DNA from: Blepharisma stoltei ATCC 30299
Taxonomy: Eukaryota; Protista; Ciliophora
Assembly: GCA_965603825.1 (NCBI GenBank)
Contig: CBFDEM010000063.1
Coordinates: forward strand, 124,001 to 188,000
Length of the DNA: 64,000 nt
Reading direction: 5' to 3'
Both the position numbers and the translations under genes were made by a program. This document shows, one piece after another, positions 1 to 64,000 of this stretch; the first letter of the stretch is position 1, and every line of letters begins with the position of its first letter. The notes under the pieces are model-generated. The model was not told the origin of the DNA, did no database searches, and saw only the letters and a program-made list of their open reading frames with translations.

Positions 1-3000
1 TCTCAGTTTTTCAACTAAAGGATGGAAATCAAGCCTAGCCCTTGCAATATATATAGACAGATGGTATGGGACTGGGTCTGGGTGGAAATACTGCAATAAT
101 CTTAAATAGAACGTTGCGTATAAGTTTCCTTCTTTATGAAGCTTTTTAAGTGTTGATAAAATGGCTGCAAGCCGAGACATTGCAAGATTTGGAATTCCAG
201 AGGTTCTTTTGATGTAGTCTACAAGGCATTCTGCAATAGAGACAGGCCTATAGTTAGAATTGAGCTCTTTGAAGTCATGCTCGTGCTTTCTGTCCATGAA
301 GTTTTCTAAGAACCTAAAGACATATAAAGTGCTGATTGGTGGCTCGTCTAAAACTCCTGCAACTTTAAGTGAGTGGGCTAAAAAGCTGCTTTCAATGGCA
401 AGTCTACTTTCTTCTTTCATGATCCTGATAGCAATATCATAGTATCTCTTAAGGCGGTCATCTATATAATCAGGGATTATTGTATCAATATCGATGATTT
501 CTTCTACCCTTATCTTTATAGATAGATATGATTTCCAGCGACTGAAGAAAAAGGAGTATTTACTAAACCCTGCAAAGATCACTGAAACCAATTTTTCTTT
601 CAGATGGAACTGATATTTGAGTAATAGCTTTTCATAGTGAGCTTTAATAATAACCATTTCACTTGAAATTTCTGAAATTCTGGTCTCAGATTTAGCAATT
701 ATTTCTTGAGCGAAAATTTCAGCTCTGATTTTTTCCTCCCTTAAGAAGCCGATAGTCTTTTGGTTGATTTCCATGTCTCTCCGCAGGATTATTACTTCTT
801 TTTGATATTCTTCAAGCCTTTCAATTTTTATTACGAGCTCAGATTGATAAGCGCTGAGAACTTTTATTTTTTGCTCTAAATAGCCGATATAAATGATTTT
901 TTCCTTAATTTCTTGGATCTGCAAATCTCTTATTTGGGAGACTTCAAAGTAAAATTCTTTGTATCTCCAACATTCTTCGAGCTGCAGCTCCAACTCAGTA
1001 ACTTCTTTATAAGTTTCTTCTATAATAACAGCCATTTCTTCATAGCCAGTTCTTCTTAAAAACTCTATTTTCAGCTTCAATCTCTCTATCATTTTCTCAT
1101 ATATCGTTATTTGGATCTTCAAGTCTGAAATTTCTTTTTCGTGGAATTTAATTGTAATTAAAAGTCTCTCAATTTCTACCTTTTTTTCCCTTATTTCGCT
1201 GACAGACACATCTAGTTCGTATTTAAGTCTCACTATTTTGCTAATTTTCTTCCTAATAGTTTCTTTAAATGTCTCAAATTGTTTTTCGTAATCTCTTATT
1301 GTTTCTTCTTTAATTTCTATGCTTCTAATCTTTAGTTTTATTTCGCTTTTTAGCTTCTCGTTTTCGCTTTCAAAAATAGCGATTTTTTCTGATTGTTCTC
1401 TGTACTCAATTTTAATCCTTTTAAGCTCTTTTTCTTTGCTTTCCAAAATTTCTTTGATATTCGTAATAGTAATTTCAAAAGTCGAGAATTTATTCTTATA
1501 TTCAATCAGCAGACTTTCTTTTTCCTGCAAGCTTTGCTGAAGAATTTCTATTAAGCATGCTTTTTCCTCAAAATTTTTCTTCAGCATTTCTATCGTAGTT
1601 TCATAGCGCTGCTTTTCTTTAGATATCGAGCTTTTAATATCTATGATCTCACTTCTTTTGCTTTGAATTTCTACTCTAAGTCTGCTAATAATTGACGAGT
1701 ACCTGTCCCTTATTTCTCTTCTGATATCTTCTAGCCTCTTCCACCTTTCTAATACAAACACAAATCTTTGAATTGCCCCTGAGAGCTTGACTTCGTGTTC
1801 TTCTCTATTGCATTCAATCGCCCTTACAAAATTCTCGATTTCGTCTTTAGACTGTTTAGAATCTTCTATAAGGATGCTTAAATCAGTTTCCCTGATGGCT
1901 CTTTCTATCATTTCTTCTGCAAGTTCATAGCTTTCTTCTATTTTTATGAAAAATCCATTGATTTTTTGTATCAGCATATGATGGAACCTCGATTGCCTAT
2001 GCTTGATATCTTTAACCCTCTGTAGATTTATCATGATCATGCTAAAAGTGTCAAAAATCCCTTGGGCGTCTGCAACTAGGTCAAATGACCTGTCCTTGAT
2101 TAAGCTATCAGCTTCAGCTTTTTCGCTTACAGTCCCACAAAACCTCAGCAAAACTGAAGAAATTGCTTCAACTTCTGTATCATCAAGCCACGTTTCTTCA
2201 ATAATCCATTTGATAAGCTCCACAATGATAGCTTTTAATGGGGTTGAGCTCGCAATAAGCTGTTTTTCATCTTCTAGATCTTTAGAAAGTTTAAAGCCTA
2301 ATGATATTGATTTAACGAGTTCTGAAATTTTTTTTCCATTTGGACAAGCAAGATTCTCTTTGAGCTCTGATACACCTAACAGCTTTTTAGGGTGGAAATG
2401 TTTTGCCATCGTTTCTAAGGTCTCATAGGAGCATTTTAAGAATTTATATTGTTTTTCTTCAATGCTTTTTAGAATTTCTATCATTTCTGCTTCATGGTTG
2501 TCTGTAGGCTTTCTATTGATAATAGCATCATAAATTTCTTTTTCAAGAGAAATTCTTTCGAAAATCCTTATAACGATTTGGCGAATATTCGTGATTTCTT
2601 CTCTTTTTAATTTAAATTCTCTTTCTTTAAATCTCTCGTATTCCATCCTGAGTTCTATAGACTGTTTGACTATTATTTCTGCCATGCCTAAAGCTTCTTG
2701 AACAGCTGATGCTTTTTCTCTATCAATTTGTTCAATCATTTGGAAAAACATAAAAAGCTGGTTATTTAGTGCTTTAAAAAGGCTGAATTGGCTTCTCCTG
2801 AACCCAGAATATTGGTCAATCGATCCTTGGTCTTTTCTCAAAATTGTTTGGGCGTTGATCCTTAAATCTTTTTCAGTCGAAATCTGCTGCTCTGTCCCAA
2901 AATACTTGGTAAACGATTCCAGCAGCGGGACAAGATCAGACTGTTCTTCTACCATCAGGTCTAAAATCCCACCAGAATTGCTACCACTTATGACTGTTTT

Positions 3001-4554
3001 TTCAGTTCTACTATATGAAACTGCCTGAGTGGTGACCCCTGCTCTTTTCGTCGTCGTAATTTTTATTTCTTCATCAATTTCTCTAAACACTTCTTTAATA
3101 GGCCTATTAATTCTTGACTCTAACAGCCTTAAAATAAGTTTCGAGTACTTATCTCCTAGATGAATAATATAGTCATTCGGCAAATCTCCCAATCTTCTAT
3201 AATCTTCATTGCATTTTAATATATGTTTATCTGCATTATGCCATTTCATTTCTGTCAAAATTTCTACAGCTTTTTGCAGTCTTAATATAATCCTGACTGC
3301 ATAGCTTGACAAATCGTCATCTTGGTGGTGGCGGGATTTATTAGAAATAATCTCTATCAGCTCATGGATTTTGGCGCTTACTTGGTTTTCTGATAAATAA
3401 GAGATTAACTGTTTAAAAATGGTATCAAGGTTTTTTGTAGTCTCTGGGAGATCGTCCCAGGCTGACTCAATGATCATTTTTGAGTCGTTAACGTGGTCAT
3501 CTCCTGCTAATTCTGCTAAAAACAGCAGCCTTTCTATATCATTTTCTTTTCTCTGCTTAAAAGCTCGCAATAAATCAATTGGGTCGACATCATTGCTGGA
3601 ACCGTCCAAAATTTTGGTCTTTGCCCTGACACTTTTCTTGGTCGGCTGTCTGGTAATCCCAGAAATTTTGGAAATTGTAGGAATTGACCCTTGAGAGGGC
3701 GAGCCCGACCTGATTTCTTCTATAGTTTCGGATTCTGAGATTTCTTTATATGCCCTTTTTTTGATGTCTTCAAAAACGTTTCCTAAAGAAACAAGTTCTG
3801 TTATTTTTGAAGTGAGAGAAATCGGCTGGTCAAAATCTGGGTCAATAAGGCTATTTAAATCACTGGTTAGCTTATTGGCTTCTTGCAAAAGACTGCTTGA
3901 TAGCGCCCTTATTGATTTTATAGTATTGGTAGAAGACTCAATTAATGCTTTTTGCTGCTTATACAGGTCATTAAGCAAGTTTAGCAGCTTAGCTTTTTCA
4001 ATTTCTAGCTGGTGAATAGGTACCTGGCCTATGTCTGGGCTTTTTCTATGGAAATCCGTTTCTGATTCGGAGTCGGCGATTTTTTCTTTTCCCCAGAATT
4101 TCTCAGAAAAATCTTCGATACCAGTAGAAGTAAATTTTGGTTCTGCCAGCCTTGTACGTGGCTTTACGACTTCTTTATGCTTTTCTGTGCTGATGTCCCA
4201 ATGGGTATGATGCTCTTGGTCGTTTGAGTAGATAACAACAATTCCCCATTCATAGGTTTCTTTAAGCCAAGTTTTTGAAACGACATAAGAGTCGTCTTTA
4301 TAATGCCAATTCTCGTAGAAATAAGTATCTGAGTCTTTGTCATGGCTGAATTTTTCACCTGTCTGAGAGGTAAAATCAAACCATTGGTACATGTCGCAAT
4401 TTCTCAATGTTGAAAACACGACTTGGATTGAAGGTGAATGCTCATAATGTTGTTTAGCCTCAGTAAATTTGCGGAAAATAGGCATTGATTGAAAGCCTTT
4501 TATTGAGTGAGAAGGGTAGGAGTTTGACTTCCAAAGCTGAAAATTTGACGCCAT
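1..4554 (-). CDS. Very large coiled-coil protein (>1500 aa), 3' end runs off the left edge of the window
   Basis: ATG at 4554 (MASNFQLWKSNSYP...); the same frame is open at both ends I translated (…YATFYLRLLQYFHPDPVPYHLSIYIARARLDFHPLVEKLR at position 1), and the middle is E/K/I/L-rich coiled coil. Probably absent from the ORF track because no stop lies in the window. I did not translate every internal codon. Confidence 0.8.
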   Translation of the reverse strand, partial: MASNFQLWKSNSYPSHSIKGFQSMPIFRKFTEAKQHYEHSPSIQVVFSTLRNCDMYQWFDFTSQTGEKFSHDKDSDTYFYENWHYKDDSYVVSKTWLKETYEWGIVVIYSNDQEHHTHWDISTEKHKEVVKPRTRLAEPKFTSTGIEDFSEKFWGKEKIADSESETDFHRKSPDIGQVPIHQLEIEKAKLLNLLNDLYKQQKALIESSTNTIKSIRALSSSLLQEANKLTSDLNSLIDPDFDQPISLTSKITELVSLGNVFEDIKKRAYKEISESETIEEIRSGSPSQGSIPTISKISGITRQPTKKSVRAKTKILDGSSNDVDPIDLLRAFKQRKENDIERLLFLAELAGDDHVNDSKMIIESAWDDLPETTKNLDTIFKQLISYLSENQVSAKIHELIEIISNKSRHHQDDDLSSYAVRIILRLQKAVEILTEMKWHNADKHILKCNEDYRRLGDLPNDYIIHLGDKYSKLILRLLESRINRPIKEVFREIDEEIKITTTKRAGVTTQAVSYSRTEKTVISGSNSGGILDLMVEEQSDLVPLLESFTKYFGTEQQISTEKDLRINAQTILRKDQGSIDQYSGFRRSQFSLFKALNNQLFMFFQMIEQIDREKASAVQEALGMAEIIVKQSIELRMEYERFKEREFKLKREEITNIRQIVIRIFERISLEKEIYDAIINRKPTDNHEAEMIEILKSIEEKQYKFLKCSYETLETMAKHFHPKKLLGVSELKENLACPNGKKISELVKSISLGFKLSKDLEDEKQLIASSTPLKAIIVELIKWIIEETWLDDTEVEAISSVLLRFCGTVSEKAEADSLIKDRSFDLVADAQGIFDTFSMIMINLQRVKDIKHRQSRFHHMLIQKINGFFIKIEESYELAEEMIERAIRETDLSILIEDSKQSKDEIENFVRAIECNREEHEVKLSGAIQRFVFVLERWKRLEDIRREIRDRYSSIISRLRVEIQSKRSEIIDIKSSISKEKQRYETTIEMLKKNFEEKACLIEILQQSLQEKESLLIEYKNKFSTFEITITNIKEILESKEKELKRIKIEYREQSEKIAIFESENEKLKSEIKLKIRSIEIKEETIRDYEKQFETFKETIRKKISKIVRLKYELDVSVSEIREKKVEIERLLITIKFHEKEISDLKIQITIYEKMIERLKLKIEFLRRTGYEEMAVIIEETYKEVTELELQLEECWRYKEFYFEVSQIRDLQIQEIKEKIIYIGYLEQKIKVLSAYQSELVIKIERLEEYQKEVIILRRDMEINQKTIGFLREEKIRAEIFAQEIIAKSETRISEISSEMVIIKAHYEKLLLKYQFHLKEKLVSVIFAGFSKYSFFFSRWKSYLSIKIRVEEIIDIDTIIPDYIDDRLKRYYDIAIRIMKEESRLAIESSFLAHSLKVAGVLDEPPISTLYVFRFLENFMDRKHEHDFKELNSNYRPVSIAECLVDYIKRTSGIPNLAMSRLAAILSTLKKLHKEGNLYATFYLRLLQYFHPDPVPYHLSIYIARARLDFHPLVEKLR

Positions 4555-5868
4555 TAATTATAGACGAATTGATAATATAGGAAATATTAGGGTAATAATA
4601 TGAGAAAAAGATGGCCAGCCAAAACCATAAGAAAATTTTTTATATGCAAAATAGAGAAAAACTAATGTAAAGAAGTAAGGATTTTTGAGCAAAAATTGAA
4701 AATAAAGATAATAACTGATTTATAATAGTTCGCAAGGAAAATTAAAAATTTTATATTTTTTGAGCTGGTGAAAATATTTTCCTCCTTCAGTTTTAAGTCT
4801 TATCTAGTCTTTTTGGAGCTTAAGCCTGCTTTTTAGGATGCTTTTGATAAGTTTCCATGAGAGTTATTGGTAAATAACTGTGTGATGCTCCATATTATAA
4901 ATCATGAATACAATTAAATTGATAATTTAATCAAAGCAATTGATTCTGCTGAGAATATTAACTTTTTTTCTTTTTACTTTTGGAATGATAAAGCTTTTTA
5001 TTTAACCTTTAAATTTATTTCTGTTATGTTATAATGATCCTCTCTAAGTTATAATTTTTATTATAAGAATATAAATAAAAGCTCTATATGTTTTTAAAAG
5101 ATTAAATAAACTTAAAGTCAATATTATTTAAATAGCACAAGAAAGAAGATTTCAATACAAATTACTAATTTCATAGATTAATAAAATTAGTAATTAAAAT
5201 CGAAAGGCTTCTTTTGTTAGTATTTCATCTTTTATGCAATTATTGCTCGACCATTTTTGTCACCAAATAAAATCCTTTAAGACTGCATCTAGCTTATAAA
5301 AACGAAAGGAATTATAGTTAGCAAAAATCACTTACTATCGTATCAAATTAATTATTTAAGACTTTAAATCTCTATAATACAAAATGCGTTACAAAATATG
5401 CATAATTTTTTAAGAATTTAAAGCATTTATTCAAATTAAATCAAGCCTTTTATTTAATGTAATTAAGCCAGCTTAAAAAGACCTTATAAATGCATATTTA
5501 AAATAAAATTTAAATTACAATTTTTGCTTTCAAAAGTTTTACTTCAGATTAGTAGACTGTTATAGCTTTAATTTGGCAAACTCTCTGTAAATTTTTGGTA
5601 AAATATTTTGTAAATAATGATAATTACTAAAATGCATTTCCATTTAGAGTTAGATTTTATTTTAAATCAAGTCAAAACAATACGTTTTAAATTATATCTG
5701 AGAGTTATCTATTTCATTAAAGACAACTAAGATTTTTATTTACTCCTCCCTTGAATAGCTAAGCAAGGAGAGCTAGAAATTTTATTAACTATAATATCCA
5801 ATATTACTTGAAAATCAATGTAGGAGAAACAAATGCATCAGAAATGAATAATAATTAATTCACCTTCA

Positions 5869-7158
5869 ATGAAGTGCTGGCATAATCATTGTAACTCTAA
5901 GCTAGAATTCACCTGCCCTTGTGCAAATCCGCCAGTTTACTCATGCGGGCTTCATATAGTAGAGCATTTAAGAGATGAGAGCCTTCAAGGTCATCATCCT
6001 GAAAATCTCTTCACTAAGCCAAAACCAGAGACCAAAAAAGCGCTGATTGAGCAGCTCGCCAAATTATCGTCAGATTTATCCACTGTCAGGGAAAACCTAA
6101 TAAAGCAGGTATCAGAGAAGGTAAATGCTTTGGTTTCCCAGATGAAAAAATCTTTAGAAGAAATCGATAGAATGAAGGAGGAGCAGCAAAATTTAATACA
6201 GAAAATAAACTCAACATCAGAAATTTCTAAAGAAAACAGAAGCTTTATTGAAGAATTACTCAGTCTTTCACCTGAAGAAGCTGTAAAAATGCTTAAAGAT
6301 CTAAAATTTACAATAGAAGACGTAAAATTAGATAAAACCCCAGAATGCTCCCCAACGAAAATAGAAGAAAAAGTAGAGACAAGGACAATCTCAAGGGAAA
6401 GCTTTGAAATGGAAGTTGACGAAATTGTAGTTTTCAGGAACAGCACAAAGAAAATCGCTAGAGTAAATTTAGCCACTTTTAACACCACAGAAGTAGAAGT
6501 AGAAGTCGCTGATCCTATTTTTTACTATGTAGCAATGTGCGAAATCCCTAACACTGGAGTTTTTTGCTTTGGAAACTGAAACCCTTGTAGAGGCACAGCG
6601 TATATAATTTATCCTGATAGTCGCATAAAGCAGCTTGAAGATGGAGCTCCATGCTGCTATTCTGGAGCAGTTTACTATAAAAAGGCAGTTTATGTATTTG
6701 GTGGGTGCAGTGGCAATTATTTGACTTTGGCTGAAAAATATAATTTTACGACAGAAAAATGGGAAAAACTGAGCCCGATGCCTGATGCTTCTCATTTAGT
6801 AACGACTTTAGTCTATAATTGTCAGATTTTGCTGTCTGGGTACCATCATAGCAAACTTTATAGCTACGATATTAATTATGATACCTATTTAGAAGTCCTT
6901 GATCTGAAGCCAGATGTATGCAGAATGCTTTGCAAAGGAAACGACAAAGCTTATTTAATAGAATGGACTGGACAGATTTATGAATGCGAATATAATATAA
7001 GTTCATGGAGAGTTGTAGGAGAAGCACTGCCATCAATGGGATGCCCAATTGGCTATGGGTCAATTTATAAAGGATTCAGCTATTTTGTTGACCACACTTT
7101 TACTTTATATCAGTTTGATTTAGGCCAATTGAAGATAAATAAGTCCAAACAAGTTTAA
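5869..7158 (+). CDS. B-box-like Zn module + coiled coil + Kelch-like beta-propeller protein (429 aa)
   Basis: ORFs 5869-6579 and 6721-7158 join in frame through TGA=Trp at 6577 (FCFGN-W-NPC). Kelch motif VYVFGG...AEKYN...KWEKLSPMP; ends TAA. Confidence 0.85.
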
Positions 7159-7243
7159 TAATTAAGCCTTATTATCCTCTTAAAAAAATTGCACCTATTA
7201 ATTTTTTATAAAATAATTACAAAATAATTTATATAAATAAATC

Positions 7244-8593
7244 TTAATAAACTTTGCCTTTAATTAACCTCTGCAACCTAGCTTTCTTTATTGGAACAAA
7301 ATTGTTCGGGAGTATTCTGGTCTTTATTTTTACACATTCTACCTGAAAATCTCCTCTTTCCCTATTGATTTCTTGTGAGCGACTTTTCAGACTTCTGGAT
7401 CTGAAACTAATAGATTTTAGTTTTTTACAAAACCATCTGTGCCCTACCGCTTCTTCAGGAGGGATTCTATTTTCGGGATTAGGATCAGTCAACCTTTTAA
7501 TTAGGTTGATAGCATCCTTTGATACGTATTTTCATACATGGTCATTGAAATTTATTATACACTCAGTGTTTTTTACAAGGATGTCTTTTACTGACTCACT
7601 GTAAAAAGGCATTTTTCCGGATAATAATATATACATAATGATCCCTACAGAAAATAAATCACTTTTGGTGCCGTATGGCTGCCTTCTGAGAATCTCAGGG
7701 GCGATATAGCCGGGGGTGCCACATCTGAGCTTTAGATCTCCAGAGGCTTCTGTTGCTAATCCAAAATCAGCAAGCTTAAAATCGTAGTCATTTTCATAGG
7801 AATCCATAAGGATGTTTTCAAGCTTTATATCTCTATGCACAATATTTTGGGAATTTAAGTAATCTAGTACACATAAAAGTTTTTGGCTCAATTTAGCCAC
7901 GTCTCTCTCAGTGAAATTATCTTTCATGAGAACTCTGGTATACAGGTCTTCGCCTTTGGCATAATCTAGAACTAAATGTACGTGGTCTTCATCTTCATAA
8001 ATTTTATGAAGTTTTATTATATTTGGATGATTTAATTTTCTCATAATTTTTATTTCCTTTATGAGTGCTTCGTAGTTTTCTTGGCTTCCTTTGATTTCAA
8101 GCTTATCGATAGATTTTATGGCATACTTTTTACAATCTTTTCGATGTTTACCAAGGAAAACCTTAGAGTAGGCTCCTCTTCCTAGAACTATTTCAAGCTC
8201 ATAATCATCTTCGAGATCTGTTAGAATCCCTACGTATGACAGTTTGTCAAGCCATAAGTCCAGCTCTTCTTTATTCTTTACATAAAAATCGTGGCTTGCA
8301 TTCTGGTGTCCAAGGCTAAAGCCATATCTAGTAATGTCGTCTTTCTCCTCCACAAAAGGCTCGATCAGCTTCCATTGGATATTTACAGTACTTACAGGGA
8401 CTTTCGAGCCAGCTTCAAGTTTGATTAGGGCTTTATCAGACAAAATGTAAGTGTTTTCTATTAGAAAACCCGGCTTTTTAGCCTCTGATAGCTGCCATTT
8501 GAAGACTTCTTTTATTTCTTCGTTGTTGAAAGGCGTTCAAAACTCGTAAGAGCCTTGCTCAACTTGGTTTATCGATAAGAATACTGACTGCAT
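7244..8593 (-). CDS. CAMK-group Ser/Thr kinase with N-terminal PH-like region (449 aa)
   Basis: ATG 8593; TGA=Trp at 8537-8539 (YEF-W) and 7532 (DHV-W-KYVSKDA). GRGAYS, AIK, HRDIKLEN, DFG and APE motifs present; ends TAA. Confidence 0.9.
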
Positions 8594-9491
8594 AACAAAA
8601 TAAACTTAATTTTAAAATAGAGAAAACTAAGTGGTTCATATTTAAGATTTCGATCCAGTGTAAGAGTTACGTCATATTTATAAAAATAACTTTTCTCAGG
8701 TCTTTTCTTGATCTTTATAAAGCCATAATTTAGAGAATAATTATGGATAGCTGCCAGATGATCAAATGCTTTTAGAGGAATTAAACTGCCAGTTTTAGCT
8801 AAATTAGTCGAAAACTAATTAAAAATGCTCTAGCTTTTTTATGAGTAAATAAAGCAGAATGTAATAGACCGAAGTGAAGTAGGCAAACCCAAAATTACTT
8901 TTATCATTGCTGACCATTTTTATTATGCAACATCCAGAATAGGATAATGATAAATTTAAAAGGGAAAATATTCTTCTGATATAATGCACCTTGAAAATTT
9001 AAAATATAAGCATATTTTAGTTCATTTGGTTTTATTGGCATCTAATAAGCATATAAATTTGAAAATATTTGTAAATTTAAATTAATCGATTTTTAAGCTT
9101 ACATTTATTTTATTTAACCCGATTTAATTTTAAATCATTATTTATTCCTTAAATTAAAAATTCTGTCAAATCGATATTTCAAAAAAAATCCAATAAAGTG
9201 CTCCAATAATTCGCAGCAATTAAAATAAGATTAAAAAATAAAGGCAAAGCATTGAAAACTTCTTTAATATTCTTAATAATATAATATTAAATTTCTTATA
9301 TAAGTTTTAATTTTGAAATAAAAAAAATGAATAGGTAGAGAATTCTGAATTTCTGTTCAAAAGCTCGTGATATTGGAAAATAAATGAAAATTTTAAAAAT
9401 ATAAGATTTAATAATATATTACTGTCAAAATAACTGATAAAATAGACTAATATGGTCTTCTTTTTAATAAAATCTGTAATTATATTATTGA

Positions 9492-10730
9492 ATGTCAATA
9501 TTTTCAACATTAGACAAAAGTTCTCAAAATCTGGCTGAATTTTGGAAATCCTACAGCAATATCAATTTAACCCTTCAAGAGCTGCATCGGGGAAAACTTT
9601 TGGAGGTAATAGACATTGGTGTTGCTATAGAACGAAATTTTGTCCTAACAAAAAAACATTTAATAAAACTGGATTTATCAGAAAAGCCAGAAATGATAGC
9701 ATCGCTTGAGTGGAAGCTAATATCAGCTTTTCAAGAAAATCAGAAAAATAATGACAGACATTGAAGACTCATATACACTTGAAAAAAATATCGGGAGGGG
9801 TGGGAACTCTACAGTTTATTTGGCAAAAAGCGTTACAAGCTCAACAATGTTCGCTGTGAAATCTATTTCAAAAAGCTTGACTACTCAAAGCATAGAATCA
9901 ATTGCAAGTGAAATTAAAATCATGAGGAAGCTCAATCATCCTAATATAACTCACTTGCATCAAGTATTTGAAAGTGACACCCATATTTACATGATTTTAG
10001 ACTATGCTAAAGGAGGCAGCTTATATGAAAAAATTATCAAAAAACAGACCCTCCCTGAGACTTCAGTGCTTAAATTTTGCAGAGAATTGCTAAAGGTACT
10101 CAAGTATTTAAACTCAAAAAAAATCGTGCACAGAGATATTAAATTAGAGAACATTTTACTAGACAGTCAAGATGATAATCTTGATTTTAAATTAGCTGAC
10201 TTTGGCTTAGCAACAAAAATAACTGGTGAGCTAACATTAAGATGTGGATCACCAGGATATATTGCCCCAGAAATCCTAAGAAAAGAGAAATATGGGTACA
10301 AAGTTGACATTTTTGGAGCTGGGGTTATTTATATACTTTACTTACAGGGAAAATGCCATTTTTTGGGTATTTTCAAGAAAAAGTGTTAGAGAAAAACAGG
10401 GAGTGCAATATAAATTTCCATGATGTTAATTTGCACAATATCTCCAAAGAATGCATTGAGTTACTTCAAAAAATGACTTGTCCATGCCCAGGGCTACGAA
10501 TTTCTCCACGAAGAGCATTAAAACATAAATGTTTTTCAAAATATTTCCCAAGAAAAAAACCATTTAATCAGTCTATAAGCATGTTTGAGTGCAAAAGCTC
10601 AAGAAAAGACTTAATAACTCTTTCAGCATCTTTGGAGATTTTGCAAGCTAAAACTATTGTCCTAAAAACAAATTTTATGCCCATGAAGAAAGTTGATGAA
10701 CTAAGAAGAAAACTTATGAAATTAATATAA
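9492..10730 (+). pseudogene. Disrupted paralogue of the PH-like/CAMK kinase
   Basis: Three ORF pieces are collinear with the intact paralogue at 15450-16778. About 37 codons are missing with a frameshift at ~9747-9750, and a 1-nt deletion at ~10330 (GTT ATT TA TAT ACT TTA) shifts frame again. Confidence 0.7.
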
Positions 10731-11766
10731 TTAAGCTTTGAGAATTTTAATAAAATTTTTTGTTTTTCTAGGAATTCATATCATTCTCAGCCTATTTATT
10801 TGATAGATTTTAAATGCTAAATAAGGAGATATTGCTAAGATAAAACAGTTCAATAGAATCTTATTTTTTATTAATTTCAGCATTATAACTCTTTAATGTA
10901 CAAAATTTATTCTGCCTATTCGTTTATTGAAAGGCTCTATTATTTTTATTGGACATTTTAGCTAGTTTATATTTTTATAAAAATTTTATCAGGCCAAACA
11001 TTTCTGTAAGAGTATTAGTCTCTAATAGTTTACCTTTCAAAAGACCATCTAATTATCAAGCTGAAATATGCAAAAATTCGATAGATCATGCTTAATTTTT
11101 TATAAATAATATTTGCATAATAGTGGCTTATATTTAAAAATTCACTTATCGAATTAATTGCATTTTTGTGCTAATTCGTTATAATTTGGATAATTAAATA
11201 GTTTAAATGTATAAATTTATAAGTAAATCTTTAAAACTGATTTTATTATTCATTTTTTAATAGAAGCTCTAGATGTCTAAAATTTTATAAAACTAAATTA
11301 GTAAGTTTGAGGTTAATTAGACAATAAACATTGAAAAATTGTTTATTTTGAATATCGTGGATAAAATAAATAAAATAGAATCTACTATGCAATTATGTGG
11401 CATTATATGAAGGAATAGAATATATAAAACTATAAATTTAAAAAATAAAATTTTTGGTTTGTGATTATTCAAGCAAAATTATTTATATTATCTAGCTGTT
11501 TATTTCTAACATCAGCGTTAGAACTGCTTTATAAATTGTATTTAATTCTCTGAATAGCTGAATAGGATAAAAGCTATAGAGCTCAAATATGGCCTGCTAT
11601 ATTTCTAAGCCACTAATTAGCCATTAAGCCTAAACCATTAGACTTCTCAACAGTAGCAGGCCAAGAAAAGATTTATTATGACGTAATTTATATCAATTTT
11701 TAAATGGAGATGAAATTATATAAAATTCTATCGTAATTTCTCTATTTAGACAGTATGAATAGTTTG

Positions 11767-12030
11767 GTGCAATATATTCCTTGGATGCTTAATTTTTGAT
11801 ATACCTGAACTACAAATTTCTCCACGAAGAGCCTAAGAGCATAAATGCTTTTCAAGGTATCATATAAGAAACGGTCATCAAATCAATATGGGCGAAAACG
11901 CTCAAGTAAATGCAAAATAGATATCGCAAAATCCTTAAAAATTTCACAGACTCAAATCATTGTTCTCAAACAAATTTTGCACCAATTAAGAGAGCAATTG
12001 AACTAAGGCAAAAGCTCATGAAAATGATAA
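11767..12030 (+). pseudogene. Degraded 3' fragment of the same kinase
   Basis: tttctccacgaagagc..cataaatg.ttt and aacaaatttt...gaactaag...atgaaa match the 10490-10730 region, with stops and indels. Confidence 0.75.
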
Positions 12031-12061
12031 AACTATTAATTGAAAAAATTAAATTATGTAA

Positions 12062-14542
12062 TTATCCTTGGCTAACCAAATTTGGCTCATACCATTTCCA
12101 GCCTTTCAGAGCACCATTATCATATGCTACCAAAATCAAAGTGCCGTCTGCATAGGTGAACACTCCATTGTCATGATATTTATCATCAAGAAATCCACCT
12201 TCATAAACGATGCAGTCTTTATATAAAGTTTTAATTCCAGTAAACTGGTACCAGCAGCTATCTCCAGTAATAAACCTCCCTTTTCCATTCTTTTTATCAT
12301 TTGCCCAATATCCCTCATATAGTCTATTATCATGATAATTCATGACTCCATACCCATTTTTCGTGCTATTTACAAACCACCCAGTAAATTCATCTCCATT
12401 GGAATATTTATAATTCCCCTGCCCATGAATGGTATTATTTTTCCATTCTCCCTTATAACTTTCATTATTTTCATAAGAAATAAATCCATATCCATGCTTA
12501 GCATCATCAAAAAAATCTCCTTCATAAATTGTTCCATTTTCATTGGAAAATCCTTTACCATTTCTTTTATCTGACTTTCAGTAGCCTTTATAAGTATTTC
12601 CATTAGAATATAGATAGATTCCAAATCCGTCTTTAAATCCATCTTTAAACTCTCCAAAATAATTGTCATTGTTTGCCAAGGTTAAGTTTCCTTTATTATG
12701 CATTTTGCTTCCTTTCCATTCTCCTTCATAAATATCTCCATTAGAAAATAATAATTTTCCAAATCCGTCTTTTAAGCCAAATTTAAACTCGCCTACATAG
12801 AAATCTCCACTATCATATGTGAGGTTCCCTTTCCAATAAGGTTTACACAAATTAGCATTAGTTTCTTTACAGATTGAGGCAAGATTTATAAAATCATCCA
12901 CAAATTCTGCAAGAACTGAGGTTCCGTTTGAGTAAAAAATTTTTCCGGTGCCTTTCTTTTTGCCTTTTTCCCAATATCCTTCAAATTTCTCACCTTGGGT
13001 ATCAAAAAAGCTTCCAAATCCATCAAGCAGCTCATCTTTAAAATCACCTTCTAAAATTTCACCATTAGCTTTTACTATTTTCCCTTTTCCTTCAAATTTG
13101 TCATTTTTCCATTCTCCTATATATTTATCGCCATTTGACTTATTAAACTCCCCATTTCCATGCTTCAGACCGTCTTTAAAATCGCCTTCATAGTAATCTC
13201 CTGATGAATAATTCATTTTTCCGCTGAAGTAAATTTTATCATTTTTCCATTCTCCGTCATAAATATCTCCATTAGAAAAATAGCAGATCCCTTTTCCATG
13301 TTTTTGGCTGTCTTTGAAATCGCCTATATAGGTTTCATTATCTGCTAATAAATATTTGCCTTTGTTGTAAAGTTTACCATAATTTCATATACCTTCATAT
13401 AAATCTCCATTAGAGGTATTAAATTTTCCTCTCCCATGCATTATGTCATCATAAAATTCTCCTGTAAAAGAATCGCCATTTTCCAAGGTAAGAATTCCTT
13501 TACCATTCCGTTTCCCATCCCACTCGCCTTCATATTTTTCTCCGCTTTTATATAAAATTGTTCCATTTTGAGATCTTTCATCATTTATGAAAAATCCTTC
13601 AAATGCATCTTGATTTTTAAATGTAAATCTCCCAAAGCCATCTTTCTTATCATTTCCCCATTCGCCTTCATATTTATACCCCTCTTCTAGGTGAATAAAA
13701 ACTCCAAAGCCATCTTTCAACCCATTTACAAACTTTCCTTCATAGCTGCTTTTATTTGTATAGGTCAAATTTCCATAGCCGTTTGGCTTATCGTCTAGTC
13801 ACGAGCCTTTATATATGCTTTTATCATTTTCATTCGAAAATATTCCAAACCCTTTTCTCAGTCCTTTTTCAAAGCTTCCATCATATTTACTGCCATTTTT
13901 AAAAACTAATACTCCTTTCCCATGCTGCAGCCCATTTTTAAGGTCTCCTTTATATACTCTCCCATCAGCGTAATTACAAGAAAATTGCCCAGTTGCTTTG
14001 TCATTTATAAAAATTCCTTCAAAAGTATCCCCATTATCAAAAACAAGGACTCCTTGCCCATCTTTGATACCATTCTTGAATTCACCTCTGTAGTAAATAT
14101 TTTTAGAATACTTTGCATGTCCTTCTTTTATATTTAAGGCTACAGGCACAGCTAATGCAGTTATTAAGACAACAACGAGCAATATTAAACTTTTGCCATG
14201 GCAGCTTTTATATGCTTTTACAAACTTTTCTTTATCAATGTTTATTTGATAATCCAAGCCTGCGTCGTAAGTTTCCTGGCCAATTTTATCATCATTTGGT
14301 ATGTAATTACATAAAAATCCTACAAGATTTGTTTTTGAGGCTGGGCTTTGTTGGGGAAAACTGATTTTTGGAGTCTCTTCTATAGTACTCATTTCCAGAT
14401 ATCTAGAGTCTGGATTAATCAGCGAAAGAGGTGGACAATTCAAATGGCGACAAACGTGGTCATGGCATACTAAAACATTGGATTCTGAGCTACAAATAAA
14501 TTTCGCTTCATTTGCGCACTCATCTAAAGCGCATTTGGACAT
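12062..14542 (-). CDS. MORN-repeat protein (826 aa) with N-terminal B-box-like motif and one transmembrane helix
   Basis: ATG 14542 (MSKCALDEC). ORFs join via TGA=Trp at 13799, 13385 and 12578, each at the conserved YxGxW position of a MORN repeat. TM helix LILLVVVLITALAVPVAL; ends TAA at 12062. Confidence 0.9.
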
Positions 14543-15449
14543 TTTTACTACAACAGAATGCATAAAAAAATAGCAGGATAATGCGCAACTCAATAGAAAT
14601 TTCTACAGCTGCAGAGGGAAAAGTCTTAAGCTAGTTTATTCTTTGATTAGTCTTTAAAATTATTGATTCTAATTAATCGCTGACTTTGGTTTTTTTTTAG
14701 CGTAGTATTAGTTCAACAAAATATCCACAAGGAATTAAATCAAATATATGAAGCGCAAAATTATCATAAATAATAACTAGAAGGCTGTGTTTGCTTATTT
14801 GATCGCTTAAGATCTTAAAAATAAAAAGAATTACTTATGAAGCAATCTCAGTGGAATAATAAAGCTTCTGGATACTTGTTAAAATAATGATTTTTATTTC
14901 AAATCGGTATAAAGGTTGATTCAAAATTTTATTACAAGACTATGGCAAGCTATTAATCTCACTTTATAAGGAATAAGTAATTTTTTTTGAGTCAACAAAA
15001 ACGAGTCAACCCATATAAATTCCGAAATATGTGCGGCTTTTGGCTTTGAGTTATGAAAGATAATCAACAAATAACTTTTATTTTCCCAAAAAGCTTACAA
15101 GTAATAATTTTAAAATTGATATTGTCATGGTTAGCATAGCAATATAAAATTAACATCAAAAATGATAGGCTTCACTTTTTATGCTAAGAGATATTACTAA
15201 ATGAGAACGACTCTTAGAAGAAAATAACTTATCGGGGTACGCATAAGGAAAAGTCAAATTCAAAGCCTTTCAGACAACTGATCTTTAATAACTGTAAAAT
15301 TAGGCAATATAATAAAAACGATTACATGGAAAATCGAAAATAAAGAAATAGAGAATAACTGTTAAAGCTTTGCAAATCGGAAAATTTATGATTTTATGAT
15401 AAATTTATAAATTTTTGCAATTATAAGAAAATGCAAAATTTTACATAAT

Positions 15450-16778
15450 TTATAGATTGCTATTTAGCTTCATAAGTTTCCATCTTAAATTCTTCAAATT
15501 CTGCTCATTAAGGTCTGAGTATTCTTTACTTGCCTTCTTTGAGATTTCACCTGATTTTGATTTTAGTCCCTTAAATTCTGGTTTCTTTATTATATATACA
15601 CTTTTCGACCGATTATCTGCACTTGTAAACCATTTATGCATGAGAGCATTTTCTGGGGTAATCCTGAGATCTGGCAAAGTGCAAGTGAGTTTTTTGACCA
15701 AGTCTATTCCTTGCTTAGAAACATCTCGTAAATTTTCATCATGGAAACAAATATTGCAGCTTCTGTTCTTCTCTAACACTTTTTGAGGAGTGGACCCATG
15801 AAATGGCATTTTTCCTGAAAGGAGTATATATATAATGATCCCTACGCTAAAAGTATCAATTTCAATCCCATATGGCTGTTTTCTTAACACCTCTGGAGCA
15901 ATATATCCAGGAGATCCACATCTCATTGTAGATTTCTCGCTGAATTCTGCCCCAAGGCCAAAGTCAGCAAGTTTAAAATCATAGTCATTGTCATGGGATT
16001 TTAGCAGGATATTTTCCAGTTTGATATCTCTATGGAGGATTTCTTTACTTTTCAAATAGTCAAGGACCCCAAGCATTTTTTTGCTGAATTTTTTCACAGT
16101 TTTTTCCGGTAAGGCTTTTTTTGCGATAATCCTATTAAAAAGGTCTCCTCCTTTTACATAATCAAGCACCAAATAGACATTTGAAAAACTCTCATAAACT
16201 TTGTATAAATTAACAATATTAGGGTGCTTAATTTTTCTCATAATCCTAATTTCTCTTACTAGCGAATCCAGACTTTTTGTAATTTTTTGTTTGGGAATAA
16301 CTTTAATTGCATACTCTTTTCCAGTCTTAATACAAGTCGCGGCATAAACATTTGAAAAAGCTCCATTCCCAATGATTTTTCCAAATGTAAAGCTATCTTT
16401 TATTCCAGTCATAATTCCGACTGATGACAAGCTTTCCAGCCAAATTTGTAACTCATTTTCACTATTAACATAAAAGTCTTTGGATTTTTCTTTATGGCCT
16501 AAGGTAAATCCATAGCGGGTAGATAGCTCATTTTCTTCTATGAATGGCTCAATAAGCTTCCATTCAACATTACTCATAACTTCAGGAGTTTTTGAAAGTT
16601 TATTCAGCCGAATTAAAAACTTCGCTGACAGTATGTATGAGTTTTCTTCTGTTACCCCTGCATTGTTTGATTCTTGTAAGAACCCTTGAAGGAGCACAGT
16701 GGTGTTTTCTTGGTTATAAGGTAGCCAGAAACTTGACGAGTTTTGAGCTAATTCATCAATACTTGCAAACACAGACAT
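15450..16778 (-). CDS. CAMK-group Ser/Thr kinase with PH-like N-terminus (442 aa)
   Basis: Uninterrupted ORF with GNGAFS, AIK, HRDIKLEN, DFG and APE motifs. Confidence 0.92.
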   Translation of the reverse strand: MSVFASIDELAQNSSSFWLPYNQENTTVLLQGFLQESNNAGVTEENSYILSAKFLIRLNKLSKTPEVMSNVEWKLIEPFIEENELSTRYGFTLGHKEKSKDFYVNSENELQIWLESLSSVGIMTGIKDSFTFGKIIGNGAFSNVYAATCIKTGKEYAIKVIPKQKITKSLDSLVREIRIMRKIKHPNIVNLYKVYESFSNVYLVLDYVKGGDLFNRIIAKKALPEKTVKKFSKKMLGVLDYLKSKEILHRDIKLENILLKSHDNDYDFKLADFGLGAEFSEKSTMRCGSPGYIAPEVLRKQPYGIEIDTFSVGIIIYILLSGKMPFHGSTPQKVLEKNRSCNICFHDENLRDVSKQGIDLVKKLTCTLPDLRITPENALMHKWFTSADNRSKSVYIIKKPEFKGLKSKSGEISKKASKEYSDLNEQNLKNLRWKLMKLNSNL

Positions 16779-17416
16779 TAAAATATTATAATAAATATTG
16801 TTTTATTCGAATAAAAAAAAGCTATTCTTCAGATATAAAGCAATTAACTTCGAAATTTTTTATTTTGATTAATAATAAGAAATAGAATAAAAAACTATAA
16901 CTTCTTCATTTTGTTTTCTTTCTGAGAGTCTTTGAATATCTTTTAGATAGAATAATGATTTTAAAAACTTAATTATAAAATCACAACTTATACTGACCAT
17001 TTTTACATAAATTTTTTATCTAAAAGCTATTGGTCAGATTAATTATTTATTTAAATCAGTCATTAAATTATTTAAATTAGTCTTTCTTTCAAAAAGAATA
17101 TCTATGATCTCATATTTTTCCTAAAAAAATTTAGTTCCGCTTAAAAAATTCAATTCATATTGCACAATTAAATTTAATTTTATACCCCATTATATTTGAT
17201 ATTTTTTAATTCTATTATTGCCATTCTAATTAAGTTTAGCCCTTGATATATTTTTTTATTATTATTTGATTAGAATTCATATAGAAAACAAAGTTATTAA
17301 ATTTATGAATCCATATAGAAACAATAAAATTATTAGATTTATGCATAGAGATTATTTATTCAAGCTATAAAAGCTTTTATGAATGACATTTTACTATAAA
17401 GCATAATTAAGTATAA

Positions 17417-18913
17417 TTAAATTTTTTTGGTATCTTTTTTCTCATCCGTCGGGATTTCTACTGCATTTTTTATATATATATGATTGTGTGCTGGGATATT
17501 TCTTGTTGAAAATTCAGTTGGGTTATCGCCTTTTGTATTATTGAGAAAGCAGCTCATACGCCTTGTTGTAAAATCAACTTGGCTTTCACCTCTTCCACCA
17601 TTAGCTAAGCAGCTGGATCGTCTTTGCCTTGACATTTCTTGGAGAACCACTTGTGTAGGCTTCGGTGAAGCAGAGGCAGCATTAAAAATATTCGCTGCAG
17701 ATGAAGTTTTACGAAGAGAGATTTTTACATCTTCACAATGTTTTAAAAACCACTCATGCTCAAGAGCTTCTTTTGCAGTTGGCCTAATTTTTGGTTGAGA
17801 TCTTGTTAAATATAATACTGCATTAATTGCTTGTCTTGATATATTTTTCCAATATTCATCGTAAAATAATATTGTGCAGTCTCGGTTTTTAATTAAAGTT
17901 TCCCTAGGATTTTTCCCAGCAAAAGGAGCTCGGCCTGACAAAATTATATATAAAACAACTCCAACACTAAAAACGTCAACTTTTGAGCCATAAGGCTTCT
18001 TTTTTAAGATTTCTGGGGCTACATATCCAGGCGACCCACAATTTTGGGTTAGTTCAATATTTGTGAGGCTTGCAAGCCCAAAATCAGTTATCTTGATTTT
18101 ATTGTCGTTGTCATCTGACATCATTAGAATGTTTTCTAGCTTGATATCTCTATGTGCTATGTTTTTGGAATCCAAGTACTCCAAAACTTTTAAAATGTTT
18201 TTTATTAATTTAGCTGCCTTTTCTTCCGAAAAAGGACCTTTATTTAAAATCCTGTGGAGCAAGTCACCGCCTGGTGCATAATCAAGAACCAAATGAATAT
18301 GATGTGGGCTTTCATAAACTTTGTGCAGCTTGGTAATAGCCGGATGATTGAGATTTCTTAATATATCTATTTCGTTCACCAAGGCCATAAAATTGCTTTT
18401 GGATTGAATCAAAGCCTTTTGAATTGATTTTATGGCATATTCTTGGCTATTCTCGACGTCAACAGCTAAATACACATGTGCGAAACTTCCAGTCCCCAGA
18501 ACTTTTTTAAAAGTATAGTCATTTTTAATGTCAGTCATTATACCAATTTTGGATAAATGAATAAGCCACTGGTCAAGTTCTTCTGAAGACTTTGTGTAAA
18601 AGTGTCTGCAGATGTCTCCTTGACTGATTCGAAAACCATATTTTTGCTCGCTATTACCCTCTTCTACGAAAGGCTCAATAATTTTCCATTTCAAAGATGA
18701 AGACTTTTTGAAGGGCGAGCTCTCATTTTTTGACCTGAGTAATGAAAATTGAGACAGACAGAAAAATCTCTCTTTAAGTTTCTCTGTTGATGTAAGTTCA
18801 ATTAAAGTACCTTTAATATGAACACTTGATTTAGTAGGGTTGCTTGGCTTTTCTAAGCTATTTCAAAAGCTGGGCTCTTCTTGTTGATCTACTGAAGCAA
18901 ACATTGATAACAT
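17417..18913 (-). CDS. CAMK-group Ser/Thr kinase with PH-like N-terminus (498 aa)
   Basis: ATG 18913 (MLSMFASVDQQEEPSF-W); TGA at 18863-18865 aligns with TGG Trp (SSSFW) in the 16778 paralogue; full kinase motifs. Confidence 0.9.
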
Positions 18914-19782
18914 TTTATTATTTACTAATTATTAAGCTCGGACTTCATTTCCTAAAACTCATAGCCATTATTTTCAGGCTCAATGTGAATATTTTTTTAA
19001 TTAAAGGTTACAAGTAAAAATTTAATAGGTATTTTAGACCTAGGAACGAAGAGATTTTTATAATTGAGAATAATGAGGAAATAATAATATATAATTTTTG
19101 TATTTTCAATGATAAAATTTGAAATTTTGCAGTAGTTAACTTAAAAAAATTAAAAAATTCTGACCAACTGGAAAAGGCTAGTTATTAAAATACTTGAAAA
19201 AAAGCTCATAATTTAAATTATTAGTCAACAAGCATCTCTCTTAAAAGATATTAATTTTGAAAATATTAACCAGTTAAAATAAGTTAAATAAATTTTGCAT
19301 TTTACATAAAAAATCTTTATAATCGAGTTATAAGTTTATAGTTACGAAGTCCCTTTTATCATATACCTATCAGAAAATGGCTTTTATCATTTAATCATAA
19401 AAGCTAAAAATCCAGGAAATTAAATTTGAATTTAATAATTAAGATACATAGTGGATTATTTCATTTCTATCCAAAAAATTTAAAAATATTATTGAAATCT
19501 TAATATTTTGCATTTAAATTCAAAATGTATATATGCCCTTATTTTTTGCTGGAAATAGATAATATAAAGTGATGGCATTTTTATCAGAGTCAATCTTAAG
19601 ATAATTTAATTTTAGAAAGTTTTCAAATGAAGAATTAGTGGATCATTATTTCCCTTAATATGAAGATATAAGACATATAAAATTTATAAATAAAAATTTC
19701 TTAATTATTATTGGCACAAAGAATAACTACAAGCATTATATGCAATCAAGCAAAGATGCTATATTTTGGGAATTTTTTTAAA

Positions 19783-20592
19783 ATGATTTTAGATTTTAAT
19801 TTGTGTTTTTATGATGAAGAGTTCAATTCATGACCGAGTTTACTACCAAAAATAAAGTTCAACTTACAGCAAGGCCTCTGTAATTGGCCCTGTAAAAAAG
19901 AGAAGAAAATATTAAAATAAAAATTCTTTTATAGCTCCACTGCAGCAAGAAAAATATTAGCTGCAGAAATGGTAGCTCAGCAGACCAAGAGCTACAAAGA
20001 TTTTGAGATATATAGGGATTATGGAGATTATGATGATTGCGAGTATTATGATAGCGATGAAAATTACCAAGATTATGAGGATTATGAATATTACTAAGAC
20101 TTTAAGAATCACAATGGCTAGGAAGAAAATGAAAAGTTTGAGGAATTTGAAGAGAAAATAAGGTCAAAGTTTACAAGGTTCTAAGTGAGATAATTTGTGG
20201 AAAGCAACTAACCATGGGAATGTTAAAGATAAAGATAAAGCTTATCTTAATGAGGCAGTAATTGAATAAAATTATGCGAATTGATTTGCATCGAAGCATA
20301 AAAATGCGAATGTTTAACCAGAAAAAGTTAGGACAATAGAGAAAAACGGCATATGGTCAATGAATAATTAGACAATGATAACGAAATAAATGTTAGAATT
20401 TGGAATGGATGAAGACATGAGTGCTTGCAGAAGGTTAAAGAATCTGCTAGCAAAAATGATAATAGAAAAAGTGATATTGAATAATTGTATAGTCGCGGAA
20501 TTGTAAAAGTCGTGCAATTTTTGATACTTGAACCCTTGAATATGTTTTGAAGGAATAGTGATAAAGAAGAAGATTGACCCTTTAAAAAGATA
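19783..20592 (+). pseudogene. Decayed coding sequence with a D/Y/E-rich tract
   Basis: Purine-rich, codon-like stretch (DYGDYDDCEYYDSDENYQDYEDYEYY*DF) with several in-frame TAA/TAG and at least one frameshift. Confidence 0.45.
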
Positions 20593-20752
20593 ATAAGCAT
20601 AATTATATTAATTTTTTGAAAATACCTCAATAGCAATATTACATTAATATTCTATTATCTTACATACTTTTTAAAAATAATAATTTCTATTAGCCTTTAA
20701 AGGTTTTTCACATTTTTATAATTTTTTAATCACAAAAGCTTTATTATTCACA

Positions 20753-21085
20753 ATGTCAAAATATGCAGTGCTAGTTGGAATGGCTCTTGTTTTTACTGCA
20801 GCAGCTGGCAAGGTCCTTATAAAAGGTGTCAGACAATATAAAATGAACAAAGCGGCTGGAACTCCTTTTGACTCTTCCAAAATCCAGATGTACATGGGAG
20901 CATTCAACTCACCAATGACACGTAGAGAAGCAGCCTTGATTTTAGGAGTAAGAGAAGGGAGTTCTGAAGAAGTTATTATTCAAGCTCACAAGCGTCTTAT
21001 GCTATTAAATCACCCTGATTATGGAGGCTCTACCTATGTGGCTATGAAAATTAATGAAGCTAAAGATTTACTTATATTAAAGTAA
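20753..21085 (+). CDS. PAM18: Mitochondrial import motor J-protein Pam18/Tim14 (DNAJC19-like)
   Basis: N-terminal TM helix followed by F..PMTRREAALILG...HKRLMLLNHPDYGGSTYVAMKINEAKDLL. Confidence 0.93.
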   Translation: MSKYAVLVGMALVFTAAAGKVLIKGVRQYKMNKAAGTPFDSSKIQMYMGAFNSPMTRREAALILGVREGSSEEVIIQAHKRLMLLNHPDYGGSTYVAMKINEAKDLLILK

Positions 21086-21759
21086 GCATGTGGATTTCAA
21101 TTAAAGGCAAATAAAAATGCAATTGCTAATACAAATTTTATTAATTATTTTGAGTATTTTTTATAATAAATAAAAATGCTTTTTTTGCTGTCTAATGTAT
21201 AGGCTATCGTATATTTAACTGATTCAATGCAATTGCTTGCTTAGTTTAGGGAAATGGATTGGATTCGGTGCGAAAAGTGATAAAGATTGATGGAAACTAA
21301 GTGCGAGTGTGCATAGATTCTATTCCAAATGATATATTTGATAAGTATGTGGAGATTTAAATAATTTTATTAATAATTATGGTAAAGATAAATATCATTT
21401 ATAGCAGCTCTGAAGCAGTAAAATCCAAACTGAAATTAATGAAAAAGAAAGTTTATAAGCAGATGAGTATTGAAAAAATATATTGATCCAATACAACTTG
21501 AAATGTTTAAGTTTTATAAATGAGTTAAACAAATGCTCACTATTTTTTAAAAATCAAATTTCATTCTTTTTAAAATTGAATAAAGAACATAAGCCATCAT
21601 TATAAACATTTTTATTTTAACTCTGAAATCAGTTAAATTTTTAGCTTCACCAAATAATAAATAATTTATTAAGAGTAGTAATTGGCGAACATAATAGATT
21701 GACGCCTTTTCAATTCTGGCATTTAATTGATTAAATGATATCATTGTAGTAATATTAAT

Positions 21760-22077
21760 ATGGCAGATTTTGACGAACCACTTTGCGGCTGTTTGCAAGA
21801 TATGTTCAGTTGCCTTATTGTATTTTGTGTCCCTTGCGGAGGAATTTGTATTCAAGCCTATTCAGTTGATAAAGCAACAAGTTCAGGGATGGTCTGTCCA
21901 TTTCTGTGGTCATGCTGCTTAGGATGCATTGGATCAGCTGTTAACCGTGGACAAATCAGACAGAAATACCACATAGAAGGGAGTTTTATAATGGATTGCC
22001 TCATTTCATGTTTCTGTGGGTGCTGTGCTGCCACTCAAGAATACAGGGAAGTCATGAATAGAGAAAGACCTAAATAA
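21760..22077 (+). CDS. PLAC8-family cysteine-rich protein
   Basis: LCGC..D...C...FCVPC, R.QIRQKYHIEGS...DCL...FC.CCA..QEYRE. Confidence 0.9.
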   Translation: MADFDEPLCGCLQDMFSCLIVFCVPCGGICIQAYSVDKATSSGMVCPFLWSCCLGCIGSAVNRGQIRQKYHIEGSFIMDCLISCFCGCCAATQEYREVMNRERPK

Positions 22078-22660
22078 AAGATAATATCTTAACCAATCAA
22101 CTTAATATAGATGATTCTTATTCAAAAACAGCTTATTGAAGTATTTATTTTTATATGGACTGATAAGTAAACAGACATGAAAATATAAAAACTCCAAAAA
22201 GGATTTATTGAGTCACCATAATAGGTAAATGGAAAATACTTGATTTATAGTAAAAGCATAAGAAAATTATTTTTAAATTGTTTAGAGCTGTATTTAACAT
22301 ATTTAGCCGTAAGTTTTGATAAATTTAATAGTTTTATATTTAGGCTAACCAATATAGCTTATATAATCCTAATCGCTTTGTAAAATTGCGAAGAAGCCAA
22401 TAAATTACTTTATTATATATTTCTTACATCCGCAACGGCTGATATATATAAAATAAATTTCTCAACAAGAGACATTTTTTATGATAAAAATATTTTCGCA
22501 ATTGAAGCCTAAACTATTTTAACTCTGTATTATCATTCTATCGCTAGATAATAAATCTATATAATAAGAAATTAATTTTCCCAAATCTCATATAGAAATA
22601 TCATAATCAATCTCCTCCCCTCAAGCCCAGCCTATAAAAATTAAAGATCCTACTTTTATT

Positions 22661-23488
22661 TTATTTTTTCTTGGAAGCATCCTTCCCTTTTCCTTTTTCT
22701 TTTCCTCCTCCATCACCTCCTCCTGCTCTACGCATCTCAATTTCTCTTCTTTTCTGTTCTTCCAAGTACAATCTTCTTTCTTCTTCTTGCTTTTGCCTCT
22801 CTTTTTGTTTAAACTCCATTTCTTCCAATTTTTGCTTGATATTTACTCCATCATCATCAAAGAATTTTCCTGTCAAAAGTTTATACCTCATTTCTTTTTC
22901 TTCTTGTTTCGCAATATGTGTAGGCTTTTTGTTCTTTTCAGACCCTCTGATTAAAGCCGTGTATTTTGTGAGCTCGAAATCTCTGAAATAATTTAGTCTG
23001 GCTCTATAATTCCCAGATCCACGCTCAACCATACGGACATCTTTGACTAGAGGTGAATACAAAGGTATAAACTGCTCGAGCTGCGTATGTGAGGCAATCC
23101 CAATAACATTTAATGAATTTGACAAAGAGTTTCTTCTTCTTCTCGATGTGCAGACCCCTACAAATGACGAATGCTGCTTCCCTGATAGCGAATAATAATT
23201 TTGTACCTCAATTAAATCCCCTGTCCTGATTTCGTCGTATTTTTTTGTTTTTTTAATCTCCTGTAAATACTCGTTTTCCAGCGCCTGGACTAGGCCTTTT
23301 CCTTCAAGTTTTGTATATTTCGGCATTTTTGGAGGCCAGTTGTAGTTAGGATCATCCCATTTTTCTTGCCTTTTCCATAGCTGCTTGTCCTTGGGGATGA
23401 AATTTTCAATGTAATTGGTTTTGTCAAAGGGACTTCGCAGAGGAACCCATCGGTGAATGATGGTGCGAAAAGATGCAGAAGAAAGCAT
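22661..23488 (-). CDS. MRPL19: Mitochondrial ribosomal protein bL19m
   Basis: IRTGDLIEV...FVGVC..RR...EQFIPLYSPLVKDV.....RARLNYFRD; N-terminus resembles a mitochondrial presequence. Confidence 0.8.
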   Translation of the reverse strand: MLSSASFRTIIHRWVPLRSPFDKTNYIENFIPKDKQLWKRQEKWDDPNYNWPPKMPKYTKLEGKGLVQALENEYLQEIKKTKKYDEIRTGDLIEVQNYYSLSGKQHSSFVGVCTSRRRRNSLSNSLNVIGIASHTQLEQFIPLYSPLVKDVRMVERGSGNYRARLNYFRDFELTKYTALIRGSEKNKKPTHIAKQEEKEMRYKLLTGKFFDDDGVNIKQKLEEMEFKQKERQKQEEERRLYLEEQKRREIEMRRAGGGDGGGKEKGKGKDASKKK

Positions 23489-23533
23489 ATTTATATGATA
23501 AAAATGTCTAGTGATTAATAAATTAATTGGGCT

Positions 23534-24937
23534 TTATAGCCTAAAGTCAGCGATGTAGTCAGCAAATTGTTCTTTGGCAGTTTGCTCCAGATATTGCTCA
23601 ATAAAAGAGTGAGTGATAAGCTGGTCTGCAGAAGGCCGCTGGCTAGGCTCTTTGGTTAAGCATAAGCTTACAAAGGCTCGGAATTCTAAACTCCATCTCA
23701 GCTTGTTTTGTAAGGTAGGTGGAGGGTTTGAGACGATATTGTAAAGAATTTTCATAGGGTTTTCAGTTGAATATGGAGGGCGGCCTTCTGCGAGCTCTAT
23801 AAGAAGGATCCCAAAAGCCCAAATATCAACTTTTTCATCATAGTTTCCACCTGTGATAAGCTCAGGCGCCATCCATGAAGGGTTGCCTGTAATGTTTCCT
23901 TTTCTTGTCACTTCTTGCACTAATTGTGCGGCAAAGCCAAAGTCGCCTAGTTTTACGTCTCCATTCCTACTGATCATTATATTGCTGCTTTTTACGTCTC
24001 GATGAATTCTTCCTTCTTTGTGTAAAAATGAGAGACCAATTAACAATTCTTTTATTATGTAGGCCATATGCTTTTCTGGGATAAAGCCAGCTCTGTCGCT
24101 AGCAAGCTCAGCAATGGTAAAGTCAAGCATTTCGTGAGCAATCCAGATTTGGTTGTCATGATAAAAGGAGTCATAGTACTCTAGCATGTTTTTGTGAGAA
24201 GAATGCTGGTTTAGCACAATTTCGTCTTGAATTTGTGTCAATTGAGCTAGGTTTTCTGGCCTGATTTTCTTTAAAATTGTATTTTTGCCAGTTGAAAAGC
24301 TTCTGGCTGCATATACTGTGGCTGTCGCAGCACTACTAACTTGTCGAATAATTGCATAATATATTTGTGGGTCATTATCTAGCACCACTATAGTTTTCCT
24401 TAAAGACTCATCGATTTTCCCTTTACTTGGCAGCGGCTTAAGCCCTGTAATTGCTACAGTCACAGCTTCTTTGACTTTATCTTTATTTTCTAATTCTTTG
24501 CTAGAAAATCCTGCATTTCTCGCAATGTATTTTACCTCAGTAGTTTGCCGAGGGACCCTTCTATAATTTTTAGGGGTTTCAATATCCAATACAGACCTAG
24601 ACATGGCTTCTTGATCAGCCAGCTTTGTCATCCTTCTATTTCCTTTACGATCTTGTGGCTCAACAGATTGTGCTCTTTTTTCTTCAGCCTGTGGAGATTG
24701 CTCTATCTTGACATCTGTTATTTTTGTAGGAGACATATGGGAATGGCATTGAAGACAGTATCTTTTATATTTTTTGGAGCCTTCTGTTTTCACTTTTAAG
24801 CTGCAGTTTCGGCAGAAACGATGGCCTAGATAGATTTTACCACACTGCTCACATTTTCTGACTTTACTTGTGAGGGAGAATTTTTTGTTGCAGGAATAGC
24901 ATTTGGCGTGATTGAAGACCCTTTCGAAGATATTCAT
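23534..24937 (-). CDS. STE20/PAK-like kinase with N-terminal FYVE-like zinc finger
   Basis: CYSC..KFSL...RKCEQCG...C..C zinc finger; IHRDVKSSN, DFGFAAQL, GNPSWMAPE. Confidence 0.88.
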   Translation of the reverse strand: MNIFERVFNHAKCYSCNKKFSLTSKVRKCEQCGKIYLGHRFCRNCSLKVKTEGSKKYKRYCLQCHSHMSPTKITDVKIEQSPQAEEKRAQSVEPQDRKGNRRMTKLADQEAMSRSVLDIETPKNYRRVPRQTTEVKYIARNAGFSSKELENKDKVKEAVTVAITGLKPLPSKGKIDESLRKTIVVLDNDPQIYYAIIRQVSSAATATVYAARSFSTGKNTILKKIRPENLAQLTQIQDEIVLNQHSSHKNMLEYYDSFYHDNQIWIAHEMLDFTIAELASDRAGFIPEKHMAYIIKELLIGLSFLHKEGRIHRDVKSSNIMISRNGDVKLGDFGFAAQLVQEVTRKGNITGNPSWMAPELITGGNYDEKVDIWAFGILLIELAEGRPPYSTENPMKILYNIVSNPPPTLQNKLRWSLEFRAFVSLCLTKEPSQRPSADQLITHSFIEQYLEQTAKEQFADYIADFRL

Positions 24938-25235
24938 TATTAAAATAAAATTTTGATAATAGAATTTTCTTCTCCTTATTCCATTTTTGGATAGTAATAA
25001 TCTATGTTTAAGTTGAGCTTTTTATCTGTCTAAGCAGAGGAAATAAGGCTATAGATTTTGCTTCTATTTATATAGACCTAATTGAATAGCTTATGCATTT
25101 TTAAATGATAATGACTTATTTTCTATAAGAAAAGCTTAAGGCCTATGATTTTTATATTTACTCCTATAAAAATAATCAATTAAATAAAAATTATTATCAT
25201 TGTGAAAAGCAGTTTTTTCTGTTTCTTTTTAATAA

Positions 25236-26714
25236 ATGTCAAAACAGGGATCAACGTAATTTCCACATAGACTAATAATCAAATCACATACTTGGTTACG
25301 TGATTCTTACTCCTTATTTAATTACGAAGACAACGCCATTACCAAAGACACACTCAAAACAAGCCACGACTGCTATATTTTTCGGTCAGGGGAAGATGTC
25401 CTAATTTCAGACGGCACTTCAGACCTTGGGCCAAATTCAAAATATCTTGCGAAAATCCAAAAAATCGATGGTAAGTATCATTTAGGTCTTTTTATAATTA
25501 CAGTATCAGATTCAATTGGTGGAGAATCTCTAAGTCCTAATGGATACGAAAAAATTTGGCTTGTCATAAAAAGTCTACAACCGATCAACAAAATCAAAGG
25601 CTACAGGCTTTGTGAAGGAGACATCATTAGGCTTGGAAGGGTAAAATACCGTGTAAAAGAGCTCACAGGAGGGACAGGTAATGAAAAATTATCTCAATTT
25701 AGCCTAAATGACGTCCTTGCAGGGCTAAATAACGAAGATTCCAGCGAAGAAGCCCAAGGGATTACTTATAAACTCCCGTGCAGGGTTTGTTTAAGCGAAG
25801 TTTATACACAGTCTAACCCTTTGATATCTCCTTGTAACTGTGATGGGACTATGAAATATATCCACGTTAAGTGCTTACAGCATTGCTTAAGGTCTAAATT
25901 AGTGACCAAGTCAAATGACCGTATCATTTCATTATCATGAAAAAAATTATGCTGCGAACTGTGTATGAAACCTTATCCTTATAAATTAGCTGTGGGGCAG
26001 CAGCTTGTGGAATTAATTGATATTCCAAAGCCGCCAAATCAGTATATTATATTGGAATCTTTAAGAAAAGACCAGAATTCGGGGAAAGGGCTTCATGTTA
26101 TAAGTTTATACAACAATAATTCAATTAAAATAGGCAGATCTCATGAATCAGATCTCAGGATAACTGACATTTCAGCATCAAGGCTCCACGCAACTATAAA
26201 GTACCAAAACGGAGGATTTTATCTAGAAGACCAAAACAGCAAGTTTGGGACCTTAGTTCAAATTAAAAGGCCAGTTTTATTAGAGCCTAACAACTTATTG
26301 TCTGTTCAATGCGGCAGGACGATGCTCACCTTTACCACAAAAAGGCCATGAAATTTAATTCCTTCATGTTTCTGCTCAAGTGAAGATTCTTCATATGATG
26401 TATTCAAATACCCAATGACCCCTGGCAGATTACCTATATTACCTATAAATACAGGGATTCCAGTAAGCATAAATGACGCGCAGCATTTATTAGCGATTTC
26501 AGGAATGGGACCAATAAGGATTGAAAAATATAAGGAACACAATAATTTATTATACCAGCATTATCAATTAGGACTGAATAGCTCATGTGAAGATGAAGGT
26601 AATGAAGAATCAATTGAAGAGGTAAAGATCGCAGAACTGCCTGATGATTTATTAGATGAGCCAATGGATCAGTCGTCATATGCAGAAGACAAAATGAATA
26701 AATCGTTTTCATAG
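25236..26714 (+). CDS. FHA + RING-variant (RINGv) + FHA protein
   Basis: ATG 25236 with 15-nt introns at 25256-25270 and probably 25471-25485. RINGv CRVC...PCNCDGTMKYIHVKCL...CELC; FHA IGRSHESDLRITDISASRLHA...SKFGT; TGA=Trp at 25938 and 26349; ends TAG. Confidence 0.85.
25256..25270 (+). other. 15-nt spliceosomal intron
   Basis: GTAATTTCCACATAG, A at position 10; removing it deletes an in-frame TAA and joins the ATG to the rest of the gene. Confidence 0.85.
25471..25485 (+). other. Probable 15-nt intron (in frame, no stop)
   Basis: GTAAGTATCATTTAG, A at position 10; retention would only add 5 aa. Confidence 0.6.
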
Positions 26715-26776
26715 TATACATATATAAATTAACATCATTTTATATTAAATTTATATTATTAATATGCAATTAGAAA

Positions 26777-27409
26777 TTAGAAATTATCTTGGTTATAGCA
26801 ATTGATACTGCAGTACTCAAATACTTGCCCGTCCATATAATACCTGTCATTTGTACAGCCGAGACGTTTGCATTTTAAACTAATTGAATTTGGGCTTGTC
26901 ATTTTTATAGGAGTAGAAGGAGCTGTAGTGCTTGGAGTTCTGAATGGGTTGATTTTTTGTGTATGCTCAGTAGAGTATGGAGATCTATAGCCTTGCCAAG
27001 AAAGGTAGTGGATGTTTTCAGAGCTGCCTGGAGTTTCCTCATATTTTAGGACCCGAGAAGAAGGCCCAGGCGTAAAAGAGTGGAAAAATGGCTCTGAAAT
27101 TGGGCTTTGAAATTTTGATCGTGGAGGTGTATTTGTGGGCTCAGAAATACTTAGTGAAGCAAAATTGTTTAGGCCTTGAAAACTGTAAGGAAGCAGCTCA
27201 ATTATTGCGTTATTTTTTGGCATATCTTTGATCTTTGCTAGTGAAAGCTCAGTTGATTTCCCACAACGATTGCATTCAAAGAAAGGGAAAGGGTTGGAAA
27301 CAATGCATGCCATACAAAAAGAATCCCCACAAGGCAAAACTAACGGCAAATGATTTTCTGTGTCAAATCTTAAGGTGCATTTTGGGCAGGCTAGAGGGTT
27401 CGGGTTCAT
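26777..27409 (-). CDS. RING-type zinc finger protein (210 aa)
   Basis: CPKC...LPCGDSFCMAC...CNRC, followed by a Ser/Pro-rich region and a C-terminal Cys cluster. Confidence 0.8.
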   Translation of the reverse strand: MNPNPLACPKCTLRFDTENHLPLVLPCGDSFCMACIVSNPFPFFECNRCGKSTELSLAKIKDMPKNNAIIELLPYSFQGLNNFASLSISEPTNTPPRSKFQSPISEPFFHSFTPGPSSRVLKYEETPGSSENIHYLSWQGYRSPYSTEHTQKINPFRTPSTTAPSTPIKMTSPNSISLKCKRLGCTNDRYYMDGQVFEYCSINCYNQDNF

Positions 27410-27476
27410 TTTTAATTTATATTTTAAGATATAGGAGGGATTCTAGAGGTGTCTAAAGAGGATGCTAAAAATATTT

Positions 27477-29558
27477 TTAAACTCTATTGGTTGTGCCATC
27501 AGCTTTCCACAGCCTCAGGGCATCAATAGAAGCCATTAAACATGGGAAAGTGCTTGCATTTAACTCAACAGCAATTGAGTGCAGCTGCTTAAATCCGCAT
27601 TCACTGCACATTTCAGCTAAAACCACTTCCATTCACGGAGGCAAATTTCTCATATCAATTTCATATTCAGACTCTCCCAGTTGCTTCAGCACTTCGACCA
27701 TACATACAAGAACTGCTTTTGGATTTCCTGAGCGGACATAAATTTTCATCAGTCTGTGCCAGGCAAACATAGAAAATCCACTGTCAACTGCATATCTATA
27801 AGCTTTTTCAGCCAGTTTTGGCCTTTTAAGTCTTTCTGCGAGAGCTCCTCTTCTGACTCAAATTTCTCCTCCAAAAGGAACTTTAACGTCTAAATAGATT
27901 TTACTTTTATTGAGGTCTTGCTTTAGATCAATCTCGGTAGCTTGTTTTTGTCAGTCGTAAATGGCTTTTAAATCATTTACAAGGCATTTAAAAAGATCGT
28001 CTAAATTTCGTGCTATACATCTAAATGAAGGGTGCATTAAGTGGCTTAGTCTATGATCTGTTGGTGTTGAGAAAAAATAGTCCCTGGGTGTAACGTCAGG
28101 TCTTGGCTCATTTGATTCGTCAATATCTTGTCCTTGTGAATCTATTGCAATGGAGTCAGAGCCATAGAAAGAAAAACGTTTCTTTGCTATAGACTGATTC
28201 TGACTGTCATTTAGACCATAATCCTGGCTTATATTAAGCTTTGACTCTTCATCCTCATTTTTTTCTTGGTTTTGGATAAACAAATTATTTTTCAATTTCT
28301 GCAAATTTTCTCACTCCATTTCTTTTTCCATACTTGCTATAATCGAAAACATTCTTCTTCCACAGTGGCTTAATTTATTAGACGGTAAAGCCAGTAATTT
28401 TTTTAAAGTGTCTTGGTCTTTTTTCGACTTGGCTCTCTCCTGAAATGGCCTAAAATCATGAATTTCCGGTTTAACTCAAATATTCCCCACACAGCTCATA
28501 GGGATTTTTGGCGGAATAATTACGTCTTCTTCTCTAAAATCATACTTTGTATCATCATTAAGAGACTCATAAGCTGGAAAACAGTTTAAAGTTAATAACA
28601 CAGAAGCATATTTCTTTTCTTTTAAGTAGCATCAAGTTAGCAATTCTCAGAAACAAAAAGTTTCTAAATTCAATTCAATTAAATATTGGCAAATTCTTCT
28701 GGCTTGGGGATAGTCTTTTAAATGATAATATGCCAATGCTTGGGTATAATATAAAGAAAAAGAATAAGGAGAAACTGATAACTGAGAGGTTGTAGAGTCT
28801 ATAACTTCTTGGTATTTGCCAGTCATTATATAAGCTTTTCCAAGGTAATTCAGCATTAGTGGGTCAGTTGCTGACAGTTTTTTGAAAATTGCTGCATGGG
28901 TTTGGAACCTTTTGCGACGGAGTAAAAATTTGCTGCTAATTGAGAATAATAAATTTTCACCATAACGAATTTTGTCGTTTAAATCTCCAAGCACAAAACC
29001 AAGCCTGTCTCAAAAAGTCATGGCAGATTCAATAAACGATTGAAACTGCAAAGGCTGAGATGGGCCGTCTAGTAATCTTGCGCCTATAACTGGCTCTGCA
29101 TAAAAATAGCGCAAAACAGAACTTACGTGAACACCTTGTCAATGGACGTTTCCGGCTTGAATTCTGTTATTATTAGAATTTACTAAATAATACTTTAATT
29201 CGAAATTCTGATTAATTTCTACTCTCAGATCAAATTTCGAAAACAAATCAAAAGCACAGAAATAAGCAACAAGAACTTTTCCTTTATTTTTCAGCTTAGA
29301 AGACATATAGCTTTTTAAATAATCCACAATGTTGGTAGTCGAGCTCATATTGAGGCCATATACGAAGTGAAATAATCCTCTATTAATTGGTTTTGATAAA
29401 AATTTTCTAATTCCAGTTTGCTTTATTTCTCATACAACATATAATAAATCTGGAGGTCCTAGCCCTCGGATTTGTTTTAAATTTACAGTTCTCAGGTCTA
29501 AAAAGCTGCCAATGCCTGGTGAGTCATGAATTTCAATGATATCTGAGCTTAGCTCCAT
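27477..29558 (-). CDS. ChAPs (Bch1/Bud7/Chs6-like, exomer cargo adaptor) family TPR protein (693 aa)
   Basis: ATG 29558; LGPPDL, FHFVYG, FCAFDLFSKFDLRVE motifs and TPR helices. About ten in-frame TGA read as Trp; single frame ending TAA at 27477. Confidence 0.78.
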
Positions 29559-29862
29559 TTCACTTAATTATTCATATTTTGGCATTTATACTTATTTGCT
29601 GAAGATAAATTTAATATAATTCAAGAATAATTTATTTTTCCTTAGAATCTTCACTTAAAGGTATGAAAATAAATAATAACTATCTAAAGAAATCTATTAA
29701 CATTTTTTAGCTAGAAAATAAAGATTAACATTATAATTTTTCTATAATGCCTTTAAGCTTCTCACATATGTTAGTTCTTTTGCTTTTCCAAATTATTTCC
29801 CAATAAAAATTCAAAATTTAATTTAACGCTGAATGTCAGTTTAAATTTAAGCCATATATAAT

Positions 29863-31326
29863 ATGGGTTGCATTCAAGCACCAGCGCCTCAAGTAGATAT
29901 GAATCTTCAGCCTGAAATCCAAGACACTAACCGTCCTCAAAGTGACAAACTCTTCGAGTGCTCCACGTCTGGGTATATCTCAGAGTTTTACTCTATCCAA
30001 GAGAGAATTGAGTCTTGCTCCTTCAGTACCGTTGTAAGAGCTGTTGACCAAGAAGGTTATGAAAAAGCAATAAGAATCATCAACAAATCAGTAATTGACC
30101 ATAACAGTATCAGCAAATTTAACGACGCTTTAAAGGCTCTACAGGATCTTGATCATATGAACATGGTCAAAGTTTTTGCAGTAATTGAAGACGAATTTAC
30201 TGTCAATATCGTCACTGAACACTGCACTGGAAAAGACCTTTTTAGCAAGATCGCTGATTGTAATCCGTTCTCTGAAAACCAAGCAGCTGTAATTATGTAC
30301 CAAATTTTGTCAGCATTAATTTCGACCCATGAGGCTGGCATTATTCATTGGGGCCTCCACCCTGAAAACTTGGTCTTTTTAGATGAATCTGATGAAGCAC
30401 CACTAAAAATTACTGAATTTGGAATATATCAATGGATAAAATCAATACCATCGATAACTGAAAATATTGATGTGTCTTTCTATACAGCACCAGAAGTCAT
30501 TGAAGGGAAATTTGACTCTAAATGCGATATCTGGAGCTGTGGAGCAATGCTTTATACTATGCTCAGTGGGGAGCCACCATTTGCAGGAAATAATAAAGAA
30601 GAAATCTTCGCCAGCATTAAAGAAGCCAGCATCAAGCTAAAAGGATCAAGATGGGGTAAAATATCTGAAGAAGCCAAAGATTTAATACGAAAAATGCTTG
30701 TGTTAGACCCAGAGCAAAGAATTGACGCACAATCTGCATTTGATGATCCTTGGATCCAAGAGCGAGCTAATGGCAATATAGACGACAACGAAATCAGCTC
30801 ACGAGTAGTCAGAAAGCTCGTCGAATTCAAGGTATTTTTTATATAGGCTAAAAACAAGCTTCAAGAAGCTACCATGGCATTTATAGCAAGCTACTTACTG
30901 CCATCCCAAGACTTGGCAGACCTTAAAAAAGCTTTTGAATCTTTAGATGTAAATCATGATGGAAAACTTAGCAAAGATGAGCTTAGACGAGGCTTTGAAA
31001 AATTCCCTAATTTGGCTGGAATCCATATAGAAGAAGTCTTCAAAAACTGTGACACAGATTCAAATGGATTCGTAAGTTACCAAGAATTTATTAACTCAAC
31101 CCTTAACTGGCAAAAAGAATTAACACAAGAGAGGCTTGAAGCAGCATTTAAAGCAATTGATAAAGATAACAGTGGGACTTTAACGGCAGATGAAGTCAAA
31201 GCATTTATAGGGCAGGGAGCTGGAGAAAATGAATGGCAAAATATTCTGAAAGAAGCTGATAAGAATGGAGATGGAGTTTTGGATCTTGACGAGTTTAAAG
31301 CAGCTATGATTAGAATAATGTCCTAA
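29863..31326 (+). CDS. Calcium-dependent protein kinase (CDPK)-like protein with four EF-hands, probable pseudokinase
   Basis: MGC N-terminus, kinase fold, 15-nt intron 30832-30846, junction, then EF-hands (DVNHDG, DTDSNG, DKDNSG, DKNGDG). Confidence 0.88.
30832..30846 (+). other. 15-nt spliceosomal intron
   Basis: GTATTTTTTATATAG, A at position 10; contains the in-frame TAG, and removal gives EFK-AKNKLQEATMAF (CDPK junction). Confidence 0.9.
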
Positions 31327-31483
31327 GACTAAATCTAATTTAATTTCAAAAATAAATAAAATTATTTTGGTGCTTAATAGTGAGAAATTGCAGATTGTGC
31401 TGGAAAACAAGGTCCATTGAATTTAAATTTGTTAAATATATATAAGTATTATACACTTTTTGAATTTAATTTAAAATGTCATA

Positions 31484-31554
31484 CTCTCGGTGGTGTATGG
31501 TGCACGCCTGTAAGGGAAATTCAGGAGGTGGAAGTTCGAGTCTTCCTCGAGAGA
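31484..31554 (+). ncRNA. tRNA-like Pol III element with non-canonical anticodon arm
   Basis: Acceptor stem CTCTCGG/TCGAGAG+A, D stem GTGT/GCAC, T arm GGAAG-TTCGAGT-CTTCC, A and B boxes, TTTTT downstream. The anticodon arm CCTG-TAAGGGAAATT-CAGG is not canonical. Confidence 0.7.
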
Positions 31555-32114
31555 CTTTTTATAAGGCATTAGTTGTAAAGCTGCATTAACCTCTCTAGCT
31601 AAAAACTAGGAATAATCTAACTACAAATTCCTAAACTGAAAAAAAAATTCAAATTTTTTCAAAAATGTCATAAGTAATTTATTTAAATAATTAATTAATT
31701 TCGAAAAATTCTAACTATTTTTTATTAGTCTTATATGAATGCTTCAGCACAAGTATGGGTACAGCCTTGCATACTATAAAAATTGTGCATTATTTTCAAG
31801 AATCACAAAATTCTAAATTAGAGTGGCTTATATAAATGATTGTGGTCAAAACATTATATGCATGCTTGATTGGATTAACCATTCTGTATTTTCAAATATA
31901 CAAGATAGCAGAATGTTAAAACCTCTTATTGCATTTTTAAACCTCAATTAATTCTCCAAATACTTATGCATCTTTTAAATTATTGCTACAATAAGTTATT
32001 TATATAAAATTAAAGCATATCTTTAATAAAAATTACCGGTTTAACCAATAAATTTCTATAGCTTTAATTCTTGCTTTGAAGTTTATATTAGCATAATTAA
32101 AAATTAAATACTTT

Positions 32115-32477
32115 CTAATAGTAAGACTTTTTCATCGTCGTTGAATACGAATACATAGGTGATGGAAAAGGCGAGCTCACCCTGCTTTGGCAGCCTAACG
32201 ATAACTTTATTCCAATCACCAATTTCTGTTTACCAGACAGTATATATGCTTCTTGTAGTGACAAATCATGGATAATTGAGTTTATTCCTTCAGGTCCGCT
32301 ATATTCCAAAATGACATCTTGAGGTGTTTTTACTTCAGAAATAAAATTCATTATAACTTTAAAAAGCTCATTGTAATCTCTTGGTCTCCTGTCAAGCGCC
32401 AGTCTTTGGTCTTCATAAACAAGGTCTACAGGCCCACTTAAATGTTCAGGCTGGACACAAGTCATATTGCATCCCAT
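32115..32477 (-). CDS. Small protein with PB1-like segment and MGC acylation motif (120 aa)
   Basis: ATG 32477 (MGCNMTC...); VILEYSGPEG..I..D..LQEAY resembles the PB1 OPCA pattern. Confidence 0.55.
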   Translation of the reverse strand: MGCNMTCVQPEHLSGPVDLVYEDQRLALDRRPRDYNELFKVIMNFISEVKTPQDVILEYSGPEGINSIIHDLSLQEAYILSGKQKLVIGIKLSLGCQSRVSSPFPSPMYSYSTTMKKSYY

Positions 32478-32498
32478 ATTAGAATAATAAAACTTAAA

Positions 32499-33251
32499 AT
32501 GGAAATAAGAGATTCTCCTGATGATCACCTTTCAGACTACTTTTTACCATCCCCAATTTCAAGTCCTCTAATCTCAGTCTTCCTCCCCAGCATTGAATTC
32601 ATGAACCTCCCTTGCAAAAGGCCTAAGCCATCTGAGACTCATGGCTATGACCCGTCAAGATTTGAGTCACAAGTCCCTGAAGACTTCTTGTGTGGCTTCT
32701 GCGAAAAAGTTGTAAGGGAGCCTTCAGAATGCATCAACTGCGGCACTCTTTTTTGTAATTTTTGCGTAAAAGAGAAAAGAGGAGCTTTTCCTTGTTCAGA
32801 TATCTCAAATGATTCGGTACAGTGTCCGAAGTGCAGCAATAAAATTGACTTTCGGAAGCTCAGCAGGGTGCTTTGTACAATGATAAATGAGATGAAAATT
32901 TACTGCAAAAATTCAAAAAGAGGGTGTGACGTGATTTCTACACTTGGGGACATAAAAAATCATGAGGAGACCTGTAAGTTTAAAAACGTAAAATGCGGAA
33001 ACCATAAATACTGCAATAATAAAGGGAAGGCAAGCGATTTTATATTGATTGAGGTGAAGCCTGTTTCGTATTATTCAAATGTGAGAAGAGCTCCTTGGCA
33101 GACTAAAATGTATGCGTGCTGCGAAATGTGCAAAAAAATGATTAAGTTCGAAAAGACTGTGATGAACAAACAGTATGATAAAGCGCTTGCTAGCTATTTT
33201 AAGACACTTAAAAAAATTGAGAAGAAGAACGGTGAAATAGCTGAAGAATAA
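32499..33251 (+). CDS. RING + TRAF/SINA-type zinc finger protein (start uncertain: 32499 or 32601)
   Basis: FLCGFC..VVREPSEC..CGTLFCNFC...CPKC and IYCKNSKRGC......IKNHEETCKF..VKC. Confidence 0.82.
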   Translation: MEIRDSPDDHLSDYFLPSPISSPLISVFLPSIEFMNLPCKRPKPSETHGYDPSRFESQVPEDFLCGFCEKVVREPSECINCGTLFCNFCVKEKRGAFPCSDISNDSVQCPKCSNKIDFRKLSRVLCTMINEMKIYCKNSKRGCDVISTLGDIKNHEETCKFKNVKCGNHKYCNNKGKASDFILIEVKPVSYYSNVRRAPWQTKMYACCEMCKKMIKFEKTVMNKQYDKALASYFKTLKKIEKKNGEIAEE

Positions 33252-33580
33252 ATAATGTTTTAAATTATTAGTCAATATATAGAGTTGGTAGATAGTAGAA
33301 ATTGTATTTTGGGTTGATTTTAGCTTCAAAGTTTAAGTTAATTAGGTAAATAGTTCCGCTATGAGGAGTGAAAACTCTTTAGGATAATTATATGTATCTT
33401 TAAATTCTTTTTTGTTTTTAATATTGAATATTTTATATCTAGCTGAGTTTCTTAAATTTCGAATTTGCTACTTCAAGAATAAAATAATTTGCTGACATAA
33501 TGAAATATAAAATCATAAAATAAATCCAACATTAATAAGCTAGCTTTTATTGATTATGAATAATGAGATAAATAATTTAA

Positions 33581-34315
33581 ATGGAGGAAAAGGCAACATC
33601 CATAATTATTTTTCTCAGCTTTTTGATCCTAGCTTACAACTGAGTACTGAAGCTCAAATTTTGCATATTGAATTGAATTCTCTATGGATCTCTAGTCGGT
33701 CTTTTCTTATTTTGAAGTCTAGGCATATTTCTGAGAAGAATAGACACAAAATTCAATATCCTTGCTAACCATGGCACATATTCTCAAGGACTCTGCAGCT
33801 ATATTTCCTATAATAACAACAAATTTTACCTTATCTGTGGCATTATAGTTGGTAGCTATATTGGGTATAATTTATCAATCATATACTCTGCATATTTAGA
33901 ACTAAAACCATCAATTGCCTTTTCCTACTTGGTTAATTCTACTGGCTCAATAATAATGACTTTAATAATGATTGGATTCGAAAATTCAAAAATTTTAAGA
34001 CGGTTTTTACCATTTTGTTACCCTGAGTCATGCCCATGAACTTATTGTGAATTTTTGAAATCATTATATATTTCTATATCTCTTGGTGAATATGTAGGTC
34101 TTATGGCGATGATTTATTTAGGGTTTTTCGAAGTAATGTATTTATTAGCATATGAAATTGTGATAGGCGTTGAGTGATATTTTATATTAGGAGGAGTTTG
34201 CTTATGCTGCTGCTCTATGACTTGTATTGGATATTATGATGAATTACAGAAAAGGAAAAAAAAGCAGGAAAAAGAAGGCGAAGTTGAGCTTGATGATATA
34301 AGAACAGCTGTTTAA
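33581..34315 (+). CDS. Polytopic membrane protein (244 aa), not in the ORF track
   Basis: Continuous ATG-to-TAA frame with five TGA read as Trp: MEEKATSIIIFLSFLILAYNWVLK...GGVCLCCCSMTCIGYYDELQKRKKKQEKEGEVELDDIRTAV; about 6 hydrophobic segments. Confidence 0.72.
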
Positions 34316-34754
34316 AATTAGGAATGGTAATAAATGTAGCTTTTCTTCAGTTTATCGCAATTTTTAATGATATAATATTAAATCAAATTAAAACTTTTTG
34401 GCAGCATTATAATAGTTTTGAGGTAAATTTATATTCTGAAAAATTTATACATGATATTATATACATATGAAGCTTGGATTATATTGATTGTAGGATATCC
34501 TGATGACATTAATGCTTATATATCTCCGGTTTGTTTATTTCACAAATTCAATTCAAATCTCATCATGAGGTGTAACCGTTTGACGTCTCCCATATCCCAC
34601 ATCTTCACTTCTAAATTTTGACCCTAACCTTCGATATAATTAATTTAAATAGTCCTCACAATGCCATATATTTTATTATCCTCATCCATGCCTCATTTAC
34701 TTTTCATTCCCATCTCTCATATTTATTACTTTAAAGAAACTCAACTACTAAAGA

Positions 34755-35003
34755 ATGGAAAGATCAATGACTGGCTCTCAAGATGTAAATAGCACACTGA
34801 GTTTTAATGGAAACGTGAAACCAATTTTGAAATTGCCGATTCCCACAGAGAAAATCTTCTGCTTTGCTGGGAGTCCTGTACAAATCGACCATAAAAAGTG
34901 CAAAGTCTCATTTCGAAAACCTGTGCAGAATGTAGTGTTGGTGGAACCTATCATTTATGAGCACGAGAAGAAAATCAAGAGTTGCGCATGTGAAATATTT
35001 TAA
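34755..35003 (+). CDS. Small protein with RVxF-type motif and C-terminal CaaX (82 aa)
   Basis: KVSF motif; ends KSCACEIF-stop. Confidence 0.65.
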   Translation: MERSMTGSQDVNSTLSFNGNVKPILKLPIPTEKIFCFAGSPVQIDHKKCKVSFRKPVQNVVLVEPIIYEHEKKIKSCACEIF

Positions 35004-35300
35004 ATTCTTAGCTAAGCTAATAATGTTCATATATTGCCAATAAAAAGGGTTAAAAATTGTTTTCAAAACGAAAAGGCTTGATAATTCAGGCAAAAAGTAA
35101 GCATTGAGATAATTTAAAATAAATTGAAGTAAATGATTATTACTGGATTTTATTTAGAGTTACGAAAAAAAATATGAAAGCTACAGATATTGAGGATTTT
35201 TCATAAGGTGTTGGTCCTAGTGTCTTTTCTGTATAACTACAGTCAAGCCCTAGAGAAAATATAATTCTCAAAAATAAATCCCACATGTCAATCAAATAAT

Positions 35301-35879
35301 ATGGAAGCCAACTATAAAGAAATCCCTGCTGCCCTTCGCGGATCTCATAGCGACTCCAGCGACGAAGAAAGCGGGACAATGCAAACCTTTGACATCGAAA
35401 GCGAAGATATCGGCCCCGGTCCTTTTTCCCAGCGAATCAAGTACTTCTGCTACTTCCTTATCCTAACATGCTGACTTCTTCCTCTCATTTCTTACTTCAC
35501 CGGCCCAGAATCCTATATTTACCTGATTATGTCCGTCATCTCGCTCGCTCAGCTGATAATTGGGGTTTTAGGGGTGATTTGGTCGAAAAAGAATAAATTC
35601 ACCCATATTACATTCTTTCGCCTGCTTCTACATTTGTTCTTTATTTCACTCATTGTGGCTCTTGTAGGTTACGAAGCGTTTGGGTTAGCGTTCACAGTCC
35701 AACATAACTATGACAACTGCAATGATTTTACCTTTAATAAAGTGTGCAAAAACCGGGGAGGACTCATGTCAGAACAGATGGTGTTGATACTGCTACTTCC
35801 AGCACTAGATGCTCTGGTAATTTTGCTGTATATTTATGTCACCAAACTTGCTAAGAAATGTGCATTGAAGATGACTTAA
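35301..35879 (+). CDS. Four-TM membrane protein (192 aa)
   Basis: ATG 35301 is in frame with ORF 35529 through one TGA (ILTC-W-LLP); four hydrophobic segments with a Cys pair in the last loop. Confidence 0.75.
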
Positions 35880-35908
35880 ACGGCATTAATAACTTAATAG
35901 AAGTTATG

Positions 35909-36469
35909 CTACTTAAAGGTAAAATAAGTGTCTTTTGAGAGCTTTGAGAGCCAGTTTCTGTATCTCAAACTTTCGTATTTTTCTAAGTTGTTTGCTATAG
36001 GAAATAGAGGAATCATACTTTTAACGTATGGGTTTCTTATTTTTTTCCAATTTATCTGTGGGCCTGGAGCTGCTATCTTTACAGCAGGCTGAGGAGAATA
36101 AATGTATGAAAGTTGATCCCTATTTCTTTCCTGGCAAATTTGTCTTAAAATGTCATTTTCGACTTTCAGGAAATTTTTTTCTTTATTTTTCAATTTGATA
36201 GCTCTGTCATCTAAAATTTTCTTTATTTTCATCAGTTTATTATCAGGAAATTCGCAATTGATTGAATCTCTTCTTCATAATGCTAAATCTTTTCGTAATC
36301 TTTCTCTCTCTGATTCTAATCTCTGCTTTATTCTATTGTCTTTTATTATCATTTCTTTCAAATTTGGAAGATCATTTTCTTCATCTAAATCTTCAAACAT
36401 TTGAATTTCTGCTAATACTTGACTATCCTCTATTTCAGGATCAGAATCGATAAAATCGATATCTTCCAT
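35909..36469 (-). CDS. Hypothetical protein (186 aa)
   Basis: ORFs 36275-36469 and 35909-36232 join in frame through TGA at 36275; ends TAG. Confidence 0.65.
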
Positions 36470-36797
36470 TTAACTGCTATTCATTTTAAACAAAATAATT
36501 ATTTCTTTAATAACAGTTATGCTGAAAAAATGCTTAAAGATATCAAGAAGAAAATAATAAATATATATATGATAATTTTTGCAAATTAAATTTAAAGATG
36601 CAAGCAATTAATAGAATTTTATACAGAAGTGAAGTTAATTGTGATTTATTATGGTAAATAAGAATTAAACAGGCTTTTAAATTAACACTTTAGATAAATA
36701 AGAAAATTAAAAGTGATAATGAGTATTATCGAAGGCTGATAAAGGAATCAGCAAAAAGAAGAGTATTTAAAAACAATTTGAGAATTAGACCCAGCTA

Positions 36798-36878
36798 GAC
36801 AGTATGGCCGAGTGGTTAAGGCGACAGACTTGAAATCTGTTGGGATCTCCCGCGCAGGTTCGAATCCTGCTACTGTCG
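36798..36878 (+). tRNA. tRNA-Ser (anticodon UGA)
   Basis: GACAGTA/TACTGTC acceptor, ACAGA-CTTGAAA-TCTGT anticodon arm, long variable arm, GGTTCGAATCC, G discriminator, oligo-T terminator. Confidence 0.97.
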
Positions 36879-37297
36879 TTTTTTGAATTTTAGGATAGTA
36901 TCGAATAAATGTTTTTTGCAAAAAATTACTGCTTCCTAAATATATCTTGCTGAATATTTTATAAAATTAACAATAAAATCAAAGGCATTCGAAGACTATA
37001 TCCTTCAATTATTATTCAGAAGAGCATTTTAAAAATCGTTTTAGTAAAAAAGTAATAGCTAAATATTTCTTTGAAATAACTTCTTAAAGTGTATTAACTC
37101 TTATATTTTTATCATTTATTCTTTTATATCTCCATACTTATAATTTCTTAACTATTATTAAAAATGCTTAGCCACTCTTCACTATTCTCAAGCCCACACA
37201 GCCTCCTAACCCTTCATTCCTAAATTAATATCTCTACCTAAAATCTCTTTCTATTCTTTATTTTTTCCGTTTTTACATTTATTAATAAACTAATTCC

Positions 37298-38797
37298 ATG
37301 AGTACTTGCATACATTGCAATAAACCTGCAAAATTTGAGTGCCTATGCAACTCTCATCCTCAATGCTTCTGCGAGTCACATCTTCCAGATCACATAATAA
37401 ACAACGTGACTCTAGTTCATAAGTCACATGCAATACAAGGAGCTAATGAAGAAAACATTGAAACCTTTGTCTGCACTATCTGCGAAAAGAAGCCTGCAGA
37501 GATGATTTGTCTTTGCCAAGGTAGCAAGACCAAGCTCTGCCAGCCCTGCACATTAGTCCACTTTAAAAAACACCCCGAAAATTCACATCCTTTAGAGCCA
37601 ATTCGTGCTGATGAATTTTTAAAAAGTGCAGCTGATTTAAATGAGTATTTAGGAAGAAAACAAATTATTGATTTCTATATGAATGAACTGAGGATTAATA
37701 TTTCAAATCTAGAAAAGTTTTCAAACGATTTAGATTTGACAAGGACTCAGCTGGTCAATCATATTGACAAACTTTTCAATGAAGTTAAAGAAGAAGCAGT
37801 GACAGGAAAAGCTAAGTATGAAGGATGGATCAACGAACTAGAAAACGCAAGATATAAAAAGGAATTAGACGAAACTCGATGGGCTGACTCTTTAATTAGA
37901 AGGTCAAATTTGAACAATATGGCAACGGTTGCCCAAGAGCTTAAAGTAAATTTATCTGATTTAGATATTGAGCCAGCCGTCAGATCTATTGCAAATATCG
38001 CGAAATTGAGTTTTGAAGAGCCTCATTATGACCAGAAAATATGCTATTTTAAGGCTAGGTATAAAGAATTTACATGTGTAAATCTGAATAAGCTGGAAGT
38101 CTCAAAAGTGAATTTCCCAGCTACTTTTAAACTGAAAGATGGTGGTAGTTGATGCGATATCGGCTTTGGGAAGATTTTCCACTGTGGAGGTTTAGATGAA
38201 AGCTCATTCAGCTCTTCTGCTTGTCTTATTGATACTGGCTCCCTCAATTTTTCAGAGCTCCCCAATATGCATTTCCAAAAAGCTCTTCCTGGCCTTTATT
38301 ATTTTCAAAAGCGTGTTTTTGTATTCGGTGGATATTTTAATGGAGAAAGTTTAAAGTCTGGAGAAGTTTATGATTTTTCTAAAAATGAATGGAAAATCCT
38401 GCCAGACATGCCGACAGCCAGGAGTGCGTTTACAATAGCGAGGCTTGGGAAGTTTTTGTATATGTGTGGAGATTCACATAAAGTTGACGTTTTTGACACT
38501 GAAAGATTGTGCTTTGTGGATTGTGATATTGAGCTACCTGAGGCTGACTCTTATTCCACCCTAGTAGAAAATAATGATCACTTATTACTATTCCAGAATG
38601 AAAAGTGCTGGAAAATTGAAGTCAGCGCAAACACAGTTCAAGAACTTACAAGAATACCAAAAGGACAATGATGGAGTGTTTTCCCTCCTATATCATTTCA
38701 AGGGAATCTATTTTTTACGAGATATGACGATTTCTCGCTGTGGAGGTTTGATACTGAAAATTATGAGCTCAGCAAGCAGTTAAGGTTTTTAGAATAA
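37298..38797 (+). CDS. Tandem B-box-like + coiled coil + Kelch-like protein (499 aa)
   Basis: TGA=Trp at 38150 and 38669; VFVFGG...GEVYDF..NEWKILPDMPTARS; ends TAA at 38795-38797. Confidence 0.85.
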
Positions 38798-38914
38798 TTA
38801 TAATATGGAAATTTGTGCCGAAATTTGAGTTTTTTATAAATAATGTAATAATTAATTATTATGATTTAAATAAATTTTGATGGAATTATTAGAGTTTAGA
38901 ATATTTTCTATTAT

Positions 38915-39562
38915 TTATTTGAGCACCCATCCGTTTTCTGTTTCTTTAGCTACCTTATTGAGTACGCTTATAATTTTTGTACTTGGCATTGAAGCACTAT
39001 CAAAAATATCTCCTCATAGTGTTGATATAGAGAAGTGCATACTAACTACAAGACCTTCTTGATTAAGGACTGGCCCTCCTGAATACCCAAATCCTCCTTT
39101 ACATGATGAAAGATAGCAAGGAATACGAGTAGATTCCAATTTCGTGAATTCTGTGTTAAGTATATACCCAGGCTCAAAAACTTTGACATTATTCGCATAA
39201 ACCCCATATAAACAGACTCTTTCCCCTATTCTCGGTGGTAATTTACTAAGCCTCAAAAATGCATTATTTTCTAGTTTTTTCGCTTTGACGATCAGCAAAT
39301 CAGCTTCTTTATCATATGAAACCACAGAAAATTCATATTCCTCGTCTCTATAAACCAATTTGCATTTCTTTAATTCTCTTTTGGCATCATCAATAAAGTG
39401 ATGAACACTTAATCCGAGTCCATTTGGGCCTATAAAAAAACCTGAAGCCGCCGTATATTCATGCTTCAAATAAAATAAGCCTGGGTTTACAGTGCTATTA
39501 AGGCTTTTCCAGTCATCTAAGCAATACACATACGAGTTAAGCAAGGAAATCCATCTAATCAT
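38915..39562 (-). CDS. Trypsin-like (HtrA/DegP-type) serine protease domain protein (215 aa)
   Basis: ASGFFI...LSVHH, ADLL and GYSGGPV supply the His-Asp-Ser triad; TGA=Trp at 39014; ends TAA at 38915. Confidence 0.82.
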
Positions 39563-39592
39563 ATTAAATATCCATAAAACTTATGTGATTAG

Positions 39593-40429
39593 TTACTCAA
39601 ATGGCTTGTATTCTCCAGCGACAACTGCATGATCCACTTCATAAGGCTCCAAAGTAAGCATTTCTTTTGGTGCAAATCCCATTTCCTTCAAAGTTTCAAT
39701 TTCTCTTTCAAAAACAACGCTCGGCTCTACAGTAGAGTCAATGCAATTCGCCTTAATCGAAATCACAAAGTGTCCTCCATTTTTCACAAAATGCTGAGCA
39801 TTATGGGCCAAAATTCTTGCCTGGTCTCTTTGTGCGACATCAGCAAAAATCACGTCGACCATTGGTACAAGCATTCTATATCTCATTGGGTGTCTGGCGT
39901 CGTCTACAATAGGGATGACATTTGTCCTTCTTTTGGCCATATTGACGAGATCTCTGCCTGATCTGTGAGAAAATTCGACAGCATAGACTGCTCCTTCAGG
40001 CCCGACAATGTCGGAAACATGGCTGACAGTTGTCCCTGATGCAGCGCCGAGATAGAGAACTTTTGCACCTGGCTGGATCCAGATCTGGTCGATTCCTCCT
40101 AAAATTGCTGCAGCAATTTTAGACCTATAAGGATTCCAAACTCGGTATTCGATTTTGTCTTCGCCGACTTGGACTGGGATTCGCTTTTCTTGATATACAC
40201 TTTCCCCGGGGGCGAAACTTTTTGTGACTAAGGAGTCTTCGTTGCCTCTGGCGATGAAGATTCCTGGAAATCTGTGAGGCTCGATTAAGACTTTAGAGCC
40301 ACCTTTCATGCCTCTTGGACCGCCACGGCCACCTCTTGGACCTCCTCTTCCGCCTCTTGGGCCACCTCTTGGTGGTCCACCACGGCCTCTTGGTGCTCCT
40401 CTGCCTCCTCCGAAGTCGCCTCTAACCAT
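39593..40429 (-). CDS. NOP1: Fibrillarin (rRNA 2'-O-methyltransferase)
   Basis: GAR/RGG N-terminus, [39 protein letters not shown]. Confidence 0.98.
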
Positions 40430-40733
40430 GATTAATAGGAATTAAGGAATTTCATGGAAAAGCTGGCTTAAATATCAATGCAGGCATGATTTTCTAAAAC
40501 GAGGAGGAAGGTTTAGAAATTTATAAGAGTGAGTTCGTTAAATATTCCAGATTACCTAAGAAAAATTGTGAGATGACTAGAAATCAGTTAGGTATATTAA
40601 AATTATTTGTTATGGCATAAATTGATTTTGTTTGCTAATATTAATTGATGAGATAATGTGTAATTACAATAGCTTTTATTTGGTATAATCTTCTATTTAA
40701 TTAGATATATTAAGATGCTGGACCATTAATCTG

Positions 40734-41237
40734 CTAGAATTTAAATGGAAATGGCTCAAAATCAATTTCACTTTCAGTCTCTGGAGAGTTAACACTATAA
40801 TAAATATCTCCAGACAAGGCTGCTTCTTCGTTTTGGCATAAAAGCTCTCCTCTGCTAACTTCTCCACAATTTTTTTTCATATTTTCTTCTTGGGGGTGCT
40901 TTTCATTCATATTTACATTTTCACTTTTTCTCTCGTCAGCCTTATCTGGCAAAGGAGAATTTTGGCCTTTTAGGGTTATTTCATGAGTTTTTTGTTCTTG
41001 GGTTTCAGGCTGGTTGGTTTTACTCCGTAAAATAAATTCTTGAATTAAATCAATTTTTTCTGATGACAGCTCGGGTTGGGTCAGCGTTCTCGCTTTATCT
41101 TTTCTGAGCCCTCTGTTTATCGTTTTTTTAACTGTTCGTTGAATTGGAGATTCAGTTTTAGTTCTTCGCACAGAGCGTGTGAAGTCGCTCTTAACTTTAT
41201 TAAGGATATTTTCAGGCTTTTCCACAATTAGCTTCAT
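40734..41237 (-). CDS. Hypothetical hydrophilic protein (167 aa)
   Basis: ATG-to-TAG ORF with coding-like composition between AT-rich flanks. Confidence 0.6.
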   Translation of the reverse strand: MKLIVEKPENILNKVKSDFTRSVRRTKTESPIQRTVKKTINRGLRKDKARTLTQPELSSEKIDLIQEFILRSKTNQPETQEQKTHEITLKGQNSPLPDKADERKSENVNMNEKHPQEENMKKNCGEVSRGELLCQNEEAALSGDIYYSVNSPETESEIDFEPFPFKF

Positions 41238-41716
41238 TATTATTTATTAATTAACAGAAATTAAAATTTGAATTTATGTGGTTTTAACATTTATTATTTG
41301 GATAATTATGGGTTAATGGAGACAAATGGCTCGATTTTTGTAAATTATTATATTATCGGTATTGCCAATAGACTTCTAATTCGAATTTTAATTGTATTAT
41401 TTTGAATAAATTTTCAGGATAATTAGTTATTTTTGAATATCCATAATTTTTTTTAAATTAGCTGGAATAATCTCGTTTAAGCAGTAATATATTATTTTCA
41501 AACGCTCCAAATCTGCCTTAAAAAGCAATAAAATTCAGAATTTTTTAATAATTTTGTATTTATTAATGAATTGTTAACATTTATCGTTTTTTTATTTTCT
41601 ATAATTTAAATCTAAGCCAGAAAATTCATTAAGAGTTAATCATTGGCTTAATGTCCATGCTAATTAAAAAGGCATTAATTCTAACCTAAATATTTAATAA
41701 GAATCATAGAATAGAA

Positions 41717-42697
41717 ATGTCTCAAAGAATCTGCTATAAGCCTGGCTGTGGAGGAAAGGCAAAATTCAAGTGCTTTTGCACCACTCCTGAAACTTATATG
41801 TGTGAAAAGCACATAGATGATAGAGACCCTCTCTATAGAAACCACGTTGGTCATGAGATGATCACCATTTACAGCAAGCCTGATTATGCTTCAAAAGAAG
41901 CTTTTCTTAAGTTTCTCAGCGGAGAAGTCCACAAACTCGACTCAGTTGAGAAAATTATCATCGAAAACACTTTGGTTGAAATCAAAGCGATCGAGGAAGG
42001 TCTTAAGGAAATTTTGCATAGGATTAATGACTCCAAAAATACTCTTAACCATTTAGTTGAAGAGATAAACTCTCTTAGAGAGATTCCATACAACAGCTCA
42101 AAATCGCTTCACAACTGGCTAAAACTTCCTGTACAAGAAGCAAATGCCTTGATAGAGAACCTTAAAAGGACGAAGGAGCTTCCCTCTTCTGATGGTTTAT
42201 ACCAAGAAATGGTCCAATTTACTTTGGAATTTGCTTTAAAACCAATCGAATCTCCTTTAGAAGCCCTAGAACTTCTGAATGAAAGCAGCAGAAAAAATCA
42301 GGTTCAGTTCAAGCAGCAAATGAACACAATCCTAAACTTGAAAAATATAGTGAACCATTACAAAAATAACCTCAAACAAGACTTAAGCACCCCTATAAAC
42401 AATGAAAGATCCCCAAGTTCTCTTTCTACCTACAAGCAAGACTTCGAAGCTTTAGCCAAGCAAGATATTAACAACTATGACATCCCCAAGAGAAAAAGAA
42501 ACAGTCAGCAGTATATGAACAATAATTTAGAAGTTGCTGATGCGATTCACCATGTAACAGTTGGAGGCCCCGAGCCTGACAGCTCAGACTCAGACCATCA
42601 GCATACAACTGAAGAAGAGTCCGTCAACACCACACACTCAGCCTACACTGCGGAGACTATTTCAGATTATTCTCCTCTTAACACCCAGTTCAGCTAA
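41717..42697 (+). CDS. B-box-like Zn module + coiled-coil protein (326 aa)
   Basis: C-x4-C-x7-C-x-C-x7-C-x2-H N-terminus, similar to the 5869 gene. Confidence 0.75.
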   Translation: MSQRICYKPGCGGKAKFKCFCTTPETYMCEKHIDDRDPLYRNHVGHEMITIYSKPDYASKEAFLKFLSGEVHKLDSVEKIIIENTLVEIKAIEEGLKEILHRINDSKNTLNHLVEEINSLREIPYNSSKSLHNWLKLPVQEANALIENLKRTKELPSSDGLYQEMVQFTLEFALKPIESPLEALELLNESSRKNQVQFKQQMNTILNLKNIVNHYKNNLKQDLSTPINNERSPSSLSTYKQDFEALAKQDINNYDIPKRKRNSQQYMNNNLEVADAIHHVTVGGPEPDSSDSDHQHTTEEESVNTTHSAYTAETISDYSPLNTQFS

Positions 42698-42823
42698 ATA
42701 ATTCTGAGACAGGACAAATACAATATAAATAATCCAATACCCTCACATTAATTTTTTATGCATTAGCGCAGTTAATTCCTAAATGGCCATATTTAATTAA
42801 CTTTTGCAAAGTTTTTCATATTT

Positions 42824-43072
42824 ATGCCTTGGTACTCTCGAATAGCATATTCAGATCAAAAAGAATGGACTTATAATGATGTAGATGTGCAGCAGGTTGA
42901 ATGCCAAAAGAGATATGATAATTGGCAGCAGTGCTTAAGAAAGAAAGGAGCGAGAGACCAGGGTTGCAAAAAAGAGTGTCTGGAAGACTATTACACTTGT
43001 ATTGATAAATTGAATGCAATGAGGTCACATTTTGAAGTAAACTTGTCAAAGAAACTAAATAGGATTGCCTAA
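42824..43072 (+). CDS. Small twin-Cys (CX9C...CX10C) protein, probably mitochondrial intermembrane space
   Basis: CQKRYDNWQQC and CKKECLEDYYTC helical-hairpin pattern (COX6B/QCR6-like); exact family not resolved. Confidence 0.65.
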   Translation: MPWYSRIAYSDQKEWTYNDVDVQQVECQKRYDNWQQCLRKKGARDQGCKKECLEDYYTCIDKLNAMRSHFEVNLSKKLNRIA

Positions 43073-43866
43073 TCTAATTTTATGATTTTTTAAGGATAGT
43101 TTAAGAGACTGTTGAATATATAAATTTCGGTTTTAATGGAGAAGATTGTAATAGTGATTGGCTGGGATTTTAAAGTTAAGAATCGGGATGTGATTATAAT
43201 TTCGAGCAGAAATAGCTGTAAGCCAGTTTCAATATTTGGTGTTCTAGAATAGAAGAATAAGAAGCCATTTTAATCGTTGATAATTTCAGGTATCACATCA
43301 AATGAGATGATGAAACTTATGTAGCTAAAATTTATTATGAGATAATTTAAGCTTTTAAGAGCTGGATGATCTGGGCATTTTTAATTTTATCAGATGGGAT
43401 ATTTGGGGTTTATTTATAAACGAATTTCTTTTTTACCAATTTTTATTATGTAATAATAGACTTAAGTGAACTATAACAAATGGCAAGAGGTGCCTTTTGC
43501 AATTTATTTTAAAATAAAGAAAGATCCCAAATCCTTTTATTATATACTCAATTTATAATTATTTAAAAATGCTGCTGATAAGATGCTATTCTACCTAATT
43601 GAGTAAAAAATAAAGTATTAATAGAAATATTAATGTTTTCAGTTTTGAGTATTTGATTCTTAAATTTCACATTTTATTGGACATTATAAATGTCTCTATA
43701 TCAATTAATATATGAATTCTTTAAATTTTACTTTTTAACATGTTAATATAAGCAGAGTACGAGTCATTAAATCTCCTTAATTAAACATAAGATTATGATT
43801 GATCTTAACCTTAAATTAAATCCTTATACACACAAATAGATTATATAGCAATATTTTATTCTAAAT

Positions 43867-45255
43867 TTAAACTGAGCTGCCTGGTTCACTCTCCTCATCT
43901 CTGATCTCCAATATAGATTTTCTTCTGCATTTCTTTATAATCTTGTACATTAAAAGCCCAATCAATCCTAAGCTAGCTCCACTTATAGCAACAGCGGCTG
44001 AGACAATCCATCTATTTCCTTCTTCAACTGCAGTTTTATTGCTTGTTTGGGTCTGATTATAAAAAGTCCTATTATTATGAGTCTGACTAATATGTAATGG
44101 ATTACACTCTGAATCAGCAAACCCTATCTTATTAGTTGTCCTATCAAAAATAACGTCCATACCTCTTGAAAATATTCCTCCTAATACATTACATCCTTGT
44201 CCATCACTATAAATTCCTAAACAGTAACTCCTAGGATATGAAGGCCATGCAAATAAATAATTTTCAGGAAGTCACTGCACCTCAATATTTTCAATTAATA
44301 AGGTAAATATAGGAAAGGTATCATAAAAAGCGAAAATATCAGGATAGCTATCGTCATCATAATTATAACACAAATGAGGCTCGTTTGGAATAGAAACTTT
44401 TTCTCCATCACATTTCCCAGCCTTTGAGCAAGCTGACTCAAAATGGCTCCAAAGAGCTTCATAAAGTGGCTGATGTAAATATACAAAGGTAGTCCCAGAA
44501 TCTACTATTGTACCTGTGCCATATTGTCTTGAAAAATCACTTGCTGACAATTCAATCTTATTCCCGTCTACTTTTAGCCCATGCCAATTAATTGAATAAA
44601 AAGTATCATCATGAAGGTTCGCCCAGGCTACCTCACTGAGGTGCAAACTAGAATTATAGCCTCCAATAGTCATATACCCATCATTTTTCCCAAAACATAT
44701 AGCGAAAATATCAGTAGAAATGTCATGGTCACTAAACAAGGCATCTACCAGTGTCGGCATCCTGCTTTTTGCAAAGGCCAAGCCCATAATCCCATCGGCT
44801 TTTTGAGTTCTGAACAGATTAGTCTCTCTATTGTGACATCCAAATACAAATTTGACTCTTTTTGAGTGCTGAAAATCGTCTCCGAACATAATAAAATCTT
44901 CTACAAGGATTCCCGCAATTGAGCTGCCTTCAGCGTAACTTTGACTGTATCCACATTGGTCATTTTTGCATGGAGAGCAAGGGATGTTTTGATTACAGTT
45001 TAAGACGCTTGAAGTGCTTGAGTTCCGATAATCGAAATAAGAGTCCATATGAGTTCCACAATCCCGGCAGCCTGCACATGGGAAAGCTGTAATTCTGCTC
45101 CCTGTGTCGATAATAACAGTCTGCTTCTTTGGAGGAGTGCCTACTCATAGGTCAACATAGAAGTAGCCTAAGTCTTCCGTATTGCCGTATATGACAGCAT
45201 GCTCAATTTCTTGGGAGTAGGCTGATACAAACAGAAGAAGAAGGAAGCCTGACAT
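43867..45255 (-). CDS. A1 aspartic protease, plasmepsin V/ASP5-like, with C-terminal TM anchor (462 aa)
   Basis: Signal peptide, GYFYVDL-W(TGA)-VGTPP, IIDTGS..AFPC..C..CG.H, IVDSGTT, TGA=Trp at 44272, TM helix near the C-terminus. Confidence 0.9.
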
Positions 45256-45399
45256 TTTAAATCCTATTATGGAATTGATAGAATTACATAGCAAAATTCT
45301 TTATTATCTAAGGTTTTTCTATAAAGAGAAGAAATTTTGTTTATTTGGGCTGCAATAAGAATTATAAGAATTTATTAAAGTATTCTGAATATTATAAAA

Positions 45400-45747
45400 A
45401 TGAGGTGCTGGATGGAAAGTTGTGAAGCAATCCCGAACGTATTTTGTGATTGTACTGAAGAAGGAGTGCTGGTTTGCATAGATCACCTACTAGATCATAT
45501 GTGTGTGCAAGGCGTAGAACATAAGTATGAGCCTCTTGATGTGATCCATAACATCAAAGCAAGAAAGTTAGCCGAAAAACAGCTTGTAGCAAGAATTGCT
45601 GAATTAATAAGGAAAAAGTCAGAACTAGTAGAAAATGCTTCTAAAGAAATTCAAGAGCAGGCCCTAAATCTAAACCAACAAGCAGAAGAAGCAGGAGTTG
45701 CAATGAATATTCAGCCAGAAAACTCACAAGGCGAGTCAAGTGCATAA
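45400..45747 (+). CDS. Short B-box-like Zn module + coiled-coil protein (115 aa)
   Basis: C-x4-C-x7-C-x-C-x7-C-x2-H-x3-H motif. Confidence 0.65.
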   Translation: MRCWMESCEAIPNVFCDCTEEGVLVCIDHLLDHMCVQGVEHKYEPLDVIHNIKARKLAEKQLVARIAELIRKKSELVENASKEIQEQALNLNQQAEEAGVAMNIQPENSQGESSA

Positions 45748-45866
45748 AATTAGTAATTAGTGTCATAGTTTTCTTCATAATCTATTTCTCATAAATTAAT
45801 CAAGAATATCAGCCCAGAAAACCTCAGAAAATATAGACTGCACTTATTTTCCTTCCACACATAAAG

Positions 45867-46919
45867 ATGGACTTTTTGAGCATCTTGCGCTCTTGCATTA
45901 CAGGGATGGTTCCAGTCACAGTCATTACTATTTCTGGCGCATACCTAACCCACACAAACATCTTTACCAAAGAATCAAACAGATATCTCTCTGGCAGCTG
46001 CACACGGTTCTTTTTTCTTATTTTTAATTTTTGAACCGCAATAAAAGTAGTGGAATTTTCAGCATTTGCCCATCTTTGGCCAGTTTTAGTGGTTCCTCTG
46101 ATACTAGTAATCCTCTCCTGCTTCTTCTCATATCTGATTATTCCTTTTCTAACCCCCCCAAGCAGCTTCAAGTATTCAGCAATTGCAGCGCTTTCTTTTT
46201 CAAGCCTTGGAGGAGTTCCATTGCTTATAATTAAAGGAATATGTTCATCATATGGACCATTAAGTGGTGATAAGTACTGTGATGATGCTATTGGATATAT
46301 ATCTCTTTTAATATGCACAACAAATCTGTTCATATGGTCTGTCACAGGAATGCTGCTTAAATTTGATATAAGAAATAATGGGGATAATAGAGAACAGATA
46401 TCAGTGATGAGACTTTTTATTTCTGGAATAATTTCACCTCTGGCTGTATCTTCATGACTAGGCATTGTTTTTGGACTGATTCCAGGATTTAAATGACTAT
46501 TTGTGTATAAGTCTTCGCCTTTATTCGCTATTTATGATACTTTATTGAGCTTGTCTTATATTGGAATTATAGTATCGCAATTGATGATAGGAAGCAATTT
46601 AATGCTATTAAGAGGCTCCCAGAGTCCACTATCTAAAAAATATATTTTGAAATTAATTATCCTCAAAAGCTTTATCTTTCCAGCACTTTGACTACTTGTG
46701 ATTTTCGGATTTTGGGAAGCTGGGATATTTGGGGATAATAGAGTTATGGCGTATACTATTTTTATAGGCCAAAGCAGCCCTATTACAGTTGTTGTGCTAA
46801 TGGTTGCCCAGATGTTGAATGCTGCAATTGCTGAGTGCTCAGTGATGTTTCTGTGGCAATATTTAGCAGCTCCTGTTTCTTTAACTTTTTTCACGTATAT
46901 TTTCTTTCTTATGACTTAG
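45867..46919 (+). CDS. PILS/auxin-efflux-carrier (Mem_trans)-like transporter, copy 1 (350 aa)
   Basis: ATG 45867; four TGA=Trp join the ORF fragments; about 10 TM; paralogue of the next two genes. Confidence 0.82.
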
Positions 46920-46948
46920 ATTAAATCAAGTACACTTAAGGATAAATA

Positions 46949-48031
46949 ATGGACTTTTTATCAATTTTAAGATCATGTATCACAGGAATGGTCCCAGTTA
47001 CTTTAGTAACATTTTCAGGGGCTTATCTCGCTAAAAAAGACATTTTCAACAAAGAAGCTAACGAACTTATATCAAAAAGCTGCGCAAGGTTCTTTTTTGT
47101 AGTTCAAAGCTTTGCAACAATTCCAAAATCTGTGAAGCTTTCAAGTCTAGTAGAATTATGGCCAATCCCTGTGATTACTTTTCTAATAATCATAATTGGG
47201 CTGATTTTATCATTTTTGTCCTTATACTTCTTAAAGCCGCCTACTCACTTCAAGTTTACCACTTTATCGATACTTGTATTTACAAATGGAGGAAATATCC
47301 CTTTTTTAATTATGAAAGGAATTTGTGCGTCTTATGGGCCTTTGGCTGGAGATGATAAATGTGATGAGTATCCTGGGTATATAGCGTTAGTTATTTTTGT
47401 ATGCAGCATTTTAATATGGTCAATTTGTATTGCTTTTATTAAAGCTGACGAACAAGAAACCAGAAAAATAGAAGAATTAGCTAGTTTAACTGAAAATAAG
47501 TCAGCTGAAAGCTCACTAAAAGACCTTATGATAAGAGGCATGTTTTCGCCAGTCCCAATTTCATGCATTTTAAGCTTAATTCTGGCTCTGATTCCGGGGT
47601 TTGATTGATTATTTGTCCACAAAACATCGCCGCTTTACTCAATATTTGATTCTTTATTTGTGGTAGCTTATGTGGGTGTGGTGGTAAGCCAGATGATTAT
47701 AGGGAGCAACTTATATATGATGGAGAAGGCTGATTATGGGATTTCGAAATTTTATATTATTTCGACTACTTTGATGAAAAATGTCATTTATCCTTGCTTT
47801 TGATTGCTGCTTACACTTTTGCTATGAAACTTAGGATGCTATGGAAATAATAAAGTGATGGCATATATCATTTATATTGCTCAAGCAACGCCAGTAGCGT
47901 CGACTGTGCTTATGCAATGCCAGCTTGTAAGTTCGGGAGTAAAAGATTGCACTGTGATTTTATTATGGCAGTACATTACAGCTCCTATTACTTTAACAGT
48001 GTTCACTTATCTATTCTTTATAATTATTTAA
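46949..48031 (+). CDS. PILS/AEC-like transporter, copy 2 (360 aa)
   Basis: F.N.GNIP..I...IC motif, IIGSNL, ATP.A; TGA=Trp at 47606, 47801 and 47825; ends TAA. Confidence 0.85.
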
Positions 48032-48341
48032 TCAAGATTTATATATTAATTTATTGAATTTTGTTTTATTAAATAGGCTAAATAATTAAGAGGAAACTAA
48101 ATTCTCAAAATTACTGCACCTTAAACATTAAATTAAATTGTTTAGTCACATTTAAGCCTTAATTTTTTTTAAAATTAGGTACAATTCCTTCCATTTTCTC
48201 CAAGTCTATTTCATCATATTATTTATAATTCTCAAAGAAATTAGGCTAGCATCATAAATTTACCTCCTAAAATGCGATTTTAGCTCAATAATAAAATAAA
48301 TTTATGAATAAAACTAGAGATGGCCGGCGTTTAAAGTAAAA

Positions 48342-49424
48342 ATGGATCTCCTGCTAGTCTTCCAAGCTTGCCTTTTAGGCATGATTCCCCTAGTTTTAAT
48401 CACTTTATCAGGCACATACTTAGCATATCATAAAATTTTTGATCACGAGTCAAACCGACTTATTTCAAGAAGCTGCACTCAATTCTTTTTTGTGATTTTT
48501 GGATTTGTGACAAACTTAAAAGTCGTTGAATTTGATGATTTAGCAGAAATTTGGCCAATTTTTACCATTCCTATCTTTTATACTTGCATTTCTATATCTC
48601 TCTCACTTTTCTTTTTGCCTTTATTAAAGCCATCGGCCCATTATAGATTCTTGACTATTTGTGTATTGTCTCTCCCTAATGCAGGAAATGTAAGCATTCT
48701 GATTATCAGAGGAATCTGCTCTTCTTATGGACCTTTATCTGATGACTCTAATTGCGATAAATCTCTTGGCTATGTATCTTTATGTCTCACTTTGGGAAAT
48801 ATTTTTACTTTAGCGATGTGTCCTGCATTTCTCAGTCTTGATGCAAGACACAAAGAAAAATCAGCAGAAGAACTGACTGGTGATCAAGAAATCACTGAAG
48901 AAATTTCTGTCAAAAAACTTATTATTGGTGGCTTATTTTCAAGAATCCCTATATTTTACGTCCTTGGAGTGGTTGCTGCACTAATTCCAGGAATTAAGTG
49001 GCTTTTTGTCTACGATGACTCTCCACTTTTAGCTATTTATGATTCGTTATTTACTCTAGGATATTGTGGTGTGATACTATCACAATTAATAGTAGGCAGT
49101 AACATTTATTTATTCAAACCTACAGATAAACACATAAGTATACAGTTTTTAGTAATAAGCTCTATTATGAAAAACGTATTTTATACTGCGATTTGGCTGT
49201 ATTTAACAGTTTTACTATGAAATTTAGGGGTCTTTGGAGGCAATAGAGTCATCGCCTATGTAGTTTTCATAGCCCAGTCTTCTCCTGTAGCGACACTAGT
49301 GGTGCTGCTTTGTCAAGTGCTAAAAACTGGCATAAAAGAAATTACTGTTATTTTGATATGGCATTATCTATCAGCGCCTTTATTTTTAATGCTGTATTCA
49401 TATGCATTCTTTATTTATATCTAA
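48342..49424 (+). CDS. PILS/AEC-like transporter, copy 3 (360 aa)
   Basis: Collinear with copy 2; TGA=Trp at 49218; ends TAA. Confidence 0.85.
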
Positions 49425-49480
49425 TAAATATCTAATGATAAATTTGGTTTATCTTCAATTAGTTATCTTAGTTATTTAAA

Positions 49481-51346
49481 ATGGCAAGAAGAGCATTTAT
49501 ATCAAGACATATTGTTTTATCTGAAGAAAACAAACCTGTTTTTGGGGCAATTTTAATTGAGGGAGAAACAATCAGTGAAGTAAGAAAATTCGATAAATTA
49601 AAGAAAATTGAAAACGCTTTGCAAGAACTTCAAGACTGGGATCCCAAAGTCTATGAAGATGCATATATTTTCCCAGGGATTGTAGATTGTAATGCCAAAA
49701 CTAATGGGGATTGAGAAGGAAGGTCATTTTTGACCCAAGCAGCTGTCTCTGGTGGAATAACCACTGTTGTCATTGAGCCAAGTCTCTGGCAGCAGCCTGA
49801 GCCTCAAACGGAAAATTACTGTGATTATGGAGAGGTTGGACTGATAAATGGAGACTCTGTTTCAATTGATGGAGTTTTGGCTATCAAAGGATACCTTTAT
49901 AAGCCAACTCGCTATGTAGAAGAAATCCAGAACCTTGAAGGCTTGCTTTCAGAAGCTGCCAAATCAGATATGCCAGTCATAATTGATCCATCTCTTCCAA
50001 ATCCTAGGATGTTATTCATGGCATCGCCATGTAGAGCCTTGTCTCTTCAAAGAAGAAGCGAAATTGATGATCTTTCGGATATGCAACACTTTGCTGGGGC
50101 TTTTCCAGAAAATGTAATTGACTCGGGAGAAAATTCTCCTGTAGAGGCTGAGGTAGAAAATGACTCAGGGTTAGAGAAAAGGCTTTCGCTGAGAGACATA
50201 AAAAAGTCAGAAATAGTGAGAACGCAGAATCATAGAATTAGTTTGATATCTGATGCGAATATTGTTGAACATAATGATGGAGAGAATAAATTGGTAAGTA
50301 TTCGCAAAAAGTACCATAGAAAAAATCTGTCTGATATTTATCAAGACTTAGATAAGAGAATTAAAGAGTCGCAAGACAACATAGAACACTTAAGCAGAGC
50401 TGAGATTTCTTTATACTCAGAAGCAGGGACCACATCTGGAGACAGCTTAAATTCTCCCCAACTTCAGTCAAATTTCCCAGCAGCTCACTCATACCCTGAC
50501 ATGGCAGCTATAAAACCGCCTCCCTCTCTCCAAGAGCGCAGAAAAATGCGGCCCGCCACTCTTAACGTAACAAAGCAAAAACCAAAAGAAGAGTCTTTAT
50601 ACGTTAGATACCTCGCAAACTGTCCAGATTGCTGAGAAACAGCCGGCGTTGAAAGAATATTAAGAGCCATGGAAGGTATCAAGCACCGAGTCCACATTTC
50701 TAGCTTATCATCTGCAAGAAGCGTAAACTTAGTCCGTCAATTTAAAGAAACCTCAAAGTCCATTACCTGTGACACGACTTCTTATTTTTTATATTTCACC
50801 GACGTAGATATACAGAATGGGGATACACGATTTAAAGCCCATCCTCCAATTAGAAGCAATCTAAATTGCAATTTATTATGGGATTTACTTAAAATGAAAG
50901 CAATAGATATGGTTTCTTCAGCTCATAGCCCGATTCTTCCAATGTATAAGTTTTTAAATTTTGGAGATTTTCGAAGGGCTTTGAGCGGTATCAATTCTAT
51001 GGGATTTGCACTACAAGTACTATGGACAAAACTAAGGCAGCCAGTCTTATCAGCATCTAGTCTTGAGCATTATATTGTGAGGCTTTCTAAATGGCTTTCA
51101 TTACACCCTGCGAAATTTTTCAAAATTGACAGTTTTAAAGGCTCAATTTCGCCTGGAAAGCATGCAGATCTTGTTATATGGAAACCACACGAAACTGTGA
51201 TTGCTAAAAGCTACAGTAAGTTTCCTGATATGTGTGTGTTCAGAGGTAAAGAACTCTATGGGAAAATTGAAGAAGTATATGTGAGGGGTCAGCTGGCATT
51301 CCAAGGAAACAATTTTTATCCTGTCGGGAGGAAGATTGTCAGGTAA
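49481..51346 (+). CDS. Allantoinase/cyclic amidohydrolase-like protein with a long low-complexity insert (621 aa)
   Basis: PGIVD...W(TGA)EG....TQAAVSGGITTVV, VHISSLSS, DTRFKAHPPIRS, KGSISPGKHADLVIW; TGA at 49712 and 50633. Confidence 0.85.
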
Positions 51347-51378
51347 TTATTTAATTAACTAAGGTGATTAAAAGATAA

Positions 51379-52842
51379 ATGGGAAACTGCAGCAACAGCG
51401 CAAAACCTGATATCCCTCAGTCAGAAATTTCATACTCAGAAATCGCAATGCTGAAAATCAAAGAGCGTGACTATTCAGGACAAGTCATAAACCACGACAA
51501 AATAAAATTCAAATTGACATCTCCATGTCTCAACCAAACTGCCAAGTTCTTGCACATGCCTTATGCCTTTGACATCACAGGAACAGTTCTACCTGGGCTT
51601 GACCCTCGAGAACTTGTTGATAAGGAATGCCAAGACAACCTCTTTTTTGTGGAGAAAGAAAATACCCTCTTCGCTGCACTTTTTGACGGGCATGGCCAAG
51701 ATGGGTTTAAAGTCACCGAATTTTGCAAGAGGTTCATGAATCGGCAATTTAAAGAAAAATTCGAAGATTTTAAAGTGAAGCCTAAAGAAGCGATCAGCAA
51801 AATAATTGAGGAATGCGATGCATCGCTCAAAGCAAATGCTGGGGACGTAAATTATTTAATATCAGGGACCACTGCTGTTGTGCTGTTTATAGATGGAAAT
51901 AATATGTATGTAGGGAGTGTAGGGGATTCTCGGGCTATTTTGGGGACTATTCCTAAGTCTGATGATGAAGTGTCAAAAGCTATAAGAACACTTAAGCCTG
52001 TTCCTTATAAAACAGCGATTGAGCCAAGAAGGCTGCTAAAATCAATAGCTCTCACTGTCGATCAAAAGCCAAACCATCAAGAAGAACTCGAAAGGATTCA
52101 AAAATCAGGCGGAAAAGTCCAGCAGTTGACAGACGACAGAGGAATGAAAATAGGCCCATTTCGAGTGTGAAAAGGAAACGGAAATATCCCAGGCTTAGCA
52201 ATGTCAAGGTCAATAGGTGACGGAATTGCCAAAGACTGTGGAGTTATTTCTACTCCAATAGTCCACGATTTTCAGCTGTTTCCTGATAGAGACCAATTCA
52301 TAGTCATGGGCTCAGATGGGGTATGAGATGTTTTTGACAACCAAGAAGCCGTGAATTTTGTAGAGAAATACCGCTCAGAGTGTGTGAAAACTCCTGTCAG
52401 AGATAATTCGTATCCTATCAAAGTAACTCATATTTAGCCTGATAACTCAACTATATCTCAATTGTTAGGGGAAGAGGCAAGATATAGATGGTTTGGGGTC
52501 TGTGAGGACGAAGATGTGATGATTGATGATATTTCTGTGATTGTCATAGAAATAAGCACCTTAGTACCGATGTCAACGATTGATATGAGTGAAACTGAGG
52601 ATAGGAGGACTGTGAGGCTTAATAGCTTGGGAGATATACAAGACTCGAAGCCGATGGTAGCAAATATGCTGAGGGGAGATGCGGTAAGAGGAAGCTTTAT
52701 ACCAGCAAAGGACCCAAATGCAAAAAGGATAAGAATTGACCCGAAAAGAGGATCACATGCTGTTGTAGGGGGAGAAGAAGCTGAGGAAACTGAAGCTGTC
52801 ATCGATGTCCCATTTGTCGATGAAGAGCATAAACTGGATTAG
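51379..52842 (+). CDS. PP2C (PPM) protein phosphatase with MGNC acylation motif (482 aa)
   Basis: QD, LFDGHG, SGTT, VGDSR, RV-W(TGA), GLAMSRSIGD, SDGV-W(TGA)-D, DDISV; 15-nt intron at 52423-52437. Confidence 0.93.
52423..52437 (+). other. 15-nt spliceosomal intron
   Basis: GTAACTCATATTTAG, A at position 10; contains the in-frame TAG. Confidence 0.88.
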
Positions 52843-53112
52843 TTTATTAAGTTCAAAAAATTTAGAGAATGCTAAAAAATAAATATGGATTATTAATTTT
52901 TAAAATTCCCGAACAATAGCTAGAAGCATTTTAAAATAAAATTATTTTAGGTTGAGGTATCATTTGAATTATACTTGCACTTATATTGTTTAATAGAGAT
53001 ATTATCCTTAGCGATTAATTTGAATAATTTATCTAAGCATAAAGAATAATTTTATAGAAGCATAATTTATAAGGAGATGCATGCTTGTACAGCCTCTATT
53101 CAAGATCTAGTT

Positions 53113-53176
53113 AAAAAAGCTATTGCGCCAGGAGTGGAAATTCTAATATTTTGAAGTAACTCCTTAGCATTGAGCC
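53113..53176 (-). ncRNA. Vault-RNA-like small RNA, copy 1 (minimal form)
   Basis: GGCTCAATGCTAAGGAGTTACTTC-17 nt-ACTCCTGGCGCAATAGC-TTTTTT; upstream TATTTAA and ACCCATAA. Confidence 0.7.
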
Positions 53177-53197
53177 ATCTATATAATCCCTCCTGAC

Positions 53198-53237
53198 TTA
53201 AATATTTCAATAAAAATTATGGATTTCTATTATGGGT
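53198..53237 (-). promoter_or_regulatory. USE/PSE (ACCCATAA) + TATA-like box of RNA copy 1
   Basis: TATTTAA at -22..-28 and ACCCATA at -55..-61 from the predicted start at 53176. Confidence 0.65.
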
Positions 53238-53725
53238 GGATTTAATATATGAATAAAACTAATAATAAAGATTAAATTATTTGTCGGGCTTATGAAAATA
53301 TTTGCAGTTGTTTTCTGAATTAATAAAGAACAATTAGATTAAAATTAAAAAAATTATTAGTGTGATATAAAACATTGTTTGAGCACACGATTAATTATTA
53401 TGCATATATAAAGTGTCAAAGTTTATTAAATGGTTTTGGTCTGAAATATAATTCATAAGCATCTTTATTTTTAGCAGCTATAAAGTCTTTGGTCATTCAT
53501 TCCTATAGTAAAGTTCATAGTTAAAATTTTTATTAAAGCTGCGGATTGCAGCTTAGTCCAACAAAGGCATATTGCCTTTATGCAAGTTATAAGGTGCATA
53601 TTTTATTATTATTGAATGGCTATTGATGTTCTTATTCATTTTGTATAAATCCTAAAACATTAAATGAATGATTTCTTAAATCAGAAAGTTGTGATAATAA
53701 CTTCAACTCTTATTTGCTTTGCCAG

Positions 53726-53829
53726 AAAAAAATTATTGCGCCAGGAGTGAATCTAAGTCAACATGCTTGCGCCTGCATCGATAGAAACGCAATTCTGAAT
53801 AAATCGAAGTAACTCCTTAGCATTGAGCC
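53726..53829 (-). ncRNA. Vault-RNA-like small RNA, copy 2 (type A)
   Basis: Same conserved ends; variable middle with a GC-GCAA-GC hairpin; T7 terminator; upstream elements present. Confidence 0.75.
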
Positions 53830-53850
53830 ATCTTTATACTCTATAAATAT

Positions 53851-53890
53851 TTAAATATCAATACAAATATGATAAATTAATTTATGGGGT
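53851..53890 (-). promoter_or_regulatory. USE/PSE + TATA-like box of RNA copy 2
   Basis: TATTTAA at -22..-28; CCCCATA at -54..-60. Confidence 0.6.
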
Positions 53891-54063
53891 AAAAACTACA
53901 ATAAATTCTGCTAACGATAGCTAAACATTTTTAAATCGTAATTATAAATTTTATATTATTTAGCATGCTTATTATAAGGTGCTTATTTATTTGCTTATGC
54001 TAATTTATATTTTATAAAATAATTGGAAACTTGAAAGCATCTATATCAAAAGTTTTTTATTGT

Positions 54064-54163
54064 AAAAAGACCACTGCGCCAGGAGAAGTCTAGAGCAGGA
54101 TAGAACTCACGCCCAACCCTTCAGTAGATTCAATACAGGCGATATGAAGTAACTCCTTAAGCA
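54064..54163 (-). ncRNA. Vault-RNA-like small RNA, copy 3 (type B, 5'-truncated, probably inactive)
   Basis: AAGGAGTTACTTC...CTCCTGGCGCAGTGGTC-TTTTT retained; the 5' terminal strand and upstream elements are absent. Confidence 0.6.
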
Positions 54164-54441
54164 CTATATTTTTAGCTACTATAAAGTAAGCTGCATTTCA
54201 AGATATAATGATCTTTGGTCATTCTTTGCTTTAGTAAAGCCTGCAGTTAAAAATTGCTGCAGATTATAGCTTAGCTCAACAAAATATATTGCCTTTATGC
54301 AAGTTATAAGGTGCATACCTTATTACTATTGAATAGCAATTAATGTTCTTATTCATTTTGTCTAAATCCTAAAACATTAAATAAATTATTTCTTAAATTA
54401 GAAAGTTGTGAAAATAACTTTAACTCTATTTGTTTTGCCAG

Positions 54442-54540
54442 AAAAAAGCTATTGCGCCAGGAGTGGATCTAAGTCAACATGCTTGCGCCTGCTTCGATAG
54501 AAATTCATATGAAATTGAAGTAACTCCTTAGCATTGAGCC
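54442..54540 (-). ncRNA. Vault-RNA-like small RNA, copy 4 (type A)
   Basis: GGCTCAATGCTAAGGAGTTACTTC...ACTCCTGGCGCAATAGC-TTTTTT; upstream elements present. Confidence 0.78.
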
Positions 54541-54561
54541 ATCTTTATACTCTATAAATAT

Positions 54562-54599
54562 TTAAATATCAATAAAAATATGATAAATTAATTATGGGA
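54562..54599 (-). promoter_or_regulatory. USE/PSE + TATA-like box of RNA copy 4
   Basis: TATTTAA at -22..-28; TCCCATA at -53..-59. Confidence 0.6.
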
Positions 54600-54773
54600 T
54601 AAAAATTACAATAAATTCTGCCAACAATAGCTAAACATTTTTAAATCGTAATTATAAATTGTATATTATTTAGCATGCTAATTATAAGGTGCTTATTTAT
54701 TTGCTTATGCTAATTTATATTTTATAAAATAATTGGAAACTTGAAAGCATCTATATCAAAAGTTTTTTATTGT

Positions 54774-54877
54774 AAAAAAACCATTGCGCCAGGAGTATCT
54801 AAAGAAGGATAGAACTCACGCCCAACCCTTCAATAGGCATAATTCAAAGTTACGAAGTAACTCCTTAGCATGGGGTC
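54774..54877 (-). ncRNA. Vault-RNA-like small RNA, copy 5 (type B)
   Basis: GACCCCATGCTAAGGAGTTACTTCG...ACTCCTGGCGCAATGG-TTTTTTT; compensatory terminal stem; upstream TGACCCATAA. Confidence 0.78.
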
Positions 54878-54898
54878 ATCATTATAATCCCTATTTAT

Positions 54899-54938
54899 TT
54901 AAATATCTAAGATGAATGATAATTTCACTTATGGGTCA
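54899..54938 (-). promoter_or_regulatory. USE/PSE (TGACCCATAA) + TATA-like box of RNA copy 5
   Basis: TATTTAA at -22..-28; TGACCCATA at -53..-61. Confidence 0.7.
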
Positions 54939-55377
54939 AAACTTGAAAATTTATAAATTTATGGTTAAGCAAAAATGGATTTGTCATCTCGCTTATTCTT
55001 ATTTCCTCCCTATATTAAAATATTCTATATAAATATTGATATAAATCTTTCACAGATTTTGCTAAGCATATCATTTCGCTTTTCCTTATAAATGATAAGT
55101 ATAAAAAATTAAAATTTCCTATATCTCAAGGGATTATAAAGACTGACACATCATATTTTCTTATAAATTATAGATTATTTAACTTCTATGCCACCCTCTT
55201 AAACAATCAATTTTTTAAAAAAATACTGACTGCATTTCTGTATTAAAATTAGTTTTTATTTTGATTTTTCTAAATAAGACAGCATTTATTAATAAGAAGT
55301 GCTTCTTTTAATATATAAAAATGTGACATGAAAGGATTCTTTCATTTTTAAAGTAAATTGGAAAACGTATATTGGAA

Positions 55378-58300
55378 ATGTCTTTATATCACTTTAAAGC
55401 ACTAGTATACAAAAATTGAATACTTTGGTATCGAAGACCACTAGGATCATTCTGTGAGCTTTTTTTCCCTATACTTGTATTTATCGTTTTATATTGGGTA
55501 AGAACACAAGTGACTTCTGATGAATACGAAGCAGAAAGTTACCTTAATAACGCAACTTATGTATCCCCAACTCAAACAACATCAGTTTCCTTTGAATTCG
55601 AATCTTCTATACCATTTTTGCAATGCTTAGGATATGTTGCACAAGGAGAGGAGTGGATTGTCGGACTTGCACCACAAAACGAAATAACTGAATACATTGA
55701 AGACCAGCTTGGCGACTATTTAAGAAGAGTTGAGGTCAGGTATTTTGAAGATGACGATGCAATCGAAGATTATGTTAAAGACAGTGACTATGAGGACGGG
55801 CCAAAGCTTTGTTTTGCTGTCGTTTTTACAGAGTGAAGTGATAACTACGTGGAATATAAAATCAGATTCAACCAGACTGATTCAATACCTGATGACGGCT
55901 TTGCAATAGGCGATTACGTGGATATTTTTAATTTCAATGACAATGAAGCTACTAATGAGCGACAAAGAGAGCCAAAGCCTGAATTCCAAGCACAATTTTT
56001 TTCGACTGGGTTCATACAAATACAAAATTGGGTCGATAATTATTTATTGCAAAAATATACAGGAAGCACAAATTCATACATTGCAGCAGGATTCGTGCCA
56101 ATGTATTTTGATGAATGAATTGATGATGACTTTTTGGAGTATTTGGCAAATTTTTTGGCGTTTTTTATTATACTTAGCTTTGGAATTCCAGTTTGTAGGA
56201 TGGTGACACAAATAGTTGAAGAAAAGGAAACGAAAATTAAAGAAATGATGGTTATTATGGGGTTATCTGGGACTTCCTATTGGGCTGCTTGAATTTTATA
56301 TTACTTTTTCATATATTTAGCCATAGCAATTGGAGCAGCATATATCCTAAGTCGCAATTTCTACGAATATAGTGACATTTCTATCATTTTCATTACTTAT
56401 TTTTTACTTGGACTCTCTTGTATTTCCTTTAGTCTACTTCTGAGTATTTTTTTCTCAACTGTAAAAACAGCCCTTATTTTTAGCATCATGATCTTTTTTG
56501 CCACATTTTTCGCATATTTTGCAGTAGACGACCCTCTTATATCGACTTCTACAAAGTACTGAATTTCAATTATACCTTCTGTTGCTTTTTCATTAGGGAC
56601 ACAAATCATGGTTGAGCAAGAAAGAGGGTATATTGGTGTAACATATGATAACATCACTGAAGAGCTTTTCAATTATAAATACTCAGCTTGCATCATTTTT
56701 ATTGCTATCGACACAGTTGCTATATTTTTGCTGTTTTTATATCTTGAACAAGTATGGCCATCTGAGTATGGGGTCAAAAGACCATGGAATTTTTTATTCA
56801 AAAAAGAGTTTTGGGTTGAAATCCCTGTAGAAAGTAAAGATTTTGATGATAGGATTGAGAAAAACGAAAACACAGAAGAAGTTGATGCAATTCTTGAGGA
56901 GCAAAAAAACAAAGGAAAAGTTATGATGATCAGAAACCTCACAAAGAGCTATGATGGAGCGCTTGCAGTTGATAATTTAAGTCTTGATATATATGAAGGA
57001 CAAATTTTTGCATTGCTAGGGCATAATGGTGCTGGAAAAACAACAACGATTTCAATGCTAACAGGAATGATAAATGTTACTAGTGGAGATATGATGGTCA
57101 GAAATTTATTACTGTCGAAAGACCTCAAGAAAATTCGAAAGCTGTTGGGTGTTTGCCCACAGCAAAATATTCATTATCCAGAGCTAACTCCTGCTGAGCA
57201 TTTATACTTATTTTCTGTTTTTAAAGGAAAAACAAATAGCGATGAAATTAGTAAAGAAATCAATGAAAAATTGGAAGAAATCATGCTGGTTCCTCAAAAA
57301 GATGTCCAGGTAAAAACATTATCAGGTGGCCAAAAGAGAAAACTTTCTCTTGCAATTGCTTTAATAGGAGGCTCTCCAATTATTTTGCTAGATGAGCCTA
57401 CATCAGGAATGGACCTCAATGCCAGAAGGCATATGTGGGAAATGCTTAAAAACAACAAGCAAGAAAGAATAATTATTTTGACAACCCACTATATGCAAGA
57501 AGCAGACACTCTTGCAGACAGAATTGCAATTCTTTCTCATGGAAAGCTCAGATGCTGTGGAAGCTCATTATTTTTGAAAAATAAATTCGGAGTAGGGTAC
57601 TACTTGGTCCTTGTTAAGCAGTCTAATGTATACAGTCCACAGCATTCAAAATTAATCATTGATTTCGTAGAAAAATATATTCCAAACTCAAGACTAGTAA
57701 GTGATGTACAAGCAGAAATTTCATTTCAGTTACCATTGTCAAGCTCAGGACAGTTTAATGATTTTTTTCAAGCTTTGGATGAGAAAAAGACGGAATTAGA
57801 AATTAGGTCTTACTCTGTGTCTGTGACAACGCTAGAAGAAGTCTTTATAAATGTTACTGAAAAGACTCAAGAAATTAAAGAAAATGAAGAAAATCTTAAT
57901 GAGACAAGATTCCAGGAAGGTGAAAACGAACTTCTGGTGGAAAAACCTAAAGAAACGAGCACGCTTTTTATCAGACATTTCAAAGCTTTGTTGAAAAAAA
58001 GGATACTATGGAGCATGAGAGACTTCAAAACTTTTACTTTTGAAATTTTGATTCCAATGTCTTTAATCACAATTGGAATAATTTTTCTCTTGATTGCTGA
58101 TCGATATATTGACCAAGACCCTTGGGATTTAGTAATTGACCAGTATGATACCCCTCAAAATATCCTGTACCCAGACAATATAAATGACTATACTTCTCAG
58201 CTGATGTCCTCTTTAGACTCCATGGAAGATATTGACACTTCAGGCATCACAGCTGAAGATATTGAAGAATTCGACCTGCTGATATTTGAGAACCGAGAAG

Positions 58301-60474
58301 TTGACCCGACACGTATGGGTTCTTATTATTACTACACCATGAATTCTGATATTGACAGATATGAACCAGTAATTTTCCACAACCAGACCGCTTTTCAATC
58401 TTTACCAACCTACTACCAGCTTGTTGCATTAGAAATCTTAAAAACATATAACCCAGATCTAGAAATTTTGGTACAAAACCACCCTTTGCCTATCACAGAA
58501 AAAATGAATGAGTTCGAAGCCTCCATAAGCTCATTCATTATCACCATAATTTTCGGTCTAGGAGCTGCATTTATTCCTGCAAGTATTGTCTCTTTCATTG
58601 TAAGAGAAAAAGAAAACAACGTGAAATTCCAGCATATGATAAGTGGGGCTTCTATGTGGGCGTATTGGATTTCTAATTTCATATGGGATTATGCGAAATA
58701 TTTAGTCATTGCAATTTATGTATGTGTTTTAATTGTGATTGTGGACATAAATATCTATGTTGATGAAGACGACCGGTATGCAGCCTTTTGACTGATTTTT
58801 ATTTTATATGGCTTGAGTGTGATCCCTTTTACTTATTTAAGCAGTTTTATTTTCACGAACCATAATACAGCACAAGTGATCACAATATCGTTTCATTTTC
58901 TTACAGGCTCTTTTTTACCAATTGTGATGATTTTTATGTGGTTTTTTGACGACACAAGAAACTATGTCAGAGAATGGAGGTGGTTTTTTAGGCTTTTCCC
59001 AAATTTCTGCTTTGGTAATGGAATTTTGCAAATAGCGTCCCAAGAGTTTATAGCGTATTTTGATGGTGATGAAACTGAGCCAGTGTTTTCATTAGAAGCA
59101 GCTGGAGGCGACATTTTATATCTTGGAGCCACAGCAGTAGGCTATTCAATTTTACTGATTTTTGCAGAGTGAATTAACAATAATCGTGCTCTTGGACAGT
59201 TTATAACTCAAAGATTAGCAGGAAAGCCTTCAGAATATCTATCAGATGAAGATGTAGAATCTGAAAAGCAGCTTGCCTTAATAACAAGCCCACAAGACGT
59301 TAAAGTAAATGTAAGAGAGCTGAGAAAATTTTATGGAAGCTTATTCGGCTCAAGAGTTATTGCTGTTGAAGAAGTCAGCTTTAATATCCCAAGCCAGCAG
59401 TGCTTTTGCTTACTAGGGTCTAATGGAGCTGGCAAAACAACTGTATTTAAAATTCTTGCTGGAGAGATTATAGCAAGCTCTGGTGAAGCTTTTATAGGAG
59501 GCTACTCCATTAATACTTCATTGACTTCAGCCAGAAAATGCATAGGATACTGTCCTCAGTTTGACGCTTTAAGTGAAAAATTGACCTGCAAAGAACACAT
59601 AAGACTGTACTGTGACATCAAAGGAATTAATAAACAAAAAATCGCTGAATTGACAAAAAATCTATTAAGAGAATTAGATTTAGAGATGTACGAGGATTAT
59701 AAAATGGAAAATTTAAGCGGAGGAAATAAACGAAAACTTTCAGTAGCCATTTCTTTAATAGGCAGCCCTGATGTAATACTTTTAGATGAGCCGTCAACTG
59801 GAATGGACCCAGAAACAAGGAAAAAACTGTGAAGAGTTTTGGGAAATTTGAAAAAGCAAAATTCTTCAGTTGTGTTGACGACCCACTCAATGGAAGAAGC
59901 TGAAGCACTTAGTGATCGGATTGCTATCATGGCTGCTGGAAGAATTAGATGTATTGGCTCTTCTTCACATATTCGAAATAAATTCGGTCAAGGTTATGAG
60001 CTTGACGTCAAAATAAAAATCCCAAAGCAAGAAAAAATCCACATTTTGAGCAAAAAATTGGACTTAGAATTAAAAGATGCCACACAAATAAGAGAATTTC
60101 AAATTAAAAAGTGTTTGCAAGCTTTAGAAGCTGAAGACTTGGAAGAGGTATTTAATTCAAAAAATATAGGATTTGCGATGCAGTTGAAAAATGAAGGAAG
60201 CATTGCGAGAGACTCGTTTATTTCATGAGTTATTACTGAAAAAAGAGGCTTGAAAGTGCTAAAGTGACTTAAAGGAGAGTTCAAAGATGTTGAATTAGTT
60301 GAGCATTATTTGAGCTCTTATAAATATAGAATTACTAAGCAGGATGATAGATCGCTAGGATATCTCTTCTCTTTGGTGGAAAAATCGAAAAAATCATTGA
60401 AGATTTCTGAGTATTCGATTTCACAAACTTCTCTTGAACAAATTTTTACTGAGTTGTCTAGTAACCCTAATTAA
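55378..60474 (+). CDS. Full-length ABCA-subfamily transporter (1698 aa)
   Basis: ATG 55378 (HFKALVYKN-W-ILWYRR..ELFFP). Two TMD-NBD halves: GHNGAGKTT/LSGGQKRKL/LLDEPTSG and GSNGAGKTT/LSGGNKRKL. About ten in-frame TGA=Trp; C-terminal SQTSLEQIF; ends TAA. Confidence 0.95.
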
Positions 60475-60793
60475 TAATTTTAATTAATTGTTAATTTAAA
60501 AAGCATTAAAGATATGAGAAATTGGATCATAATATAGTCATTATTAGATTGTATAGTTTCAGATGAAGCGTATAATTAAATAAAAGCAAACTAATTAAAG
60601 TGTTATAGAGAGATACAAGAGATTCGGGATGCCTAAGGATTGTGAAATTAAGTTTAATTTAAATACAAACCAACTTTAATAATTTCATAGAGGTTTAAGT
60701 ATTTTTAACTTCTCATCATCTGCTTCTCATAGCTGTTCAATTTCTACTAATGATCTTGCTAAAACCCTTTAATATGCATATTTTAATATTAAA

Positions 60794-61513
60794 ATGTCAA
60801 ATCATGTGCCCGAAATTTCAACTGCCTCTACAATTGGTTCCCCTTCTCTCCTAGAAGCAAAAAAACAGAGAAAGCAGCTTCAACAAGACGCTGCCCTCTT
60901 ATCAAACCGTATCAAACTCCTTCAGCTTGAAGAAGAGCGAACCTGAAAAAAGATTGAAGAAGCCAAAAATCGAAAAAACCAAATTGAGCACTCAAAAATG
61001 CGTAACGAAAACAAACAAAAAGAAATCGAAAAACTCTACCAAACTAAAGAACAAATGAGACTAGAAGCCCAAGAAAAAATAAAAAAACTGAAATTTGAAC
61101 GAAATTCAGGGAAAAATCGAAATGTTGAGTCGATTCAAAACACAAAAAAAGATTGCTACAAATATGGGAGAGAATGAAAAGTTTACAGTCTGCAACAGAG
61201 GATACTTACAAATCAGGCTTATAGGGAAAAAAACAAGCAAAGAGCAATGAGTGTTAAATTAGAAGAAAGGCATCGGCAAATGAAGTTAAAGAAAATGGGG
61301 AATCGGAGAGAAGAGGAAAATAAAGAAGATTATTTGCAGAGGGTCAAACAAGAGGAAGAGGCTAAAAAGCAGCTGGAGAGGCAAGTGATGGAAATGGAGC
61401 TGATAGAAATGGAACTGATAAGAAAACTACAGCAAACTCAAATGATCCAGCAAGAAGCTATTTCTGATTTAGAAAAAGCAGTTTCGTATAAGCCTGGATC
61501 AGTGCAAGATTAG
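60794..61513 (+). CDS. Coiled-coil protein (239 aa)
   Basis: ATG 60794; DAALLSNRIKLLQLEEERT-W(TGA)-KKI; in frame with ORF 61247-61513; ends TAG. Confidence 0.8.
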
Positions 61514-61553
61514 TAATATTTATATAAACCAAAGTTATTAACTCTATTAGAGT

Positions 61554-63770
61554 TTAAGCTCTTAGGTTAGCATTTTTCGAAAAAAATGGTGTCGCATCCG
61601 GGTCGAGCTTTGAAGTTTTCTTCTTAGGATTCTCAGTCAAATCCTCGTCAGATAGAAGGTCATAAATAAACTTGAGTTGGTGATGATTTTCAGGCTCTTC
61701 TGACGTCGTCTCGATTTCATTTATAGAATTCTTCAGCTCCTGGTTGCTTTTTAGGAAAATTGGGGGCAAATTGTGAGCCAAAAACGGCTTTTCTAAATCT
61801 AAAGGATTTTCTAGTGTAAAATTGAACTCTAATTGTTTGGGCTGCAGATGGTTTAGGAACAGAAAGTCATCCAAGGATTTGCTGCTATAATTATTCCAGT
61901 CTATGCATCCAAACTTAGAAACTAAGTGTTCTTCTAGATGAGTGTAATCGGAGAATTTAAGGATTTCTGATACAATTTCTTCAATAGTAACTTCATTACT
62001 CAAAAACGCAAAAGGTTGATTTGTCGCACCTTTCTCCACTTTGACATTTTTAATTGTCCTCAAAAAGTCTTTTAATTTGGAAAACCCAAATTTCGTTATA
62101 TCTAAATGCATAGAAAACCTCTTTTTTAAATGCAAAGGAATCTGGGCGAGTGGAAGCCCAGCTTTTTCATCTTTTAAAATTTCAATGATATTTTTTCTGA
62201 TGTCTTCTAGTTTAGAGTCTATTTTTAAATCTTCGATTTTATTTTCGACTGTGGAAGATAAAACTAATAGAGCTTTTTGGTACCTTATAACATCTTCATC
62301 AATAGCTAACTGCACCATGTAGCTCAATTTTCCTAATGAACATTCTTGTAAAAGCTTCGGCCCGAAGAATTTTATTAATTGAGCACATCCATATCTCCCT
62401 CCAGGAATTGCAGTGCTGGCTTCTGATTCAGTTTTATAATAACTTTCGCAAAATGCTATTAAAGTATTTCATTCATGGGTATTTTTCATATTAAGAGGAT
62501 CCCCTGTTCTTATGTATTGGTCATAAGAAAATCATTGATCTTCTCTTGGGAAAACTAAAAATGTTGTGGATTCGTTTTGAGGGTCGTCTATTTCTGAAAT
62601 CAAGTAATTCTGGCTATTTTTGCATTTTTCTAATAAATTTCGCCATTGAGAATTAGTTGGCTTGAAATCAAAAGCTTCTTTGATTCTTGACTGGATGGTT
62701 CTTTCAATTGGAAGCATTTCGTCGATTTTTAAGGATTTAAGCACCCATTGCAGACTTTCCAAGCTTAAACTTTCAAGCTTCAGGCCAATGAAGTCTTTTG
62801 GATTCAGGCCTCCAAATTGTTTTCTGCTTAAAAACAAGATCCCTAAGTTGCAAGTCTGGTTCAGCACTTCAGATGATTTTTCGTAGCTTAGTCCATATTT
62901 TATTGAAAAATCATTTATAAACCACTCGAGGTCTATCGTCATCTGTCCATGTTTTACAAAGGACTTCAATCTTTTTGCCACTAAATCATGGTATTGGTTT
63001 TGTCCACGTTTTACAGTAAATTGTTGTCGGTCGCTGCAAGATTCCATTAAGTCTCCTGTTTTGCAAAGTTTTGGCTGGTCTGGATTAGAAATTTGAGGAT
63101 CTTGGTAATTGACAATTCGATAAAACCCGAATGGAATTGGAAGCAGCTGTATATTTTTTATTTCTAATGGAGAAATGGACTGTGAAAAAAGAAGGGTTAC
63201 GTTTGGAAAATTATTCTGAATTTGTGTCAAATGGGGCTTCATATAAGCTGCATATCCACTTAGTATCAAAATATGGGTCAGATATTTTCCAGCAGATAAG
63301 GAAAGCTCTAGAATAAATGTTTGCAAGTCTTTAAGCTCGTTCGAGACGATCAATTCAATGCCAAATTCATTAAACACACTACTCCATTTTTGGTAGCTAT
63401 CCCCAAAGGCCTTGATTTCTGCTATATTATCATAAAGTGTTCTTATATTTTTCAAGACGGTTTCAACGTCTTCTTTTTTACTCACTCGACAGGAATGCAA
63501 GTCCCAAAACACTGAAACCTTGCTGACAAAGGATGTAGGCTCCAAGGCATGATCAGGATGATTTTTGGTACAGTTTTCGCAAAGAGGGACTTCGCAGGTT
63601 CAGCATCTTTTTTGGGCTACAGATTTGCAGTGCTTACATATGAGCTGTCTGACATGGAGTTTTCGCTTTCCACCCCTATGAATGGATTCAGAACAATCTT
63701 TGCAAAATAGCTCATCACATTCTGAACATACAAGAGTGGCCGTTAAACAGTTGCACTCCTCACAATGCAT
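61554..63770 (-). CDS. B-box x2 + NYN-like + OST-HTH/LOTUS protein with C-terminal PAM2-like motif (MARF1/Limkain-like; 738 aa)
   Basis: ATG 63770 (MHCEEC...C..C...FC..C...IH....H). VSVFWD..SC (NYN start), RYGCAQLIK, GLPLAQIP.....GFSKLKDFL (LOTUS), SKLDPDATPF (PAM2); joined by TGA=Trp at ~63600, 62532 and ~62470. Confidence 0.8.
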
Positions 63771-64000
63771 TTGGATTTATATGATTTGAGACTTTTTTAA
63801 ATTTCGATGAATAAATGGACTACTTATCAGAATTAATACTTTAATGCTGTTCATATATAATTTATTTATTGTAAAACTTCTATTTATTAAAATCATAATT
63901 ATATATCTAAATTTCAATTAAGGGGTTAAGAAGATGACGGGGAATGAATAATTTTGTTGAAAAATAATTTTAGAATATTAGCGAAGAATTAAGAATAATT

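Follow-up and report, generated by a model that had tools for sequence, protein, structure and literature searches.

Candidate vault RNAs in the ciliate Blepharisma stoltei: a dispersed family of 21 genes with U6-type promoters

Vault particles are among the largest eukaryotic ribonucleoproteins, and their function is still unclear. Genes for the vault RNA (vtRNA) usually number one to four per genome, and we know of descriptions of this RNA from no organisms other than animals and trypanosomatids. Work on the Tetrahymena protein p80 led to the discovery of TEP1; later p80 was found to lie outside the telomerase core, and we know of no natural RNA ligand of this protein. In Trypanosoma brucei the vtRNA (TBsRNA-10; Kolev et al. 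2019, summarised in PMC9326685) is reported to have been recognised by a bulged terminal helix together with short 5' and 3' similarity; its assignment was confirmed by pull-down of TEP1 and MVP, and its transcription by Pol III was shown experimentally. T. brucei is described as having three MVP paralogues, TEP1 as the sole TROVE protein, and neither Ro nor Y RNA (PMC9326685, PMC12547018). In the literature that we searched, no paper on a ciliate vault RNA was found.

The DNA considered here comes from the MAC of Blepharisma stoltei (contig C63), and the window, by which we mean the whole stretch analysed, comprises 64,000 nt. A preliminary description had reported five minus-strand copies of a small RNA gene with shared ends, and these were found at the positions given: the window contains five exact matches to the 5' motif AAGGAGTTACTTC and no more, every one on the minus strand (at 53153, 53806, 54146, 54517 and 54854). 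With two mismatches allowed the number of matches rises to 8, which was reached in none of 100 shuffles. All five copies also carry the 3' motif CTCCTGGCGCA(A/G)T followed by T5-7, and the measured lengths of c1-c5, about 62-104 nt, agree with those reported. The copies had been presented as a cluster of five, which is correct as far as the window is concerned, but the family is spread genome-wide: the covariance-model search that had been proposed, carried out with the models R1 and R2, identified 21 distinct genes in B. stoltei, located on six contigs (C63, C6, C7, C12, C50 and C53). By their sequence the five genes of the window are real members of this 21-gene family of Pol III-type RNAs. 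They are listed here with their upstream elements, which at c1, c2, c4 and c5 were located by inspection and by pattern match.

54774-54877, minus strand: c1, type A RNA gene, ~100 nt; 5' GACC; 3' T7; R1 104.8 bits
54929-54935, minus strand: CCCATAA of c1 (proximal sequence element), about -59 from the inferred start; same element and spacing at the U6 gene
54899-54906, minus strand: TATA-like box of c1, ATATTTAA, about -30
54442-54540, minus strand: c2, type B RNA gene, ~96 nt; 5' GGCU; 3' T6; R1 114.4 bits
54592-54598, minus strand: CCCATAA of c2
54562-54569, minus strand: TATA-like box of c2
54064-54166, minus strand: c3, type A copy without promoter; altered 5' end GUGCUUAAGGAG; R1 79.1 bits, R2 37.6 bits
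53726-53829, minus strand: c4, type B RNA gene, ~101 nt; 3' T7; R1 114 bits; Rfam Vault 18.9 bits
53882-53888, minus strand: CCCATAA of c4
53851-53858, minus strand: TATA-like box of c4
53113-53176, minus strand: c5, short version, ~62 nt; 3' T6; R1 76.8 bits; Rfam Vault 23.0 bits
53230-53236, minus strand: CCCATAA of c5
53198-53205, minus strand: TATA-like box of c5, within GAAATATTTAAG, identical to the U6 promoter
53486-54930, no strand assigned: two tandem units of ~715 bp each, 92-95% identical (repeat families D2-D5, spacings 710-726)

In each of the ~715-bp units a type A gene is accompanied by a type B gene (c1 with c2, c3 with c4). The short gene c5 is made up of the conserved panhandle and an 18-nt loop and folds as the family panhandle, and in c1 the loop of an inner hairpin resembles box B in degenerate form. 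For c3 neither CCCATAA nor a TATA box was found upstream, by pattern match and by inspection; it shows a U-U mismatch at pair 21/147 of the 21-gene alignment, its minimum-energy fold differs from the family fold, and we take it for a probable pseudogene, a remnant at the margin of the tandem duplication. Throughout the family the central part varies, measuring 18-76 nt, and in many genes it forms a small hairpin; the majority type reads GAUACUUC and has a GCCUUCGGGC hairpin. Exact motif matches in the genome outside the cluster were judged by inspection to be due to chance, many of them lying in apparent coding sequence, apart from one 36-nt 5' fragment on another contig (C44), which has 15-nt direct repeats on either side. 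Two orthologues of the PP2C gene adjoining c5, 71% and 58% identical to it, are present in a single Logan assembly; the 32.7 kb around both contain no member of the family, and the similarity stops at the PP2C gene.

For the ends of the RNA it had been claimed that GCUA, a bulged A and GGAG pair with CUCC-UGGC, and that a short terminal stem is added to this helix. The RNAalifold prediction, for which no vault model was used, agrees: in the predicted fold a terminal stem of 4 bp is followed by a small internal loop and then by a helix of 10 bp in which one A is bulged, and after this helix comes the invariant sequence (U/A)UACUUC. In our own covariation test on the alignment of the 21 genes the proposed helices are supported, the observed score being reached by none of 500 shuffles. 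Across the 21 genes 97.6% of cells are paired, compared with 41-59% in slid controls, and five pairs are changed on both sides, for example from GGAGU/ACUCC to GGAGA/UCUCC and from GGAG/CUCC to AGAG/CUCU. The terminal stem of c1 (GACC/GGUU) is compensatory with respect to GGCU/AGCU; that of c4 is weakened (GGCU/AAUU). The family shows the bulged helix, the terminal stem and the conserved 5' and 3' stretches that characterise a vault RNA.

Upstream of four of the five window copies we found CCCATAA at about -60 and a TATA-like element at about -30 by pattern match, and inspection of the upstream sequences showed both elements at most of the 21 genes. The same two elements are present at -60 and -30 of a genuine U6 gene (C53:457433, 93.6 bits). 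Judged by sequence alone, this arrangement is that of a type 3 (U6-type) Pol III promoter, and the run of T5-7 directly after the 3' stem is the end expected of a Pol III gene. Within the genes, the 5' strand GCUAAGGAG bears only partial resemblance to box A, and box B is absent in most copies and degenerate in c1 and c3. We have little doubt that these are real Pol III-type genes. Three listed runs (contig sets with the same species label) contained no sampled words and nothing on 53000-55000, and are uninformative on expression. A decayed or mobile tRNA-derived element, present as silent repeats or pseudogenes and comprising no working RNA genes, would account for the promoterless c3 and for the C44 fragment between its direct repeats, but it is a highly improbable explanation of the family as a whole: most of the 21 genes show the promoter elements at a constant distance upstream, the helices are kept by compensatory changes, and the T-run terminators are conserved. 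Similarity to tRNA is absent as well, as ARAGORN called no tRNA in 52800-55300 or in the metagenomic relative treated below, and the Rfam tRNA model had no match in the region.

The central claim of the preliminary description was that these genes encode vault RNAs. No Rfam family fits better: in four of the five window copies Vault (RF00006) ranks first, with full-length alignments, yet all scores lie below the gathering cut-off of 34 bits. Within the whole family RF00006 is the best Rfam family at five of the 21 genes, with 26.9, 26.2, 24.7, 23.0 and 18.9 bits, all under the cut-off and to be read with a selection effect in mind, the region having been picked for its likeness to vault RNA. 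Among the window copies c2 reaches 26.2 bits (E 0.0065) and c1 24.7 bits in a full-length alignment. All five alignments extend over the full length (1-99), and the helices and bulged A on which they rely are those of the family structure. For the other 16 of the 21 genes, the majority type included, scans of ~1 kb yielded nothing for Vault although E values up to 10 were admitted, and at the gathering threshold Rfam recognised only a tRNA in the window, located elsewhere in it. In the genome-wide RF00006 search the best unrelated match, among the 49 of 2452 candidates that were scored, had 21.5 bits; by eye it lies in apparent coding sequence and was taken as chance.

Low Vault scores, with just five of 21 genes matched, would also be expected if the genes formed a lineage-specific group of small Pol III transcripts without kinship to vault RNA, working with a partner or in a process other than vaults, such as another RNP, regulation or a small-RNA source, and if the likeness (bulged panhandle, UUACUUC, GGCGC) had come about by chance or convergence. 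The U6-type promoter in place of internal A and B boxes and the unusually large number of 21 genes point in the same direction. This explanation has to account for the fact that the full-length Vault alignments use precisely those helices that covariation supports independently, and for a more vault-like relative on a metagenome contig (L070:991-1075). The latter scores 46 bits with the family model and 32.9 bits with the Vault model (E 6e-5), and has a canonical box-B hairpin containing GGUUCGAUCCC; it appears to belong to a protist. It was the one true relative among 16 matches in a pattern scan of metagenomes. In bacterial and viral collections, which served as control, the 12 chance matches to the pattern included none recognised by the family model. 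Nothing comparable was seen among 26 chance matches to the search pattern, the sole other match being a partial one of 19 bits on contig L076, which was taken as chance. For the ORF piece adjoining the metagenomic gene no homologue was found. The proteins described below bear on the same question, as an RNA partner is required by the TEP1/p80-type TROVE proteins and MVP of the genome, and no match to a different candidate was obtained. We regard an unrelated RNA family as rather unlikely.

Vault proteins had been named as a further check, and both kinds are encoded in the genome. There are three MVP paralogues with open frames of 831-866 aa, containing Vault repeats and the MVP shoulder, and three TROVE-vWA genes (C30:505262-506434, C27:399834-400973 and C56:124793-125881), the named relatives of which are called 'telomerase protein component 1' or 'p80-like'; proteins with in-frame stops were searched as separate pieces. 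The organism hence possesses MVP together with a TEP1-type TROVE protein, as is expected of a vault RNA host. The TROVE-vWA proteins are ~600 aa long, and a 719-aa Tetrahymena protein matches with 35% identity over 98% of the Blepharisma TROVE query. A length of ~600 aa is also that of Ro60, and Y RNAs, the ligands of Ro60, resemble the present family in many respects: they are clustered Pol III RNAs with type 3 promoters, a bulged helix at their paired ends and variable loops, and they belong to the TROVE ligand class. The genes might encode RNAs that resemble Y RNAs, bind a protein of the Ro60 type and act in RNA quality control, outside vaults. We give this very little credence, since the Y_RNA model (RF00019) had no match at E up to 10 in the region, at the remaining loci or in the genome as a whole, and a protein of the Ro60 type did not turn up in this organism: all three TROVE proteins have relatives named TEP1 or p80, and none of the 120 relatives listed is named Ro60. 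In a comparison of two of the three TROVE proteins with solved chains there was likewise no Ro60-named match, only two chains named 'TROVE domain-containing protein'.

Of the original statement that these are vault RNAs, the helix, the presence of MVP and TROVE proteins and the top-ranking Rfam family have stood up, whereas scores below 34 bits, 16 unmatched genes out of 21, the U6-type promoter and the lack of a clear box B speak against it. The vault RNA reading is the best supported one, short of being established, and the five window genes are from their sequence the best candidates so far for ciliate vault RNAs. That the family consists of vault RNA homologues which serve as ligands of TEP1/p80 seems probable to us from the sequence data. 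We also lean, with some reserve, towards the fuller statement that they are true vault RNAs and as such the first from ciliates and from SAR as a whole, with 21 genes, a promoter switched from internal boxes A and B to the U6 type, and the role of natural RNA ligand for the p80-type proteins of ciliates. In this picture a promoter of the snRNA type would lie upstream of each gene, its TCCCATAA near -60 and its TATA-like element near -30 matching the layout at U6; Pol III would begin transcription at GGCU (in c1 at GACC) and terminate within the run of 5-7 T. The conserved bulged helix is the putative docking site for the three TROVE-vWA proteins of TEP1/p80 type, which, by analogy with mammals and Trypanosoma brucei, may keep the RNA stable and bring a portion of it into shells formed by the three MVP paralogues. 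If this is true, the occurrence of MVP, TEP1/p80 and vault RNA in animals, kinetoplastids and alveolates would speak for an origin of the complete vault RNP as early as the last eukaryotic common ancestor.

Compared with the animal vtRNAs of RF00006, the Blepharisma genes are alike in their length of ~60-120 nt, in ending with a T-run, in their variable centre and in their occurrence in small gene clusters. They share the terminal stem, the internal loop and, after it, two 4-bp segments separated by a bulged A, and they have GUUACUUC after the 5' strand and GGCGC in the 3' strand, in an organism that has MVP and a TEP1-type TROVE protein. In contrast to animals, the terminal stem in Blepharisma has 4 bp and not 6, and most copies read GAUACUUC; a clear box B is missing and a U6-type promoter (CCCATAA and TATA) lies upstream; and the genes, 21 in number, fall into several subtypes, one of them a short form of 62 nt. 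The promoter switch and the expansion to 21 genes would, if true, be new features for the vault RNA class, and c5 would offer a natural short RNA of ~62 nt for binding studies. With T. brucei, Blepharisma has in common the same protein set and the same kind of bulged terminal helix; there, a single vtRNA gene is backed by bench proof, whereas the Blepharisma family is known as sequence. As a third and very distant lineage, the ciliate family would help to define the conserved core of vault RNA, i.e. the bulged helix, UACUUC and GGCGC. Among proteins, the closest comparison is with Tetrahymena p80, a TROVE protein first purified with telomerase; the p80/TEP1 branch is the one to which the three TROVE-vWA proteins of Blepharisma are related. 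The RNA family described here is a candidate ligand of p80, and if the vault RNA reading is true, a concrete one.

Read directly, the minus strand of the window carries five motif-bearing copies of a small RNA gene within positions 52800-55300. Exact matches to the 13-mer AAGGAGTTACTTC number five in the whole window, every one of them on this strand in the cluster; allowing up to two mismatches gives eight matches in the window, a number reached by none of 100 shuffles. All five copies also have CTCCTGGCGCA(A/G)T, with a run of 5-7 T no more than a few bases downstream of it, which bears out the preliminary description of five minus-strand copies with conserved 5' and 3' motifs and a T-run. 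The copies and their flanking genes are:

54774-54877, minus strand, c1, type A
54442-54540, minus strand, c2, type B
54064-54166, minus strand, c3, type A
53726-53829, minus strand, c4, type B
53113-53176, minus strand, c5, short form
51379-52842, plus strand, PP2C phosphatase gene, one flank of the cluster
56608-58791, part of an ABCA-type transporter gene, other flank of the cluster

The type A copies have an inner hairpin in common, the type B copies share a centre that differs from that of type A, and only 18 nt lie between the conserved parts of c5. The copies c1+c2 and c3+c4 form two tandem units of about 715 bp each that are 92-95% identical. Under the bacterial code the PP2C gene apparently falls into separate pieces, all in one reading frame, as is expected if UGA codes for tryptophan. 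Its orthologues in one Logan assembly of a related organism (SRR24908292) show 71% and 58% identity and are truncated at the same place; a synteny search of 32.7 kb around these two genes revealed no members of the RNA family. The window's only match at a gathering threshold is an ordinary tRNA gene (36798-36878, plus strand, Rfam tRNA, 67.8 bits).

The genome searched comprises 41.46 Mb in 64 contigs, and its proteins are entered in the protein database as Blepharisma stoltei, in agreement with the published macronuclear assembly, which consists of 64 telomere-to-telomere contigs, with UGA coding for tryptophan (PMC9942806). One covariance model was built from the five window copies and a second from all genes found, and searches of the genome with either model returned the same 21 distinct genes.

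Genes of the family by contig of the B. stoltei genome
C63 (window), 5 genes: c1-c5
C6, 5 genes, starts 246733, 247371, 247950, 262914, 266944
C7, 7 genes, starts 1340, 28018, 30664, 31506, 33344, 34460, 96348
C12, 1 gene, start 121201
C50, 1 gene, start 230685
C53, 2 genes, starts 146048, 146766

The majority type carries GGAGAUACUUC in place of GGAGUUACUUC and a small GCCUUCGGGC hairpin ahead of the 3' strand. Five of the C7 genes lie in a stretch of about 18 kb (G000:C7:21600-40000, pieces L092 and L094) without an ORF of at least 150 aa in an otherwise gene-dense genome. This stretch has no match at Rfam's thresholds; weak C/D-box snoRNA-like matches below the cut-off are found between its family genes (e.g. 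L048:1198-1266, 27.3 bits). Contig C44 contains an intergenic 36-nt piece (G000:C44:650552-650610, minus strand, L063:1501-1575) which matches the 5' end of the type B RNA, begins exactly at GGCU and lies between the two copies of a 15-nt direct repeat (AGCTCCTYAGAATCC). It looks like an insertion copied from the 5' part of the RNA and would be an indirect hint of expression.

Regarding structure, RNAalifold applied to the five window copies alone yielded a terminal stem of 4 bp that leads, across a small internal loop, into a 10-bp helix carrying a single bulged A, and the same structure was obtained in single-sequence folds of c1, c2 and c5. Over the 21 distinct sequences 97.6% of cells hold standard pairs, compared with 41-59% after a shift of the 3' partners by 1-3 columns, in an alignment that was fitted to the model's structure and is thus biased in its favour. 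The structure itself, however, had initially come out of a prediction that used no model, and double changes are visible by eye. Five pairs show double-sided changes, for example with U-A replaced by A-U at the helix's inner end, G-C by A-U in GGAG/CUCC, and further cases at three terminal-stem positions. The observed covariation score was reached by none of 500 shuffles of the 21 sequences. The paired ends proposed earlier, with their bulged-A helix and short terminal stem, are thereby supported. We regard the genes as real and their family as clearly delimited.

Pattern matching located CCCATAA 55-57 nt and ATATTTAA 26 nt upstream of the first aligned gene base in four of the five copies, the same four for both elements. 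Of the 11 occurrences of CCCATAA in the window, four belong to family genes. On inspection, most of the 21 genes can be seen to have both elements upstream. The genome has a single clear U6 gene (93.6 bits, G000:C53:457433-457536, plus strand, L060:1440-1604), whose promoter carries TCCCATAA at -60 and ATATTTAAG at -30, and the 12-mer GAAATATTTAAG is common to it and c5. Judged by the U6 element spacing, the transcription start would fall on GGCU (GACC in c1), four bases into the alignment, so that the RNA would begin precisely where the terminal stem begins. With these upstream elements and a T-run directly after the 3' stem, the copies look like Pol III genes with a type 3 (upstream) promoter, and on sequence grounds it is very probable that the family consists of working Pol III-type RNA genes. 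For locating further genes of the snRNA and Pol III types in B. stoltei, the U6 promoter is also a handy reference. The exception is c3, which has neither the CCCATAA nor the ATATTTAA element, an altered 5' end and the lowest score with the family models. Its promoter and first RNA bases were lost at the junction of the tandem duplication and the 5' strand of its helix has an extra U; it is probably a pseudogene that arose at the duplication edge.

We compared 2.2 kb around the cluster with all 4227 Rfam families. Nothing was found at Rfam's own thresholds; at permissive thresholds the vault RNA family (Vault, RF00006) ranked first for four of the five copies, in alignments that span the whole model (positions 1-99), with 26.2, 24.7, 23.0 and 18.9 bits (E 0.0065 to 0.75 against all families). 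One C6 gene scored 26.9 bits. Around two C7 and two C53 genes, stretches of about 1 kb were scanned and gave no Vault match. The best unrelated match listed in a genome-wide Vault search, in which 49 of 2452 candidates were scored, reached 21.5 bits (E 0.64 per genome); extrapolated at a factor of two per bit, 26-27 bits would correspond to an E of about 0.02 per genome. Y RNA had no match locally or genome-wide, and no tRNA was called in the cluster region. The identification as vault RNA in the preliminary description is thus partly upheld, by the ranking of the families, but every Blepharisma score stays below the Vault cut-off of 34 bits. A lineage-specific RNA family unrelated to vault RNA is the main rival explanation, which we regard as possible but rather unlikely. 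The Vault alignments use a terminal stem, a 4+4-bp helix and a bulged A identical to those with covariation support. The consensus of the model is matched as well at GGCGC and at the unpaired GUUACUUC.

A pattern derived from the family gave 16 matches among the metagenome contigs scanned, of which one in contig L070 (Ga0163179_10197345, positions 993-1075) was clearly recognised by the family model (46 bits). As none of the 12 matches that this pattern had in collections of bacterial and viral sequences was recognised, these 46 bits are not an effect of the pattern. A weak partial match in another metagenome contig, L076 (19 bits), was taken as chance. The L070 RNA of about 80 nt has the same bulged helix as the Blepharisma family and a 5-bp terminal stem that differs on both sides; TATAAAT lies at about -28 of its gene, which is closed by a T-run. 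On the Vault model it scores 32.9 bits (E 6e-5), just below the cut-off. It also contains a hairpin with the canonical box-B sequence GGUUCGAUCCC, which lies outside the search pattern and so connects the family with classical vault RNA genes. The adjoining reading frame (L070 3-930, plus strand) contains TAG at six in-frame positions before its final TAA, which suggests a protist host that reads TAG as an amino acid and keeps TAA as stop; its last piece, used as query, found no database homologue.

Candidate protein partners are present in the genome. There are three MVP genes, whose open frames measure 831, 847 and 866 aa and all encode several Vault repeats and the MVP shoulder domain; Paramecium and Oxytricha were already known to have MVP (PMC3762200). 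There are exactly three TROVE genes (606, 596 and 590 aa). A vWA-type domain follows TROVE in two of the proteins, with DUF7788 just over cut-off in both, while in the third TROVE alone was detected; the Ro60 vWA model reaches its cut-off in the 596-aa protein only. Named relatives are 'telomerase protein component 1' or 'telomerase component p80-like', among them a 719-aa Tetrahymena protein with 35% identity, and the 120 relatives listed include no Ro60. Two TROVE proteins used as queries had no sequence match to solved chains named Ro60, their sole matches being two chains labelled 'TROVE domain-containing protein'. With three MVPs, a TEP1-type TROVE protein and no Ro, the protein setting is the same as that of Trypanosoma brucei. 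In this species a single RNA was identified through the bulge in its terminal helix and was later shown to bind TEP1 and MVP (PMC9326685; PMC12547018).

Taken together, the top-ranking sub-threshold Vault alignments, their structural agreement with the covariation, the relative with box B and the protein setting make it somewhat probable that the family represents vault RNA homologues and ligands of TEP1/p80-type proteins, which is the best explanation of these sequences. Full-text literature on vault RNA with ciliates, Blepharisma or model ciliates yielded no description of a ciliate vault RNA. Compared with known vault RNA genes, those of Blepharisma have an upstream U6-type promoter and no clear box B, and the family stands apart in its 21 genes, several subtypes and 62-nt short form; if they are vault RNAs, a variant with these features of promoter, gene number and length would be new for vault RNA.
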